64,000 nt of DNA from an uncultured Gemmatimonadales bacterium (GTDB lineage: Bacteria; Gemmatimonadota; Gemmatimonadetes; Longimicrobiales; RSA9): assembly GCA_963798845.1 (NCBI GenBank), contig CAWCUS010000005.1:160001-224000 (forward strand), given 5' to 3'. The notes under the pieces were generated by a model. The model ran no database searches. It saw only the letters and a program-made list of their open reading frames with translations, and had not been told where the DNA came from. The position numbers and the translations under genes are program-made. Position 1 is the stretch's first letter, and every line of letters starts with the position of its first letter. Positions 1-64,000 of this stretch are shown one piece after another.

Positions 1-1040
1 GCCACGTTGATCGTCAGGGGCTGACCCTGGACGAACCAGTCCGCGTCGCTGGCCATGGTCACCGTCGGCAGCGTCGAGGCCAGAGGCTGACGCTGGCCGG
101 TCACGTCCACCACCGTGTCGCGTGACTCCGGCAGGTAGATCGCGTTCACCGTGCGGATGCCGCTCGGTGCGCCCGGATCCACCACGCACACGCTCACGTT
201 CTCCTCGGCGGGCTTCGGCGCCGGCTGCGGCGCAGGTGCCGGGGCAGGCGCAGGCGCCGGCGGGGCCGGGGCCACGGCCACGACCTCGGGCGCTTCGAGG
301 CCCATGAGGAACTGCGCGCCGATCTGGCCGTAGATCATGTGCTGGATCTTCGCCACGTTGTCCTCGAAACTCGGACCGGCCACGATCGGCGGACGCGAGA
401 CCCGGTCACCGAGCTCCAGGCGGACGCCGAAATGGTCCGCCAGCCGCAGGTCGGTGCCCAGCGCAGCCAGACCCATGAACTTCGGCTTCTCGAGGAGTGC
501 CACCGTGCGGGTGCCACCCGTGCCCGGCACGTCGACCAGCTCACCCGTCTTCGCGTCGGTGGACGTCGGGTTCACGACCTTGTCGCCGGCCGGGTTGTAC
601 CACATGGCACCCGCGCCGAGGGCGAGATACGGCCGTCCGATCGCGCTGTTCCCCGATGTGAGGCGGAACAGCAGATCGCCCGAGCCCGTCCAAAGGTTCA
701 CGTCCTCGATGAGGTCGTTCGAGTCCGTGGTCGGGTCCAGCTCATCCCAGCTCCCCTTCACCAGCGGCCGTTCGGTGTAGGTCCCGTTCGCACGAATCCC
801 CACGCGGTCCGTGGCCCACCACGTCAGCTGCGAGCCGACCAGCCAGCCGGACTCGAACTTCACGTTGTTGTTGTTGGTCTGGGCCGCATCCACGTCCAGG
901 GCGTCCGTGTACCACGCGTACCCGCCGTTGACCCCGAAGTCGAGCCGGTAATCCGGCCGCTCCTGGGCGTTCGCCGGCGTCGCGGAGAACAACCCCACCA
1001 TGGCTACTGCTCCGGCAGCCAACAGTGTCTGCTTCATCAT
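1..1040 (-). CDS. Outer-membrane beta-barrel protein (OmpA-like barrel + Pro/Ala linker + uncharacterised C-terminal domain); runs off window edge
   Basis: Manual translation, absent from the ORF track: MMKQTLLAAGAVAMVGLFSATPANAQERPDYRLDFGVNGGYAWY... has a signal peptide (ANA-Q), amphipathic beta strands (GWLVGSQLTWW, RPYLALGAGAMWY, IYGQIGAQFLMG) and a PAPPAPAPAPAPAPQPAPKP linker. GAGGAG RBS upstream. Confidence 0.8.
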   Translation of the reverse strand, partial: MMKQTLLAAGAVAMVGLFSATPANAQERPDYRLDFGVNGGYAWYTDALDVDAAQTNNNNVKFESGWLVGSQLTWWATDRVGIRANGTYTERPLVKGSWDELDPTTDSNDLIEDVNLWTGSGDLLFRLTSGNSAIGRPYLALGAGAMWYNPAGDKVVNPTSTDAKTGELVDVPGTGGTRTVALLEKPKFMGLAALGTDLRLADHFGVRLELGDRVSRPPIVAGPSFEDNVAKIQHMIYGQIGAQFLMGLEAPEVVAVAPAPPAPAPAPAPAPQPAPKPAEENVSVCVVDPGAPSGIRTVNAIYLPESRDTVVDVTGQRQPLASTLPTVTMASDADWFVQGQPLTINV

Positions 1041-1182
1041 CTGAGGTCTCCTCGATCGAAGGATTCCATCGGTTTCTTCTCTTCTCCTGCCCGGCGCCAT
1101 TCGTGACGGTCGGGTCGTGGACTCGTGCGGGATCGGAAGCACCGCGACCGCGGTGTTCGTCCCGCGTCCGGCGCAGGAAGTG

Positions 1183-1198
1183 TGCAATCCCGGTGCCA
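1183..1198 (-). promoter_or_regulatory. sigma-54 (-24/-12) promoter candidate
   Basis: Minus strand TGGCAC-CGGGA-TTGCA is an exact match to TGGCAC-N5-TTGCW, about 140 nt upstream of the beta-barrel gene. Confidence 0.7.
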
Positions 1199-1300
1199 CG
1201 ATACCGTCAGGCGCGGCAGGCACAAAGTGCCGGCTTCGCAGTGGATTGCGTTGTGCCGTCCGGGAAAAGTGCGTGCGCCGGTGGTGGCACACGCCCGGGA

Positions 1301-1966
1301 TCACTCGGGGTGGAGGGGTCCAGCAGTCTCGTGGTGTGCGGGCAGGCCCGCTCCTTCGCGGGCGGCGGCGAGGCCGGAGCCGTGGGCGGGAAGCACGTCA
1401 TCGGCGATCCGCGAGAGCGCGAGGTAATAGGTGACCTCGGCCACGGATTCCCGCACATCGAGCGCGTCGAGATACAGCTCCACGGCCTTGCGGTCTTCCA
1501 GCTCGTCGCCGAGGAAGTCGGCGAACTGGAGCGCGTTCTCCACGTGCGTGTGGATGAGCGCCACCTCGGTCCGGGCGGCGATCAGCTCGACGCGGTGCCG
1601 AAGGCCCTCGTTGACGCGCCCGCGCAGGCGCGCTCGGAGGTGGCCGAAAAGCGATCGTCCGTTCCCCTCCTCCGGCTCGGGTCCGGGGTCGGGGGGCTCC
1701 ACGATCTCGGCCCAGTCGTGACCGGATTCGGCCTTCTCGCCGAGGATGGCCAGGGCACGGCTGGACAGGTTGTGGGCTTCGTCCTCATCGAGCCGCAGGA
1801 GCCGGGAATAGATCTCGAGGGCATCGGTGAAGCTCACTTCCTCATTCACGAGCGCGATGAGGTCGAGGGCGTGCTCGACGTGGGTCGACAGGAGCTTCTC
1901 CTGCGCCACTGCGACGGCAAGCTCGACGCGCTTCCGCGCCCGTTCCGAAAGGCCCTTCGAGAACAC
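1301..1966 (-). CDS. Hypothetical helical protein with two internally duplicated domains
   Basis: C-terminal part of ORF 1301..2461. GTG start at 1966 after GGAG. Two copies of R.RVEL.....E..L..THVE.AL......E.Y. Confidence 0.7.
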   Translation of the reverse strand: MFSKGLSERARKRVELAVAVAQEKLLSTHVEHALDLIALVNEEVSFTDALEIYSRLLRLDEDEAHNLSSRALAILGEKAESGHDWAEIVEPPDPGPEPEEGNGRSLFGHLRARLRGRVNEGLRHRVELIAARTEVALIHTHVENALQFADFLGDELEDRKAVELYLDALDVRESVAEVTYYLALSRIADDVLPAHGSGLAAAREGAGLPAHHETAGPLHPE

Positions 1967-2125
1967 GGCGATACTCCGGTTCGTTGGCGAGGTGGGGCGA
2001 AGCCAGCCCCTTTGGACAGTCGCGAGCGGGCGCAAGTTCTGTTCCCTGCGGCGGGCCGACACCGCTCCCGCCGCCGCGCGCCAAGGCGGGTTCCGCTCGG
2101 GGTCCGCGGCAGCTATCTTGGCGCC

Positions 2126-2596
2126 ATGCTCGACGAGATCATCGCCAAGCTGGAATCGGAAGTCGCGCACCTGCAGCACGAGCTGCAGGTGGAGCTGCCA
2201 CAGCGGATCAAGACCGCCGTGGAGCATGGCGACCTGCGGGAGAACGCGGACTACAAGTCGGCGCTGGAGCGCCAGCAGTTCGTCCAGGCCCGCCTGGGTC
2301 AGCTCACCAATCGGCTGCGCGAGCTTTCGAACATCGACGTGACCGGGATCCCTCGGGACCGGGCGGGGTTCGGCAGCTGGCTGCGAGTGCGCGACGGCTC
2401 CGGCGACGAATACGAGTACACCATCGTCGCCGGCGACTTCATGGATCTGGACGCGGGGCACATCTCCATGGCCTCGCCCCTGGCGCGCGGCCTCATGGGA
2501 GCGAAGCAGGGCGAGACTGTGGTCGTCCAGCTGCCGGCCGGCGAACGGTCGTTCGAGATCATGGAGCTCAGGACGCTCCCTGAGACGCTCGACTAA
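2126..2596 (+). CDS. greA: Transcription elongation factor GreA
   Basis: MLDEIIAKLESE...AVEHGDLRENADYKSA...ISMASPLARGLMG, the GreA signature motifs. Confidence 0.93.
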   Translation: MLDEIIAKLESEVAHLQHELQVELPQRIKTAVEHGDLRENADYKSALERQQFVQARLGQLTNRLRELSNIDVTGIPRDRAGFGSWLRVRDGSGDEYEYTIVAGDFMDLDAGHISMASPLARGLMGAKQGETVVVQLPAGERSFEIMELRTLPETLD

Positions 2597-2832
2597 CCCA
2601 CCATCTCCCGGTCGTTCGATGGGTACTTCGCCGCACTGTCATCGCCCCACTTGATGAGGGTGTGACCGAGCGGGGCCGTGGCCACGAGCTCGCCTTCCCC
2701 CCCGTTCTCGTCCGTGGTGAAGATCTCCACCACCCCCACCTCGGCGTGCAGCCGGACGTACACGTCCTGGTAGTCGTCCTGCTCCGACTCCAGCACCACC
2801 ACGCGCACCGCGCGCCCCGATTCTCTCACCAC
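2593..2832 (-). CDS. Small acidic hypothetical protein (79 aa)
   Basis: GAGGGAGG RBS, typical codon usage, beta-rich sequence. Overlaps the greA stop convergently. Confidence 0.6.
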   Translation of the reverse strand: MVRESGRAVRVVVLESEQDDYQDVYVRLHAEVGVVEIFTTDENGGEGELVATAPLGHTLIKWGDDSAAKYPSNDREMVG

Positions 2833-2945
2833 TGCCTCCCTCGCACCAGCGTCAGCGTTCCGAACCCGTCTGGCCCTTCCGCAAGATGGCTCTTATGGTG
2901 CCGGGCCGCGAGGGCACCGGCGGGCGCTCGCCCGGGTCGCAGGCC

Positions 2946-2992
2946 GAAAAACTGGGAAGGCCGGGTTCCCGCTGCGGGGATCCCGGCCTTCC
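2946..2992 (-). terminator. Intrinsic terminator after tRNA-Cys
   Basis: GGAAGGCCGGGATCCC...GGGAACCCGGCCTTCC stem followed by CAGTTTTT. Confidence 0.7.
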
Positions 2993-2998
2993 TTCCAG

Positions 2999-3069
2999 AG
3001 GGCCCGGCCGGATTCGAACCGGCGTTCAAGGATTTGCAGTCCTCTGCCTAACCACTTGGCTACGGGCCC
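2999..3069 (-). tRNA. tRNA-Cys(GCA), CCA not encoded
   Basis: GGGCCCG acceptor stem, GAGGA-CTGCAAA-TCCTT anticodon arm, GGTTCGAATCC T-loop. Confidence 0.96.
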
Positions 3070-3105
3070 GAACAAACGGCCCCGGCACGAACCGGGGCCG
3101 TCGAG

Positions 3106-3178
3106 AGCGGGACACCGGACTCGAACCGGCGACCTTCTGCATGGCAAGCAGACGCTCTACCAACTGAGCTAGTCCCGC
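3106..3178 (-). tRNA. tRNA-Gly(GCC), CCA not encoded
   Basis: GCGGGAC acceptor, AGCTCAGTTGGTAGAGC D-arm, TCTGC-TTGCCAT-GCAGA anticodon arm, GGTTCGAGTCC. Confidence 0.96.
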
Positions 3179-3204
3179 GAAAATTCCTGACGTTTCCGAG
3201 CAGG

Positions 3205-3233
3205 AGTCTATGCCAAGGGGTGCCGCGCGTCAA
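3205..3233 (-). promoter_or_regulatory. sigma-70-type promoter of tRNA-Gly/Cys
   Basis: TTGACG-N17-TAGACT. Confidence 0.7.
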
Positions 3234-3249
3234 CCGTTCGGGCGGCCTT

Positions 3250-4911
3250 TCAGCCCGCTTGCAGCAGCTCCCTGGCGTGGTCGAGGCTCGTGACGCTTTC
3301 CGGGTCTCCGCCGAGCATGCGGGCCAGCTCCCGGACCCTGGAATCGCCCTGCAGCTCATCCAGCATCGTGCGAGTGGTCCCGCCCGCTTCCGCTTTGCGC
3401 ACGAGAAGGTGGTGGTCGGCGCGGGACGCGATCTGGGCAAGGTGGGTGATGGCGAAAACCTGGTGCTCCCGAGCCACCTCTGCGAGCTGGGCCCCCACCT
3501 GGGCCGCCACCTTCCCGCCGATGCCCACGTCGATCTCGTCGAACACGAGCGTGGCAACGGCGTCCACCCGGGCGAGGATCGTCTTGAGCGCAAGCATGAT
3601 CCGCGAGAGCTCGCCGCCCGACGCGACCCGAGCCAGCGGTTGCGGCTCGAAGCCGACGTTGACCGTGACCAGGAACTCGACGCGCTCCGCCCCGTGGCGG
3701 CCCGGCTCGGGGAGCGTGATCAGCCGCACCTCGAAGCGCGCCCCTTCGAGGCCCAGCCCGGGAAGCTCAGCCTCCACTTCCGCCGCCAGACGGGCGCCGG
3801 CGCGGCGCCGCGCCCGGGTCAGCCCGGTGGTCAGCTCACGGAAGCGCTCGTCGGCTTCGGCCACGCGACGCTCGAGCGCCGCCTGCTCGAACGACGCGCC
3901 CTCGAGCAGGTCCAGCTCATCGCGGGCCGCCCGCCCCGCGTCCACCACGTCCTCGAGCGTGGGGCCGTATCTCGCTTTCAAGCGGTAGAGCAGATCCTGC
4001 CTGCGTTGGATGGCGTCGAGCCGGGACGGGTCGTGCTCCACGGTACTGGCGTAGTCGCCCATCCTCCGCCCGAGCTCCTCCACGTTGTAGTACGCCGTTT
4101 CGAGGAGCTCGCGCGCCGCCTCCTGGCCGCCGTCGATCCGGATCAGCTGGTCGAGCGTGCGCCGGAGGCCTCCGAGCACGTCCGCCACAGAGCGCTCGCC
4201 TTCGTAGAGCGCGTCCCGCAACAACTCCGAAAGATGGGCCAGCTCCTCCGCGTTCTCGAGCCGACGGCTCTCTTCGTCCAGCCGCACCTCGTCGCCCGGA
4301 TCCACGCCGGCGCTCTCGATCTCGTCAGCCTGGACGCGGAGGAAGTCGGCGCGCTGCTCCACTTCCCGGCGGCGCGCCTCCAGCGAGGCCAGCGCCTCAC
4401 GGGCGTCCTGCAGCTCCTCGTATGCGGCGCCTACCTGCTCCGCCCGTCCCTCTTCGCCGGCGAACGCGTCCAGGATGTCCCGCTGCGGCTCGGTGCTCAG
4501 CAGTGCCTGGTGCTCGTGCTGGCCGTGGAGGTCGACCAGTCGACCTCCCAGACTGCCGACCAGGGAAGCCGTGCTGGCCGCGCCATTCACCCACGCCCGG
4601 TTCCGCCCCTCCGCGGCCACCTCGCGCCGGAGGATGAGCAGCCCGTCCTCCGCCTCGAGCCCCTGCCTCTCGAGGAGCGCCGCGATGTCCTTGCGTCCGG
4701 CCACGTCGAACACCCCTTCCACGACCGCGCGCTCGGCACCGGCGCGCACCGTCTCCACCGAAGCGCGCTCGCCCAGCAGGAGCGAGAGCGCGCCGACGAT
4801 GATGGACTTCCCCGCCCCGGTCTCACCCGTGAGGACGGTCAGGCCCGGCTTCAAGGGGACGGAGAGGCGTTCGATGACCGCGAAATTCTCGATCCGGAGC
4901 TCGATGAGCAT
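3250..4911 (-). CDS. recN: DNA repair protein RecN
   Basis: TGETGAGKS Walker A, LVDLHGQHEHQ, VASGGELSR, FDEIDVGIGG, ITHLAQIAS. Confidence 0.97.
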   Translation of the reverse strand: MLIELRIENFAVIERLSVPLKPGLTVLTGETGAGKSIIVGALSLLLGERASVETVRAGAERAVVEGVFDVAGRKDIAALLERQGLEAEDGLLILRREVAAEGRNRAWVNGAASTASLVGSLGGRLVDLHGQHEHQALLSTEPQRDILDAFAGEEGRAEQVGAAYEELQDAREALASLEARRREVEQRADFLRVQADEIESAGVDPGDEVRLDEESRRLENAEELAHLSELLRDALYEGERSVADVLGGLRRTLDQLIRIDGGQEAARELLETAYYNVEELGRRMGDYASTVEHDPSRLDAIQRRQDLLYRLKARYGPTLEDVVDAGRAARDELDLLEGASFEQAALERRVAEADERFRELTTGLTRARRRAGARLAAEVEAELPGLGLEGARFEVRLITLPEPGRHGAERVEFLVTVNVGFEPQPLARVASGGELSRIMLALKTILARVDAVATLVFDEIDVGIGGKVAAQVGAQLAEVAREHQVFAITHLAQIASRADHHLLVRKAEAGGTTRTMLDELQGDSRVRELARMLGGDPESVTSLDHARELLQAG

Positions 4912-4916
4912 GGGCG

Positions 4917-4946
4917 ATGATAGGCGGCCGGGCCGGGGCAGATCAA
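4917..4946 (-). promoter_or_regulatory. sigma-70-type promoter, probable leaderless recN transcript
   Basis: TTGATC-N18-TATCAT, 5 nt before the ATG, no SD. Confidence 0.55.
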
Positions 4947-4962
4947 TGGCTCGGCCGGACGG

Positions 4963-5883
4963 TCATCCCTCTTCGTCGTCCCACGGTTCGTCCGACGCTC
5001 CGTTCCCACGGCCGGCTCCGGCGCCCCAGTGGAGCTTGCGCCGGAGCGTGGAGAAGAAGCTCTGCCCTGCGAACCGCACGAGGGGAACCGTGGCCCTGCC
5101 CCGCTGGACGACCAGCCGATCGCCGTTCACCAGCGCTTCGCCCGCCTGGCCGTCGATGGTCAGCACCACCTCGGCGTTCGGGTCCCGGATCTCCACCTCC
5201 ACGCGCGTGTCCGCCGGGAGCACGAGCGGGCGCACCGCGAGCGTGTGCGGCGAGATGGGTGTGGCGAGCAGGCACTCCATGGACGGTGCGACAATGGCTC
5301 CCCCGGCCGACAGTGAGTAGGCGGTCGATCCCGTCGGCGTGGCGACGATGATCCCGTCGGCCGCGTATTCGCCGACCTCCTCCCGCTCCTCTCCCACGTA
5401 CACGCCGAGCTGGATCACACGTGCGAAGCCACCCTTGTGCAGCACGGCGTCATTGAGCGCCATGTACTCCGTGCCCGCGCTCCCGTCCCTTCCAATGACC
5501 CTGGCCTGGAGGGTGAACCGGACGTCCAGCCAGTAGTCGCCGCGCGCCAGGTCGTCCAGCGCCTGCTCCACTTCCTCCGCCCGGATGGAGGTGAGGAAAC
5601 CGAGATGACCCATGTTGATGCCCAGGACCGGTGTGTGGTGCACCGCCACCAGCCGGGCGCCCCGGAGCAGCGTTCCGTCACCGCCGAGGCTCACGAGGAG
5701 GTCCATGCGCCCGGGCACGAAGTCACCCGCGGACGAGAACAGGTCGCGGAGCTCGGGCTCGGGGCACAGCTCGAGCCCCAGTGCCGTCCCGTGTTCGTCC
5801 AGCGCGTGCGCCACGCGCTCCAGCCCGGGATCCCGCGTCTGCCCGACGATGCCGATCCGATGGAAGCCCCGAGAGGACCCCAT
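4963..5883 (-). CDS. nadK: NAD kinase
   Basis: SLGGDGTLL, GINMGHLGFLT, ALND, ATPTGSTAYSLSAGG. TGATG overlap with dxs. Confidence 0.95.
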   Translation of the reverse strand: MGSSRGFHRIGIVGQTRDPGLERVAHALDEHGTALGLELCPEPELRDLFSSAGDFVPGRMDLLVSLGGDGTLLRGARLVAVHHTPVLGINMGHLGFLTSIRAEEVEQALDDLARGDYWLDVRFTLQARVIGRDGSAGTEYMALNDAVLHKGGFARVIQLGVYVGEEREEVGEYAADGIIVATPTGSTAYSLSAGGAIVAPSMECLLATPISPHTLAVRPLVLPADTRVEVEIRDPNAEVVLTIDGQAGEALVNGDRLVVQRGRATVPLVRFAGQSFFSTLRRKLHWGAGAGRGNGASDEPWDDEEG

Positions 5884-7784
5884 CACGCCGACTCGCGCAC
5901 GCCGGCCAGGCCCATGCGGACCATGTCCCTGGCCGCTTCCGCGATGCCGTTCGGCGTGAGGCCGACCTCCTCGAGCTGCTGGGACCGCGCGGCGTGGTCG
6001 ATGAGCCGGTCCGGGACGCCCATCACCCGGACGCGCGGGCGGGGTGCATCTCGGGACGCCACCCTGGCCGCGACAGCGGCCCCGAAGCCGTTCACCAGCG
6101 CACCCTCCTCCACCGTGACGACCGCCCGGTGGGAGCGGATCGCCCATTCCAGCGTGTCCTCGTCCATCGGCTTCAGGAACCGGCAGTTGACCACGGACGC
6201 GGCGATTCCCTGCTCCGCGAGCGACTCCGCGGCCGCGGCGGCCGGAAGTACCATCGTCCCGGTTGCCAGCAGGGCGACGTCCGTTCCGCGACGCAGGATC
6301 TCCCACGTCCCGAACGGCACGTCCGGGATGTCAGACAGCGCCGGGACGTCGGCGGGTACGGAGTCGCGCGGATAGCGGAGCGCGAATGGGCCGTCGGTCC
6401 AGGAGACGGCCAGGCGCAGGAGCGCCAGCAGCTCGGCGCCATCTTTGGGTGCCGTGACCACCGTGTTGGGCACGGTCAGCAGGTACGCGATGTCGTACAG
6501 CCCCATGTGCGTGGGGCCGTCGTTCCCCACGAGCCCTGCCCGGTCCATGGCCAGCACGATGGGGAGCTTCTGGATCGCGGCATCGTGAACGATGGAATCG
6601 TACGCCCGCTGCAGGAAGGTCGAGTAGATCGCAGCCACCGGCTTGAGCCCTTCGGCGGCGAGCCCTGCGGCGAAGGTGACCCCGTGCCCTTCTGCGATCC
6701 CCACGTCGAAGAAGCGATCCGGATACGCATCGGCGAAGGCGGTGGTGCCGGTGCCGTCCGGCATGGCGGCCGTGATGACGACCAGCTCCGGGACCGTGGC
6801 CCCGAGCTCCACCAGCCCGCGCCCGAATACCTTCGTATAGGCGGGGAGCCCCGCCTTCTTCGTCATCTCGCCGCTGATCTTGTCGAACGGCTTCGCTCCG
6901 TGCCACACCACCGGGTCGCGCTCAGCCCGCTCGAATCCCTTCCCCTTCTGCGTCAGGACGTGCACGACGCGCGGCCCCTGCATGTTCCGGACGTTGCGGA
7001 ACGTGTCGACGAGCTCACCGAGGTCGTGGCCGTTCACGGGTCCCACGTACCGGAAGCCCATCTCCTCGAACAGCATCCCGGCCACGAACATGTTCTTCAG
7101 GCTGTCGTCGAGTCGCACGGCCGCCTGCTCCATCCGCTCGGGGAGGAGGTGGATGAACGCCTTCAGGTCCTCCCGCATTCGATTGTACAGCGGGTTGCTG
7201 CGGATCTTGGTCAGGTACTTGTTCATCGCGCCCACGTTCGGCGCGATGGACATGGCATTGTCGTTCAGGACCACGATGAGGTCGCGATCCGTGTGCCCGG
7301 CGTTGTTGAGCGCCTCGTACGCCATTCCGCTCGTGAGCGCCCCGTCACCGATGACCGCCACCACCTTGTGGTGCTCGCCCTTGAGGTCCCGGGCCGTGGC
7401 CATGCCGAACGCCGCCGAAATGGATGTGGCCGCGTGGCCCGCGCCGAACGTGTCGTAGGGAGACTCGCCCCGCTTCAGGAACCCGGACAGGCCGCCCCTC
7501 TGGCGGATGGTCGAGAAACGCTCGTTCCGCCCCGTCAGGATCTTGTGCGGGTATCCCTGATGGCCGACATCCCAGACCAGCCGGTCGGTCGGGGTGTCGA
7601 ACACGTAGTGCAGGGCGATGGTCAGCTCGACGACGCCGAGCCCGGGCGCGAAGTGGCCACCCAGGCGACTGATGACGTCCACGAGCCGCTGGCGCACTTC
7701 CGCGGCCAGCGGCACGAGGTCTGACGGTTGGAGCCGGCGGATGTCCTCCGGCGTCCGGATCTGCTCCAGCAGCGACACACCCAC
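5883..7784 (-). CDS. dxs: 1-deoxy-D-xylulose-5-phosphate synthase
   Basis: WDVGHQGYPHKILTGR, GDGALTSGMAYEALNNAG, DVGIAEGH, YSTFLQRAYD, DRAGLVGNDGPTH. Confidence 0.98.
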   Translation of the reverse strand: MGVSLLEQIRTPEDIRRLQPSDLVPLAAEVRQRLVDVISRLGGHFAPGLGVVELTIALHYVFDTPTDRLVWDVGHQGYPHKILTGRNERFSTIRQRGGLSGFLKRGESPYDTFGAGHAATSISAAFGMATARDLKGEHHKVVAVIGDGALTSGMAYEALNNAGHTDRDLIVVLNDNAMSIAPNVGAMNKYLTKIRSNPLYNRMREDLKAFIHLLPERMEQAAVRLDDSLKNMFVAGMLFEEMGFRYVGPVNGHDLGELVDTFRNVRNMQGPRVVHVLTQKGKGFERAERDPVVWHGAKPFDKISGEMTKKAGLPAYTKVFGRGLVELGATVPELVVITAAMPDGTGTTAFADAYPDRFFDVGIAEGHGVTFAAGLAAEGLKPVAAIYSTFLQRAYDSIVHDAAIQKLPIVLAMDRAGLVGNDGPTHMGLYDIAYLLTVPNTVVTAPKDGAELLALLRLAVSWTDGPFALRYPRDSVPADVPALSDIPDVPFGTWEILRRGTDVALLATGTMVLPAAAAAESLAEQGIAASVVNCRFLKPMDEDTLEWAIRSHRAVVTVEEGALVNGFGAAVAARVASRDAPRPRVRVMGVPDRLIDHAARSQQLEEVGLTPNGIAEAARDMVRMGLAGVRESA

Positions 7785-7792
7785 CTCCCCGC

Positions 7793-8689
7793 TCAGCGAT
7801 CCCGTTCCACGGCGTAGCGCGCCAGCGCGGCCAGCTCGTCGGATCGGAGCCCAACCGCCTCCAGCGCCGCCGCCGCGGCAGCCGACTGCTCCGCCGCCAT
7901 CGACCGCGCCCGGTCGAGCCCCACGAGCGCCGGGAAGGTGGCTTTGTCCAGCGCCGAGTCCCGGCCGGCCGTCTTGCCCAGCGTCGCAGTGTCCCCGGTC
8001 ACGTCCAGAATATCATCCGCGATCTGGAACGCCAGCCCGACGGCCTGCCCATACACGGCCAGCGCATCCAGCACCACCGGTGCGGCGCCTGCCGTGCGAC
8101 CGCCGATGGTCGGGGCGGCCGAGAGCAGCGCGCCCGTCTTCAGGCGATGGATCGTCGTCAGGGCTTCCACGTCCACGGGGCGCCCTTCCGCTGCCAGGTC
8201 CAGAAGCTGACCGCCGATCATTCCGCCGCCCCCAGCCGCCTCACACAGCAGTCGCACGACATCGGAGCGGCCAGCATCATCGAGGCCGAGCTGCCCGGTG
8301 GCGCGCTCCGCCACGTTCACCGCGAGCGGGATGAGCGCCGCGCCCGCCAGCGTCGCGGCGGGAACGCCGTGCAGGACGTGCGTGGCAGCCCGGCCTCGCC
8401 GGACCGGGTCGTCGTCCATGGCGGGCAGGTCGTCGTGAACGAGCGAGTAGGTGTGGACCAGCTCCAGCGCGGCCGCCAGCGTGTAGACAGCCGGGGGGAC
8501 CTCCGGGCACACGGCGCGATAGGCCGCCACACACAGGATCGGCCGGAGCCGCTTTCCTTCCGACGACACGGCGTAGCGGATCGCTTCTCCCACCGCCCCG
8601 GACGCTGCCGCCACCATCGGGATGGCGGCAATCGCCTCGTCGACCCGGTCGCGCTCTGCCGCGAGAAACGAGTCGAGCGAGAACCTCAC
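7793..8689 (-). CDS. ispA: Polyprenyl (farnesyl/geranylgeranyl) diphosphate synthase
   Basis: GKRLRP, HTYSLVHDDLPAMDDD, FQIADDILD. xseB-ispA-dxs synteny. Confidence 0.92.
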   Translation of the reverse strand: MRFSLDSFLAAERDRVDEAIAAIPMVAAASGAVGEAIRYAVSSEGKRLRPILCVAAYRAVCPEVPPAVYTLAAALELVHTYSLVHDDLPAMDDDPVRRGRAATHVLHGVPAATLAGAALIPLAVNVAERATGQLGLDDAGRSDVVRLLCEAAGGGGMIGGQLLDLAAEGRPVDVEALTTIHRLKTGALLSAAPTIGGRTAGAAPVVLDALAVYGQAVGLAFQIADDILDVTGDTATLGKTAGRDSALDKATFPALVGLDRARSMAAEQSAAAAAALEAVGLRSDELAALARYAVERDR

Positions 8690-8925
8690 TCCTCGGCCGG
8701 CTCCGCTTCCACCGCCACAGTCCCGTCCATGTCCACGACCAGGGTCTCCACCCGGAGCCGCGTGCGCTCCATGACGGCGTACGCCTCGCGCACGTGGGTC
8801 ACCCCTTCCTCGAAGAGGTCAAGCGCCTCCTGGAGCTCGAGATCGTCCTGCTCCAGCCGATCGACGATGACCTCCAGCCTCCGAAGCCGGGACTCGACGC
8901 CTTCCGCTCGCTCTTCCTCACTCAT
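8686..8925 (-). CDS. xseB: Exodeoxyribonuclease VII small subunit
   Basis: LEVIVDRLEQDDLELQEALDLFEEG. Follows xseA. Confidence 0.92.
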   Translation of the reverse strand: MSEEERAEGVESRLRRLEVIVDRLEQDDLELQEALDLFEEGVTHVREAYAVMERTRLRVETLVVDMDGTVAVEAEPAEE

Positions 8926-10129
8926 TCGTCACCCTCTCCGCCACGCAGTCCACGCGCCCGTCCGCCACCCGCAGCCGGAATCGCCCCCCCACCTCGAAGT
9001 CGGAAGCCCGCCGGAGAACGCGCCCGTCCTCGCCCTGGGCCACGGCGTAGCCGCGCTTCAGGGCCGAGAGCGGCGACAGCGCCTCCAGCTTGTCGGCGCA
9101 GCGGGCGAGGGCGGCCGCGCGCCGCACCAGCAGCATCTCCACGCTGGCGGTCATGGCGTGCGCCAGGTCCTGCACGTCCGAGGCCCGCCCGACGACCAGC
9201 CGTCGCAGCGCCCCCGCCAGGCGCACCCGCGCCGTGGCCACCTGTCGCCGCAGGTCGGCGCCGTCCAGGACCACCCGCTCCGCCGCCGCTGACGGCGTGG
9301 CCGCGCGAGCATCTGCCACCAGGTCGGCGATGGTCACGTCCACCTCGTGTCCGATCGCGCTCACGACCGGCACCGGGCACCGTACGATGGCGCGCGCGAC
9401 CTCTTCCCGGTTGAACGCCCACAGGTCCTCCACCGAGCCCCCGCCACGTCCCACGATGATGACGTCGACGCGGCCGTACTCCGCCAGGCGGTCCAGCGCG
9501 GCCGCGATCTCCGCCTCGGCGCCGTCGCCCTGGACCCGGGCAGGGCTCAGCACCACCGTCGTCCACGGCGCCCGCTGCTCGATCACGCGCAGCACGTCGT
9601 GGATCGCCGCTCCGACCGGAGAAGTCACCACGCCCACCCGCGCCGGGCTGCGCGGCAACGGCCGCTTCCGCTCGGGGGCGAGCAGCCCTTCCCCTTCCAG
9701 CTTGTCACGGAGCCTCTCGAACGCCAGCCGCCACAGCCCGCCGGCGTCGCGGGCTTCCAACTCCCGCACCACCAGCTGATAGTCGCCTCTGGCCTCGTAC
9801 AGCGTCACGGTGCCGAACGCCCGGACGCGCATCCCCTCCTCCGGCTCCGCGGGGAGGCGCCTTGCGTCCCCGCTGAAGAGGACGCAGCGCACCTGAGCTT
9901 CCGCATCGCGCAGCGAGAAATAGCAATGACCCCGAGAGGAGCGCTTCCAGTTCGACACTTCGCCGCTCACCCACAGCGGCGGCAGCGAGGTGTCCAGCAG
10001 CTCCCGGATGAGTCGGTTCAGGCCACTGACGGTGTAGGCGACGCGGGGCTCGCCTGCCCCCGCGTCGCCCGGCGGCCGGGTCTGGCGCTCGGCCTCGGCG
10101 GCCGCGAACAGGTCCAGCGTGCCGCTCAC
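8918..10129 (-). CDS. xseA: Exodeoxyribonuclease VII large subunit
   Basis: GEVSNWK..GHCYFSLRD, GRGGGSVEDLWAFN, SAIGHEVD, LKRGYAV. Confidence 0.96.
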   Translation of the reverse strand: MSGTLDLFAAAEAERQTRPPGDAGAGEPRVAYTVSGLNRLIRELLDTSLPPLWVSGEVSNWKRSSRGHCYFSLRDAEAQVRCVLFSGDARRLPAEPEEGMRVRAFGTVTLYEARGDYQLVVRELEARDAGGLWRLAFERLRDKLEGEGLLAPERKRPLPRSPARVGVVTSPVGAAIHDVLRVIEQRAPWTTVVLSPARVQGDGAEAEIAAALDRLAEYGRVDVIIVGRGGGSVEDLWAFNREEVARAIVRCPVPVVSAIGHEVDVTIADLVADARAATPSAAAERVVLDGADLRRQVATARVRLAGALRRLVVGRASDVQDLAHAMTASVEMLLVRRAAALARCADKLEALSPLSALKRGYAVAQGEDGRVLRRASDFEVGGRFRLRVADGRVDCVAERVTNE

Positions 10130-11043
10130 GTCGCGCCCGCACCCTCCGGCACGCGGCCTGCCGCCGCGGACCGCCTGGCCGCTTCCAGTGTGTTCTTGAG
10201 CAGCATCGTGATCGTCATGGGCCCGACGCCGCCGGGAACCGGCGTGATCGCTTCGGCCACCTCTGCCACGGCATCGTAATCCACGTCGCCGATCCAGCGG
10301 TAGCCGCGCTCGTCGCTCGCGTCGTCGATGCGGTTCGAGCCCACGTCGATGACCACGACACCGGGCCTCACCATGTCCCGCGTCACCGTGTTCGGCCGAC
10401 CTACCGCCGCGACGATGATGTCCGCCCGGCGAGTCATCGCGGCCAGGTCGGCGGTCCGGCTGTGGGCCACCGTGACGGTGGCGTCACCGCCCCGGCCCTT
10501 CCGGAGCAGGAGCAGCGCGAGCGGCTTGCCCACGATGTTGGAGCGGCCGACCACCACCACGTTCTTCCCCTTCGGGTCGTAGCCGTTCCGCACCAGCATC
10601 TCGACGATCCCGGCGGGCGTGCAGGGGGCCAGCACGTTCGGATCGCCGACGGCGAGGCGCCCCACGTTCACCGGGTGGAAGCCGTCCACGTCCTTGGCCG
10701 GATCGATGGCCTCGATGATGGCGTCCTCATCGATCTGCGGCGGCAGCGGGAGCTGCACCAGGATTCCGTGGATCTCCGGGTCCGCGTTCAGCCCTTCCAC
10801 GAGGCCCAGCAGCTCGTCGTGGGGCGTGTCTCCGGGGAGCGTGATCTGTCGCGAGTAGAAGCTCGCCGCGTCGGCGGCTTTCCCCTTCATGCGGACGTAC
10901 TGGTGGCTGGCCGGGTCGTCCCCCACCAGCACCGTGGCCAGCCCGGGCTTCACGCCGGTCCTGGCCGTGAACGCCTCCGCATCCTGGCGGATCTCCTCGC
11001 GCATCTCCTTCGCGAGGGCCCGCCCATCTATGATCTTCGCCAT
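10126..11043 (-). CDS. folD: Methylenetetrahydrofolate dehydrogenase/cyclohydrolase
   Basis: GILVQLPLP, KDVDGFHPVNVG, GRSNIVGKP, TPVPGGVGPMT. Confidence 0.97.
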   Translation of the reverse strand: MAKIIDGRALAKEMREEIRQDAEAFTARTGVKPGLATVLVGDDPASHQYVRMKGKAADAASFYSRQITLPGDTPHDELLGLVEGLNADPEIHGILVQLPLPPQIDEDAIIEAIDPAKDVDGFHPVNVGRLAVGDPNVLAPCTPAGIVEMLVRNGYDPKGKNVVVVGRSNIVGKPLALLLLRKGRGGDATVTVAHSRTADLAAMTRRADIIVAAVGRPNTVTRDMVRPGVVVIDVGSNRIDDASDERGYRWIGDVDYDAVAEVAEAITPVPGGVGPMTITMLLKNTLEAARRSAAAGRVPEGAGAT

Positions 11044-11065
11044 GAATCGTCGGTTTCGGGTTGTG

Positions 11066-12622
11066 TCAGCGCGCGAAGTCCACCGCGCGCGTCTCCCGGA
11101 TCACCACCACCTTGATCTGACCCGGGTACTGAAGCTCTTCCTCGAGCTTGCGAGCGATCTTCTCGCTAAGCTGTGCCATTTCCTCATCGCGCGCCTGCTC
11201 CGGGTCCACCATCACCCGGATCTCCCGACCCGCCTGGATCGCGAAGCAGCGCTCCACGCCATCGAAACCCTGCGCGATCTCCTCGAGCTTCTCCAGCCGC
11301 TTCACGTACGTCTCGAACATCTCTCGCCGGGCGCCCGGTCGGGCGCCGCTGATGGCGTCCGCGGCCGTGACCAGGAACGTTTCCGGGTACCGGTGCGGCT
11401 CCTCGTCATGGTGCGCCCTGATGGCGTTCAGCACCTGGTCCGGCTCGCCGTGCCGGCGGCACAGTTCCCAGCCCAGCTCCACGTGCGTCCCCTCGTGCTC
11501 GTGCGTCAGCCCTTTCCCGACGTCGTGCAGAAGCCCCATGCGTTTCGCCATGGTGGCGTCCAACCCCATCTCGAGGGCCATGTTCCCCGCCAGCACGGCC
11601 ACCTCCTTCGAGTGCAGCAGCTGGTTCTGCCCGTATGAGGTGCGGAACTTGAGGCGCCCGAGCACCTTGATGATCTCCGGGGCCACCCCGTGGACGCCGA
11701 GGTCGTAGAGCGTCTCCTCAGCGGCGAGGATCATCGCCTCCTCGACCTCCTTCTGGCTCTTCTCCACCACCTCCTCGATCCGGCCGGGGTGGATCCGGCC
11801 ATCGGCCACCAGCTTTTCCAGCGCGATCCTCGCCGTCTCCCGTCGCACCGGATCGAAGCCGGACAGGATCACCGCCTCCGGTGTGTCGTCGATGATCACA
11901 TCGATGCCGGTCGCCTGCTCGAACGCCCGGATGTTCCGCCCCTCACGCCCGATGATCCGCCCCTTCATTTCGTCGGACGGCAGGCTGACCACGCTCACCA
12001 CGCTCTCCGCCGTATGGTCGGCGGCGATCCGCTGGATGGCCAGCCCGATGATGTTCTTCGCCTCCCGCTCCGCGTCCCGCTTCGCCACTTCCCGGATTTC
12101 GCGCAGCGTGTTCGCTGCCTCTGCCCTCGCCTCGTCCTCGAGCGCGGCGACCAGCTGCTTCTTCGCCTCCGCGGCCGACATTCCCGCAAGCGCCTCCAGC
12201 TTCGCCCGCGCCTCGCGCTCCCGCTGGCGCAGCTCCTCGTCGGCCTGCTCCAGCGTCTTCGCCTGCGCCGCGACGCCCCGCTCCCGTTGCTCGAGCGCCC
12301 GCTCCTTCTCCTCCAGCGCGTCGAACTTCCGGTCCAGGCTGGTGCGACGCGCGTCCACTCGACTCTCCGCCCGCTCCAGCTCCTCGCGGCGACGACCCTC
12401 CTCGCGCTCCCACGCCTCCCGCGTCTGCACCGCCGCCTCACGCCCCTCGATCTCCGCCGCCTTTCGGGTGCGCTCGGCATCCTCTGCGGCCGTGCGACGG
12501 ATCCGCTCCGCCTCTTCCTCGGCACCGGCCCGGGCGCTGCGCAGACGCATGCGCTCGCCGAGCCAGCCGATCAGCAGGCCAACGGCGGCGGCCACGACCG
12601 CCACCAGGAACAGGTTGTTCAT
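11066..12622 (-). CDS. rny: Ribonuclease Y
   Basis: N-terminal TM, coiled coil, KH (MKGRIIGREGRNIR), HD domain (LLHDVGK; ADAISGARPGAR). Confidence 0.97.
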   Translation of the reverse strand: MNNLFLVAVVAAAVGLLIGWLGERMRLRSARAGAEEEAERIRRTAAEDAERTRKAAEIEGREAAVQTREAWEREEGRRREELERAESRVDARRTSLDRKFDALEEKERALEQRERGVAAQAKTLEQADEELRQREREARAKLEALAGMSAAEAKKQLVAALEDEARAEAANTLREIREVAKRDAEREAKNIIGLAIQRIAADHTAESVVSVVSLPSDEMKGRIIGREGRNIRAFEQATGIDVIIDDTPEAVILSGFDPVRRETARIALEKLVADGRIHPGRIEEVVEKSQKEVEEAMILAAEETLYDLGVHGVAPEIIKVLGRLKFRTSYGQNQLLHSKEVAVLAGNMALEMGLDATMAKRMGLLHDVGKGLTHEHEGTHVELGWELCRRHGEPDQVLNAIRAHHDEEPHRYPETFLVTAADAISGARPGARREMFETYVKRLEKLEEIAQGFDGVERCFAIQAGREIRVMVDPEQARDEEMAQLSEKIARKLEEELQYPGQIKVVVIRETRAVDFAR

Positions 12623-12727
12623 ATGGACGACTCCAGGAAAGGCGCCATGACGCGCCTCGGAAGGCAATCACTCGGTGTCCCCGGCGACGCAGCCGGCGAC
12701 CCGACAGACCCACTGCCGCAGGGTGAA

Positions 12728-12757
12728 AAGCTAGGACGTCTCAGTCGGCGGATGCAA
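12728..12757 (-). promoter_or_regulatory. Candidate sigma-70-type promoter for rny
   Basis: TTGCAT-N18-TAGCTT straddling the zapA stop. Confidence 0.45.
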
Positions 12758-13055
12758 CCCCGGACGCGGGCGCTCGGCGCTCGATCTCTTCCAGCAGACG
12801 CGCTGATTTTCGGCTCAGCGCCTCCTCCAGCACCTCCACACCTCGCCTGGCCTGGAGCAGCTGGTCCGCCAGCGCGAGCGCCGCCAGGATCGCCGCCTTG
12901 TGCACCTCGACCAGGCTCCCCTGCGACATGATCTCCGCCAGCGTCTCGTTCACGCACCGTGCGCACTCGCGCGTGTACTCCTGACTCGCGTGGGACCGGA
13001 TCGTGTACTCCTCGCCCGCGATCTCCACGGTGGTGACCGTCCGCTCGCCCGTCAC
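12741..13055 (-). CDS. zapA: Cell division protein ZapA
   Basis: VEIAGEEYTI...AAILAALALADQL. pheT-zapA-rny synteny. Confidence 0.88.
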   Translation of the reverse strand: MTGERTVTTVEIAGEEYTIRSHASQEYTRECARCVNETLAEIMSQGSLVEVHKAAILAALALADQLLQARRGVEVLEEALSRKSARLLEEIERRAPASGVASAD

Positions 13056-13369
13056 AGCTCCTCCCGAAGGAAATCGAAGCGCGCCACCAGCCGACGGATC
13101 CGCTCCTGCGCCTTCCCGATGCGCCGCCGGAGATCACGGTTCTCCTCTTCCAGCAGGCGCACCGTCTCCTTCAGCTTCAGCGGATCCAGCCCGCCTTCGT
13201 GGATATTCCGGAGCGTCTGCTCCAGCTCGCCCGCGCGCGCCTCCGCCACCTGTGCGCGTGCCCGGTACCCGGCGACGTCGTCCAGCAGCCGCCGCACCGC
13301 GCGCTCCAGGCGCTCGTACTCCGCCGGAAGCGCGTCGGCCGCCTTCGTGTCAACCGCGTCGTTCGACAC
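13052..13369 (-). CDS. Coiled-coil protein, ZapB-like
   Basis: Heptad-rich 105 aa ORF between pheT and zapA, overlapping both. Confidence 0.65.
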   Translation of the reverse strand: MSNDAVDTKAADALPAEYERLERAVRRLLDDVAGYRARAQVAEARAGELEQTLRNIHEGGLDPLKLKETVRLLEEENRDLRRRIGKAQERIRRLVARFDFLREEL

Positions 13370-15791
13370 CGTGGACTTCCCTCAAGCGGTTCAGGACGCG
13401 TTCGATCGCCCGATCGACCTCCTCGTCCTTCAAGGTACGCTCCGCGTGACGGAAAACCAGCCGGTATGCGATGCTCCTGACCCCCTCCGGCACCCCGCGC
13501 CCACGGTAAACGTCGAACACCTCCACCGCCTCCAGCAGCCCGCCGGCCGCCTCTCGCACCGTCGCTTCCACTTCCGCGGCCGGGAGAGAGTCCGGCACCA
13601 GGAGCGCAAGATCGCGGTCGCTCGACGGCTGCGTGGCGAGCGGCGCCAGCGCCGGTCGGCTCCGGCGCGCCATGTCCTCGGTCAGCCGGATCTCCAGCGC
13701 GAACGCCGGCGCCGCCCACGTGGGTGCGTCCAGCGCCTTTCCGGCCACCTCGCCCCCGATGCCGACCACGCCCGCGGGCGTGCGGAGCGCCAGCACGGTG
13801 CCCGGGCGGAAGAGATCGCGGCGGGCCAGGTCGCCGGTCTCCTCGTCGCCGAGCGGGCCCACATGCGCTCGCCCGGGGCCGAGGACCCGGCCGAGCTGCT
13901 CGAGGAGGCCACGTGCGTCCCAGAGGTCGTGGTCGTCGGCACTGCCCGACCAGTGCGGCGGCTCGCGGCGGCCGCTCAGGACCACGGCCACCCGGCGGTC
14001 CTCAGCGGGGCGCCCGCCGGGACCGCCCGCGTGGAAGGTGGTGCCGATCTCGAAGAGCCGGACGTCGCGCACCCCGCGGGCGAAGTTGAGCTCGAGGGCG
14101 CGCAGGAGCCCGTGCGCCACGGTCGAGCGCAGCACGCTCTCCTCGCTGGAGAGCGGGCGGAGGAGTGGGACCTCCCCTGCCGACTGTGCCACCATGGGAA
14201 CGCTCCGGGCCTCGAGCAGGCCCGCCCCGACCATGAACTCCCGCACCCGGTCCTCGAGGCGGAGCGCCGGGGAGTCGGCGATGGTGGTGGCGCGGAACGG
14301 GCGGGGGCTGGCGTCCAGCCGGTCGTACCCGTAGCGGCGGGCCACCTCTTCGATGAGGTCGATCTCCCGCGTGACATCGTGGCGCCGGAACCCGGGCACC
14401 GCGAACGCGAGGATGTCGTCGTCGCGGCTCCGGAGCTCGAACCCGAGCGTCTGCAGGATGTCCCGGATCTGCTCGGCAGGAATGGGCGTCCCGAGCACGG
14501 CCTCCACGCGGGAGGGCCGTAGCGGGACCACCGGGGCCTCCTGCGGTGCCGGGAAGACGTCCAGCGCCGCTTCCGTTCGGCCGCCGGCCACCGCCGCGAT
14601 CAGCTCCACGGCGCGCAGCAGCGCCCGCTCCATCCCCTCCATGTCGACGCCGCGCTCGAAACGATAGCTCGCATCCGTGGAGAGCCCCAGCGCTCTCGCC
14701 GTGCTCCGGATCGAGCGCGGGTCGAAGTACGCGCACTCCAGCAGGACGCGCGTGGTGACGGCCGTCACTTCGCTGGTTGAGCCCCCCATGACCCCTGCCA
14801 CCGCGACCGGCGCCGCCGCGTCGGCGATCACCAGCATGTCCGCGGTCAGCCGACGCTCCGCGTCGTCCAGCGTCGTGATGCGCTCTCCCGGGCGCGCGCG
14901 CCGGACGCGGATCTCGGGGCCGTCCAGGCGCTCGAGGTCGAACGCGTGCAGCGGCTGACCCAGCTCATGCAGCACGTAGTTGGTCGCATCCACCACGTTG
15001 TTGATCGGCCGCTGCCCGATCGAACGGAGCCGGCTCGCGAGCCACGGCGGCGATGGCGCGACTGTGACATCCTCGATCACGGCGGCCATGTAGCGCGGGC
15101 AGGCGGCCGCGTCCTCGATGCAGAGGCGCACACCCGAGGCCCGGCCTTCCGTTCGCTCGCGCCGGATCGAGGGTGCGGGAGCGTCGCCCCGGACCCCCTC
15201 CCCATCATCGGGAAACGGCTGCAGGTGAACGCCGTGGTGTCCCTCGGGCGCCAGCTCGCGCGCCACGCCCACGTGAGACAGGAGGTCCGACCGGTTCGGC
15301 GTGACCTCCAGCGTCAGGCGGGCGTCGTCGAGCCCGAGCGCTTCGACGAGCGGCGACCCGACGGTGTGAGCGTCGGCGAGGCGCATGATCCCCGACCCGT
15401 CGCGGCCAAGCCCCAGCTCGCGCTCGCTGCACAGCATGCCGTTGCTGTATTCGCCCCGGATCTTCGCCCGCCGCAACTCCACGCCACCCGGGAGGGAAGA
15501 CCCCGCGGGCGCGAACGGATACAGCGCCCCCTCCTCGACGTTGGGGGCGCCGCAGACCACCTGCACCGGCTCTCCGCCGCCGGCGTCCACGTCGCAGAGG
15601 GTGAGGCGATCGGCGTTGGGGTGCGGCCTCGAGCGGAGCACGCGGGCCACGACGACCTCGCCGAGCCCGGCGCCCGGCCGCGCCAGCTCCTCCACCGGCG
15701 CGCCCAGCATTCCGAGGCGAGCGGCCAGCGCTTCCGGCTCATCCTGGATCTCCGGCGCCAGCTCCCGGAGCCACCGGTAGCTGATGTTCAT
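13350..15791 (-). CDS. pheT: Phenylalanyl-tRNA synthetase beta subunit
   Basis: MNISYRWLRE, HPNADRL, VVCGAPNV, TPNRSDLLS, DASYRFERGVD, REIDLIEEVAR. Confidence 0.97.
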   Translation of the reverse strand: MNISYRWLRELAPEIQDEPEALAARLGMLGAPVEELARPGAGLGEVVVARVLRSRPHPNADRLTLCDVDAGGGEPVQVVCGAPNVEEGALYPFAPAGSSLPGGVELRRAKIRGEYSNGMLCSERELGLGRDGSGIMRLADAHTVGSPLVEALGLDDARLTLEVTPNRSDLLSHVGVARELAPEGHHGVHLQPFPDDGEGVRGDAPAPSIRRERTEGRASGVRLCIEDAAACPRYMAAVIEDVTVAPSPPWLASRLRSIGQRPINNVVDATNYVLHELGQPLHAFDLERLDGPEIRVRRARPGERITTLDDAERRLTADMLVIADAAAPVAVAGVMGGSTSEVTAVTTRVLLECAYFDPRSIRSTARALGLSTDASYRFERGVDMEGMERALLRAVELIAAVAGGRTEAALDVFPAPQEAPVVPLRPSRVEAVLGTPIPAEQIRDILQTLGFELRSRDDDILAFAVPGFRRHDVTREIDLIEEVARRYGYDRLDASPRPFRATTIADSPALRLEDRVREFMVGAGLLEARSVPMVAQSAGEVPLLRPLSSEESVLRSTVAHGLLRALELNFARGVRDVRLFEIGTTFHAGGPGGRPAEDRRVAVVLSGRREPPHWSGSADDHDLWDARGLLEQLGRVLGPGRAHVGPLGDEETGDLARRDLFRPGTVLALRTPAGVVGIGGEVAGKALDAPTWAAPAFALEIRLTEDMARRSRPALAPLATQPSSDRDLALLVPDSLPAAEVEATVREAAGGLLEAVEVFDVYRGRGVPEGVRSIAYRLVFRHAERTLKDEEVDRAIERVLNRLREVHGVERRG

Positions 15792-16813
15792 GAGAACTGC
15801 TCCAGGAAACGGGTGTCGCCCTCGTACCACATGCGGATGTCCGGGACGCCGTACACCAGGATGGCGATGCGGCCGGGGCCCATGCCGAACGCGAACCCCG
15901 TGTACCGCTCGGGGTCGTAGCCCACGTTCTCGAACACGGCGGGATCCACCATGCCCGCTCCCATGATCTCCAGCCACCCCGTCCCCTTGCAGGTGCTGCA
16001 GCCCTTCCCGCCGCAGATCGCGCACGTCACGTCCACCTCGGCGCTCGGCTCCGTGAACGGGAAGAAGGAGGGCCGGAAGCGCGTGCGCGTGCCACTCCCG
16101 AAGAGCTTGCGGGCGAACTCGCTCAGCGTCGCCTTCAGGTCCACCAGCGTGATCCCCTCGTCCACCACGAGCCCTTCGATCTGCTCGAACGCGGGCGCGT
16201 GCGACGGGTCCCATGGATCGCGCCGGTAGACCAGCCCCGGCGCCAGGATGCGGATCGGGGGCTCGTGCGCCAGCATGGTCCGCACCTGCACGGGCGAGGT
16301 GTGGCTTCGCAGGAGAACGCCGTCGCCCAGGTAGAACGTGTCGCCCGGTGCCGCGGCCGGGTGGTCGAGCGGCGTGTTCAGAGCCTCGAAGTTGTGCCAG
16401 TCCGTCTCGGCCTCGGGGCCCGTGGCCCGGACGAAGCCCATGTCGCGGAAAATGCCATGGATCTCGTCCATCACCTGCGTCACGGGGTGCCTCGCCCCCC
16501 GCCAGTGGCGCCGGCCCGGGAGCGTGAGGTCCAGCGACGGACCGGCAGCGGTGGCGCCGGCCAGCTCCGCTTCCCTCGCCTCCAGCAGCGCTGTCACCAC
16601 GGCCTTGACCTCGTTCGCCCGCTTCCCCACCGCGGGTCGCTCCTCGGGCGGCATCTCGCCAAGCCGCCGCAGGATGGCCGTGAGGCGCCCGTCCTTGCGC
16701 CCCAGCAGCTCCACCCGCAGCCCTTCGAGGGCCGCCGCGTCGGCGGCTTCGGCCACCTGGCCGCGGGCCGTCCTCTCCAGCGCGTCCAGCGCTTCGATCA
16801 ACTCGCTCGCCAT
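15788..16813 (-). CDS. pheS: Phenylalanyl-tRNA synthetase alpha subunit
   Basis: LLRSHTSPVQ, FRPSFFPFTEPSAE, C..CGG.GC..CK.TGWLE, GFAFGMG. Confidence 0.97.
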   Translation of the reverse strand: MASELIEALDALERTARGQVAEAADAAALEGLRVELLGRKDGRLTAILRRLGEMPPEERPAVGKRANEVKAVVTALLEAREAELAGATAAGPSLDLTLPGRRHWRGARHPVTQVMDEIHGIFRDMGFVRATGPEAETDWHNFEALNTPLDHPAAAPGDTFYLGDGVLLRSHTSPVQVRTMLAHEPPIRILAPGLVYRRDPWDPSHAPAFEQIEGLVVDEGITLVDLKATLSEFARKLFGSGTRTRFRPSFFPFTEPSAEVDVTCAICGGKGCSTCKGTGWLEIMGAGMVDPAVFENVGYDPERYTGFAFGMGPGRIAILVYGVPDIRMWYEGDTRFLEQFS

Positions 16814-16827
16814 TCCACGTCCCCGAA

Positions 16828-16868
16828 ATCGAATCGCCCCCCGGCCCGTTGCTCGAGCCGAGGGGCGA
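16828..16868 (-). terminator. GC-rich hairpin between rplT and pheS (weak terminator or processing site)
   Basis: TCGCCCCTCGGCTCG-AGCAA-CGGGCCGGGGGGCGA followed by TTCGATTT. Confidence 0.45.
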
Positions 16869-16896
16869 AGGTGCTGTTCCGAAACAGCAATCGCAA

Positions 16897-17253
16897 CTAG
16901 TCGAGCTGAGCCTTGGCCTGCGTCACCAGCTCTCCGAAGGCTTCCGGCTCGCGCACCGCGAGGTCCGCCAGGACTTTCCGGTTCACCTCGATCCCCGCCC
17001 GCTTCAGGCCGTTCATGAACCGGCTGTAGCTGAGGTCGTGCTGGCGCGCCGCGGCGTTTATCCGCGAGATCCACAGGCGGCGGAACTCGCGCTTCTTGTT
17101 CTTCCGGTCACGGTACGAGTACTGCCAGCCGCGCTCCACCGCGTTCTTTGCGATGCGCCATAGCTTCGACCGCCCGCCGAAATAACCGCGGGCCGCCCGG
17201 AAATACTTCTTCTTCTTGCGGTGTCTCGACACCGCGTTCGTTGATCTCGGCAT
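16897..17253 (-). CDS. rplT: 50S ribosomal protein L20
   Basis: ARGYFGGRS, YRDRKNKKREFRRLWISRINAA, NRKVLADLA. Confidence 0.98.
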   Translation of the reverse strand: MPRSTNAVSRHRKKKKYFRAARGYFGGRSKLWRIAKNAVERGWQYSYRDRKNKKREFRRLWISRINAAARQHDLSYSRFMNGLKRAGIEVNRKVLADLAVREPEAFGELVTQAKAQLD

Positions 17254-17257
17254 TCCA

Positions 17258-17452
17258 CTACCCCTGCAGCAGGCGCTTCATGCGCTTCTCGTCCGCCTTC
17301 GACACGAGCGTGGGCGCACGCAGATGGCGCTTCCGCTTCCGATCCTTCTTGGTAAGGATGTGCCGGCGGTTCTGCTTCCCACGCTTCAGCCGACCGCTCG
17401 CCGTACGCTTCAGACGCTTCGCCGCGCCCTTGTTCGTCTTCATCTTCGGCAT
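17258..17452 (-). CDS. rpmI: 50S ribosomal protein L35
   Basis: [13 protein letters not shown]...HILTKK..KRKRHLR. Confidence 0.98.
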
Positions 17453-17469
17453 TGCCTACCTCCCTCGCT

Positions 17470-17985
<516 letters not shown>

Positions 17986-18009
17986 CGCTTTGCTCTCCTG
18001 TGACGGACG

Positions 18010-18150
18010 AAAAAAAGGACCCGCTCTCACGGGTCCACGGCTGCACCCTGCCCGGGTGGGCAAGGCGGCCTGTGAACCCGGCGGTACCGCGGAGCGGACC
18101 GAAAGGTGGAGGGGCGGCCAAGCTGCACCCTCGCTTCCTCAGTTTTCCGG
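18010..18150 (-). promoter_or_regulatory. Structured infC-rpmI-rplT leader with terminator/antiterminator (L20-leader-like attenuator)
   Basis: Terminator GGACCCG-TGAGAG-CGGGTCC-T7 (18010-18036). Competing pairing of CGGGTTCAC (18072-18080) with GTGGACCCG (18030-18038). Confidence 0.65.
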
Positions 18151-18155
18151 GGCGA

Positions 18156-18184
18156 AGTATAGGGCCTGCGGCCCGGGGGGTCAA
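18156..18184 (-). promoter_or_regulatory. sigma-70-type promoter of infC operon
   Basis: TTGACC-N17-TATACT. Confidence 0.8.
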
Positions 18185-18238
18185 CGGCCCCCTCCACGCG
18201 AGGCCCGGGACGCGCGAGGATCGCAGGCGCGGCGTCTC

Positions 18239-20176
18239 CTACAACGCCTTGGACCCGATCTCGTCGCGCAGCTGTCCCAGGAAGTCTTCGCGACCGAGCA
18301 CGTCCTGCTTCTTCCCCGCGCCGTGCTTGCGCACGGCGACGGTCCCGGCCTCCACCTCTCGCTGCCCGACCACCGCAAGGTACGGCACCTTCTGCGTCTC
18401 GCCGTCGCGGATCTTGTAGCTCAGCGTCTCGGAGCGGTCGTCCAGAGTCGCCCGGACGCCGGCGTCCCGCAGCCGGTCGGCGAACGCGCGGGCATCGTCG
18501 GCCTGGTCATCCGTGATCGGGAGGACGCGCACCTGCTCGGGCGCCAGCCAGAGCGGGAAAGCGCCCGCGAAGTGCTCGATCAGGATGGCGATGAAGCGCT
18601 CGAGGGAGCCGAAGATCGCCCGGTGTATCACCACCGGCCGGTGCGGGTGGTTGTCCTCCCCCGTGTACTCCAGCTCGAAGCGTTCGGGCGCGGCGTAGTC
18701 GAGCTGGATCGTGCCCAGCTGCCAGCTCCGGCCTATTGCGTCCACCACGTCGAAGTCGATCTTGGGGCCGTAGAACGCGCCATCGCCCTCCTTGAGGTCG
18801 TACTCCAGGCCCAGCCCCTCCAGGGCATTGCGCAGCCCCGCCTCCGCCCGGTCCCACATCTCGTCGGTGCCGATGCGCTGCTCCGGGCGCGTGGCGAATT
18901 TCTTCGTATAGCTCAACCCCAGCGTCCCGTAGAAGTAGTCGATGAGCTCCACAAGCCGACGGACCTCATCGGCGATCTGCTCTTCCGTGATGAAGATGTG
19001 GGCATCGTCCTGCTGGAACTGGCGCACGCGCGTGAGCCCCGAGAGCGCGCCCGTGATCTCGTTCCGGTGCAGCACGTCCTGCGTGGCGAAGCGGAGCGGC
19101 AGCTCGCGGTAGGAGTGCGCGCGCGACTTGTAGAGAAGGTAATGGGACGGGCAGTTCATCGGCTTCATGCCGAAGTCGTGCTCGCCCGACTCCCTGTCGA
19201 GCACCAGGAACATGTTGTCCTGGTACTTGCCCCAGTGCCCCGAGAGCTCCCACAGCGCCTTGTTGTACAGCAGCGGCGTCTTGACCTGCTGGTAGCCGTT
19301 CTCCGCCAGGACGTCCCGCATCCACTCCACCAGGGCGTGGTAGATGGTCGTGCCGCGATCCGTCCAGAACGGAGCGCCGGGTGCCCATGGATGGAACATG
19401 AAGAGGTCCAGCTCGCGTCCCAGCTTCCGATGGTCCCGCCGCTTCGCCTCCTCCAACCGGACCAGGTACTCCTGGAGGTCCGCCTCCGTGAACCAGGCGG
19501 TGCCGTAGATGCGCTGGAGCATCTGCCGCTTCTCGTCCCCGCGCCAGTACGCCCCGGCCGTGGACAGCAGCTTGAAATGCGCAACCTCTCCCGTCGCGGG
19601 CACGTGCGGACCGCGGCACAGGTCGAGGAACGGTCCGTTCCGGTAAATCGTGATGACCTCGTCGTCGCCGAGCTCCTCGAGCCGCTCCAGCTTGAGCGGG
19701 TCGTCCGCGAACAGCGCCCTGGCCTCTGCCTTCCCGACCACGCGCCGCTCGAACGGAGAGTCCTCGCCGGCGACCTCTCGCATCGCCGTCTCGATCTGCG
19801 CCAGTTCCTCCGGGGTGAACGGCTCGTCCACCTCGAAGTCGTAGTAGAAGCCGTTCTCAATGGCGGGGCCGAACCCGATGCCGGCGCCCGGGCGAACTTT
19901 CCGGACCGCCGTGGCCAGCACGTGCGCGGCCGAGTGGCGCAGCACCTCGAGCGCCTCCGGGCTGCGCCGCGTGATGATCTCCAGCGCTGCGTCCCGCTCC
20001 AGCGGGCGCCCGAGGTCCACGACCTCGCCGTCCACCTTCGCCGCCAGCGCGGCGCGGGCCAGCCCTGGACCGATCCGTTCGGCAACGTCCCGGGCCGTCG
20101 CCCCACGCGGGACCTCCAGCGCCTTGCCGTCCGGCAGTCGGACGCGGATCACACCCTCTTCCGTTCCCTTCATCAC
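18239..20176 (-). CDS. thrS: Threonyl-tRNA synthetase
   Basis: TGS domain, LRHSAAHVLA, DLCRGPHV, RDHRKLG, KPMNCP, GAFYGPKID, HRAIFGSLERF. Confidence 0.98.
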   Translation of the reverse strand: MMKGTEEGVIRVRLPDGKALEVPRGATARDVAERIGPGLARAALAAKVDGEVVDLGRPLERDAALEIITRRSPEALEVLRHSAAHVLATAVRKVRPGAGIGFGPAIENGFYYDFEVDEPFTPEELAQIETAMREVAGEDSPFERRVVGKAEARALFADDPLKLERLEELGDDEVITIYRNGPFLDLCRGPHVPATGEVAHFKLLSTAGAYWRGDEKRQMLQRIYGTAWFTEADLQEYLVRLEEAKRRDHRKLGRELDLFMFHPWAPGAPFWTDRGTTIYHALVEWMRDVLAENGYQQVKTPLLYNKALWELSGHWGKYQDNMFLVLDRESGEHDFGMKPMNCPSHYLLYKSRAHSYRELPLRFATQDVLHRNEITGALSGLTRVRQFQQDDAHIFITEEQIADEVRRLVELIDYFYGTLGLSYTKKFATRPEQRIGTDEMWDRAEAGLRNALEGLGLEYDLKEGDGAFYGPKIDFDVVDAIGRSWQLGTIQLDYAAPERFELEYTGEDNHPHRPVVIHRAIFGSLERFIAILIEHFAGAFPLWLAPEQVRVLPITDDQADDARAFADRLRDAGVRATLDDRSETLSYKIRDGETQKVPYLAVVGQREVEAGTVAVRKHGAGKKQDVLGREDFLGQLRDEIGSKAL

Positions 20177-20300
20177 TCGCTCCGCTCTCTTTCAGGCACC
20201 CGCCCACGCCAATCCAGCCGACCTGCCAACGACGCCGCCCGTCCACGCCGCTCCCGGCGGCCGGCCGCGACCGGCTTCCACCGCCATCCGACAGCGCCGG

Positions 20301-20338
20301 AAATGGAAACGGCCCCTCCGCGCGCCGGAGAGGCCGTC
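20301..20338 (-). terminator. Attenuator terminator in thrS leader
   Basis: GACGGCCTCTCCG-GCGCG-CGGAGGGGCCGTT then TCCATTT, about 20 nt after the leader-peptide stop. Confidence 0.7.
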
Positions 20339-20357
20339 CGTCGGACGCGGGCGCCGG

Positions 20358-20444
20358 TTACGCCCGCAACGGGACAGACCTCCCCCGCGCTCCCGTGGCG
20401 CGCGAGGTGGTGGTCTCGGTGGAGACAGGCGTCGTTTCCCGCAT
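20358..20444 (-). CDS. Thr-rich leader peptide of thrS (28 aa, MRETTPVSTETTTSRATGARGRSVPLRA)
   Basis: Manual translation: 7 Thr codons in the first 17, including ACC ACC ACC. Lies between a promoter and a terminator upstream of thrS. Confidence 0.8.
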   Translation of the reverse strand: MRETTPVSTETTTSRATGARGRSVPLRA

Positions 20445-20450
20445 GCGGAT

Positions 20451-20480
20451 ACCATAGCCCCGCTGCCGCGGTGGCGTCAA
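20451..20480 (-). promoter_or_regulatory. sigma-70-type promoter of thrS leader (leaderless start)
   Basis: TTGACG-N18-TATGGT, 6 nt before the leader ATG. Confidence 0.72.
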
Positions 20481-20625
20481 TGCGCGCCGCCGTCCGGCAT
20501 GTCCATTGCCTCGCGTCGACACGCGAATGCCACGCCGACGGCTTTTCGCCGCGCTCCCGTGGCTCTAGCTTTGGGAGTTCTCTTGCACAACCGCACTACC
20601 CCGGACAGAGGCTGACCCGTTGACG

Positions 20626-22689
20626 ATGACGTTGTTCGAACGCCTGCAGGATCTCGCCTACAACCTGCGGTGGGACTGGCACCGTCCCACACGTCGGCTC
20701 TTCTGTGAGCTCGACCCCGAGCTGTGGGAGCGCACGAGCCACAATCCCGTGGCGCTCCTGCGCCGTCTCGATCCGGCCGCGCCGCCGCCCGTGGACCGCC
20801 TGGAAGAGCGCGTCGACGACCTGTGGCGGGACCTCCACGACTATCTGGGCGCGCGCGACACATGGTATGGTCCCCCCGAAGAGCCAATGGACCGCCCCCT
20901 CGTCGCATATTTCTCGGCCGAGTACGGCCTGACGGAGTGCCTCCGGATCTACTCCGGCGGGCTCGGCATCCTCGCGGGCGACCACCTGAAGGCCGCCAGC
21001 GACCTGGGCCTCCCCCTCGTTGCCGTCGGGCTCCTCTATCGGGAGGGCTATTTCACCCAGCACGTGGATGCCGGTGGCCGCCAGCACGAGACCTTCCCGG
21101 CCGCGGACTTCGACGACCTCCCCCTGCACCCTGTGCACCGCAGGGACGGCTCGCGAATGCGAATCACCGTGCCGTTCCCGGGCCGGCCGCTCACGGCGGC
21201 GGTGTGGCGCGCGGACGTCGGTCGTGTCGCGCTCTACCTGCTCGACACCGACCTCCCCGAGAACGCTCCGGCCGACCGGGGGATCACCTCCCGGCTCTAT
21301 GGCGGAGACCAGGAGCTGCGGATCGCCCAGGAGATCATGCTGGGGATCGGCGGATACCGCGCCCTCTCGGCCATGCGGGTGAAGCCCCGCTCGTTCCACA
21401 TGAACGAGGGTCACTCCGCCTTCCTCGCCATCGAGCTCGTGCGCGACCTCATGATGGCCGAAGGTCTGGGCTTTGCCGCCGCTGTCGAAACGGCGCGAGA
21501 GCGCAACATCTTCACCACGCACACACCCGTTCCGGCAGGTCACGACCGCTTCGCACCGGCTCTCATGGAGCAGCACTTCGGTGCGATCGCTGCGGCGATG
21601 GGGATTTCCGTGACGGATCTCCTCGGCCTCGGCCGCGTGGATCCCGGTGACGAGGCGGAGCCGTTCACCATGACGGTGCTGGCGCTGCGCCTGGCCGCGC
21701 AGGCCAACGGCGTGAGCGCCGTCCACGGGCAGGTGTCGCGCGAGATGTGGCGGCCGCTCTGGCCCGACCGCGGCGTCGACCGCGTCCCGATCGGACACAT
21801 CACGAACGGCGTCCACCTCCCCAGCTGGGTCCACCCCGACATAGCCGCGACCTGGGGCAATGTCGCGCCGGCCCAGCTCGGCGTGGACGAGCGCGCCCCC
21901 AGCCTCGATCCGGCCACGCTCTGGGCCGCCCACCAGCAGAGGCGGCACCGGCTCGTCCACTACGTCAGGGAGCGCACGGGCGTGGAGCTCAGCCCGGAGG
22001 CGCTCACCATCGGCTTCGCGCGGCGCTTCGCCACCTACAAGCGCGCCACCCTCCTCTTCCAGGACCCGGACCGGCTCGCCCGTCTCCTGTCCGATCCCGA
22101 GCGTCCGGTCCAGCTCATCTTCGGGGGCAAGGCCCATCCGAAGGACCAGGGCGGGAAGGCGCTCATCCGACGGATCCTGGAAGCATCCCAGGAGGAACGC
22201 TTCCGCAACCGGATCGTCTTCCTCCCCGGCTACGGGATCGACCTGGCGCGCGTCCTGGTGCAGGGCGCCGACGTCTGGCTGAACAACCCACGCCGTCCGC
22301 TGGAGGCCAGCGGGACCAGCGGGATGAAGGCCGCGGCCAACGGGGTGCTGAACGTCAGCATCCTGGACGGGTGGTGGGACGAGGCATGGAGCGCCAGCGA
22401 GGGGCAGGACACCAGGCCGGGCTGGGCCATCGCCAGCGATGACGCCGCAGGCTCACCCGAGGCGGTGGACGAGCTCGACTACCAGGCTCTCTTCGCGCTG
22501 CTCGAGGAGGAGGTCGTACCCGCCTTCTACCACCGCGACGAGAGCGGCGCTCCGGCGGAATGGACGGCGCGAATGGTGGCGAGCGTCGCGACGATCGCGC
22601 CCGTCTTCAACACGAACCGGATGGTCCGCCAGTACGCAGAGCGCTACCGCCAGGCCGCCGAGCTCGCTGCCGTCGGCCGCGATCGCTGA
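20626..22689 (+). CDS. glgP: Alpha-glucan (glycogen/starch) phosphorylase
   Basis: LAYNLRWDW, YSGGLGILAGDHLK, HMNEGHSAF, GFARRFATYKRA, PLEASGTSGMKA (PLP lysine). Confidence 0.95.
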   Translation: MTLFERLQDLAYNLRWDWHRPTRRLFCELDPELWERTSHNPVALLRRLDPAAPPPVDRLEERVDDLWRDLHDYLGARDTWYGPPEEPMDRPLVAYFSAEYGLTECLRIYSGGLGILAGDHLKAASDLGLPLVAVGLLYREGYFTQHVDAGGRQHETFPAADFDDLPLHPVHRRDGSRMRITVPFPGRPLTAAVWRADVGRVALYLLDTDLPENAPADRGITSRLYGGDQELRIAQEIMLGIGGYRALSAMRVKPRSFHMNEGHSAFLAIELVRDLMMAEGLGFAAAVETARERNIFTTHTPVPAGHDRFAPALMEQHFGAIAAAMGISVTDLLGLGRVDPGDEAEPFTMTVLALRLAAQANGVSAVHGQVSREMWRPLWPDRGVDRVPIGHITNGVHLPSWVHPDIAATWGNVAPAQLGVDERAPSLDPATLWAAHQQRRHRLVHYVRERTGVELSPEALTIGFARRFATYKRATLLFQDPDRLARLLSDPERPVQLIFGGKAHPKDQGGKALIRRILEASQEERFRNRIVFLPGYGIDLARVLVQGADVWLNNPRRPLEASGTSGMKAAANGVLNVSILDGWWDEAWSASEGQDTRPGWAIASDDAAGSPEAVDELDYQALFALLEEEVVPAFYHRDESGAPAEWTARMVASVATIAPVFNTNRMVRQYAERYRQAAELAAVGRDR

Positions 22690-22737
22690 CGCCGCCGCGC
22701 GCACGACCGCCCGCCTCCGGCCTCCTCCCACGAACGA

Positions 22738-22778
22738 GATCGGGCCCCTCCCGCGGCGTCGCGGGAGGGGCCCGATTC
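22738..22778. terminator. Perfect hairpin between convergent glgP and groEL
   Basis: ATCGGGCCCCTCCCGCG-GCGT-CGCGGGAGGGGCCCGAT, 17-bp stem. Confidence 0.7.
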
Positions 22779-22800
22779 CGTACTGCCGTGCAGCGGGCGA

Positions 22801-24450
<1,650 letters not shown>

Positions 24451-24497
24451 TTACCCTATCTCTGGTTAGCCTTCTGTTCCCGAAATGCCCGGGCCGC

Positions 24498-24803
24498 TCA
24501 GCCGATCACCGCCAACACGTCCGACTCCCGCAGGATCAGGAACTGCTCCCCGCCCACGGTCACTTCCGTGCCGCTGTACTTCCCGTACAGCACCTTGTCG
24601 CCCTTGCTGAGCTCCATCTTGATCTGCTTCCCCTCGTCGCTCACGCGACCAGGGCCCACCGCCACGATCTCCCCCTGCTGGGGCTTCTCCTTCGCTGTGT
24701 CCGGGATGTACAGCCCGCCCCGCATCTCTTCGCTCTCATCGAGCGGCCTCACGACCACACGGTCCGCCAGCGGCTTGATGTTCACCGCGGAAGCAGTGGG
24801 CAT
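24498..24803 (-). CDS. groS: Co-chaperonin GroES
   Basis: [41 protein letters not shown]. Confidence 0.98.
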
Positions 24804-24849
24804 GGATCTCCTCCGTTCGTGGTTCGATGATTCGCTCCGGCGTCTTCTG

Positions 24850-24876
24850 CTAGCACTCGCATGCATCGAGTGCTAA
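24850..24876 (-). promoter_or_regulatory. CIRCE element (HrcA operator)
   Basis: TTAGCACTC-N9-GAGTGCTAG between the promoter and groES. Confidence 0.93.
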
Positions 24877-24887
24877 CAAACGCGCCA

Positions 24888-24916
24888 AGAGTAGGCGGGC
24901 GCTCGACCCGCGTCAA
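24888..24916 (-). promoter_or_regulatory. sigma-70-type promoter of groESL
   Basis: TTGACG-N17-TACTCT just upstream of CIRCE. Confidence 0.78.
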
Positions 24917-25032
24917 GGCCCGCTCACGGACGCACTCCCCGTGCAGAGCTCATGCCCCGCCGGACTGTCAGGTTGGCGGCGCCGGCCCGTCGAAGTGACA
25001 GGAGGAGAGCCGATGCCCCTGGCCGGGAGCCG

Positions 25033-25812
25033 TCAGGGGGTGCCGGTGGCCTTCATCTCCTGCCACGCGATGCGGAGACCGTGCAGGGTGAGAAAGGGCT
25101 CGACGCGGTCGATGGTGCGGCAATGGGGTGCGAGAAGAGGGGCGAGGCCGCCGGTGGCGACGACGAGGGGGTGGTTTCCCCATTCCTCGGTGATGCGGCG
25201 GACGATGCCGTCGATGGACTCGACAGCGCCGAAGAAGATGCCGCTGCGGAGGGCGGTGTCGGTGCGGCGTCCGATGACGCGGGCGGGTGGCTCGAGGTCG
25301 ACGCGGGGGAGCCGTGCAGTGCGACGAGTGAGGGTTTCGGCACCCGTCTGGATGCCGGGGGCGATGACGCCGCCGATGAAGACGCCGTCGCCGGAGATGC
25401 AGTCGAAGGTGGTGGCGGTTCCCAGGTCGACGACAATGGTGTCGGTGTGGAAGAGGCGTGCGGCGGCCAGGGTATTGGCGATGCGGTCGGCGCCGACACT
25501 GAGGGGCTCGTCCACGTCGAGACGGATGGGCAGGTCGGAGGCGGGGTCGATGACGAGGGTGCCGCAGGCGAGGTGCCGCTCGCAGGCGCCGAGCGCGGCG
25601 GGCGTGACCGGCGGGACCACGGAGGCGATGGTGGCGCCGCGGATGTCGCCGGGCTCGATGGCCGCTTCTCGCAGGATCGCCCGGAGGAGGAGCCCGTACT
25701 CGTCGACGGTGCGCTCGGCGTGGGTGGAGACGCGCCAGTGGCTGACGAGCTCGGAGTCGCGGAAGATGCCGAGAACGGTTTCGGTGTTGCCGATGTCGAG
25801 CGTCAGGATCAT
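25033..25812 (-). CDS. coaX: Type III pantothenate kinase
   Basis: LDIGNTET, SVVP, VGADRIAN, VDLGTATTFD, GGVIAPG, VATGGLA. Confidence 0.95.
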   Translation of the reverse strand: MILTLDIGNTETVLGIFRDSELVSHWRVSTHAERTVDEYGLLLRAILREAAIEPGDIRGATIASVVPPVTPAALGACERHLACGTLVIDPASDLPIRLDVDEPLSVGADRIANTLAAARLFHTDTIVVDLGTATTFDCISGDGVFIGGVIAPGIQTGAETLTRRTARLPRVDLEPPARVIGRRTDTALRSGIFFGAVESIDGIVRRITEEWGNHPLVVATGGLAPLLAPHCRTIDRVEPFLTLHGLRIAWQEMKATGTP

Positions 25813-26606
25813 GGGTTCGCCGGCTCGTCGGTGGTGCGTACGGTTCCGGAAAGTACGGTGCGGAAATGGCTCCCGACACGGGCGAGAAGGGCGCCCTCGG
25901 GAGAAACGCCGGCCGCGATGCCGGCGGGGACGTCGTCGACGGTGATGGCGTTTCCGAGGAGGGCGTCCCTGCGCGCGAAAGCGGCGAGCTCGTCGGGCGC
26001 CAGCCGTGCGGGATCGAGGGTGGCGGCGTGGCGCCAGGCGCGGACAACGGCGCCGGCGATCCGGGGGGTGGCCACGGCGGCGCCGGCGGCGGCGAGGGAG
26101 ATGGCGCTGCCGGCGAGCGCGGTTGGCCAGGCGTCGTCGGGCTGCGTCAGGTTGAGCCCGATCCCCGCGACAATGGAGAACCCCTCGCCCTCCTGGTACG
26201 CCCCTTCGCAGAGGATTCCGCCGAGCTTCCGCTCTCTCACGAGAAGGTCGTTGGGCCATTTGATCAGGACGGTGAGGGCGGCGGCGCGCTCGACGGCGGC
26301 GGCCGCCGCGAGCCCGAGGCGGAGCGTGAGCACGCCGGGCGAGTGCACATCCTGGTAGCGGAAGAGCATGGACAGGAGCAGGCTGTGGCCGGGGTGATCG
26401 GTCCAGCCTCGCCCGCGCCGGCCGCGCCCGGCGCTCTGGTGGTCCGCGATGATCGTGGTGCCCGCGGGGGCACCGGAGCCGGCGCGCTCCCGCAGCGCGT
26501 CGTTGGTGGAGGGGATCGCGGCGTGGATCTCGAGGCGCGGAACGCCCCAGGCGCGGCGCCACTCGGCGGCGGGGCGGCCATGCCAATCCACGGGCGGTGC
26601 GCTCAC
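25809..26606 (-). CDS. birA: Biotin-[acetyl-CoA-carboxylase] ligase (no N-terminal HTH)
   Basis: STND, QSAGRGRRGRGW, IKWPNDL, KLGGILCE, GIGLN. Confidence 0.92.
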   Translation of the reverse strand: MSAPPVDWHGRPAAEWRRAWGVPRLEIHAAIPSTNDALRERAGSGAPAGTTIIADHQSAGRGRRGRGWTDHPGHSLLLSMLFRYQDVHSPGVLTLRLGLAAAAAVERAAALTVLIKWPNDLLVRERKLGGILCEGAYQEGEGFSIVAGIGLNLTQPDDAWPTALAGSAISLAAAGAAVATPRIAGAVVRAWRHAATLDPARLAPDELAAFARRDALLGNAITVDDVPAGIAAGVSPEGALLARVGSHFRTVLSGTVRTTDEPANP

Positions 26607-26655
26607 GCCTCGGCCCTGCCGCGGCCGGCGGGGGCGGTGTGGGCGGACGCAGGGC

Positions 26656-27786
26656 TCACTCGTTCAGCACCCGCTCGTAGTAGGCCTCGTATCGAGGCAC
26701 GATCTTGTCCGCGGAGAAGAGGGTGGCGCGCTGGAGGGCGGCCTGGCTCGCTTCGGCCCACCGCTCCGGGCCGAGCAGCTCGAGCGACGCCGCCGCCATG
26801 GCGTCCACGTCTCCGACCGGCTCGAGGATGCCGGCGGGCGGCGCGACGACTTCGGGAAGCCCGCCGACGCGGCTTCCCACCACGGGCACGCCGCACGCCA
26901 TCGCCTCGAGCGCCACCAGTCCGAACGCCTCGCTCTCGCTGGGGAGCAGGAAGAGATCCGAGCACGCCAGGATCTCGGTCACGGACTCCTGCTTGCCCAT
27001 GTAGACGACACGGTCCGCCACACCTTCGTCGGCGGCGACCTGCTGCGTGTGCCCGCGCTCCGGACCGTCGCCGACGAAGACGAGCCGGGCGGGGATGGCG
27101 CGCGCCACGCGGGCGAAGATCCGGACCACGTCCGTCACGCGCTTGACGGAGCGAAAGTTGGAGATGTGGACGATCACCTTCTCGTCGTCATCGGCGAATT
27201 GGCTGCGGTGGCATGGCTCGAGGTCGCGACGATAGACCGAGAGGTCGACGAAATTCGGAATGACCTCGACCCGCTCGGCCGGGACGTCGAACCGCTCGAC
27301 GGTCTCGCGCTTCAGGTATTCGGAAACGGCGGTGAGCCCGTCCGACTTGCCTATCGAGAAGCGGGTGATCGCGTGGTAGGAAGGGTCCCGACCGACGAGC
27401 GTGATATCGGTGCCGTGCAGCGTGGTCACGACGCGCGGCCCGCGTCCGTCGAGGAGCTGCTTGGCCAGCCACGCCGAAGTGGCGTGAGGCACTGCGTAGT
27501 GGACGTGCAGGAGATCGAGGCCGTGGCGTTCGGCGGCGTTCTGCATGGCCACGGACAGAGCCAGCGAGTACGGGGGATACTCGAACAGCGGATAGATCGG
27601 GACCTCCACTTCGTGGTAGTAGACGTTCTCCACGAAGCGGGAGAGCCTGAACGGTTGCGCGTAGGTGATGAAGTGGACTTCGTGCCCGCGCTTGGCCAGC
27701 TCCAGCCCCAGCTCGGTCGCGACGACGCCCGAGCCACCGTACACGGGATAGCCCGTTATCCCGATCTTCAGCTTGCGCTCTCCCAT
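26656..27786 (-). CDS. bshA: N-acetyl-alpha-D-glucosaminyl L-malate synthase (GT4, bacillithiol pathway)
   Basis: [61 protein letters not shown]. Confidence 0.9.
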
Positions 27787-28703
27787 CGCCCCCTCACCTC
27801 CTCCACCAGTTCGCGTCTCGGTCGCGTCCCGTCGAGCCAGACCGCTCCAGGCGGCAGCTGGTTGCGAAACCAGGTGAGCTGACGCCGGGCGTAAGCGCGC
27901 GTGGCGCGGCGGATGCGGTCCGCCGCCTCTTCCAGCGTACACTCCCCCGCCAGGTGCGCCATGGCCTCTGGATACCCCGTTGCGCTGAGTCCCGGTTCCT
28001 CCGGGCTCCGTCCAGCGTCGAGGAAGCGACGCGCTTCCTCCAGCAGTCCCGCCGCCAGCATGACATCCACGCGGCGGTTGATCCGGTCGTACAGCTGGTC
28101 GCGCGGCAGGTCGAGCACGAACACCAGCGGCGACAGGCCCGCTTCGGCGGCGGGGCGTCGGGCGTGCCACCACGATAGCGGGCGTCCGGTGAGGAGCGCG
28201 ATCTCGAGCGCCCGGAGCACGCGCTGCCGCCCACCTCCGCGCTCCAGCCGACGCGCGATCGCGGGATCGAGCTCCTCGAGCCAGCGGCGAAGCTCCGGCG
28301 CCGGCTTGCCCGCGAGGTGGTCCCGCAGACGCGCGCGTCGCGCGCCCTCCATGGGCGGCTCCTCGAACAGGGGATCGGTGAGCGCGCGCAGGAAGAAGCC
28401 GGTTCCCCCGACGAACAGGGCGATGCGTCGCCGCTGGCGGATGCCGTCCAGCCATCGGCGGGCGTCCCGGCTGAAGCGGCCGGCGCTGTAGCGCTCGCCC
28501 GGCTCGACGACGTCCAGCCCGTGGTGCGGGATCCGGGCACGGTCCGCGGGCGACGGCTTGGCCGTTCCCACGTCCATTCCCCGATACACCTGCCGCGAGT
28601 CCATGGAGACGATCTCGGCAGCCGTGGCCGCGGCGAGATCCAGCGCGAGGGCGCTCTTCCCCGCGGCCGTCGGGCCGGTGAGGACGAGGACGTCCCTATC
28701 CAT
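27768..28703 (-). CDS. miaA: tRNA dimethylallyltransferase
   Basis: GPTAAGKS, DSRQVYRGMDVGTAKP, VGGTGFF, TRAYARRQLTWFR. Confidence 0.96.
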   Translation of the reverse strand: MDRDVLVLTGPTAAGKSALALDLAAATAAEIVSMDSRQVYRGMDVGTAKPSPADRARIPHHGLDVVEPGERYSAGRFSRDARRWLDGIRQRRRIALFVGGTGFFLRALTDPLFEEPPMEGARRARLRDHLAGKPAPELRRWLEELDPAIARRLERGGGRQRVLRALEIALLTGRPLSWWHARRPAAEAGLSPLVFVLDLPRDQLYDRINRRVDVMLAAGLLEEARRFLDAGRSPEEPGLSATGYPEAMAHLAGECTLEEAADRIRRATRAYARRQLTWFRNQLPPGAVWLDGTRPRRELVEEVRGRWESAS

Positions 28704-30501
28704 GCCGCCCGAAACGGCGCTCCAGCTCGTCCAGGGAGAGGCGGATCACGGTGGGGCGGCCGTGCACGTCGTGGTACGGCAGCTCCGTGCAGAACAGCTC
28801 GTCGAACAGCCGCTGCATCTCCTGGACCGAAAGCCTCTGTCCCGCCTTGATGGCGCCCTTGCACGCGAACGTCTTGGCAAGGCGCTCGTACTGGTTGCGG
28901 GCCGATCGGGTCAGCTCGCTCCCCTCGGCGAGCTCCGCCAGCATGTCGCGCAGGCACCGTTCTGCGTCGAACCATGGGTGCGGGTTCGGCGCCGCGTGCA
29001 CGATGACCGTGCGCCCACCGAACGGCTCCGCCTCGAAGCCCGCGCGCGCCAGCAGCGTTCGGGTGTCCTCCACGACCGCGTATTCGGCCGGGGAGAGGCG
29101 CAGCGTGACCGGGAACAGCAGCCGCTGGCTCGGCCGCCCGCCCGCGTCGAAGTCGCGCATGAGCGCCTCGAACAGGATCCGCTCGTGCGCCGAGTGCTGG
29201 TCGATGATGAGCAGCCCCGTACGCGTCTCGGCCAGGATGTAGCTGTCGTGGATCTGCCAGAGCGAGCTGCGACGGCCGGCGTCCACACCCGCGGCGTCGG
29301 CGGCGTCGAACGGCCCGGCCTCCCCCGCCCCGCCCTCCTCCCCCGCAGGTCCGGTCACGGGCGCGCTCCGCGGCGAGGCAGGGACGAAGAACGCCAGCTG
29401 CCCCGCGTCGACGGCGCCGGCCCGAATCGCATCCTCGGAGCCGGGGCGCGGCTCGAAGCGTGGACCGCGGATCTGCGGCGGCGCCGGCCGTGCGTCGAGA
29501 GTGGCCGCGCTCGAGACGGTAGCGAGAGCGTCGCGCACGGCCGCCTCGACGGACTCCTCCACCTCGCCGCGTGCGTGGAAGCGCACCTCCGCCTTTGCCG
29601 GGTGGACGTTCACGTCCACCTTGCCGGGCGGCACCTCGATGTAGAGCAGGAGCGATGGCCTGGCTCCGTGCGGTATCGTCGTGCGGTACCCCCGCTCGGC
29701 CGCCGCCACCAGCGCGCGGTCGCGAAATGGCCGGCCGGCGACGAAGAGCTGCACACGCCTGGGCCCGCTCACCGCGGCGTCGGGTCTCTCCACCAACCCG
29801 GCGACGGTGGTTTCCGGGTCGCCGCCCGCAACGGCGACGAGTCGCCCGGCGAAATCGTCGCCCCAGAGCCCGGCAGCACGTCCAGCGAGGTCGCGTACGG
29901 GAGCCAGCTCCATGAGCGTGCGCCCGTTCGATTCGAGGCGGAACCCCGCGGACAGGTTGGCGAGGGCCAGCCCCGTGAGCACGTCGGCAATGGCGCGCGT
30001 TTCCACGGCCGCGGTCTTCAGGAACTTCGACCTCGCCGGGACGTTGAAGAAGAGGTTGCGGACGGTCACGGTGGTGCCCGGCTGCCGGGCGCAGTCCTCG
30101 GCCCCGAGCACCCGGCCCGCGGATACCCTGACCCGGGTGCCCACACCCCGGGACTCCGCCGTCTCCAGGGTGACCCGCGCCACCGAGGCGATGGAGGGCA
30201 GCGCTTCGCCCCTGAAGCCGAAGGTGCGCACCGCCCGCAGGTCGTCCTCGCTGGCGATCTTGCTCGTGGCGTGTCGGTCGAGCGAGAGCAGCGCGTCCTC
30301 GCGGCTCATCCCGTGGCCGTCGTCCGACACGCGAATCTCCGTCTTCCCGCCGTTGCGGATGACCACGTCGACGCGCGTGGCCGCGGCGTCCAACGCGTTT
30401 TCCACCAGTTCCTTGACCACGGACGCGGGGCGCTCCACCACCTCGCCCGCGGCGATCTGGTTGGCCAGCGCGTCGGGGAGAATCCGGATCCGTCGGGCCA
30501 T
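28696..30501 (-). CDS. mutL: DNA mismatch repair endonuclease MutL
   Basis: NQIAAGEVVERPASVVKELVEN, GFRGEAL, DVNVHPAK, DQHSAHERILFE, ACKGAIKAG, HGRPT. Confidence 0.97.
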   Translation of the reverse strand: MARRIRILPDALANQIAAGEVVERPASVVKELVENALDAAATRVDVVIRNGGKTEIRVSDDGHGMSREDALLSLDRHATSKIASEDDLRAVRTFGFRGEALPSIASVARVTLETAESRGVGTRVRVSAGRVLGAEDCARQPGTTVTVRNLFFNVPARSKFLKTAAVETRAIADVLTGLALANLSAGFRLESNGRTLMELAPVRDLAGRAAGLWGDDFAGRLVAVAGGDPETTVAGLVERPDAAVSGPRRVQLFVAGRPFRDRALVAAAERGYRTTIPHGARPSLLLYIEVPPGKVDVNVHPAKAEVRFHARGEVEESVEAAVRDALATVSSAATLDARPAPPQIRGPRFEPRPGSEDAIRAGAVDAGQLAFFVPASPRSAPVTGPAGEEGGAGEAGPFDAADAAGVDAGRRSSLWQIHDSYILAETRTGLLIIDQHSAHERILFEALMRDFDAGGRPSQRLLFPVTLRLSPAEYAVVEDTRTLLARAGFEAEPFGGRTVIVHAAPNPHPWFDAERCLRDMLAELAEGSELTRSARNQYERLAKTFACKGAIKAGQRLSVQEMQRLFDELFCTELPYHDVHGRPTVIRLSLDELERRFGRHG

Positions 30502-31769
30502 CAGAGCACGATCGCCTTGAGCGCCAGGAACAGGATGGCCCCCACCGCTGCGGCGGCCGGAACGGTGGCGAGCCAGGAGTTCACGATATTGCGTATGACA
30601 CGCACGTTCAGCGCGCCCAATCCCTGTGCGAAGCCCACGCCGATGACGGCGCCCACCAGCGTGTGGGTGGTGGAGATCGGCAGCCCCAGCCGACTCGCCA
30701 CCAGAACGGTGGTCGCCGTGCCGAACTCGGCGCTGAACCCGCGCGTGGGGGTGATCTCCGTGATCTCCTTTCCCACCGTGGCGATCACGCGATAACCGAA
30801 CGTGCCCAGTCCGATCACGATGCCGGCACCGCCGCCCACCAGGATCCAGCGCGGTACAGGCACGCTCGTGGCCAGCTCGGTGAACCCGTTCTGCGCCAGA
30901 TTCACGACGGCCGCAACGGGGCCGATGGCGTTGGCCACGTCGTTGGCACCGTGGGCGAACGCCACGTAGCACGCGGTGATGATCTGCAGGCTGGCGAAGG
31001 TGCGCTCGACGTAAGCGTAGGGGTCCCCGGCCGAAGGCACCGGGCGACGCCGCACGCCGAACAGCGTGAGCGCCCCGGCCAGGAAGCCGCACCCCAGCGC
31101 GATCGCGAGCGCGAGCAGGACCGGTGGCCGGGAGAGCACATTCTTGAGGACCTCGTAGATGAACGAGAGGACGATGAGCGTGATCACCGTCCCCACCATG
31201 TACGGTGCAATCTCGCGCGTCGCCTTGATGGGCGTAGCGCTTCGCAGCACCCGGCTTCGCACTACCATGAACGTGATGTAGGCGAGGATCCCTCCGAGAA
31301 GCGGCGACACGACCCAGCTGACGACGATTCGCCCCAGCATCCCCCAGTGCACGCCGCCCAGCCCGAACGTCACCAGCCCCATGCCGATGAGCGCCCCGAC
31401 GATGGAATGCGTGGTCGAAACGGGGAGCGACAGGAGCGTGGCGAGGTGGAGCCAGATCCCGGCGGCGAGCAGCGCCGAGAGCATCCCGAGCGCGAGGATG
31501 AGCGGCCCGTTCGCGCCGAGTGGACCGGCGGCCCCGAACGCCGCCACGTCCACGATCCTGCCACGGATGGTGGCTGTGACATGGGAGCCGACCAGGACCG
31601 CTCCCAGAAACTCGAACGTGCCGGCCAGCACGACGGCCCGGGCGAGCGTGAGGGCGCCCGACCCCACCAATGTCCCCATGGCGTTGGCGACATCGTTGGC
31701 ACCGATGTTCCACGCCATGTACGCCCCTGCCGCGATCGCGGCCAGGAGCAGCGCTGTCGCCGTGGTCAT
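30501..31769 (-). CDS. Inorganic phosphate transporter (PiT family)
   Basis: Two GANDVANA motifs, PVSTTHSIVG and PISTTHTLVG, multiple TM segments. Confidence 0.93.
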   Translation of the reverse strand: MTTATALLLAAIAAGAYMAWNIGANDVANAMGTLVGSGALTLARAVVLAGTFEFLGAVLVGSHVTATIRGRIVDVAAFGAAGPLGANGPLILALGMLSALLAAGIWLHLATLLSLPVSTTHSIVGALIGMGLVTFGLGGVHWGMLGRIVVSWVVSPLLGGILAYITFMVVRSRVLRSATPIKATREIAPYMVGTVITLIVLSFIYEVLKNVLSRPPVLLALAIALGCGFLAGALTLFGVRRRPVPSAGDPYAYVERTFASLQIITACYVAFAHGANDVANAIGPVAAVVNLAQNGFTELATSVPVPRWILVGGGAGIVIGLGTFGYRVIATVGKEITEITPTRGFSAEFGTATTVLVASRLGLPISTTHTLVGAVIGVGFAQGLGALNVRVIRNIVNSWLATVPAAAAVGAILFLALKAIVL

Positions 31770-32440
31770 CGGCGCGCGAGCATCAGGCGCAGCAGGTCCG
31801 CCGTATTCTCCGCGTGGTTGGCGATGCGGCCCAAGGCCTGGAGGATCTGCATCCAGATCACCACAGAGACGGCCCCGATCTCCTTTTCCGTCTCGAACAG
31901 CGACCTCGAGCTGGACCATTGCATCTGGTCCGCCTGCCACTCCATGTCCGCGATCTGGTTCACCTGGTTGAGCGTCTTCTCCACTTCGGGCCCTGCGAAC
32001 GACACCTCCTGCAGCAGCGGCAGCTCGTCGGCCACCCGGTACCACAGCTCGCTGGTGGACACCACGTGCTCCACGAAGCGCCGGAACTCCGGCATCATTG
32101 CCGACGGTGTGGGCGTCTGGCGCATGGCCATGAGCACGCCGAGGTCCTCGGCCGCGTCCGCGATCCCGTCCTGCTCCTTCAGGAACAGGAGGATGTCCCC
32201 GCGGTCGACCGGCATGAACATGGACTTCGGCAGGTGGTCGCGGATCTCGTTCTTGAGCTCGTCCGCCATGTGCTCCAGCTCCGAGATCTGCTCGTAGGTC
32301 TCCTGCGTCGCCGCCCAGTCGCCGCGCGTGAACGCGTCGGCCAGGTCCGGGATCAGCAGAACGGTGTCGTGGACCCGCTTCGCGTGCTCCGCAAGCGGCT
32401 TGAAAGGAGAGCGGCCGAACAGGCCGAGAACGTTACGCAT
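31766..32440 (-). CDS. DUF47/TIGR00153 PhoU-like phosphate transport accessory protein
   Basis: GLFGRSPFKPL, EHMADELKNEIRDHLPKSMFMPVDRGD, QDGIADAAED. Coupled to the PiT gene. Confidence 0.88.
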   Translation of the reverse strand: MRNVLGLFGRSPFKPLAEHAKRVHDTVLLIPDLADAFTRGDWAATQETYEQISELEHMADELKNEIRDHLPKSMFMPVDRGDILLFLKEQDGIADAAEDLGVLMAMRQTPTPSAMMPEFRRFVEHVVSTSELWYRVADELPLLQEVSFAGPEVEKTLNQVNQIADMEWQADQMQWSSSRSLFETEKEIGAVSVVIWMQILQALGRIANHAENTADLLRLMLARR

Positions 32441-33203
32441 GGTCGTCGTCGTCCAGGCGATAGAGTCGGTTTGCGTTTGCGGTGGTGACTTGCGCCACCG
32501 CATCCAGTGAGTCACCCCTGAGCGCCGCCACGGCCCGCGCCACGTCCACCACGAACGCGGGCTCGTTCCGCTTGCCGCGATGCGGCACGGGAGCGAGGTA
32601 GGGTGAGTCGGTCTCGATCAGGAGGCGGTCGGCAGGCGTGGCCGCCACCAGGTCCATTGCATCGTAGCCCGGGAACGTCACCAGCCCGGAGAAGGAGATG
32701 TACCAGCCGGCCGCTGCGCCAGCATCGAACAGCGCGCGTGAGCCGGCGAAGCAGTGGAGCACACCGCGCACGCCCGCGGGCGCCTCACGGATCATGGCAA
32801 TGGCGTCCGCGTCCGCATCCCGCACGTGGACCACGACCGGAAGCCCCGTCTCCGCCGACAGCTCCAGGTGCCGTCCGAACGACTCCCGCTGCGCCGATCG
32901 CGGGGAGTTGTCGTAGTAGTAGTCCAGCCCCGTTTCCCCGATGGCGACCACGCGATCCTCGTCCACGAGCTCGCGCACGCGGTCGAACCGTCCGGGGTCT
33001 CCCTCCGCGACGTGCGGGTGGATGCCCGCCGTGGACCAGACGCCCAGCCGCAGAGCCAGCGCCAGAGCCGCTCCGGAGTCTCCGTCATCGGAGCCCACGA
33101 GAACGAAGCGCCCGACGCCCGCGGCCCGTGCGCGCGCCGCCGCCGCCGTCGCGTCGCCCTCGAAACGTTCATCTGTCAGGTGACAGTGCGAGTCGAAGTA
33201 CAT
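32433..33203 (-). CDS. tatD: TatD family deoxyribonuclease
   Basis: DSHCHL, GIHPH, AIGETGLDYYY, GVLHCF, ETDSPYLAPVPHRGKRNEP. Confidence 0.94.
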   Translation of the reverse strand: MYFDSHCHLTDERFEGDATAAAARARAAGVGRFVLVGSDDGDSGAALALALRLGVWSTAGIHPHVAEGDPGRFDRVRELVDEDRVVAIGETGLDYYYDNSPRSAQRESFGRHLELSAETGLPVVVHVRDADADAIAMIREAPAGVRGVLHCFAGSRALFDAGAAAGWYISFSGLVTFPGYDAMDLVAATPADRLLIETDSPYLAPVPHRGKRNEPAFVVDVARAVAALRGDSLDAVAQVTTANANRLYRLDDDDHA

Positions 33204-33266
33204 CGTCTCCAGCTTGCGAAGAAGGCCGCGCGGCGCGTGCCGGCGGCCTTCACGCCGTTGCCCCGC

Positions 33267-34211
33267 TCAGGCGCGCGCCCTTCGCGCTCCGCCCGCGGCG
33301 GCGTGCTTCTCTCCCGTCCGTTCCTCGATCTCGAGCAGCGCGGGCGAGGCCACGAAGATCGAGGAGTAGGTTCCGATCACAATCCCGACGATGAGGATCA
33401 GGGCGAAGCTCCGGATGATCGTACCGCCCAGGAGGAAGAGCGCGAGCAGCACGGCGAACGTGGTGCCGGAGGTCAGGACGGTGCGCGGGAGGGTCTCGTT
33501 GATCGAGCGATCGAGCACGTTGAGGTACGGATCGCGGCGCCCCGACCCCTTGAGATTCTCGCGCACGCGATCGAACACGATGATGGTGTCGTTCAGCGAG
33601 TACCCGATGATGGTCAGGACCGCGGCCACCGTCGGAAGCGACACCTCGATCCTGAGCCCCGAGATGACGCCCAGCGTGATCAGGGTGTCGTGGACCGTCG
33701 CAATCACGGCGGCGACGCCGAAGCGCCACTCGAACCGGAAGGCCAGGTAGATCAGCGTGAGCCCGAAGGAGAGGAGGATGGCGATGAGCGCCTTCTCCTG
33801 CAGCTCGCTACCGATCTTCGGCCCCACCGCCTCCGTGCGGACCACCTTGAACGTCCCCTCGCCGTAATGGGCGGCCAGGAGGTTCGTGATGATGTCGGAC
33901 GTGTTCGTCCCCTCTTCCGCGAACTCCGGCACCCGTACCAGGAACTCGTCCTCCGCGCCGAAGCGCGTCACCTCCGGCCGCTGGAGCTGACCCACCACGC
34001 CCCGCAGCTCGCCCACGGTGGTAGGCTTGGAGAACTCGATCTGCACCAGCGTCCCACCCGTGAAATCGACGCCGTAGTTCACCCAGCCGCGCCCGGTGGC
34101 GGCGAAGAACACCATCGCCGCCAGGCTCAGGGCGATCAACGTGCCGCTGAGCACGTAGGCGCCGCGGCGGCGCTCGATGAACTGGTAGTTCGCCTTCTGG
34201 AATAGCCGCAT
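33267..34211 (-). CDS. secF: Protein translocase subunit SecF
   Basis: GVDFTGGT, VGPKIG, GYSLNDTIIVFDRVREN, GTYSSIFVA. Confidence 0.96.
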   Translation of the reverse strand: MRLFQKANYQFIERRRGAYVLSGTLIALSLAAMVFFAATGRGWVNYGVDFTGGTLVQIEFSKPTTVGELRGVVGQLQRPEVTRFGAEDEFLVRVPEFAEEGTNTSDIITNLLAAHYGEGTFKVVRTEAVGPKIGSELQEKALIAILLSFGLTLIYLAFRFEWRFGVAAVIATVHDTLITLGVISGLRIEVSLPTVAAVLTIIGYSLNDTIIVFDRVRENLKGSGRRDPYLNVLDRSINETLPRTVLTSGTTFAVLLALFLLGGTIIRSFALILIVGIVIGTYSSIFVASPALLEIEERTGEKHAAAGGARRARA

Positions 34212-34229
34212 GATGGCTTGGTGCCTTCC

Positions 34230-35861
34230 TCAGATGCTGATGGGCTCGGTGGGCCGCTTCCGAGCGAGATAGAGCAGGAAGAACGTGCGCGTCACGTAGA
34301 CCGCAGAGAAGAACGACGCCACGATCCCCACCGACAGCGTCACAGCGAACCCGCGCACGGGCCCGGTGCCGAACTGGAAGAGGATCAGCGCCGTGAGCAG
34401 TGTGGTCAGGTTCGAGTCCACGATCGCCGACATGGCGTGCTGGAATCCCTCGTCGGCGGCCGTCCTCGCTACACGCCCCGCGGCCAGCTCCTCACGTATT
34501 CGCTCGAAGATCAGGACGTTCGCATCCACCGCCATGCCCACGGACAGGATCATGCCCGCGATCCCCGGAAGCGTGAGCGTGGCGTTGAAGGCCGCGAGGC
34601 CTCCGAGCACCAGGATGACGTAGACCACCAGCGCGCTCACGGCGAGCAGGCCCGAGACGCGGTAGTAGGCGATCATGACGCCGACCACCAGGATCAGCCC
34701 CACGATCCCGGCCACCTCCCCCTTGCCGATGGAGTCCGCGCCCAGCGACGGCCCCACCGAACGCTGCTCGATGATCCGCAGCGGCGCGGGGAGCGCGCCC
34801 GCGCGGAGCACGAGCGCCAGGTCCTGCGCTTCCTCGAGCGGCGCCTGCCCCATCTCGATCTGGCCCCGAGCTCCGATCTGGCTCCGGATCACGGGGGCGC
34901 TCACCACCTGGTCGTCGAGCACGATGGCGATCCGCTCGCCAATGTTCTGGCCGGTGACGCGCTCGAAGGTCCGGCCGCCCCGCCGCGTGAGCGTGAACGA
35001 GACGATGGTCTGGTTGTACTGCTGTTCCTTGCCCGGCTGCGCGTCCTGGAGCTCCTCGCCTTTCAGGAATGGCCGCTCCTGTAGCACGTACAGCGGCCGG
35101 TACAGCTCCGCCCCCTGTGCTGTCGGCTCCTCACCCCAGCGAAGGATCATGCCCCGGGGGATCGTCCGCTCGACCTGCGGGTTGGACAGCCACCGCCTCA
35201 TGGTCTCGTAATCGCGCTCGGCCACCAGCATCTCGCCGCCGCCGCCCGCCTGCATGAGCATGTCGCTGAAAGGCCGCCGGCTCGGCGCCTCCACCTCGGC
35301 CGCGGTGTCCGCCGCGCCCGCGGCCTCGCCCGTCGTGTCTGCCGCCTGGGCGGAGTCGCCGCCGAACAGGAGGTTCTCGACAGTCTCGCGTCCCGTCTCC
35401 TCCGGCTCCGCGCCGGGCGCGAGGCCGGCGCTGTCGCCGAACGCGGCGAGCACGGCGCGGTCGAGGCGAGGAAGCGCGGCGGTGAACTGCTGGAACTCCT
35501 GCTCGGTCGAGACCAGGTAGAACTCGAGGAAGGCGGTCTGCTTCAGGATCGACTTGGCCCGCTCCTGGTCCTGGATCCCCGCGAGCTCCACGATGATCCG
35601 GTCGGCGCCCGCCTTCTGGATCAGCGGCTCCTCGACCCCGAACTGGTCGATCCGGGTCCGGATGATCTTCAGGGCACGGTCGGTCGCATCCGCCCGGCTC
35701 TGCGGTGTCATGGTCCCGGCCTGGTCCTCGACTTCGAGCACCAGGTGCATGCCGCCCTGGAGGTCGAGGCCTCGCTTGAGGCCGTTGTGGTAGAGGTACC
35801 AGCCACTGACGACGACCACCAGGACGATCAGGGCGACGCGACCCTTCAAGCTGCCGAGCAT
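34230..35861 (-). CDS. secD: Protein translocase subunit SecD
   Basis: GLDLQGG, LRAGALPAP, GPSLG, GMAVDANVLIFERIREE, GPVRGFAVTL. Confidence 0.96.
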   Translation of the reverse strand: MLGSLKGRVALIVLVVVVSGWYLYHNGLKRGLDLQGGMHLVLEVEDQAGTMTPQSRADATDRALKIIRTRIDQFGVEEPLIQKAGADRIIVELAGIQDQERAKSILKQTAFLEFYLVSTEQEFQQFTAALPRLDRAVLAAFGDSAGLAPGAEPEETGRETVENLLFGGDSAQAADTTGEAAGAADTAAEVEAPSRRPFSDMLMQAGGGGEMLVAERDYETMRRWLSNPQVERTIPRGMILRWGEEPTAQGAELYRPLYVLQERPFLKGEELQDAQPGKEQQYNQTIVSFTLTRRGGRTFERVTGQNIGERIAIVLDDQVVSAPVIRSQIGARGQIEMGQAPLEEAQDLALVLRAGALPAPLRIIEQRSVGPSLGADSIGKGEVAGIVGLILVVGVMIAYYRVSGLLAVSALVVYVILVLGGLAAFNATLTLPGIAGMILSVGMAVDANVLIFERIREELAAGRVARTAADEGFQHAMSAIVDSNLTTLLTALILFQFGTGPVRGFAVTLSVGIVASFFSAVYVTRTFFLLYLARKRPTEPISI

Positions 35862-35928
35862 GGCTCCCGATTTCTCCCGTTCTGCTTACGTGCGGGCAGA
35901 ACGCCCGCTGTCCGTCGAAAGACGGCGA

Positions 35929-35957
35929 AAAGTGACGGTGCCACCGCCCCCTGTCAA
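35929..35957 (-). promoter_or_regulatory. Candidate promoter for secD operon
   Basis: Perfect TTGACA, 17-nt spacer, weak -10 (CACTTT). Confidence 0.4.
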
Positions 35958-35980
35958 CGGCAGCCGGCGTCGCGCAGGGC

Positions 35981-37273
35981 TCAGCCCTGATAGCTCACGC
36001 GCCAGATCCTGCCGCCGGCGTCATCGGTGATGTAGAGCGAGCCATCCGGCCCAACCGCCAGGCCGGTCGGCCGGTGCGAGCGCGTCTCCGCCCAGTTCTC
36101 TTCCCCGTGCGCGAAGACCGTGTGCGAAGGGCCGAACTCCCCGCCGGTGCGGGGGACGAACACCACGTACGCCCCCTCCTGCGGCTCGGGAGCGCGATTC
36201 CACGAGCCATGGAACGCGATGAACGCTCCGCCACGGAAGCGCTGCGGGAACGCGGCTTCCGCCCCGTCCGGCGGCTCGTAGAAGGCGAGCCCGTCGGGGG
36301 CCAGGTGGCCCGGGAATCCGAGGATCGGCGGGGTCAGGCCGGCGCAACGCTCCGCTGCCGTCTCCGGACCGCCGTACTCTGGAGCCAGAACGTAACTCCC
36401 CTGGCGCTGGTCGTAGTAGCAGTAGGGCCAGCCGAAATCCGCCCCTTCGCTCACCCGCACGAACTTCTCCGCGGGCAGCTCCGCCCCTTCCTGGGCCGAG
36501 TACGATTCACCCCAGTTCTGGTAGAGCTGGTCCCGTCCATGGACCGCCGCGTACAGCTTTCCGTCGCCGGGATCGAAGGCCAGCGCCACGCTGTTCCGCA
36601 TGCCGGTCGCGAAGCGCTCTCCGTCCGCGAGCGTCTGCCCCGCCTTCGCCGCGTCGAAACGCCAGATCCCCGCGTTCTCCTGGCGCTCATCGCACGGGTC
36701 CTTCCCCGGGGAGCCCGCGCGGCGGTCCCGCTCCTGACACGAGTTCGACGGGGAGCCCATGTTCACGAACAGCGTTCCGTCCGGGGTGATCGCCAGCGAC
36801 TTGGCCACGTGGCTCCCGTGCGCGCGGAGCCCGCCCACGATCGTTTCGGCCCCACCGGTGGGCTCGAGCGACCCCGCAGCCAGCCGGTACCGGACGACCG
36901 CCCCGTCCCGGCCGAAATACAGCCAGCCGTTCCACAGCCCGATCCCCGTCCCGCCGGCGTTGTCGAAGCGCCGGCGCACGTCCGCTCGGCCGTCCCCCGT
37001 GGTGTCCCGGAGCGCGAGCACCCCTCCGGCGTCATCGCCCGCCCCGTCGAGGGATACGAAGAGGTCCCCGTTCGCCGCCACCGTGATGTGCCGCGGCGCC
37101 GGCAGCCCATCCGCCACCACCAGGGCGCAGAAACCCTCCGGGAGCACCAGACCGCCATTGTCCGGGTCGCACGACGGGTCCGCTGCCGTGGTCCGGTCCG
37201 CGGCGAGGCAGCCCAGGGATGTCGTCAGGACTACGGCGAACGCGACCGTGACGGGAAGGTGCGCTGGTCTCAT
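35981..37273 (-). CDS. Exported PQQ-dependent sugar/L-sorbosone dehydrogenase family protein
   Basis: Signal/lipoprotein-like N-terminus. DTTGDGRAD, FATGMRN, HGRDQL, FGWPYCY, AFHGSWNR, RPTGLAVGPDGSLYITDD. Confidence 0.85.
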   Translation of the reverse strand: MRPAHLPVTVAFAVVLTTSLGCLAADRTTAADPSCDPDNGGLVLPEGFCALVVADGLPAPRHITVAANGDLFVSLDGAGDDAGGVLALRDTTGDGRADVRRRFDNAGGTGIGLWNGWLYFGRDGAVVRYRLAAGSLEPTGGAETIVGGLRAHGSHVAKSLAITPDGTLFVNMGSPSNSCQERDRRAGSPGKDPCDERQENAGIWRFDAAKAGQTLADGERFATGMRNSVALAFDPGDGKLYAAVHGRDQLYQNWGESYSAQEGAELPAEKFVRVSEGADFGWPYCYYDQRQGSYVLAPEYGGPETAAERCAGLTPPILGFPGHLAPDGLAFYEPPDGAEAAFPQRFRGGAFIAFHGSWNRAPEPQEGAYVVFVPRTGGEFGPSHTVFAHGEENWAETRSHRPTGLAVGPDGSLYITDDAGGRIWRVSYQG

Positions 37274-37383
37274 CGAGGCCCTCCTGAGTTCGGGGTCCGG
37301 GTGGGAAGGTGCATGGGCACTGGGGCGCCGGTCGCGCCGCTGCGGCCGGAGGACGGAACGTGCCGGCGTGGTCCGGAGTCGAG

Positions 37384-37457
37384 TGGGCCCGGCAGGACTC
37401 GAACCTGCGACCCTCCGATTATGAGTCGGGTGCTCTGACCGACTGAGCTACGGGCCC
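37384..37457 (-). tRNA. tRNA with CAT anticodon, most likely tRNA-Ile2 (lysidine-modified)
   Basis: GGGCCCG acceptor with paired G1-C72, so not the initiator. CCGA-CTCATAA-TCGG anticodon arm of the Ile2 type. CCA not encoded. Confidence 0.9.
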
Positions 37458-37607
37458 GCGTCGCGGTCGATGGCCGGAAACATAGGCCGGGGCCGCCCGG
37501 GGAGGAAGAGGAGGCCAGCGCGAGACGCCGGTGCCCGAACGGGTTCCTTGCCGGGTGGATTCCGGCTGCTGTATTCATTCGGCCCGGCCCTCTTCACCAA
37601 GGCCCCC

Positions 37608-39362
37608 TTGGCAGACGAAACACTGGATCGCTGTTTTCGACTCCTCGAGCTGGAGCCCGGCGCCACCTTCGTCGAGGTGCGGGAGGCGTACAGGGTACAG
37701 TGCCGGGTCTGGCACCCGGACCGCTTCGCCGGGAACGCCGCAATGCACGCGCGCGCCACGCTCCGTCAGCAGGAGCTGAACGCAGCGTACCGGACGCTCG
37801 TGCAGGAGTATCAGGGGAGAAGCGCTGCGGGCGGAACCGCTCCGTCGTCCGGCGAGAGCCAGGCCACTCCACAGGAGGACGCCGCGGCGCCAGCAGAGAC
37901 CGGTGCTTCGACCGCGGTCGCTGCGCGTCGGCGTCCGGGCGAGAGAAGACGGCGTTCGCCCGACCGCGGCGGGATCCGGGCGCTCGCGGCAGCGGCGCTG
38001 GCCTGGGCTGCCGTGTCGACGCGCCGGGCTCTGCTCCTGGGCGCGCTGCTGGTGTCCGGCGCCATAACCGCTGCCGCGGCGGTGGCCGTGCTGGTATCGG
38101 ACCGTGCCCTGGTGCGCGACCCTGATGGCACGCCGATCCTGGTGACCGCGCTGGCAACCGGAGGGGGGCAGGTGTGCGGCGCCGGTGAGCCCGGCGTCGC
38201 CTGCTGGGGTCGGAACGATGCCGGACAGAGCGGGATCGAACCGTCCAGCGACGGCGGCTGGGCCGCACCGGCGTGGCACTCCCTTCCGACGCGGGCCTCG
38301 GCGGTCGCGGCGGGGCTGGTGCACACATGCGCCCTGCTCTCGGACGGGCGGATCGAGTGCTGGGGCGCCAACTTCGCCGGGCAGCTGGGGACCGGTGGCC
38401 TGCAGGATCGGGCCTCGCCGGCCGCGGTGCTCGGGGACAGCCGCTTCGCGTCATTGTCATCGCTGGGGCGCCACACGTGCGCCCTGACGCGGGACGGCAC
38501 GCTCTACTGCTGGGGCGACGACACGGACGGCCAGCTCGGCCTCGGCCGTCCCGTCGCCGCGTGCCAGGTGGACGAATCCCGGTTCTACTGCTCCGACCGC
38601 CCGGAGCGTGTAGCTCCCCCGGCACGCTGGCGGGAGGTGGCGGCGGGCGGCAGCCACAGCTGCGGCATCGAGGAGAACGGGGGGCTGTCCTGCTGGGGCT
38701 CGGACCGCTACGGCCAGCTCGGCGCCGCGGCCGACCAGCGCTGCGAGGGGTCGGGGGGCGCGGCGCCCTGCCGGCGAGCGCCGGGGCCGGTGTCGCTTCC
38801 GCGGGTGACGGGCCCGATCCACGGCATCGCCGCCGGCGCATCGCACAGCTGCGTCCTTGACGGCGAGGGTCGGCCGCTGTGCTGGGGCCTGAACAGCCGG
38901 CGCCAGGCCGGCGCCGACAACGCCGACGTCCTCGCCGCGCCCACCCCCCTCCGCACGGATCTCCGCTTCACGGCCCTCTTCGCCGGCGGGTATCACACCT
39001 GTGGGGTCACCGCTCGGCGTGACCTGTGGTGCTGGGGCAGCGATGCGGCGGGCGAGCTCGGGGGGACCGGCCGCGACCGGTGCGGCGGCGAGCGATGCAC
39101 CGCCCGGCCCGTCGAGGTGGCGCGCTCCGTGTCGGCCGTCGCGACCGGCTTCGGCACCACCTGCGCGGCCGCGACCGACGGTCGCGTCCACTGCTGGGGC
39201 AGCGGGCTGGTGGAAGCGGCGAGGCCCGGCGAAGCCGCCGCCGTCGCGGTCGGCTCACCGGGCCGTCCGAATCCGCTCACACGGCAGGTGCTCTGGCGTT
39301 TCCGCGCTCTCAGGACGCTGACGCACCGCATCCTGATCGACCCGCTCCGCCGGCTCTTCTAG
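37608..39362 (+). CDS. J-domain + transmembrane + Cys-rich RCC1-repeat (beta-propeller) protein
   Basis: VREAY...WHPDRF...ELNAAY (J domain), a hydrophobic stretch, then about 7 repeats of AG..H(T/S)C......CWG....GQLG. TTG start uncertain. Confidence 0.82.
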   Translation: MADETLDRCFRLLELEPGATFVEVREAYRVQCRVWHPDRFAGNAAMHARATLRQQELNAAYRTLVQEYQGRSAAGGTAPSSGESQATPQEDAAAPAETGASTAVAARRRPGERRRRSPDRGGIRALAAAALAWAAVSTRRALLLGALLVSGAITAAAAVAVLVSDRALVRDPDGTPILVTALATGGGQVCGAGEPGVACWGRNDAGQSGIEPSSDGGWAAPAWHSLPTRASAVAAGLVHTCALLSDGRIECWGANFAGQLGTGGLQDRASPAAVLGDSRFASLSSLGRHTCALTRDGTLYCWGDDTDGQLGLGRPVAACQVDESRFYCSDRPERVAPPARWREVAAGGSHSCGIEENGGLSCWGSDRYGQLGAAADQRCEGSGGAAPCRRAPGPVSLPRVTGPIHGIAAGASHSCVLDGEGRPLCWGLNSRRQAGADNADVLAAPTPLRTDLRFTALFAGGYHTCGVTARRDLWCWGSDAAGELGGTGRDRCGGERCTARPVEVARSVSAVATGFGTTCAAATDGRVHCWGSGLVEAARPGEAAAVAVGSPGRPNPLTRQVLWRFRALRTLTHRILIDPLRRLF

Positions 39363-39412
39363 GGCCCGGCGACGCGCGTCGCGGAGGCCACGGGACGTCG
39401 GAATCCCCCGCG

Positions 39413-40072
39413 CTACCAGAGCGAGTTGAAGACCCCGACCATGACGCGCCAGTGTCCCTGACCGCCTTCCGACGCGCTTCCCTCCACCCGGAACGGCCGG
39501 TCGAAGAGGTGCATGTGCGCCGCTTCGACCCGTATGCCCGTGACGTGGTCGGACCGCCTCAGGAACGTGACGTCCACGCCCGCTCCGCCCTGCAGCATGA
39601 GCTGCTCCGTCTCGCCCGTGTCCAGGATGATACTGGTGTTCGTGAGGCGGATGCTCGGGCCGCCCAGACCGTACGTCATCAGCCCCGCGGAGGCGAGCAG
39701 GTACGGCGTGACCGGCGAAGGTCCGAGCGGCCGGACCATCGCCCCCAGTGACACCGCGGACACGTTCAGGCCGTCGTACTGCCCCGGCGCGGCCAGCTTC
39801 GGCTTGCCGTGGACCACGTCGCCGTGAACGGCCAGCCACGGATTGACCCAGTAGTCCACGAAGAACGAGCCCGAGATCCCATCTTCAATGTGCACGCCCG
39901 CGCCCACGCCGGGACCCGCGTCCAGGAACGGGCTGTACATCACCCAGTCTCCACCCACCCCGACCGTGATCCTGGGCTGCTCCTCCTGGGCGGCGGCCGC
40001 GCCCGCGACCACCGCGCTGGTGACGGCGACGGCCGCGAAGACCCGCAACGACTTCGTCATGCGCTCGAGCAT
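39413..40072 (-). CDS. Small outer-membrane beta-barrel protein
   Basis: Signal peptide (AAAA-QE), amphipathic strands (PYLLASAGLMTY, QGGAGVDVTF), C-terminal Trp (VGVFNSLW). Confidence 0.75.
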   Translation of the reverse strand: MLERMTKSLRVFAAVAVTSAVVAGAAAAQEEQPRITVGVGGDWVMYSPFLDAGPGVGAGVHIEDGISGSFFVDYWVNPWLAVHGDVVHGKPKLAAPGQYDGLNVSAVSLGAMVRPLGPSPVTPYLLASAGLMTYGLGGPSIRLTNTSIILDTGETEQLMLQGGAGVDVTFLRRSDHVTGIRVEAAHMHLFDRPFRVEGSASEGGQGHWRVMVGVFNSLW

Positions 40073-40086
40073 CTGCGTTCCCCCCG

Positions 40087-42228
40087 TCACTGGATCGCAC
40101 GCTGCCAGACCGGCAGCGTCACCACGTTTCCGCTCTCCGTCACCCCGTGCAGCCGGACCACCAGGTCGGCCGGATCCCCGGACCGGGGAAGCGACAGGGT
40201 GAGCGGCCCGACCAGGCTCTCGACCAGCGGCAGCTCCGCCCTCACCTGGTAGTGCCCGGCCGTCTCGAGAACGAGCACCGACCGGTCGTTCGTGGGCGCG
40301 AACGCCAGGTCCTGCGTCGGGTGGCGCACCACGCTGCCCTCGCCACCGAGGTTCGCGAACGTGTGTGAGCCGTGCAGCCGGAGCACGTCGTTGAAGTAGA
40401 AGATGGTCGAGCCGCCTCTGCCCACGAACTGCTTGCCGGTGTCGTCGGCGTCGAGCCCGGTGATGACATCGATTCCGTTCGTAAACAGGTCGCCGATCGT
40501 CAGCTTGTCGGAGATGATCCGGTTGTACAGACCCGGATGCGCTCCTTTGGCCCCCCAGAGCCACACACGGTCTCCGTTCCCGAATGCGACAGTTGCGCGA
40601 TTATCGCTTGTAGCGAATCGGGCTTCTCCGCCGACATTCCAACCCCCCGCACTCCAGCTGCTGTTAGGGAGAGCAAGAATGTCCGACCCCTTCGCCCGGA
40701 GTTCAGAAATCATTGCTTCAATGCCGCCGGGTCCGCCGGTGACGCTGAACGTATTATTCGGCTGCCCTGCGACGTGGTCCCAGATGTAGAGCGTAGTCCC
40801 AATCCCGGACGACGTTCTCTGGCTTCATGATCATGCTGTCGACGTAGGTCACCGCCCACGAATGCTTGTCATCGACAAGCTGGTGCGTCGCCAGTCCAGA
40901 GCATGATATTGGCTTCCCGGGTCTGCCACTCAGGGTACGTCTCCACGATCCGGATCGGCCCGCCGCCGGTGATCGAGTAGAAGATCACTCCATCCTTGTC
41001 CTGGACCACGCGGTCTGAGGACGATCGCCCGATCCGTCCAGGTGACCATAGCAAGGCTGTCCGGTATGGGCTCGGTGACGTTGTAGAGCACGGCGTCGTG
41101 GGTCTCCATGCGGGACTTCTCGACGCGGTGGTTGAGGTCCACGAACGACAGGCTGGTGCCGCCGGAGTTGGCCACGATGAGCGTGTCGCCCGTCCGGTCC
41201 ATGGTGATCCCGAACGGCTGCGAGCCGACCAGGACCTCGTTCTTCAGGGCGTGGTCCGGGGCGCCGACGTAGTCGAGCACCTCGATCTCGTTGCGGTCGG
41301 TGACCGATGCGTAGAGCAGTCCGCGGCCGCGGTCGGAGACGAGGTCCCCGATCGTGCCGCCCCAGTCCCGGTAGATGGTGGTGCTGGCCACCACCGTGAC
41401 GTTCGCCGGTGCGGATTCCTCGGCGAGGAGGCGGGAGCCCACCGCCACGCACGGGAGGCTGGCGAACGGCTCGCGCACGTTTGCGGCGCAATTCCCGGCC
41501 GCATCCACGGCGAACCCGTGGACTTCCACGGTGACGTCGGTGGGCAGGTCGGTGGTGCCGAAGCCCTGGATCGGCAGCACGTCGTGGATCAGGGCCGTGT
41601 CGCGGGCCATGACGGTGTCCGAGCGCGCGACCGTGACCGTGTCGCCGCCGGCCTGATAGAACAGGACCGTGTAGCCGCACCGGGCGAGCAGCCCGCCCTC
41701 GTTCGCATCGCGGCAGCGGATGGTGACGTCGATGGAGTCATCGGCTTCCGCGCGAGCCGGGAGCACCGACGCCACGGAGACCTCGGGCGGCGTGGTGTCG
41801 GGGGCCAGGATGGCCACGACCGCGATCGCGGCGTCGCTCTTGAGACCGGACGGAGAAGAAGCCGTGGCCTTGAGAGTGACGGTGCCCGCGGCGGTCGGCG
41901 GCACCGAGATCGTCGTATCCAGCGAGACGGTCTGCGGGGCGCCTTCGAAGACCCTGCGGAAGGAGCCGTTGAACGCGCCCGTCCAGGACACGTCCATCGA
42001 TTCGACCCCGGAGCTGTTCCTGCCATCGGCCCGGACCAGGACGCGGATGGCGGTCCCGGCGTTCACCTGCGTGCTCGTGGCCGTGCGGTCGATGAAGACG
42101 TCGGGCGGGGCGTCGAGGACATCGCCCTCCAGAAGCGTTCCACCCTCGCACGCGACGAGGGATCCCCCGGCCAGGCAGGCCACGGCCAGGATCCCCGGCC
42201 AACGCGGAACCATGCGGCGTCGCATCAT
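40087..42228 (-). pseudogene. Large surface lipoprotein (Ig-like region + YncE/YVTN-like propeller) interrupted by clustered frameshifts (real or sequencing error)
   Basis: GAGGAG RBS, lipobox SLVAC, VGSQPFGITMD...LIVANSGGTSLSFVDL. ORFs 40930..42354 and 40087..40713 are in the same frame and bridged by protein-like segments in the other two frames. Confidence 0.7.
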
Positions 42229-42450
42229 CCAGTCTCCTCGGACAGAAATGGCGGATATCCGGCGATCGCCCGGAAATTTCCCGCAAAAGACGGAAGACCA
42301 TGTGGCACGAGGCGGGCCACGGTGGATGATGCGACGCCACGTGCCCTTTTTCAAGCCGGACGGGGCGTGTCTGCCGCGCGATGCTACAACGGGCGTCGTG
42401 CCGCGAGACAGTGAGGGACCGCCCCGTGCTCGCCGCCGGCCGCAGGCCGG

Positions 42451-43098
42451 CTACTTGGTTCCGAAGAGCCGGTCGCCGGCGTCGCCCAGGCCGGGGAGGA
42501 TGTAGCCGTCGTCGTTGAGCTCGCGGTCGAGGGCCGCGATGATGACCGAGACGTCCGGGTGGTCGTGCTGCATCCGTTCGACCCCCTCCGGGGCGGCCAC
42601 CAGCCCCATGAGTCGAACGGAGGCGGCGCCGTTCGCCTTCAGCTCGGTGATGGCGGCGGACGCGGAGCCGCCGGTGGCGAGCATCGGATCCAGGACGATG
42701 AACTCGCGGGACTCGGCGTCGCCGGGGATCTTGAAGTAGTAGTGGACGGGCTCGAGCGTGGCGTGGTCGCGGTAGAGGCCCACGTGACCCACGCGCGCGG
42801 ACGGCATGAGGCGGAGCACGCCGTCCACCATGCCGAGGCCGGCCCGCAGGATGGGGACGAGGGTGACTTTCTTTCCGGCCATGCGGAAGGCCTGCGTCCG
42901 CTCCAGCGGGGTGTCCACGGTGATCGGCTCAAGTGGCAGCTCGCTGGTGGCTTCGTATGCCAGCAGCATGCTGAGCTCGTCGACCAGCTCGCGGAAGATC
43001 TTCTTGGGCGTGGCGACGTCCCTGAGCAGCGCCATCTTGTGCTGCACCAGCGGATGGTCGACCACGACCAGGTTGCTGTGCTTCGGGTGTTTCGGCAT
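42451..43098 (-). CDS. upp: Uracil phosphoribosyltransferase
   Basis: [44 protein letters not shown]. Confidence 0.97.
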
Positions 43099-43119
43099 GG
43101 CGACTCGCCCCGTCTCCGT

Positions 43120-45561
43120 TCAGATGGTCCCCGCGGCGCGGGCTTCCACCCACCCCTCTTCTCCGGACCGAGTGCGCGCCCGGACCCAGTCCTCGGACCG
43201 CTCCACCAGCTCGAGCCCCGTCCCGGGCTCCAGCGCCGTGAGCACGTCACCCCGCAGGTTCGGTCCGCCGCGCAGCGCCGTGGGCTCCAGCACGATGAGC
43301 GTTTCCTCGCCGTGGGTCGAGGCCCACGCTCCGAGCACGGCGCCAACGGCGAGGGTCGTCGCCGCCAGGGCGACCCTCAGCGCCGCGGCGTTCCGGCACG
43401 CCAGCCACCACGCTGCCCCGACCGCGGCGGCCCACCAGCCCAGCGCGGCCATGAGCCACAGCTCCTCCGGCCGCAGGAAGAGCGGAGGCGTGACCCGACT
43501 CACCAGCTCCGGGGCGACGCCCACGGCTCGCAGGTTGTGGCGGATGTCGGACGAACGCGGCGAAAGCCTCAGCGCGCGCAGCCAAGCCCAGACCGCTTCC
43601 CCGCGACGTCCGGCCCGCTCGTACGCGGTACCCAGGTCATACCACGCGGCCGCATCGCCGGGGACGGCATCGACGTAGTCGCGCAACACCCTCGCAGACT
43701 GCTCGTAGCGCCCGGCATCGAATGCGCGCACGCCGCTCTCGAACACGTCCCGCGGCGGCGGTGAGGCGTCCTGCGCCCGCGCGCCGGTGGCGCAGAGTGA
43801 CAGGACGAGGAACGGCAGAAGCGCCCCGGCCGGCCGGGCCAGCGTCGCCGGGGGCGGGGCCTCCCTGTCGATCAGCTCGAGCACGCGCGAGACCTGCCGG
43901 ACGATGTCGCGGATCACCGCCCCGTCCGGCGGCTCCGGCGCGTAGCGGGCCGAAGCCAGACGATCCATGGCTGCCTGGAGCGCGGCGGCCGCGTCCGTCG
44001 ACACCCCGGCCGCGGACAACGCGGAACGGGAAAGCGCGCCACGCGGCGCCAGCCCAAGGCGCCGCGCCAGCCAGGAACGCGTGAACGCCTCGGTATGGGC
44101 GAGCGTGGAGATGTCGCCCGCATCCGCGAGGTCGGCCAGCTCCCGCAGACGCGCCCGCCGGTCGTGGCGCAGCGCCCGGAGCGACGCGCCGTTCCTGGAT
44201 CGCCGGCGGCGCAGCGAGAGCGCGGCCACCAGGAGCACGAGCGGGCCGAGCTGCAGCCACCGGAACCATGGCGTCCGCACCCAGCGCAGCGAGTCCGCTC
44301 CGGCCGGTTTCCGGCGGAGGTATCGCAGCGCCGGCCCTTCGGTCTCCGTCCCGCCGTCTCCGGTGGCGCCCGGGCCGACGGCGAGTGTCAGGGCGGGAGC
44401 GGTGGCCACGTGGTACTTCGCCTGGTCCGGGTCGAAGTACGGATAGCGCACTTCAGGCATGGACCGCTCGCCGGACCGGCGTGGAATGATCACCCAGCTG
44501 AACCGCTTCCACCCCGCCACCGTGTCCCCTCGGACACCGGCCTCGGCTTCCTCCGTGGGCGGGAAGCGCTCGATCCCCGGAACGTCAGGCAGCGTCGGCG
44601 GGGGGAGCGCCTTCACGTTCCCCCGCCCGCGGACTTCCACGTTCAGGACTGCCGCTTCACCGGCCGGAACGGTATCGGGCTCGAGCCAGCTCCGAACCGT
44701 GTAATGGCCCACCGCGCCGGTGAAGCCGTCCGGGCGCCCCGCCTCCGGCAGCGGCCGCACCACCAGCGGGAGGGAGTCGGTGGCCACGTGGCTGGTTTCC
44801 GGCGCGTACAGCAGACCGCGCCGGATCTCGAAATCGAGCTGGGCGGGCGGGATCTCGAACCGCCCGGGCGACAGGGGGAAGAACGCGCGGCGGAAGGTCT
44901 GGACCTCGTACAGCTCGCCTCCCACCGACTCCGTGTGGGTGGTGGTGGGGTCCGCGAGGTCGTGGACCCAGAAGCCGGACGGGGAAGGCGGCTGGTATTC
45001 CGGGGCGCGGCGCAGGCGGAGACGCGCGTCCTGCGAGAACATGACGTCCACGTTCATCGTGACCTGCTGCCCCACGAACACGGTATCCGCTTCGAGCTCC
45101 GCCCGCATCACGACGCCGTCGGCGCTGGCCCGCGTGGCGGCGCCCCTGGCCGGAGCGACGCGGCGGCCCGTCCGCGCGGGCGCCGGGGTGCCGGCCGGAC
45201 CGGTCACGGTGAGGAGCTCCGCGGCGGTACTGTACGTCTGCGCCCCCACGGTCACGCGAACGGCGGGCACCCGATAACGCCCTGGCGCGCGTGCCCGGAT
45301 CACGAAATCGCGGGTGATGAAGCGCTGCGTGCCGCCCGGCATGCTGAACTGACGCTGATCCGACTGACTGGTGCCCACGAGATCGAGACCCGGCGGAAGC
45401 GAGCGGAAGTCCTCGATGCGGGCCCGTGCGCCGTCGGTTTCCACCTGCACGCGCAGCGTGGTCGTCTCCCCCACCTCGATCTCGGGGGCGGTGAAGCGGG
45501 CGTTGACCTGGACCGGGTCCTGTGCCGCGAGCGTGAGCGCGAAAAGGAGCCAGGGCGTCAT
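43120..45561 (-). CDS. batD: BatD-family protein fused to TPR and SH3-like (BatE-like) modules
   Basis: Signal peptide, Ig-like BatD repeats (FTGAVG, YPYFDP), TM, TPR (AWYDLGTAY), C-terminal SH3b-like WVRARTRSGEEGWV. Confidence 0.78.
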   Translation of the reverse strand: MTPWLLFALTLAAQDPVQVNARFTAPEIEVGETTTLRVQVETDGARARIEDFRSLPPGLDLVGTSQSDQRQFSMPGGTQRFITRDFVIRARAPGRYRVPAVRVTVGAQTYSTAAELLTVTGPAGTPAPARTGRRVAPARGAATRASADGVVMRAELEADTVFVGQQVTMNVDVMFSQDARLRLRRAPEYQPPSPSGFWVHDLADPTTTHTESVGGELYEVQTFRRAFFPLSPGRFEIPPAQLDFEIRRGLLYAPETSHVATDSLPLVVRPLPEAGRPDGFTGAVGHYTVRSWLEPDTVPAGEAAVLNVEVRGRGNVKALPPPTLPDVPGIERFPPTEEAEAGVRGDTVAGWKRFSWVIIPRRSGERSMPEVRYPYFDPDQAKYHVATAPALTLAVGPGATGDGGTETEGPALRYLRRKPAGADSLRWVRTPWFRWLQLGPLVLLVAALSLRRRRSRNGASLRALRHDRRARLRELADLADAGDISTLAHTEAFTRSWLARRLGLAPRGALSRSALSAAGVSTDAAAALQAAMDRLASARYAPEPPDGAVIRDIVRQVSRVLELIDREAPPPATLARPAGALLPFLVLSLCATGARAQDASPPPRDVFESGVRAFDAGRYEQSARVLRDYVDAVPGDAAAWYDLGTAYERAGRRGEAVWAWLRALRLSPRSSDIRHNLRAVGVAPELVSRVTPPLFLRPEELWLMAALGWWAAAVGAAWWLACRNAAALRVALAATTLAVGAVLGAWASTHGEETLIVLEPTALRGGPNLRGDVLTALEPGTGLELVERSEDWVRARTRSGEEGWVEARAAGTI

Positions 45562-45564
45562 CCG

Positions 45565-46272
45565 CTACCAGTCCCGGACCGTCCGGGTCTGCTGATGTCC
45601 CTTCCGCAGCTTGTCCTGGAAGACCTGCCGCTCGTTCTGCTCCACGGCGCTCAGCACTCGCTCGGCCTGTTCCTGGGTCAGCGGCGCCGGCGTCGGGCCC
45701 TCGCCGCCCGATGGTTGCGGCTGTTGCTGACCCTGCGACTGGCCGCCACCCCCCTGGCCGCCCTTCTGCTGGTCCTGCTGCCTGTCCTGGTCGCCTCCGC
45801 CGCCCCCGCCCTGCTGCTGCTGTTGCTGCTTCTCGCGCTCCCGCAGCGCCAGCTCGTAGTTCCACTTCGCGGCCGTGTCTGCAGGAGTCAGGCGGAGCGC
45901 CTGCCGGTAGGCCTCCAGCGCGGCATTGTACAGCGTCCGGCTGGTCTCCTCGGTCCGGTTCTCGCGCGCGTCCTCCAGGAAACGGTTGCCGAGGTTGTAG
46001 TACACGCTCTCCCGCGTGCCGGGGTCCACTGCCTTCAGCGCCGCCCGCAGCTGCTCCTCCGCCTCCGAGTAGCGCCCGAGCTTCAGCAGCGCGGTGCCGA
46101 GGTTGTAGTGCAGGACGGGCGTGTCCGTGCCGCCCTCGAGCGCGGCACGGTACGCTTCCACCGCCTCCGCGTACCGCCCTGCCCGGAACAGGCGATTCCC
46201 TCGCTCGACGCCGCCGAACACCGCCGCCGTTGTGATGAGCACCAGCGCGAGCAGCGCCGCCAGTCTACGCAT
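45565..46272 (-). CDS. batC: BatC-like TPR protein
   Basis: GNRLFRAGRYAEA, YNLGTA, YNLGNRF, AKWNYELA, Q/G-rich linker, C-terminal RDW. Confidence 0.78.
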   Translation of the reverse strand: MRRLAALLALVLITTAAVFGGVERGNRLFRAGRYAEAVEAYRAALEGGTDTPVLHYNLGTALLKLGRYSEAEEQLRAALKAVDPGTRESVYYNLGNRFLEDARENRTEETSRTLYNAALEAYRQALRLTPADTAAKWNYELALREREKQQQQQQGGGGGGDQDRQQDQQKGGQGGGGQSQGQQQPQPSGGEGPTPAPLTQEQAERVLSAVEQNERQVFQDKLRKGHQQTRTVRDW

Positions 46273-47320
46273 GGGCTTCCTCCCGCGCGGGTATCCCTGC
46301 AATGCCGTTGGTTCCACGGCGCACCGCCACGAGCCCGTCCAGGAGCAGCAGCGCGAGCGCCAGGAGGAGGAACCACTCGTAGCGCTCCTTCTGGCGGACC
46401 CGGTGCTCGCCGGAGCCCTGCGTCCGCTCCAGCCCGCGCAGCGTACCCAGGATCGCGTCCGTCCCCCCTGGAGACCCAAGGACCGCGAACCGACCGCCCG
46501 TGATCCCGGCCACACGCTTCAGCAGCGCGTCGTTCCGGCGTGTGATGACGATCCCGCCATCCGGGCCGCGCTGATAGCCCTCCACCGCCCCCGTGTCGCT
46601 GGTCTGCGGGATGGGCGCACCCTCCGGGCTCCCTACCCCGACGGTGTGGATGGTGATCCCGAGCCGCGCGGCCCGCTCGGCGGCGTCGAGGACCGCGCTC
46701 TCCTCCTCCAGCGCCTCGCCGTCGGTCACCAGCACCACCACACCCTTGCCGCCGGCGTCTCCCGGTCCACGGGCCAGGTCCGCCGCCTGCCGCACCGCGG
46801 ACGCCAGCGATGACCCCCCCTGGCTGACGATGTCCGGATCCAGCGCGTCCAGGTAGAGCTGCAGGGCCCCGTGGTCGACCGTCATGGGCGACAGGACGTA
46901 CGCCCGCCCCGCGAACGCCACCAGACCGATCCGGTCACCCGGCAGCTCCCGCAGCAGGCGACGCGCCAGCACCCGCTCCCGTTCCAGCCGGTCCGGCGCC
47001 AGGTCCCTGGCGAGCATGGAGCGCGACACGTCCAGCGCCAGCACGATGTCCGCCGCGACGTTGTGCTCCTCCACGCTCTCCAGCCCCCAGCGCGGCCCCG
47101 CGGCCGCCAGACCCAGCGCCGCGCCCGCCAGCACCAGCACCACCAGCCGCAGCGCCGGGAAGCGGCGGAGGTCCCCCGCCCCCAGTCGGGCCAGAAGGTC
47201 CGCCGCGCCCAGGACGCGCCCGGCGCGGCGCCTCCGCCGCGCCCAGAAAGTCACGCCCGCTCCCACCAGGATCGGGAGCGCGGCCGCGAGCCACAGCAGG
47301 TCCGGGTGCGCGAAGCTCAC
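46265..47320 (-). CDS. batB: BatB-like VWA domain membrane protein
   Basis: ALDVSRSMLARDLAPDRL, GLVAFAG, VTDGE, TVGVGSPEGAPIP. Confidence 0.82.
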   Translation of the reverse strand: MSFAHPDLLWLAAALPILVGAGVTFWARRRRRAGRVLGAADLLARLGAGDLRRFPALRLVVLVLAGAALGLAAAGPRWGLESVEEHNVAADIVLALDVSRSMLARDLAPDRLERERVLARRLLRELPGDRIGLVAFAGRAYVLSPMTVDHGALQLYLDALDPDIVSQGGSSLASAVRQAADLARGPGDAGGKGVVVLVTDGEALEEESAVLDAAERAARLGITIHTVGVGSPEGAPIPQTSDTGAVEGYQRGPDGGIVITRRNDALLKRVAGITGGRFAVLGSPGGTDAILGTLRGLERTQGSGEHRVRQKERYEWFLLLALALLLLDGLVAVRRGTNGIAGIPAREEAHA

Positions 47321-48303
47321 GGGATCCGTCCCCAGCGGCTCCCCAGCAGGACCCACTCGGCCGCGAGGAGCGCTGCCGCGAGCAGGACGAGGGGGAGGTG
47401 CCTCGGGGTGTAGTCCGTGTAGCGGCGCACTTTGACCGTCGTCTTCTCCAGGTTGTCGATCCGCCCGTAAATGCTGTCCAGCGCCGCCTCGTTCGTCGCC
47501 CGGAAATACTGGCCGTTCGTGATGCGCGCGATCTCCCGGAGCAGATCCTCATCGATGTGGACCGGCAGGTTGGCGTACTGGTAGCCCCCGAACATGCCCC
47601 GCGCGATCGGGATCGGCGCCACGCCTTCGCTGCCCACGCCGATCGTGTAGACCTTGATCCCGTACGCCGCGGCCGCCCTGGCGGCGGTCACCGGATCGAT
47701 CTCCCCGCGGTTGTTCTCGCCGTCCGTCATGACGATCATGACGCGAGACTGTCCTGGCGAGCGCCGCAGCCGGTTGGCGGCCGTAGCGATGGCGGTGCCG
47801 ATGGCCGTGCCATCGTCGAGCATGCCGGCCTGGAGCTGGTCGAGGGCGCGATAGATGACGTCGTAGTCGATGGTGAGGGGGACCTGCGTCAACGCCTCGC
47901 CCGCGAAGGCGACGAGACCGATGCGGTCGTAATGGCGGCCGCGGATGAAGTCGGCCACCTGGGACTTGGCCACGGTGAGGCGGTTCTGCGGGTGGAAGTC
48001 CTCGGCAAGCATGGACGTGGAGATGTCGACCACGAGGGCGATGCTGATTCCCTGCGCTTCGATCTCGGTGGCGGACACGCCGGTGCGGGGCCCGGCCGAG
48101 GCGACCACCAGCGCCACCAGGGCGCCGGCGCGAAGCCACTCGGGGAGGCGGGCGATCCGCCGGATCATGCGGCTGCCGATGAGGCCGGCGGCGGCGGCCC
48201 TGGAGAAGAGGAGGGCGCGGCGTCGCCGGAGGCGATAGACCTGCCAGGCCGGGAGGACGGCCAGGAGCAGGAGGAGCCACGGGTGGGCGAAGCTGAAGGT
48301 CAC
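47317..48303 (-). CDS. batA: BatA-like VWA domain membrane protein
   Basis: FAHPWLLLLL, DISTSMLAEDF..NRL, GTAIG, TDGENNRG, KVYTIGVG. Confidence 0.85.
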   Translation of the reverse strand: MTFSFAHPWLLLLLAVLPAWQVYRLRRRRALLFSRAAAAGLIGSRMIRRIARLPEWLRAGALVALVVASAGPRTGVSATEIEAQGISIALVVDISTSMLAEDFHPQNRLTVAKSQVADFIRGRHYDRIGLVAFAGEALTQVPLTIDYDVIYRALDQLQAGMLDDGTAIGTAIATAANRLRRSPGQSRVMIVMTDGENNRGEIDPVTAARAAAAYGIKVYTIGVGSEGVAPIPIARGMFGGYQYANLPVHIDEDLLREIARITNGQYFRATNEAALDSIYGRIDNLEKTTVKVRRYTDYTPRHLPLVLLAAALLAAEWVLLGSRWGRIP

Positions 48304-49280
48304 GCTGCCACCTCCCCCGGCGGCGCCGGTGGCGCGGCGCGGAATGCGGCCACCCAGGCCCTGGCGGCGGACCACTCCGCTTCCGCGGTGGCCGGGTCCG
48401 GGCGGCGCCGGGCGAACTTCACCTGGTCGGCGGCGCGGAGAATGGTCTCGAGGGCGCGGCCATCCTCCCGGTCCGCGATGGCCCGGACGCGGGCCAGCAG
48501 CTCGGTGGTGGTCAGGTCCTCGCCCCACTCGGGCTCGAGGGCGGCGACGAAGTGCCGCACCGCCCCGGCCACCCGGATGTAGAACGCTTTGACCTCTCCG
48601 CGAGCGAGGAGCCCGTCGGCGCGCGCGGCATCGAGCGCGGCCAGCGCCCGCTCCCTGGCGGTGGGGGCGGCGATGGCGTCGGGAACGAGAGCACGGCGGC
48701 GCTTCCGGCGGATCCACCAGGCCAGGAGGAGTGCGGCCAGGAGCACGCCGAGGGCGACCAGGAGGATCGGCCACCAGGACCAGCTGCGCCCGAGAACCCC
48801 GCGCGCCGGCCGGGGCTCGATCCCAGCGGTGTCCGCCGGCAGCACGGAGATCACGTTCAGGGAAGGCAGCTGCGCCGTTCGCGTCTCCGGCGTCTCCTCA
48901 CCGCCCAGCACCTGGAACTCCACGGTCCCCAGGTCCCGCTTGCCCGGGCGCCACGGCGTGAGCGCGTACACGGCGGTGACCTGGATCGTGCCGTCGGCGA
49001 GCGTGTCGATGCGCTCGCGGACCCGCGCGGCGTTCTCCGCCTCGGCATCCGTCGGGAGCGACAGCGTGTCCGGCCACACGGCCCGCTCTCCCGGCGGCAG
49101 TACCACGCGCACGGCGACGTGGACCACGTCGCCCACCCGGGCCGAGTCCGGCACGACCGCCACGCTGGCTTCCTGGGCGATCGCGCCGGAAGCTGCCGCG
49201 AGCAGCCCGAGCAGAGCGAAGATGGACGCCACCGATGCGGACCCGGGCAGGATCCCGTGGACGGCCCCGCTCCGGCTCAT
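48300..49280 (-). CDS. Bat-operon membrane protein (DUF4381-like)
   Basis: Signal, Ig-like region, TM, EDLTTTELL and ADQVKFAR. Positioned between DUF58 and batA. Confidence 0.7.
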   Translation of the reverse strand: MSRSGAVHGILPGSASVASIFALLGLLAAASGAIAQEASVAVVPDSARVGDVVHVAVRVVLPPGERAVWPDTLSLPTDAEAENAARVRERIDTLADGTIQVTAVYALTPWRPGKRDLGTVEFQVLGGEETPETRTAQLPSLNVISVLPADTAGIEPRPARGVLGRSWSWWPILLVALGVLLAALLLAWWIRRKRRRALVPDAIAAPTARERALAALDAARADGLLARGEVKAFYIRVAGAVRHFVAALEPEWGEDLTTTELLARVRAIADREDGRALETILRAADQVKFARRRPDPATAEAEWSAARAWVAAFRAAPPAPPGEVAA

Positions 49281-50299
49281 CGCGCCAGCTTCCTCTCCCG
49301 CGCTCGGAAGAACGCCATGAGCGGACCGACGTAGGAGCGGTCCGTGCGCACTTCGATGGCGTCCACGGCGAGGCGGTGAAACGTGGTGCGCAGCGCCTGC
49401 TCCTCGGCGCTCGAGAGCGCGGAGTAGCGGCGACGCAGCGACTCCCGGCCGGTGTCGACCGCCACCTCCTCGCCGGTCTCGGGGTCGGCGAGGACCAGCA
49501 CGCCGGCATCGGGAATGGATTCCTCCGCCGCGTCCATGACCCTCACTGCAATGACGTCGTGGCGGTTGGCGACGAGCCGGAGGGTGCGCCGGAACGCGTC
49601 GAAAGCCGCGTCGTCGCCCACCTGGAAGTCGCTCAGGACGAACAGGACCGAGCGGTGGGGCAGCATGCGCCCGGCGTAGTCGAGCGCAACGGCCAGGTCG
49701 GTCCGGCGGCCGCGCGGCCGGAAGGCGAGGAGGTCCCGGATCAGGCGAAGGACGTGGCGTCGCCCCTTCTTCGGCGGGACCACGTGCTCCACCTGGTCCG
49801 TGAACAGGATCATCCCGACGCGGTCGTTGTTCCGGATGGCCGAGAGTGCGAGCACCGCCGCCATCTCCGCCGCCAGCTCCGCTTTCAGACGCCCGCGCGT
49901 GCCGAAGCGCTCAGAGCCGGAGAAGTCCACCAGGAGCATCACCGTCAGCTCCCGCTCCTCCACGTGCTTCTTGATGTACGGGTGGCCCATGCGCGCCGTC
50001 ACGTTCCAGTCTATGTTGCGCACGTCGTCGCCCGTCTGGTACTCGCGCACCTCCGAGAACTCCATCCCCTGCCCCTTGAACGCCGAGTGGTACTCGCCGC
50101 TGAACAGCGAGTTGACCCACCCGCGCGTCCGGAGCTCGATCAGCCGCACCTGCCGCAGCACTTCGCGGGGAACCCCCCCCGGCGCCACCGGCTCGGCCGC
50201 GTCCGGCAGCACTGCCGGCTCCCGCGTCGTGCCGAACAGACGCCCGGCGGCCCCCCGGACCCGGCCGCCCGCCGCCCGCCACCCGCCTCCTCGGCTCAA
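49277..50299 (-). CDS. DUF58 domain protein (MoxR-associated)
   Basis: GEYHSAFKGQGMEFSEVREYQTGDDVRNIDWNVTAR, EERELT. Confidence 0.92.
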   Translation of the reverse strand: MSRGGGWRAAGGRVRGAAGRLFGTTREPAVLPDAAEPVAPGGVPREVLRQVRLIELRTRGWVNSLFSGEYHSAFKGQGMEFSEVREYQTGDDVRNIDWNVTARMGHPYIKKHVEERELTVMLLVDFSGSERFGTRGRLKAELAAEMAAVLALSAIRNNDRVGMILFTDQVEHVVPPKKGRRHVLRLIRDLLAFRPRGRRTDLAVALDYAGRMLPHRSVLFVLSDFQVGDDAAFDAFRRTLRLVANRHDVIAVRVMDAAEESIPDAGVLVLADPETGEEVAVDTGRESLRRRYSALSSAEEQALRTTFHRLAVDAIEVRTDRSYVGPLMAFFRARERKLAR

Positions 50300-51273
50300 G
50301 GCACCTCCACCGCCTCGAAGACGCGCGCCACCAGGTCATCGGCCGTGACCTCCTCCGCCTCCGCCTCGTACGTCGTGATGATCCGGTGGCGCAGCACGTC
50401 GGGGCCGATCGACTTCACGTCCTCCGGGAGCACGTACCCCCGGCCGTCCAGGAACGCCTGCGCCCGGGCGCACACGGCCAGGAAGATCGATGCGCGCGGC
50501 GACGCGCCGTACTCGATCAGCGGGTCGATGTCCGCCAGCCCGTGCTCCGCCGGCTCCCGCGTGGCGTGAACCAGCTCGACGATGTAGTCCGTGATCTTCT
50601 CGTCCATGTACAGCCCGGCGATCTCCGCACGGGCGGCGAGGATCTCGGCGGCCGACGCCACTTTCTCGATCGGCTCCGGCTCGCGCCCCGCCATGCGCCG
50701 CATGATCTCCTTCTCCGTCTCCCGGTCCGGATAGGTGATGCGGAGCTTTAACATAAAGCGGTCAACTTGCGCTTCCGGAAGGGGATAGGTCCCCTCCTGC
50801 TCGATGGGATTCTGCGTCGCAAGGACGAGGAACGGCTCTTCCAGCTGGAAGGTCTCACCACCGATCGTCACCTGCTTTTCCTGCATCGCCTCGAGCAGCG
50901 CGGACTGGACCTTGGGCGGTGCCCGGTTGATCTCGTCGGCGAGGACCACGTGGGCGAAGATCGGGCCGCGCTTGGCCGTGAACTCACCGGTTCGCTGATT
51001 GTAGATCATGGTCCCGACGATGTCCGCGGGGAGCAGGTCGGGCGTGAACTGGATGCGCTGGAAGCTGACGTCGAGGCTGTCGGCGAGGGAGGAGACGGTG
51101 AGCGTCTTGGCGAGGCCGGGCACGCCCTCGAGGAGCACATGTCCCCCGGTCAGGATGCCCACGAGGAGCCGGTCGATCATGGCGTCCTGCCCCACGACCC
51201 GCTTGTGGAGCTCCCGCTTGATCCGCGGCGCGAGTTCCCGGTTGGCCGGCGGGCTCGCCGTGGTGCGCTCCAA
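50296..51273 (-). CDS. moxR: MoxR family AAA+ ATPase
   Basis: GHVLLEGVPGLAKT, RIQFTPDLLPAD, DEINRAPPKVQSALLEAMQE, ATQNPIEQEGTYPLPEAQVDRF. Confidence 0.95.
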   Translation of the reverse strand: MERTTASPPANRELAPRIKRELHKRVVGQDAMIDRLLVGILTGGHVLLEGVPGLAKTLTVSSLADSLDVSFQRIQFTPDLLPADIVGTMIYNQRTGEFTAKRGPIFAHVVLADEINRAPPKVQSALLEAMQEKQVTIGGETFQLEEPFLVLATQNPIEQEGTYPLPEAQVDRFMLKLRITYPDRETEKEIMRRMAGREPEPIEKVASAAEILAARAEIAGLYMDEKITDYIVELVHATREPAEHGLADIDPLIEYGASPRASIFLAVCARAQAFLDGRGYVLPEDVKSIGPDVLRHRIITTYEAEAEEVTADDLVARVFEAVEVP

Positions 51274-51369
51274 TTCGACCTCCAGTCCTGGGGAATGAGT
51301 GCGCCGCCCTTCGCGTACGACGGGCGGCGCCTGAAAGATCCGGGCCGTGTGGCGCGTGGGCCGGGGCCT

Positions 51370-53022
51370 CTAGCGCTTGATCCGCTCGCCCGCGTCCTCG
51401 TGGCGGAAGATCCAGGCGGCCAGGCGGCCGGGGCGCACCTCGCGCCCGCGGTCGTGAGGCTCGCGGTCGACGCGGGAGCCGTCGCTGGCGCTCAGCCCGG
51501 TGTTCATCTCGTCGCGGATGGCCCGGAGCCGGTCCCGCCACACGGCCCAGTTCTTCGGCCGCAGGTCGACCCAGCCGTTCTCGACGAGCCTGGGGTCGGC
51601 GGGCGACTGGCCGGGCTCGGGCGCCACCTTCACCACCTCTCCGCGCAGCACCCGCTCGCCGTCCGGTAGCAGGATGGGGAGCCCGATGGTGACGATCCGA
51701 GCCCTCAGCTCGTGGTCCTCGTCCAGCAGCGCGGCGGTGCGCCGGGCGGTGTCCTCGGGGTCCAGCTCCGCGGCTTCGTCCACGCGGTCGAAGAGCCGGC
51801 GCAGGAGCGCGACCTCGAACAGGATCTTGGAGAGGCGGGGCGGCCCCAGCATCTCGTAGGCGACGGATTCCACCCCGTGCTCGCGCTCCAGCGCCTCCAT
51901 CCGGGCCAGCGCCACCTCACGGAGCACGCCCGCCCGGTACGTCGGTCCGGAAGTCGAGGCGTCGAGGGCCGCGATCACGTCGTGGCCGCTCGGATAGCCC
52001 CGGATCTCCCGAACCACGTCCGCGGCGATCTCCTCGGGGGTGATGTACTCCATCAGACCGAGCGCCGTCAGCGTCTCGAACTCGCCCAGGCTGAACAGCC
52101 CGTTCTCGCCCGCGTCAAGGTAGACGCCCTCGAGCGGCTCGGTCGTTGCCCGGAACCCTCGCCCGGCATCCTCTCCGAACGCCGTGTCAAGCGGGAGCGG
52201 CGCGATGGCATCACAGCGCGTGATCCCGCGGCCGTTCTTCCGCACCTCGCCATAACGGATCCGCTTCCAGCTGATGGCCGCGGTCGGCTTGATCTCCTTC
52301 ACCGCCGGGGCACCGGGCGTGCGAGCCATCAGGTAGAGCAGCAGCGTGTGGGCGCCCGCGATGCTCGACTTGGCCAGGAGCATGCGGCTGGGACGCTCCT
52401 CGGAGTGGGTGAACGGGATGTTCAGCCCCATCCCGCCCGTCCCCGCGGTACCGATCTTCAGGTAGAACCTGGTGCCGGCGCGGCTCATGGCCTCCAGTGC
52501 GATCTGCACGTGGCGGATGAGCTGCGGGAGGTACAGTGTCGCGAGGTGCCGCTCCACGACCTCGCGCGTGCATTCCCCGGTCTCCGCTTCCGCGCGCAGC
52601 GCGGTCGCGCTCGCGAACACGTTCTGGTAAGCGAACGCAGTGGCGGTGTTGACGCAGTCCACCACGATCTCCGGCCGGTGACGGTCGAGCAGCGTCGCGA
52701 AGTGCGAGCGCGTGACCACCTCGTCGGTGAGGTCGCCGTAGAGGTCATCGAGCAGCTGGGCGCGCGCTTCGGTGTCGGCGAGCACGTCGTTGCGGCGCCG
52801 GTCCTTCAGTGTGGTGGGCAGGAACATGTCCCCCCATTCCGCGACCACGTCGACGCCGGCGGCTTCCGCGCGCAGCTCGTCCGCGGCCGGCTCCACCTCG
52901 ACCCGGGTCAGCGCGGTGAGCACGATCCTGCCGGGGGCGTGCGGAGCGAGCGCGCGCGCGACGGCGAGGCCCACGAGACCGGAGCCACCCAGCAGCAGCA
53001 CTGTCTTGCCCTGTATGTCCAT
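51370..53022 (-). CDS. Uncharacterised NAD(P)-binding Rossmann/SDR-like protein (550 aa)
   Basis: N-terminal VLLLGGSGLVG, DCVNTATA, GTAGTGGMGLNIPFTHSEERPS. Long C-terminal extension. Confidence 0.75.
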   Translation of the reverse strand: MDIQGKTVLLLGGSGLVGLAVARALAPHAPGRIVLTALTRVEVEPAADELRAEAAGVDVVAEWGDMFLPTTLKDRRRNDVLADTEARAQLLDDLYGDLTDEVVTRSHFATLLDRHRPEIVVDCVNTATAFAYQNVFASATALRAEAETGECTREVVERHLATLYLPQLIRHVQIALEAMSRAGTRFYLKIGTAGTGGMGLNIPFTHSEERPSRMLLAKSSIAGAHTLLLYLMARTPGAPAVKEIKPTAAISWKRIRYGEVRKNGRGITRCDAIAPLPLDTAFGEDAGRGFRATTEPLEGVYLDAGENGLFSLGEFETLTALGLMEYITPEEIAADVVREIRGYPSGHDVIAALDASTSGPTYRAGVLREVALARMEALEREHGVESVAYEMLGPPRLSKILFEVALLRRLFDRVDEAAELDPEDTARRTAALLDEDHELRARIVTIGLPILLPDGERVLRGEVVKVAPEPGQSPADPRLVENGWVDLRPKNWAVWRDRLRAIRDEMNTGLSASDGSRVDREPHDRGREVRPGRLAAWIFRHEDAGERIKR

Positions 53023-53047
53023 GGAATCAGAACCCGGTGTTCAGATT

Positions 53048-53779
53048 TCAGCCGCCAATTGAACGGAGCGCTTCGACCTCCTCGCGGCCCAGCTCGCGCC
53101 AATCGCCCGGACGCGTGGTTCCGAGGGAGATCGGACCCAGTCGCTCGCGGACCAGCCGCCGGACCGGATGCCCCAGCGCGTCGAAGATACGGCGAACTTC
53201 CCGCTTTCGCCCCTCCCGCATGACCACCCGCAGCCGCGCGTGTGCTTCGGCGCCCGCGCCCGGGCTCGCCTCCTTCCGCTCCAGCACCTCCAGGCGGTGC
53301 GCCCGCGCGACGCCGTCCTCGAGCTCGATCCCCTGGAGCGCGCGGTCCATCTCGGGGCGATCCAGGTCCCCGACCACGTCGACGACGTAGACCCGGTCCA
53401 CCTCGAAGCTGGGGTGCATGAGCCGGTTCGCCACGTCCCCCTCGTTCGTGAGGAGCAGCAACCCCTCACTCTCGAGGTCGAGCCGCCCCACGTGGAAGAG
53501 GGTGCCGAAGCGTTCCGGCACGAGGTCGTAAACGGTCGGGCGCCCCTGTGGGTCGTCGCGTGTGGTCACGTAGCCGGGCGGCTTGTGCACCAGCACCCAG
53601 ATCGGCGACTCCGGCTCCACCACTCGCCCGTCCACCTCGACCCGGTCCGTGTCCTCGACCTGCGACCCCATCTCCGTCACGAGCTCGCCGTTCACCCGGA
53701 CGCGTCCCGCACGAATCATGGCTTCCGCCGCCCGCCGCGACGCCACGCCCGCCCGGGAAAGGAACTTCTGCAGCCTCAC
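53048..53779 (-). CDS. rluB: rRNA pseudouridine synthase (RsuA/RluB family)
   Basis: S4 domain MRLQKFLSRAGVASRR, HKPPGY, VGRLDLESEGLLLLTN, EGRKREVRR. Follows scpB. Confidence 0.88.
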   Translation of the reverse strand: MRLQKFLSRAGVASRRAAEAMIRAGRVRVNGELVTEMGSQVEDTDRVEVDGRVVEPESPIWVLVHKPPGYVTTRDDPQGRPTVYDLVPERFGTLFHVGRLDLESEGLLLLTNEGDVANRLMHPSFEVDRVYVVDVVGDLDRPEMDRALQGIELEDGVARAHRLEVLERKEASPGAGAEAHARLRVVMREGRKREVRRIFDALGHPVRRLVRERLGPISLGTTRPGDWRELGREEVEALRSIGG

Positions 53780-54423
53780 GCGCCAGCCGCCCTCTCGTCC
53801 CCGGCCGACTCGGCCAACGCCTCTCCGGCGCCCGCCTCTGCATCCGCTGCCTCCTCGACCGCCTCCTCGACCGTCGGCGCCGCATCCTCGCGCTGTCCGC
53901 GCTCGGCCAGGACCACGGGGAGCTCGTCGGGCTTCGGGAGGTCCTCGAGCGAGGAGAAGCCGAAGTGCTCGAGGAAGCGCGACGTCGTGCCGTAGAGAAG
54001 CGGCCGACCCAACCCTTCGCCCCGGCCGACCACCTCGATCAGACCCACGTCCTGGAGGGTCCTGAGCACGCCGGCGGAGCTGACGCCCCGGATCTCCTCC
54101 ACCTCGGCGCGCGCCAGCGGTTGGCGGTAGACGATGATGGCGAGCGCTTCGAGCGCGGCCCCGCTCAGTCGCGCGTTGCGGGGGACGGTCTCGAAGCGCT
54201 CGAGGTGGGGCGCGTACTCCGGACGCGTGAGGACCTGATAGCCGCCGGCCAGCTCGTAGATCTGGAACGCGCGATCCTGTTCGTCGTATTCGCGACGGAG
54301 CTGGTCCACCGCCGCGCGCACCGCGTCGGCATCGAGGTCTTCCTCGCCGCGCGCGAGGTCGTCCGGGCTCAGCGGGGCGTCGCTGGCGAACAGCAGCGCT
54401 TCAATGATCTGCGTCGACTTCAT
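53776..54423 (-). CDS. scpB: SMC-Scp complex subunit ScpB
   Basis: IIEALLFAS, LSGAALEALAIIVYRQP, EIRGV, GRPLLYGTT..FLEHFG. Confidence 0.95.
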   Translation of the reverse strand: MKSTQIIEALLFASDAPLSPDDLARGEEDLDADAVRAAVDQLRREYDEQDRAFQIYELAGGYQVLTRPEYAPHLERFETVPRNARLSGAALEALAIIVYRQPLARAEVEEIRGVSSAGVLRTLQDVGLIEVVGRGEGLGRPLLYGTTSRFLEHFGFSSLEDLPKPDELPVVLAERGQREDAAPTVEEAVEEAADAEAGAGEALAESAGDERAAGA

Positions 54424-55201
54424 TCGCCTGGTCTTCCTGCCACCCGGCTTCGCCGGTGCGGCGGTACAGCCAGAGCGGCGCGAACGGCCGCCCCTGACGG
54501 AGCGCCACCAGGCGCCGTCTCGCCAGCTCGAGCGCAGCCATGAGCGTGGTGACGGCGTGCAGCCGGCCCGGATGCGCCTCGAGGAGCTGCTGGAACTCCA
54601 CCCGGGTCATTCGACCGAGCGCCTCCACGATCAGGTCGAGCTTGTCCTCCAGGGTGACCGTCCGGCTGGCCACGCGGAGAGCTTCGGGCGGCCGCGTGCG
54701 CTCCAGCAGCTCGTACAGGGCGTCCCACACCTCGCCCCAGTCCACATCCAGCTCCTGCTCCGGGCGGTCGGCAGCCGCCCGCGGCGGAACGTATCCCCGG
54801 CCGTAGTGGCGCGCGCGGTCTGCCTGCGCGTCCTCCAGCCGGTCGGCCGCGTCCCGGAAATGCTCGTATTCCAGGAGCCGCCGCACCAGCTCCGCCCTCG
54901 GATCCTCGAGCTCCCCCGACTCGTCCACGCGCCGCGGCAGGAGCATCAGCGACTTGATCCTGATCAGGGTCGCCGCCATTTCCAGGAACTCCCCGGCGCG
55001 GTCCAGGGTCAGGGTCTCCACCCCTTCGATCGCCCGGAGGAACTGCGCGGTGATCCGGGCGATGGGGATGTCGAAGATGTCGATGTCCTGCTCGTGGATC
55101 AGGTGGAGCAGAAGGTCGAGCGGCCCTTCGAACCGCTCCAGCTCCACCACGAACGCGCCCTCGCCGGCGCGCTCCTCCCCCCGCTCGCTCAGGTCAGCCA
55201 T
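54401..55201 (-). CDS. scpA: Segregation and condensation protein ScpA
   Basis: FEGPLDLLLHLI, DIPIARIT, MAATLIRIKSLMLLP, DPRAELVRRLLEY. Confidence 0.95.
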   Translation of the reverse strand: MADLSERGEERAGEGAFVVELERFEGPLDLLLHLIHEQDIDIFDIPIARITAQFLRAIEGVETLTLDRAGEFLEMAATLIRIKSLMLLPRRVDESGELEDPRAELVRRLLEYEHFRDAADRLEDAQADRARHYGRGYVPPRAAADRPEQELDVDWGEVWDALYELLERTRPPEALRVASRTVTLEDKLDLIVEALGRMTRVEFQQLLEAHPGRLHAVTTLMAALELARRRLVALRQGRPFAPLWLYRRTGEAGWQEDQANEVDADH

Positions 55202-55854
55202 TGCACCAGCGAGAATGCCGCGTCGCTCAGCGCGTACGCGGGCCACAGGAGCACCGAAAAGACCCCCGGCACCAGGAATACGGCCAGCATCAGGATGCCC
55301 AGCCCGTAGCGACCGAGCTGGTGATACCCGGCGCGGAGCGAGGCCGGAAGCAGGTGGAAGAGCACGTGCGACCCGTCCAGCGGGGGAAGCGGGATCAGGT
55401 TGAAGAACGCGAGAATCAGGTTGAGCAGGACGCCCAGCGTTCCCATGTGCAGCGCGACGGTGGCCATGCCCGAGAGAGCCGCGACGCGACGCCCCACCAG
55501 CAGCGCCAGCACCATCAGCCCCATGAACGCAGCCGCGAGCAGGAGGTTCGCCGTGATCCCCGCGAGCGACACGAGGATGTCCCCCTTGCGGTACTCGCGG
55601 TAGTTCCGCGGATTCACCGGCACGGGTCGGGCCCAGCCGAAGAGCATCCCTCCGGGCATGAGCAGGAGCGCGAGCGGGATCAAGAGGCTGCCGATGGGAT
55701 CGATGTGCGGCACGGGGTTGAGCGTCAGCCGCCCAGCCCGCAGCGCCGTCTCGTCTCCCTGCTTCAAGGCCACCCAGCCGTGCGCCACCTCGTGGAGCAC
55801 GATGGAGATGAGCAGCACGGGAAGGAAGATCAGGACCCGTTCGATCCGTTCCAT
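55189..55854 (-). CDS. Site-2 protease family (M50) membrane metalloprotease
   Basis: HEVAHG, GRLTLNP..HIDP, GWARPVPVNP, FNLIPLPPLDG. Confidence 0.93.
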   Translation of the reverse strand: MERIERVLIFLPVLLISIVLHEVAHGWVALKQGDETALRAGRLTLNPVPHIDPIGSLLIPLALLLMPGGMLFGWARPVPVNPRNYREYRKGDILVSLAGITANLLLAAAFMGLMVLALLVGRRVAALSGMATVALHMGTLGVLLNLILAFFNLIPLPPLDGSHVLFHLLPASLRAGYHQLGRYGLGILMLAVFLVPGVFSVLLWPAYALSDAAFSLVQWLT

Positions 55855-55920
55855 GGCCTCGGAAGCTACGCGCGCGCGGGCTCACACGCCACAGCACGGC
55901 GCGGCCGGGGAGCCGGGGCG

Positions 55921-55949
55921 TTGACATCGCCACCGTGGTTCCCTAACCT
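55921..55949 (+). promoter_or_regulatory. sigma-70-type promoter of rpsT
   Basis: TTGACA-N17-TAACCT. Confidence 0.8.
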
Positions 55950-55993
55950 TACAGGCTTCCGGAACGCGGAACGAACACGCGGGGAGAGGGACG

Positions 55994-56257
55994 TTGGCGA
56001 ACAGCAAGAGCGCATCGAAGCGAATCCGTCAGAGCGAGCGGCGGCTGGAGCGGAACCGGCAGCAGCGGTCGAAGCTCAAGACGGCCATCAAGAAGGTCAT
56101 GTCGGCGGACGACGGCGAAACGGCGACGCAGGCCTTCAAGCGCGCCTCTGCGCTGCTCGATCGCTTCGCCACGCGCAACCTGGTGCACCGCAACAAGGCG
56201 GCGCGAAAGAAGTCGCAGCTGGCCAGGATCGTCGCGGCCAAGGGTGGGCAGGCCTGA
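55994..56257 (+). CDS. rpsT: 30S ribosomal protein S20
   Basis: MANSKSASKRIRQ...HRNKAARKKSQL. TTG start. Confidence 0.97.
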   Translation: MANSKSASKRIRQSERRLERNRQQRSKLKTAIKKVMSADDGETATQAFKRASALLDRFATRNLVHRNKAARKKSQLARIVAAKGGQA

Positions 56258-56285
56258 TCCGCTAGCCACTCCCCTTCGGCAACCC

Positions 56286-56324
56286 GGGGCCGCCGCCGTC
56301 GCATGACGGCGGCGGCCCCTTTCT
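56286..56324 (+). terminator. Intrinsic terminator of rpsT
   Basis: GGGGCCGCCGCCGTC-GCAT-GACGGCGGCGGCCCC-TTTCT. Confidence 0.8.
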
Positions 56325-56439
56325 GTATCCTGCCTCCGCGGCGGACCCGGCGAGCAGCAGGCTGCCGGCTCAGCCGCAGCGGACGCCGCTCGCATGGCGC
56401 CCTCCGTCCTGCGCGTGAAGGAGGTCTCCGCGCCTCGCG

Positions 56440-57534
56440 TCAATCGAAGAGGGAAAGCGTGTCGGGGTCGGGACGGCCTGTGGGGTCGGCGGGCGGATCC
56501 GCGGCGGGGTCGCGGGCGCCCTCGTGCTTCAGGAGCTCGCGGCCGAAGGCACGCGAGTAGTCGGTCCACCCGGCCTCGCTGCCGCGGACGAGGTCGATCG
56601 CCTGCTGGAGCTTGGCATCGGTGTCGTCTGCGTGGTGAAGGACGAGCGCTTCGAGCGTGAGCGGCTCGCGCGGGCTCTGCCATTCGTAGCGCCCCTGGTG
56701 GGCGGCCACCAGGTGCTCGACCAGGCGGAGCCGGCTTTCAGGGACCCCCACCCGCCTGCCCGCGTCGTGCACCATCTCGATGCCGAGGAGGATGTGGCCG
56801 AGCAGCTTGCCGTTCGTCGTGTACGGGAACCCGGCTTCGGTGGCGATCTCCCGGACCTTGCCGATGTCGTGGAGGAGGGCGCCGGTGACCAGGAGGTCGC
56901 GATCCACCACCGGCCCGTAATGCGCGGCCATGGCGGCGCACAGGCGCGTGACCGAGATCGTGTGCTCGAGCAGGCCGCCCACGTAGGCGTGGTGGTTCCT
57001 CTTGGCCGCGGGCGCGCGGCGGAACCACTGTCCGGTCTCGGTCTTTGGCCCCAGGAGGGCGCGCAGGAGCTTCCGTAGCGGCGGCTCGTCGACGGAAGCG
57101 AGCAGCTCCATGAGCTCGCTCTCCATTTCGGCGAAGTCGCGGGGACAGCGCGGCATGAAGAAGCCGAGGTCCTCCGGGTCCACGTGGACCCGCTCCAGCT
57201 GCTCGACGTTGACCTGCCGCTCGCCCTTGAACACCTCGACGCGTCCGCGCACGCCCACGTACGTGCCCGGCTGCGCCACGTCGCCCAGCGCCTCGGCGCC
57301 TTCCCAGACGCGCGCCTCGATGGTGCCGTGGAGGTCGCTCAGCCGGAGCCGCAGGTAGGGCTTGTCGTGCTTCGTCCGCGCGAGCGAGGCCACGGTGACG
57401 CTGTAGCAGGCGACGACCCGGTCGCCCGCGTCCATCTCCGCCGCCGGCGGCCAGGGCAGCGGTGCGCCGTTCAGCCACTCGCGCATGGCGACGATGACGC
57501 CGCCGCCGTTCCGCTCGGATCCACGCTCCATCAC
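56440..57534 (-). CDS. yhaM: OB-fold + HD domain 3'-5' exoribonuclease (YhaM/Cbf1 family)
   Basis: KPYLRLRLSD..GTIEARVW, PAAKRNHHAYVGGLLEHT, LLHDIGK, LLGHI, HHADDTDAK. Confidence 0.85.
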   Translation of the reverse strand: MMERGSERNGGGVIVAMREWLNGAPLPWPPAAEMDAGDRVVACYSVTVASLARTKHDKPYLRLRLSDLHGTIEARVWEGAEALGDVAQPGTYVGVRGRVEVFKGERQVNVEQLERVHVDPEDLGFFMPRCPRDFAEMESELMELLASVDEPPLRKLLRALLGPKTETGQWFRRAPAAKRNHHAYVGGLLEHTISVTRLCAAMAAHYGPVVDRDLLVTGALLHDIGKVREIATEAGFPYTTNGKLLGHILLGIEMVHDAGRRVGVPESRLRLVEHLVAAHQGRYEWQSPREPLTLEALVLHHADDTDAKLQQAIDLVRGSEAGWTDYSRAFGRELLKHEGARDPAADPPADPTGRPDPDTLSLFD

Positions 57535-57543
57535 GCCACCGCC

Positions 57544-58875
57544 TCAGACATGCCGCCTCGCCCGCTCGCGGGCCGAGGCGATTCCGTGATCCGCGCTCCA
57601 GACCAGGCGCCCGCCCACGATCGTCATCCGGTTGCGGCCCTTCAGCGTCCGGCCGGCGAACGGCGTGTTGCGGCTCTTGGAGACGAACTCGGTCGGGTCC
57701 ACCGTCCACTCCTCCGCAGGATCGAACACCGTGACGTCCGCGGGCGCTCCCTGTGCCAGCACCCCGCCCGGGAGGTTGAACGCGCGCGCGGGTGATGTGC
57801 TCATGCGCTGGATGAGCGTGGGCAGATCGAGGACATCGCCGTCCACGAGCTCGGTGAGCGCGAGCCCCAGGGCCGTTTCGAGGCCGACCAGGCCGAACGG
57901 GGCGTCCTCGAACGCCTGCTCCTTCTCGTCGTAGTGGTGGGGAGCGTGGTCGGTGGCGATGCAGTCCAGGGTACCGTCGCGAATCCCCTCCCGCACTGCG
58001 GCGACGTCGACGGCCGTGCGCAGCGGAGGGTTCACCTTGGCCTCCGTTCGGTAGCCCACCACCGCCTCGTCGGTCAGCGTGAAGTGGTGGGGCGTGCCCT
58101 CGGCGGTGACCCGGACGCCGCGCTCCTTCGCCATGCGGATCATGTCGACGCCCCGCCTCGTGGACACGTGCTGGATGTGCACGTGGCCGCCGGTGAACTC
58201 GGCGATGAGCAGGTCGCGCGCGATCATCACGTCCTCTGCCGCCGCCGGGATCCCGCTGATCCCCAGGCGCGTGGACACCACGCCCTCGTTCATGGAACCG
58301 CCGCGCGAGAGCGTCCGGTCCTCGCAGTGGTCGGCCACGGGGATGCCGAACGTGCCCGCGTACTCGAGGGCGAGGCGCATGAGCCCGCTGTCGGCAATCG
58401 GACGACCGTCGTCGGTGATGCCCACCGCGCCAGCCTCCACCATCTCGCCCACCAGCGTCAGCTGCTCACCCTTCTGGCTCACGGAGACGGCGCCGACGGG
58501 GTAAACGCGGGCGGCGCCGGCCCGGAGGCCCTGGGCCAGCACGTAGCCGACGGCCGCCGGATCGTCGATGGGCGGGTCCGTGTTCGGCATGGCGCAGACG
58601 GACGTGAACCCGCCCACTGCGGCCGCCCAGGCGCCGGTCGCGATGGTCTCCTTGTGCTCGCCGCCGGGCTCCCTCAGGTGCACGTGGACATCCACGAGCC
58701 CGGGCGCGACCACCAGCCCGGAGACTTCGTGGACGTCGGCGCCGTCCGGCGCATCGAGCCCCCGGCCGACGCCGGCGACACGCCCATCCGCCAGGAGCAC
58801 GTCCTGGACCTCGTCCACTCCCCGGGACGGATCCACTACCCGCCCACCTTTCAGCAGGATCGGTCGCTCAGCCAT
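57544..58875 (-). CDS. pyrC: Dihydroorotase
   Basis: [37 protein letters not shown]. Confidence 0.95.
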
Positions 58876-59839
58876 GGCTGCCATCCGCTTTCGCCGCTTC
58901 CGCACGCTCCGGTGCCCCGCCCGCCAGCAGGTAGAGCACCGCCATCCGCACTGCCACGCCATTCGTCACCTGGCGCAGGATGACGGAATGGGGGCCATCG
59001 GCCACGTCGCTGTCGATCTCCACGCCCCGGTTCATCGGGCCGGGGTGCAGGATCAGGAGGTCCCGGGGCGCGGCGTCCACGCGCTCGCGCGTCACGCCGA
59101 ACACGCGGTTGTACTCGCGCAGGCTGGGCACGTAGCCGCCATGCATGCGCTCGAGCTGGAGCCGCAGCACGTTCAGCACGTCCGCCCACTCGATGGCCGC
59201 ATCGATCCGGTCGAACACCGTGACGCCCAGCTCACCGATCCCGGCCGGGAGCAGCGTGCGCGGGCCACACACGGCCACCTCCGCGCCCAGGGTCCGCAGC
59301 CCGAAGATATTGGAGCGGGCCACGCGCGAGTGGAGGATGTCGCCCACGATGCAGACCTTCACCCCCTCGATCCGCCCCGCGTGGTCGCGGATGGTGAGCA
59401 TGTCCAGGAGCCCCTGGGTGGGGTGCTCGTGGCGGCCGTCGCCGGCGTTGATCACGTTCGACGGGATCCGCTCCGCCAGGAACTGCGCGGCGCCCGAGGA
59501 GCCATGGCGCATCACCACCATGTCGATGCGCATCGACTCCAGGTTCCTCGCCGTATCCACCAGCGTTTCCCCCTTCACCACGCTCGAGCCCGAGCTCGCG
59601 ATGTTCACGGTGTCGGCGCTCAGACGCTTCTCCGCGAACTCGAACGAGACCCGCGTGCGGGTGGACGGCTCGAAGAAAAGGTTGACGATCGTCTTGCCAC
59701 GCAGCACGGGGACCTTCTTGATCTGCCGCTCGCTGATCTCCTTGAACGGCTCGGCCGTGTCGAGGATCCCGCGGATCTGCTCCGCGCTCAGCTGCTCCAG
59801 GCCGACCAGGTCTTTCCCGAGGTACGTGGCCGCACTCAT
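58868..59839 (-). CDS. pyrB: Aspartate carbamoyltransferase catalytic subunit
   Basis: [50 protein letters not shown]. Confidence 0.97.
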
Positions 59840-60390
59840 GCCCCGCCTCCCGCGGGGCCGAGCTCGACGGCCAGGCGACCGTCGATCTCCGGAACGAAGA
59901 CCTCCACGAGGCTCCCTTCCGGCACGTTCAGGTGGCGGCCCACGATGTCCGGGTGGATCGGCAGCTCCCGGCCCCCCCTGTCCACCAGGACGCACAGCAC
60001 GATGCGGCGCGGCCGGCCGAAGTCGGCCAGCTCGTCCATGGCCGCCCTCGCCGTGCGCCCGGTGAAGGCGACGTCGTCCACGATCACCACCACCCGATCG
60101 TCCACGCCGCCCTCGGGCAGGCGCGTCTCCCCGACCACCGGGCGGGGGCCCACCGCCCCCAGGTCGTCGCGGTACAGCGTGATGTCGAGTGAGCCGACCG
60201 GAGGGCGCAGCGATTCTGCTCGCTCGATCTCGTCCGCGATCCGCTGCGCCAGCTGCACGCCGCGACGGTGAATGCCGATGAGCGAGAGCGCCTCGGTGCC
60301 CGCGCTCTTCTCGATGATCTCGCGCGCCATGCGCGCCAGGGCGCGCTCGACGGCGCGCTCGTCCATGATCTGCTGTTGGTTCGCCGCCAT
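59836..60390 (-). CDS. pyrR: Pyrimidine regulatory protein / uracil PRTase PyrR
   Basis: [30 protein letters not shown]. Confidence 0.93.
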
Positions 60391-60430
60391 TGCCAGCGCC
60401 AGAATGAGTCTGTTTTCGGAAGGTCGTGGG

Positions 60431-60459
60431 AAGGTATTCCGCGCCCCGATCGAGGTCAA
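60431..60459 (-). promoter_or_regulatory. sigma-70-type promoter of pyrRBC
   Basis: TTGACC-N17-TACCTT. Confidence 0.7.
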
Positions 60460-60565
60460 CGTCGCGGGCGCACCGCCTTGCCGTCTTCCCGGCCCCGCCC
60501 GGTTTCGCCCCGTCCTCCCGGATCGTATCTTCGCCCGTCGCCCTTTCCTTTCGCCCCCACCTCCC

Positions 60566-62281
60566 ATGGACGCCTCCGTGATCCACCCGGGATGGCTGAG
60601 CCTGATCCCTCCCCTCGCCGCCATCGTCATGGCCCTCGTCTTCCGGGAGGTGGTGATCTCCCTCTTCACCGGCGTCTGGCTCGGGGCCCTCTTCCTCGCC
60701 CACTTCCACCCGCTCACGGCCACCCTCCGCACCGTGGACACCTACCTCGTCGAGACGCTCGCCGGAGAGGACCCGGCGCACGTCTCCATCGTTTTCTTCA
60801 GCTTGCTGCTCGGCGGAATGGTCGGGGTGATCTCGCGCAGCGGCGGAGTGCGCGGGATGATGGAGAAGGTGGGGAACTCCGCGACCACCGCCCGGCGGGG
60901 GCAGCTGTACGCGGGGCTGGCCGGGCTCCTCATCTTCTTCGACGACTACACCAACGCGCTCATCGTCGGAAACACCCTCCGGCCGGTGACGGACCGCGTC
61001 CGCGTATCGCGGGAGAAGCTCTCGTACATCGTGGACACGACCGCCGCGCCCGTGGCGTCGGTCGCGCTGATCAGCACGTGGGTCGGCTTCCAGATCTCCC
61101 TGATCGGCGATACGCTCCGGCACACCGCTGCCGACATGGCCGATCCGGTGGCGGCCGCAGCGTTGACGGCGGCGGCGGCGAACCCGTTCACCATATTCCT
61201 GCACACGATCCCCTACCTGTTCTACCCGATCCTGACCGTGGTCTTCGTCTTCCTGCTGGCGGCGACCGGGCGCGACTTCGGGCCGATGTTCGGCGCGGAA
61301 GCGCGAGCGGCCCGCGGCGACGGCGTCTACCGGGCCGGCGCCACGCTCGCCGGTGACACGTCAGGCGGCGTCATGGACCCGCCGGAGGACCGCCCCCACC
61401 GCTGGTGGAACGCGGCCATTCCGGTCCTGCTGACCGTGGTGGTCGCGGTGGTCGGGATCTACGCCACCGGCGTGCAGTCGGTGGGAGCCGACGCGGGGCT
61501 GCGCCAGATCGTCGGAGCCGGTGACCCGTACCGGTCGCTGCTCTGGGCTTCGTCCGTCGGCTCCGCCGCGGCGATCGCCCTGGCGGTGGCGCAGCGAGTT
61601 CTCTCGCTCCAGGCGGCGGTGGATGCGTGGGTGGGCGGAATGCGAGTCATGATGGTGGGCATGATCATCCTGATCCTCGCCTGGGCGCTCGGCGGCGTGA
61701 CCCAGAAGCTGGGGACCGGGCCGTACCTTGCCGCGCTGCTGGGCGACACCCTCCCCGTCCACCTCCTCCCCGTCCTCACCTTCGGCACTGCCGCCCTCAT
61801 CTCGTTCGCCACGGGAACATCGTGGGGGACCATGTCGATCCTGTTCCCCGTCAGCGTCCCCCTGGCCGCGGCCATGGGCGCCGGCGCCGGGTTCGGGACG
61901 GGCGACCACTACACCATCCTCCTCGGCGTGATCGCCGCCATCCTGGCCGGGTCCGTCTTCGGCGACCATTCCTCACCGATCTCGGATACCACCGTGCTCA
62001 GCTCCATGGCCTCGGCCAGCGACCACGTGGACCACTTCCGAACCCAGCTCCCCTACGCGCTGGTCGTGGCCGTGGTCGCCATGCTCGTCGGCGACATCCC
62101 TGCCGCCTACGGCCTCCACCCGGCCATCGGCCTCGCCGCGGGCGCGCTCCTGCTCTTCCTGATCCTGCGCGCCATCGGCAAGCCGATCCCGACCGATGTC
62201 GGCCCGGCGGCGGGCGCGTGGACGGCCGACCCGGAGCGAGGCGACGCGCCGGGTGCAACGCTCACGGCGCGTAGCCCGTGA
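60566..62281 (+). CDS. NhaC-family (Na+/H+ antiporter-like) transporter
   Basis: [62 protein letters not shown]. Confidence 0.9.
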
Positions 62282-63407
62282 GCTCGACGTAGCCCCGACC
62301 CCGGACCATGACGCCCCCCCGCCGCCCTTCCACGGCCACCGCGCCCTCCCAGTAGCGGAAGGCGAGCTCGAGCTCCTGGTCCCGGATCCGCGGCGCCACC
62401 TGCAGGTCGAGCCCCTCGCCGGGAACACGCACGCGCCAGCCCGACGGGTAGCGCACGCCGGCCGGGCTCGTCCACTCACCGGTGGCTTCCAGCGTGAACG
62501 CACCCGCGGTCAGCCGCGTCACGGCGCCATCCGCCGTCACATAGCTGCCGGCGCTGAAGCGATCGGTGCCGCCGTCCTTCCGTCGCAGGCGATACAGCAT
62601 CAGGTCGGAGCCGTCGTCGAGCTGGAGCGCGACCCAGTCCCACCCATCCAGTTCCGAGGCCAGGGCGCTCGTGCCCCATTCCCGGTCGAGCCAGGCCGTG
62701 CCGCGGACACGGGCGGTGTCGGAACCGCTCACCACCGTCCCGCGGGCCGCAAGCCGCGGGATCGAGTAGTAGTACGACGCGTTCCCCCGCCCCGGCCCTT
62801 TCCGGCTCAGCCCACGGTCTCCCTGCGGCACGACGGGCGCGGCAGGCGTAAGCACCAGGTCGATGGCCACCCCGCTGTCGCGCGCCACGACATGGAATGC
62901 CCCGATCGACGCGGGGTTCGACGCCGACGCGGCAGCGCCAGCCGCCGCCCACCCGTCCACCCACACGCGGAGCGGGTCCGACGTCGCCCCCGCCAGCCCG
63001 AGGGCGCCCCGGTCGAAGCGCTGGAACGCCCGGAAGCGGTCCGCGGCGACATCGGTGAGCGCGAAGTGCGCCATGTACGCCTGACTGGTCGCCCAATCGG
63101 ATTCGACGGTGGGCCCGCGCGGCCGGAGGGCGCTGCGGAAGAAGGTGAGCTGAAAGCCAAAGGCGCGCCCGTCGTCCGCATCCACGTTCCCCGTGAAGTA
63201 CCACCACTCGTGCTTGAACTCGGGGTGCGGCCCGTGGTCCGCCGGGAATCGGAACGCGCGCGGTGCCGTGGCGCGCGCGTACCCGGCGGTGTCCGCGTCG
63301 GCGAGCGTGGCCGCGACGGAGAGGGTGGCCCGGGGTGGGGTCGCTTCCCGGCACGCGAGGAGCAGGAGGAAGGCGGCGGCTGTCACGGGACCTCGAACCC
63401 GGCTCAT
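62262..63407 (-). CDS. AttH/CrtC-like lipocalin-fold lipoprotein
   Basis: Lipobox LLAC, FPADHGPHPEFKHEWWYFTG, FGFQLTFFR, WLDREWG, GWDW, YWEG. Confidence 0.88.
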   Translation of the reverse strand: MSRVRGPVTAAAFLLLLACREATPPRATLSVAATLADADTAGYARATAPRAFRFPADHGPHPEFKHEWWYFTGNVDADDGRAFGFQLTFFRSALRPRGPTVESDWATSQAYMAHFALTDVAADRFRAFQRFDRGALGLAGATSDPLRVWVDGWAAAGAAASASNPASIGAFHVVARDSGVAIDLVLTPAAPVVPQGDRGLSRKGPGRGNASYYYSIPRLAARGTVVSGSDTARVRGTAWLDREWGTSALASELDGWDWVALQLDDGSDLMLYRLRRKDGGTDRFSAGSYVTADGAVTRLTAGAFTLEATGEWTSPAGVRYPSGWRVRVPGEGLDLQVAPRIRDQELELAFRYWEGAVAVEGRRGGVMVRGRGYVELTGYAP

Positions 63408-64000
63408 TCCGACCTCAGCGCCTCGGCAGGCGACGTCCGCGCCATGCGCCAGGACGGGTAGATCCCGGCCAGGAGAGAGGCGGCCACGGCAATGGCTACC
63501 GCCTGGAGCAGGACGCCGGGCGGCGCGTACAGCTCGACCGTCCACCCGAACGAGCGTCGGTTCACGAACTCCACCATGAGCACGGAGAGGAGGAGGCCCA
63601 GGGGAACGGCCATGAGCCCGGCCACGAGGCCCATGAGCCCCGTCTGCGACGCCACCATCGCCCATACCTGGCCGGGCGTCAGTCCGTTCGCCCGCAGAAC
63701 CCCCAGCTCGCGACCGCGCTCGAGCTGCAGCGCCATGAGCGCGCTCAGCACGCCCACGAAGGCCACGATGAGCGACAGCAGTCGCAGGACCTGCGTGATG
63801 GCGAACGTCCGATCGAACACCACGAGCGATGCGCGGGCCAGGGCGCTGTTGGAGCGGATCGTGAGCGCCTGGATGGCCGCCGTGCCTTCCCGCATGCGCT
63901 GGATCGCGGCGTCTCGGTCGGCGCCGGGCTCGAGGATGAGCGCGAGCGTGGTCACCGCCGAGTCGCCCCACAGTCGCTCGTATGCCGGGTAGCTGATCAT
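63404..64000 (-). CDS. FtsX-like ABC transporter permease (AttF/G-like), C-terminal part only
   Basis: VFDRTFAIT, ERGRELGVLRANGLT, VNRRSFGWT. Coupled to the AttH-like gene. Confidence 0.88.
   Translation of the reverse strand: MISYPAYERLWGDSAVTTLALILEPGADRDAAIQRMREGTAAIQALTIRSNSALARASLVVFDRTFAITQVLRLLSLIVAFVGVLSALMALQLERGRELGVLRANGLTPGQVWAMVASQTGLMGLVAGLMAVPLGLLLSVLMVEFVNRRSFGWTVELYAPPGVLLQAVAIAVAASLLAGIYPSWRMARTSPAEALRSE

Follow-up and report, generated by a model that had tools for sequence, protein, structure and literature searches.

Analysis of the region upstream of thrS in a 64,000-nucleotide stretch of DNA from an uncultured Gemmatimonadales bacterium (contig CAWCUS010000005.1, positions 160,001 to 224,000; the whole stretch is called the window here) revealed a short threonine-rich open reading frame (ORF) followed by a set of alternative RNA hairpins. 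This element is very probably an attenuator of thrS transcription that works through a leader peptide and its ribosome and responds to how much charged tRNA-Thr is available. The first-pass annotation of this DNA had suggested that the ThrRS supply is set by ribosome stalling on the threonine upstream ORF (uORF), and this suggestion is supported by the leaders of related genomes, by codon specificity, by folds calculated with a masked ribosome footprint, and by sister elements at other genes. The anatomy, conservation, codon specificity, and alternative folds of the element were determined by computation.

Genomic localization of thrS

The genome carrying the window (G000) has a size of 4.26 Mb and a GC content of 70.5%. 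The thrS gene, which is the gene proposed as regulated, begins with a GTG start codon at position 20176 of the minus strand. The infC and rplT genes are positioned downstream of thrS and are possibly cotranscribed with it, judging from the shared strand. On the other side, thrS is separated by an intergenic region of 443 nt from a gene encoding an alpha-glucan phosphorylase. The genes of the locus are as follows.

16897-17253, minus strand: rplT, downstream of thrS on the same strand
17470-18063, minus strand: infC, downstream of thrS on the same strand
18239-20176, minus strand: thrS, threonine--tRNA ligase (TIGR00418, 677.8 bits; cut-off, 383.65)
20620-22689, plus strand: alpha-glucan phosphorylase gene (TIGR02094), divergent from thrS

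Because the phosphorylase gene is divergent, the hairpin in the thrS leader is not the terminator of an upstream gene, and this reading was rejected. A minus-strand ORF of 513 amino acids overlapping the phosphorylase gene matched no family in the profile search and is regarded as a shadow ORF. The closest named ThrRS genes show 64 to 75% identity and belong to metagenome-assembled genomes (MAGs) labelled Longimicrobiales, Longimicrobiaceae, and Gemmatimonadales, which places the window in Gemmatimonadota.

Promoter and leader ORF of thrS

A promoter scan of positions 19900 to 20900 detected a single sigma-70-like site, TTGACG-N18-TATGGT (20480-20451; mean of 50 shuffles, 0.0). The following features were assigned between this promoter and the end of the leader ORF.

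20475-20480, minus strand: -35 box TTGACG (promoter scan; TTGAC(G/C/T) is kept in relatives)
20451-20456, minus strand: -10 box TATGGT (promoter scan), 6 nt 5' of the ATG
20358-20444, minus strand: 28-codon leader ORF ending in TAA and containing 7 Thr codons, translated as MRETTPVSTETTTSRATGARGRSVPLRA
20406-20420, minus strand: Thr cluster, codons 9 to 13 (ACC GAG ACC ACC ACC), the stall site predicted from masked-fold probabilities

The Thr codons of the leader ORF are codons 4, 5, 9, 11, 12, 13, and 17, and no Shine-Dalgarno (SD) sequence is present in the 6 nt between the -10 box and the ATG. The transcript is predicted from this arrangement to start at or next to the ATG, i.e., to be leaderless. 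The promoter scan, the sequence, and the translation bore out the first-pass annotation, which had described this promoter, followed after 6 nt by an ATG lacking an SD sequence, and seven Thr codons among the first 17, including ACC-ACC-ACC; its description was accurate to the base.

In the whole genome, 30 of the 21,688 short ORFs with an ATG start (12 to 45 amino acids, six frames) reach at least 6 Thr in 10 codons, and the other Thr-rich short ORFs that were inspected all lie within coding sequence in another frame. A permissive search of the whole G000 genome for further leader peptides with a terminator gave 193 matches, mostly spurious, and was dropped; the Thr-, Asn-, Leu-, and Val-rich candidates inspected were located inside coding regions or without a sensible downstream gene. 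The possibility that the leader ORF encodes a functional small peptide was rejected because only the Thr run and the structure-encoded C terminus are conserved.

Predicted alternative folds of the leader

The minimum free energy (MFE) fold of the leader consists of three helices: a 1:2 hairpin, a small hairpin at the stop codon of the uORF, and a terminator hairpin. Masking of a ribosome footprint revealed a fourth helix, the antiterminator, which encloses the small stop-codon hairpin.

20378-20411, minus strand: 1:2 hairpin, in which region 1 (20411-20397, holding the ACC codons) pairs with region 2 (20393-20378) (MFE folds)
20346-20368, minus strand: small hairpin (20368-20360 with 20354-20346) with the uORF stop codon at its loop (fold)
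20322-20390, minus strand: antiterminator 2:3, in which the G-rich region 2 (20390-20372) pairs with the 5' arm and loop of the terminator (20344-20322) (masked fold)
20309-20337, minus strand: terminator hairpin 3:4 of 12 bp, about -24 kcal/mol (20337-20326 with 20320-20309) (folds)
20298-20308, minus strand: interrupted U-tract UUUCCAUUUCC, directly after the terminator hairpin (sequence)

The putative terminator of the window combines a strong 12-bp hairpin with an interrupted U-tract. A strict terminator scan did not call this hairpin because the U-tract is interrupted. A distance of 132 nt separates the terminator hairpin from thrS, and the structured element as a whole ends at about 20298, 122 nt 5' of the GTG start codon.

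With the footprint masked on nucleotides 19 to 47, the best fold was the 2:3 antiterminator (-59.3 kcal/mol, versus -56.7 kcal/mol for the forced terminator). The duplex of region 2 with the terminator arm had an energy of -20.7 kcal/mol, versus -15.2 kcal/mol in shuffles (z, -2.6). Masking of the Thr cluster therefore converts the predicted fold from terminator to antiterminator, and the three mutually exclusive pairings that had been read from the sequence (1:2, 2:3, and 3:4) were recovered in the MFE and masked folds.

The fold of the leader gave a z-score of -3.08, and for the 268-nt leader, the observed energy was reached by 6 of 200 shuffles. These shuffles, and a genome of 70% GC that folds strongly everywhere, are in line with a chance ORF beside a constitutive hairpin in a GC-rich leader, without any regulation. 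The recurrence of the arrangement, its strand specificity, the fixed promoter spacing, the covarying antiterminator, and the sister elements described below all speak against such a coincidence and leave it extremely improbable.

Threonine-rich leaders upstream of thrS in related genomes

Upstream DNA of thrS was collected from 90 genomes of the same order (Gemmatimonadota), 89 of which provide at least 200 nt. A fixed rule was applied, which called for an ATG ORF of 10 to 45 amino acids in which some stretch of 8 codons contains 4 or more Thr, together with a hairpin that has a T-rich tail and lies no more than 110 nt from the ORF stop, all within 400 nt of thrS. According to this rule, a Thr-rich ORF with a terminator is present upstream of thrS in 26 of the 89 genomes. 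The positives are distributed over three families, with 19 of 40 genomes in f1, 6 of 31 in f3, and 1 of 18 in f2; those of f1 include L007 from an unpublished genome (G017), the negatives include L006 from another unpublished genome (G020), and the leader of L120, identical to that of L038, was counted once. Examples of Thr-rich leaders are MTTSTTTTTTTACGRGGVHPGKH (L011), METMTTTTTTTRERAGRIALRA (L021), MDNRSTTTTTTTTAAAPAVGGFCVR (L132), and MLGSTTTTTTTRLLPGGVG (L164). The number of Thr residues per leader is 7 in the window and up to 9 in relatives, in which the longest consecutive Thr runs comprise 7 to 8 residues. The Thr codons used in the leaders are ACG (92), ACC (57), ACT (9), and ACA (4), which mirrors genomic usage, so there is no preference for rare codons.

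As a control, both strands of 98 loci (the loci of the order plus 11 named Gemmatimonadota, without L120) were searched for runs of 19 amino acids. At least 5 Thr in 8 codons occurred in 19 of the 98 loci on the sense strand versus none on the antisense strand, and at least 6 Thr in 8 codons occurred in 12 versus none. The next amino acids to reach at least 6 of 8 codons on the sense strand were Gly (2 loci) and Leu (1 locus), and none other than Thr exceeded 2 loci. The conserved Thr-codon cluster that the first-pass annotation had proposed to look for in relatives was found, specific to the sense strand and to Thr. Outside the phylum, a Thermoanaerobaculia MAG (L049) has MKRNTTTTTTTTAERPPC plus a terminator before thrS, and the Thr-rich leader design evidently recurs in front of this gene.

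The terminator stem CGGCCUCUC...GAGGGGCCG is conserved across 25 leaders. Clean U runs of 5 to 7 nt follow it in most relatives; the U-tract is weak in the window and in the same-genus relative L002. The spacing between terminator and thrS varies in length, from 132 nt in the window to 9 to 87 nt in the relatives measured. RNAalifold analysis of the terminators gave 7 consensus pairs, of which 2 show double changes. The terminator stem was too conserved for a covariation test, and a duplex swap test was used instead, in which region 2 and terminator arm were paired across leaders. Cognate pairs were 1.5 kcal/mol better than noncognate pairs after double centring, a value reached in none of 10,000 permutations. 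Stem covariation, the other signal sought in relatives, thus held for the antiterminator, as cognate pairing, and was slight for the terminator. Inspection by eye indicated that, in the alignment, the 1:2 hairpin is kept in L002 with changed bases, and that in the sequences of many related leaders the stop codon lies in or beside the loop of the small hairpin.

According to the fixed rule, the element is absent from 63 of the 89 genomes of the order and is hence dispensable. Several element-negative genomes have a conserved small hydrophobic ORF before thrS instead. Homologous leaders can also be poor in Thr. L002 keeps the promoter, the length of 28 codons, the C-terminal LRA before the stop codon, and the hairpins, and it contains 5 scattered Thr codons only, with a maximum of 3 in 8; L020, L159, and L152 are further Thr-poor homologues. 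Such leaders (L002, L020, and L159) would suit a uORF that is translated and controls the terminator while reporting general translation stress, or acting via Rho or translation coupling, rather than sensing Thr-tRNA, and the weak U-tract of the window would leave room for a factor-dependent stop. This explanation is improbable, given that Thr is the sole enriched amino acid and is enriched on the sense strand only, that most relatives have canonical U-tracts, and that the leaders of sister elements contain runs of Ile, Phe, Asn, His, or Thr in keeping with their genes.

Modeled effect of ribosome position on the terminator

Base-pair probabilities were calculated codon by codon with a mask that began 15 nt 5' of the A site and ended 11 nt past it, i.e., in an equilibrium model with an assumed footprint. 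In the window, the probability of the terminator was 0.93 without a ribosome, fell to 0.0 to 0.3 with the A site on codons 9 to 14 (T-E-T-T-T-S), and was again 0.9 past codon 14 and at the stop codon. A ribosome at the early Thr codons 4 and 5 is predicted to favor termination. Among 13 leaders, the terminator probability fell below 0.5 with the A site on Thr codons of the cluster in 9; of the remaining 4, L021 was borderline and L002, L008, and L015 were without effect. Stalling on the Thr cluster had been expected to relieve the terminator, and the masked folds, which disfavor the terminator in the window and in these 9 leaders, agree with this expectation.

The decision moment was represented by folding RNA that ends before the 3' arm of the terminator. 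In 11 of the 13 leaders, the 5' arm of the terminator was paired upstream while the ribosome was at or before the Thr cluster and lost this partner after passage of the ribosome. The antiterminator was predicted even without a ribosome in many leaders; the role of region 1 as an anti-antiterminator, clear in the window, is therefore not general. Region 2 is always G-rich, is located in the 3' part of the ORF before the stop codon, and begins about 6 to 25 nt past the final Thr codon of the cluster. In 14 of 26 leaders, the duplex that it forms with the terminator arm was better than 95% of the dinucleotide shuffles, and in 24 of 26 the duplex energy lay below the shuffle mean (median z, -1.8). 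In these models, antiterminator and terminator excluded each other, and formation of the antiterminator depended on where the ribosome stood.

Putatively leaderless and SD-led versions of the leader

The start signals of 31 leaders, comprising the 26 positives and 5 Thr-poor homologues, were surveyed. The arrangement TTGNNN-N17/18-TANNNT followed after 5 to 6 nt by an ATG was found in 11 of the 31, including that of the window (L001, L002, L008, L020, L021, L038, L111, L112, L119, L123, and L159). The leaderless layout noted for the window, with the -10 box 6 nt from the ATG, is thus shared at 5 to 6 nt by 10 further leaders, and from this spacing 11 of the 31 leaders look leaderless. L157 and L161 have, by eye, the same spacing with a non-TA -10 hexamer. 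The SD-type leaders (e.g., L010, L011, L018, L019, and L133) have GGAG or GGGAGG 6 to 9 nt before the ATG and a -10 box 24 to 45 nt upstream. On sequence grounds, the ORF has a credible initiation signal either way, which is hard to explain unless the ORF is translated.

Spacings between the promoter motif and ATG or GTG codons were counted genome-wide with the TTGNNN motif, the TTGAC-anchored version having too few sites. In the genome carrying the window, the count peaked at a spacing of 6 nt, with 25 sites, of which 10 lead into ORFs of 150 amino acids or more; other spacings had 4 to 20 sites (24 at 7 nt) and 0 to 4 long ORFs. For the class Gemmatimonadetes, Table 1 of a published survey gives the share of mRNAs with a functional SD sequence as only 22% (PMC10783764). 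The peak at 6 nt together with this figure makes leaderless initiation plausible, and leaderless starts look real in the genome of the window as far as promoter spacing can indicate.

A common RNA core upstream of other amino acid genes

A covariance model (R1) was built from the cores of 25 thrS leaders, extending from region 2 to the terminator. In G000, the thrS leader was the sole significant match (45.9 bits); a second match of 28.8 bits was rejected, as it corresponds to the terminator of a gene for a cold-shock protein. Across 41 genomes of the family of the window, R1 gave 28 matches in 24 genomes, 19 of them directly upstream of thrS and 9 elsewhere. In 151 genomes sampled across the phylum, there were 16 matches in 15 genomes, 3 at thrS and 13 elsewhere. 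The positions of the 19 family matches at thrS were checked by thrS coordinates and, for G277, by its downstream ORF.

The matches away from thrS have their own short ORFs, which end in the common core and contain codon runs matching the gene behind them. The following genes were found downstream.

Citramalate synthase gene (cimA): Ile-Ile or Ile-rich leader, e.g., MHARISIRRSITIRLSRRGGVLALG; 5 of 5 tested were above the TIGR00977 cut-off
Homoserine kinase gene thrB: Thr/Ile leader MMRFCPITTTMTIITRLSRRGGVLAFVR (L187); 183 bits
Aspartate kinase gene (ask): TTTT leader ...GMGTTTTRLSTGGGVLVCAQ (L210)
Prephenate dehydratase gene (pheA): F/Y-rich leader MTRAAMFYAFAFTAYLTEGAGHRRLR (L181); 181 bits, with the ORF cut by the end of the locus
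asnB: Asn-rich leader MRTCSNANGRNSNRTPPGG... (L208); 760 bits
hisG: run of His codons (L207), resting on the unpublished genome G020
Acetyltransferase-proC fusion gene: Pro-rich leader (L211)

In L176, L179, L180, L182, and L185, the downstream gene, recognized by eye from the N-terminal LYDTTLRDGTQREG alone, is presumably that of citramalate synthase. Three more matches precede gltB, a DgcN-like gene, and a RimK-like gene, with a less clear codon logic. L198 (G006) has a Thr/Met-rich leader, and its downstream ORF matched no family.

A single core whose leaders contain runs of Thr, Ile, Phe, Asn, or His to suit the gene downstream is the pattern by which leader-peptide attenuation is classically recognized in comparisons, and it is the strongest of the arguments for this reading. 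Judged by this comparison, the thrS element is one member of a putative attenuator family across the class Gemmatimonadetes with a common region-2/terminator core. It seems somewhat probable that a single attenuator chassis has been reused with nothing but the codon cassette exchanged, so that six or more amino acids (Thr, Ile, Phe, Asn, His, and perhaps Pro) are sensed at genes for biosynthesis and for synthetases alike, and that leaderless and SD-led versions have changed into each other. As proposed, this chassis would consist of the conserved G-rich region 2 (GGAGAGGCGGCG-like), a small hairpin containing the stop codon, and a terminator of the form CGGCCUCUC...GAGAGGCCG-U(n).

Comparison with known systems

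The proposed mechanism belongs to the class of trpL, thrL, and pheM. The pheM leader of the E. coli pheST operon places a synthetase under a leader peptide rich in cognate codons and a terminator/antiterminator; it is the closest functional analogue of the thrS leader, from which it differs in sensing another amino acid, in being SD-led, and in having no sequence relation. E. coli thrL likewise is a leader peptide rich in Thr codons that drives transcription attenuation, but it controls biosynthesis genes, is also Ile-rich, and is SD-led.

Control of thrS itself is exerted in Firmicutes by T-boxes, which bind uncharged tRNA, and in E. coli by ThrRS binding at the ribosome-binding site. The leader described here acts, as proposed, on the same gene with the same logic, namely, more ThrRS when charging is short. 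Autoregulation of E. coli thrS by ThrRS is mentioned in the literature (PMC2965389). Rfam searches of the window region returned no match to Thr_leader (RF00506; cmscan, E values up to 10), and none was found in 13 relatives (E values up to 1), where only subthreshold noise matches occurred; the T-box model matched neither the window region nor the 13 relatives. The structured element does not abut the ribosome-binding site of thrS, as the E. coli-type operator would. A T-box or ThrRS operator was rejected on these grounds, i.e., absence of a model match and location away from the ribosome-binding site.

More broadly, the hairpins might form a protein- or tRNA-binding switch, of the kind of E. 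coli-like ThrRS autoregulation or a T-box-like sensor, with an incidental ORF. The existence of both controls at thrS elsewhere and the unusually conserved stem sequence would fit such a switch. It leaves unexplained the in-frame Thr runs with an ATG and a leaderless promoter or SD sequence; no Rfam family matches the window or the 13 relatives; the hairpin ends 132 nt before the thrS start without contact to its ribosome-binding site; and the same core serves genes unrelated to ThrRS. The cognate sister elements in particular make a binding switch very unlikely.

The nearest precedent for a thrS leader peptide comes from the RNA-seq-based reannotation of Streptomyces lividans TK24, which describes a leaderless thrL before thrS as a proposed threonine-dependent leader peptide (PMC8079986). 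This thrL has 18 codons with 2 Thr, and its authors call termination unclear, with one hairpin and no U-run (PMC8079986). The reannotation also reports leuL, trpL, and ilvL of S. lividans as leaderless leader peptides (PMC8079986). The window and thrL-thrS share a short, in the window putatively leaderless, ORF upstream of thrS; the window differs in having 7 Thr codons and the full 1:2/2:3/3:4 set, in the canonical terminators of its relatives, in its support from comparison, and in belonging to another phylum. The leaderless leader peptides of Actinobacteria resemble the leaders described here as short ORFs with regulatory codons before amino acid or synthetase genes in high-GC bacteria. They come from another phylum and do not have the core described here, and among the Gemmatimonadota leaders, putatively leaderless and SD-led versions of one element coexist. 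Attenuators of trpS and leuS in Actinobacteria were reportedly described by Seliverstov in 2005. In a full-text search of the published literature, no other thrS leader peptide was found beyond the S. lividans case, and nothing was found on attenuation in Gemmatimonadota. The first-pass annotation had left undecided whether such control had been reported for this lineage: the study of S. lividans provides a leaderless thrL-thrS pair as precedent (PMC8079986), and for Gemmatimonadota the search returned none. Attenuation of aminoacyl-tRNA synthetase operons was reportedly treated by Lopatovskaya et al. in 2010 (cited in PMC4833913), which may bear on the novelty of the thrS leader.

Proposed mechanism of thrS attenuation

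From the features above, we infer where transcription starts, how it terminates in the cell, and how it responds to threonine, as follows. Transcription would begin at the A of the uORF ATG, give or take one or two bases; the transcript would be leaderless and would be translated immediately. When Thr-tRNA is plentiful, the ribosome would run past the Thr codons as far as region 2 and the stop codon. With region 2 covered, or re-paired with region 1, the 3:4 terminator would form, and most transcripts would end near 20298 to 20308. When Thr-tRNA is scarce, the ribosome would stall on codons 9 to 13 and cover region 1, the G-rich region 2 would pair with the 5' arm of the terminator (2:3), and RNA polymerase would continue into thrS, and perhaps infC-rplT, yielding more ThrRS.

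To our knowledge, control of thrS is usually discussed as ThrRS autoregulation in E. coli and T-boxes in Firmicutes, with nothing known elsewhere, and we know of almost no RNA regulation described in Gemmatimonadota. The leader-peptide attenuator would represent a fourth mode of thrS control, with comparative evidence in Gemmatimonadota. The relatives provide a natural experiment, in which one switch is apparently leaderless in some genomes and SD-led in others, and they also couple one RNA core to different codon runs at different genes. The mechanism is classical, and the Gemmatimonadota attenuator family has no Rfam model. If the reuse of a single chassis is true, this chassis would be a natural plug-in amino acid sensor family missing from Rfam. 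For annotation, the family offers a new RNA model, and for experiments, a compact set of putative amino acid sensors.

Sequence context of the Thr leader

Analysis of other loci carrying the attenuator core, which extends from region 2 to the terminator hairpin, revealed this element also upstream of genes encoding a RimK-like ligase, GltB, and a DgcN-like acetyltransferase (L205 [G013], L212 and L188 [G085]). The RimK-like ligase gene was accompanied by a Cys/Met-rich leader; comparison of leader codons with the downstream genes at these three loci revealed no obvious logic. In the leader cores, Shine-Dalgarno-like sequence (GGAGAGG/GGGAGG) occurs in region 2 and in the 3' arm of the terminator, whose 5' arm resembles an anti-Shine-Dalgarno sequence (CCUCUCC).

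The promoter motif TTGNNN-N16-18-TANNNT followed by ATG or GTG was analyzed throughout the window's own genome (G000), and the spacing peaked at 6 nt. Long ORFs were opened by 10 of the 25 promoter-ATG/GTG sites with this spacing genome-wide. G000 may commonly produce leaderless mRNAs.

Folding of the stretch that separates the terminator from the start of thrS (20177-20297, minus strand) predicted an additional long GC-rich helix. This stretch comprises 120-130 nt, much longer than the 9-87 nt found in relatives. A further hairpin lies just 3' of the alpha-glucan phosphorylase gene and is probably its terminator:

about 22742-22772, both strands: perfect GC-rich palindromic hairpin (GGCCCCTCCCGCG...CGCGGGAGGGGCC)

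Regions upstream of thrS in other genomes

Relatives without the Thr leader often carry a conserved hydrophobic ORF of 27-42 aa directly 5' of thrS, with the motif ...LWPWA...(L/I)FF(V/I/L)Y(T/A/P)PR*. This ORF, which may encode a small membrane protein, was found at the following loci:

L013, L035, L139, L141-L144, L146, and L148: hydrophobic ORF, about 60-200 nt upstream of thrS

Genome-wide family searches of G000 identified thrC and yielded no match for citramalate synthase or the classical homoserine kinase ThrB. Because the genome is 96% complete, these two may be absent from the assembly or replaced by nonorthologous enzymes.

In a Thermoanaerobaculia MAG (L049), thrS is preceded by a leader with eight consecutive Thr codons (MKRNTTTTTTTTAERPPC), accompanied by a clean terminator and positioned about 70-125 nt upstream of thrS. 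Its occurrence in a phylum other than that of the window suggests that the design of a Thr leader with a terminator has recurred independently.
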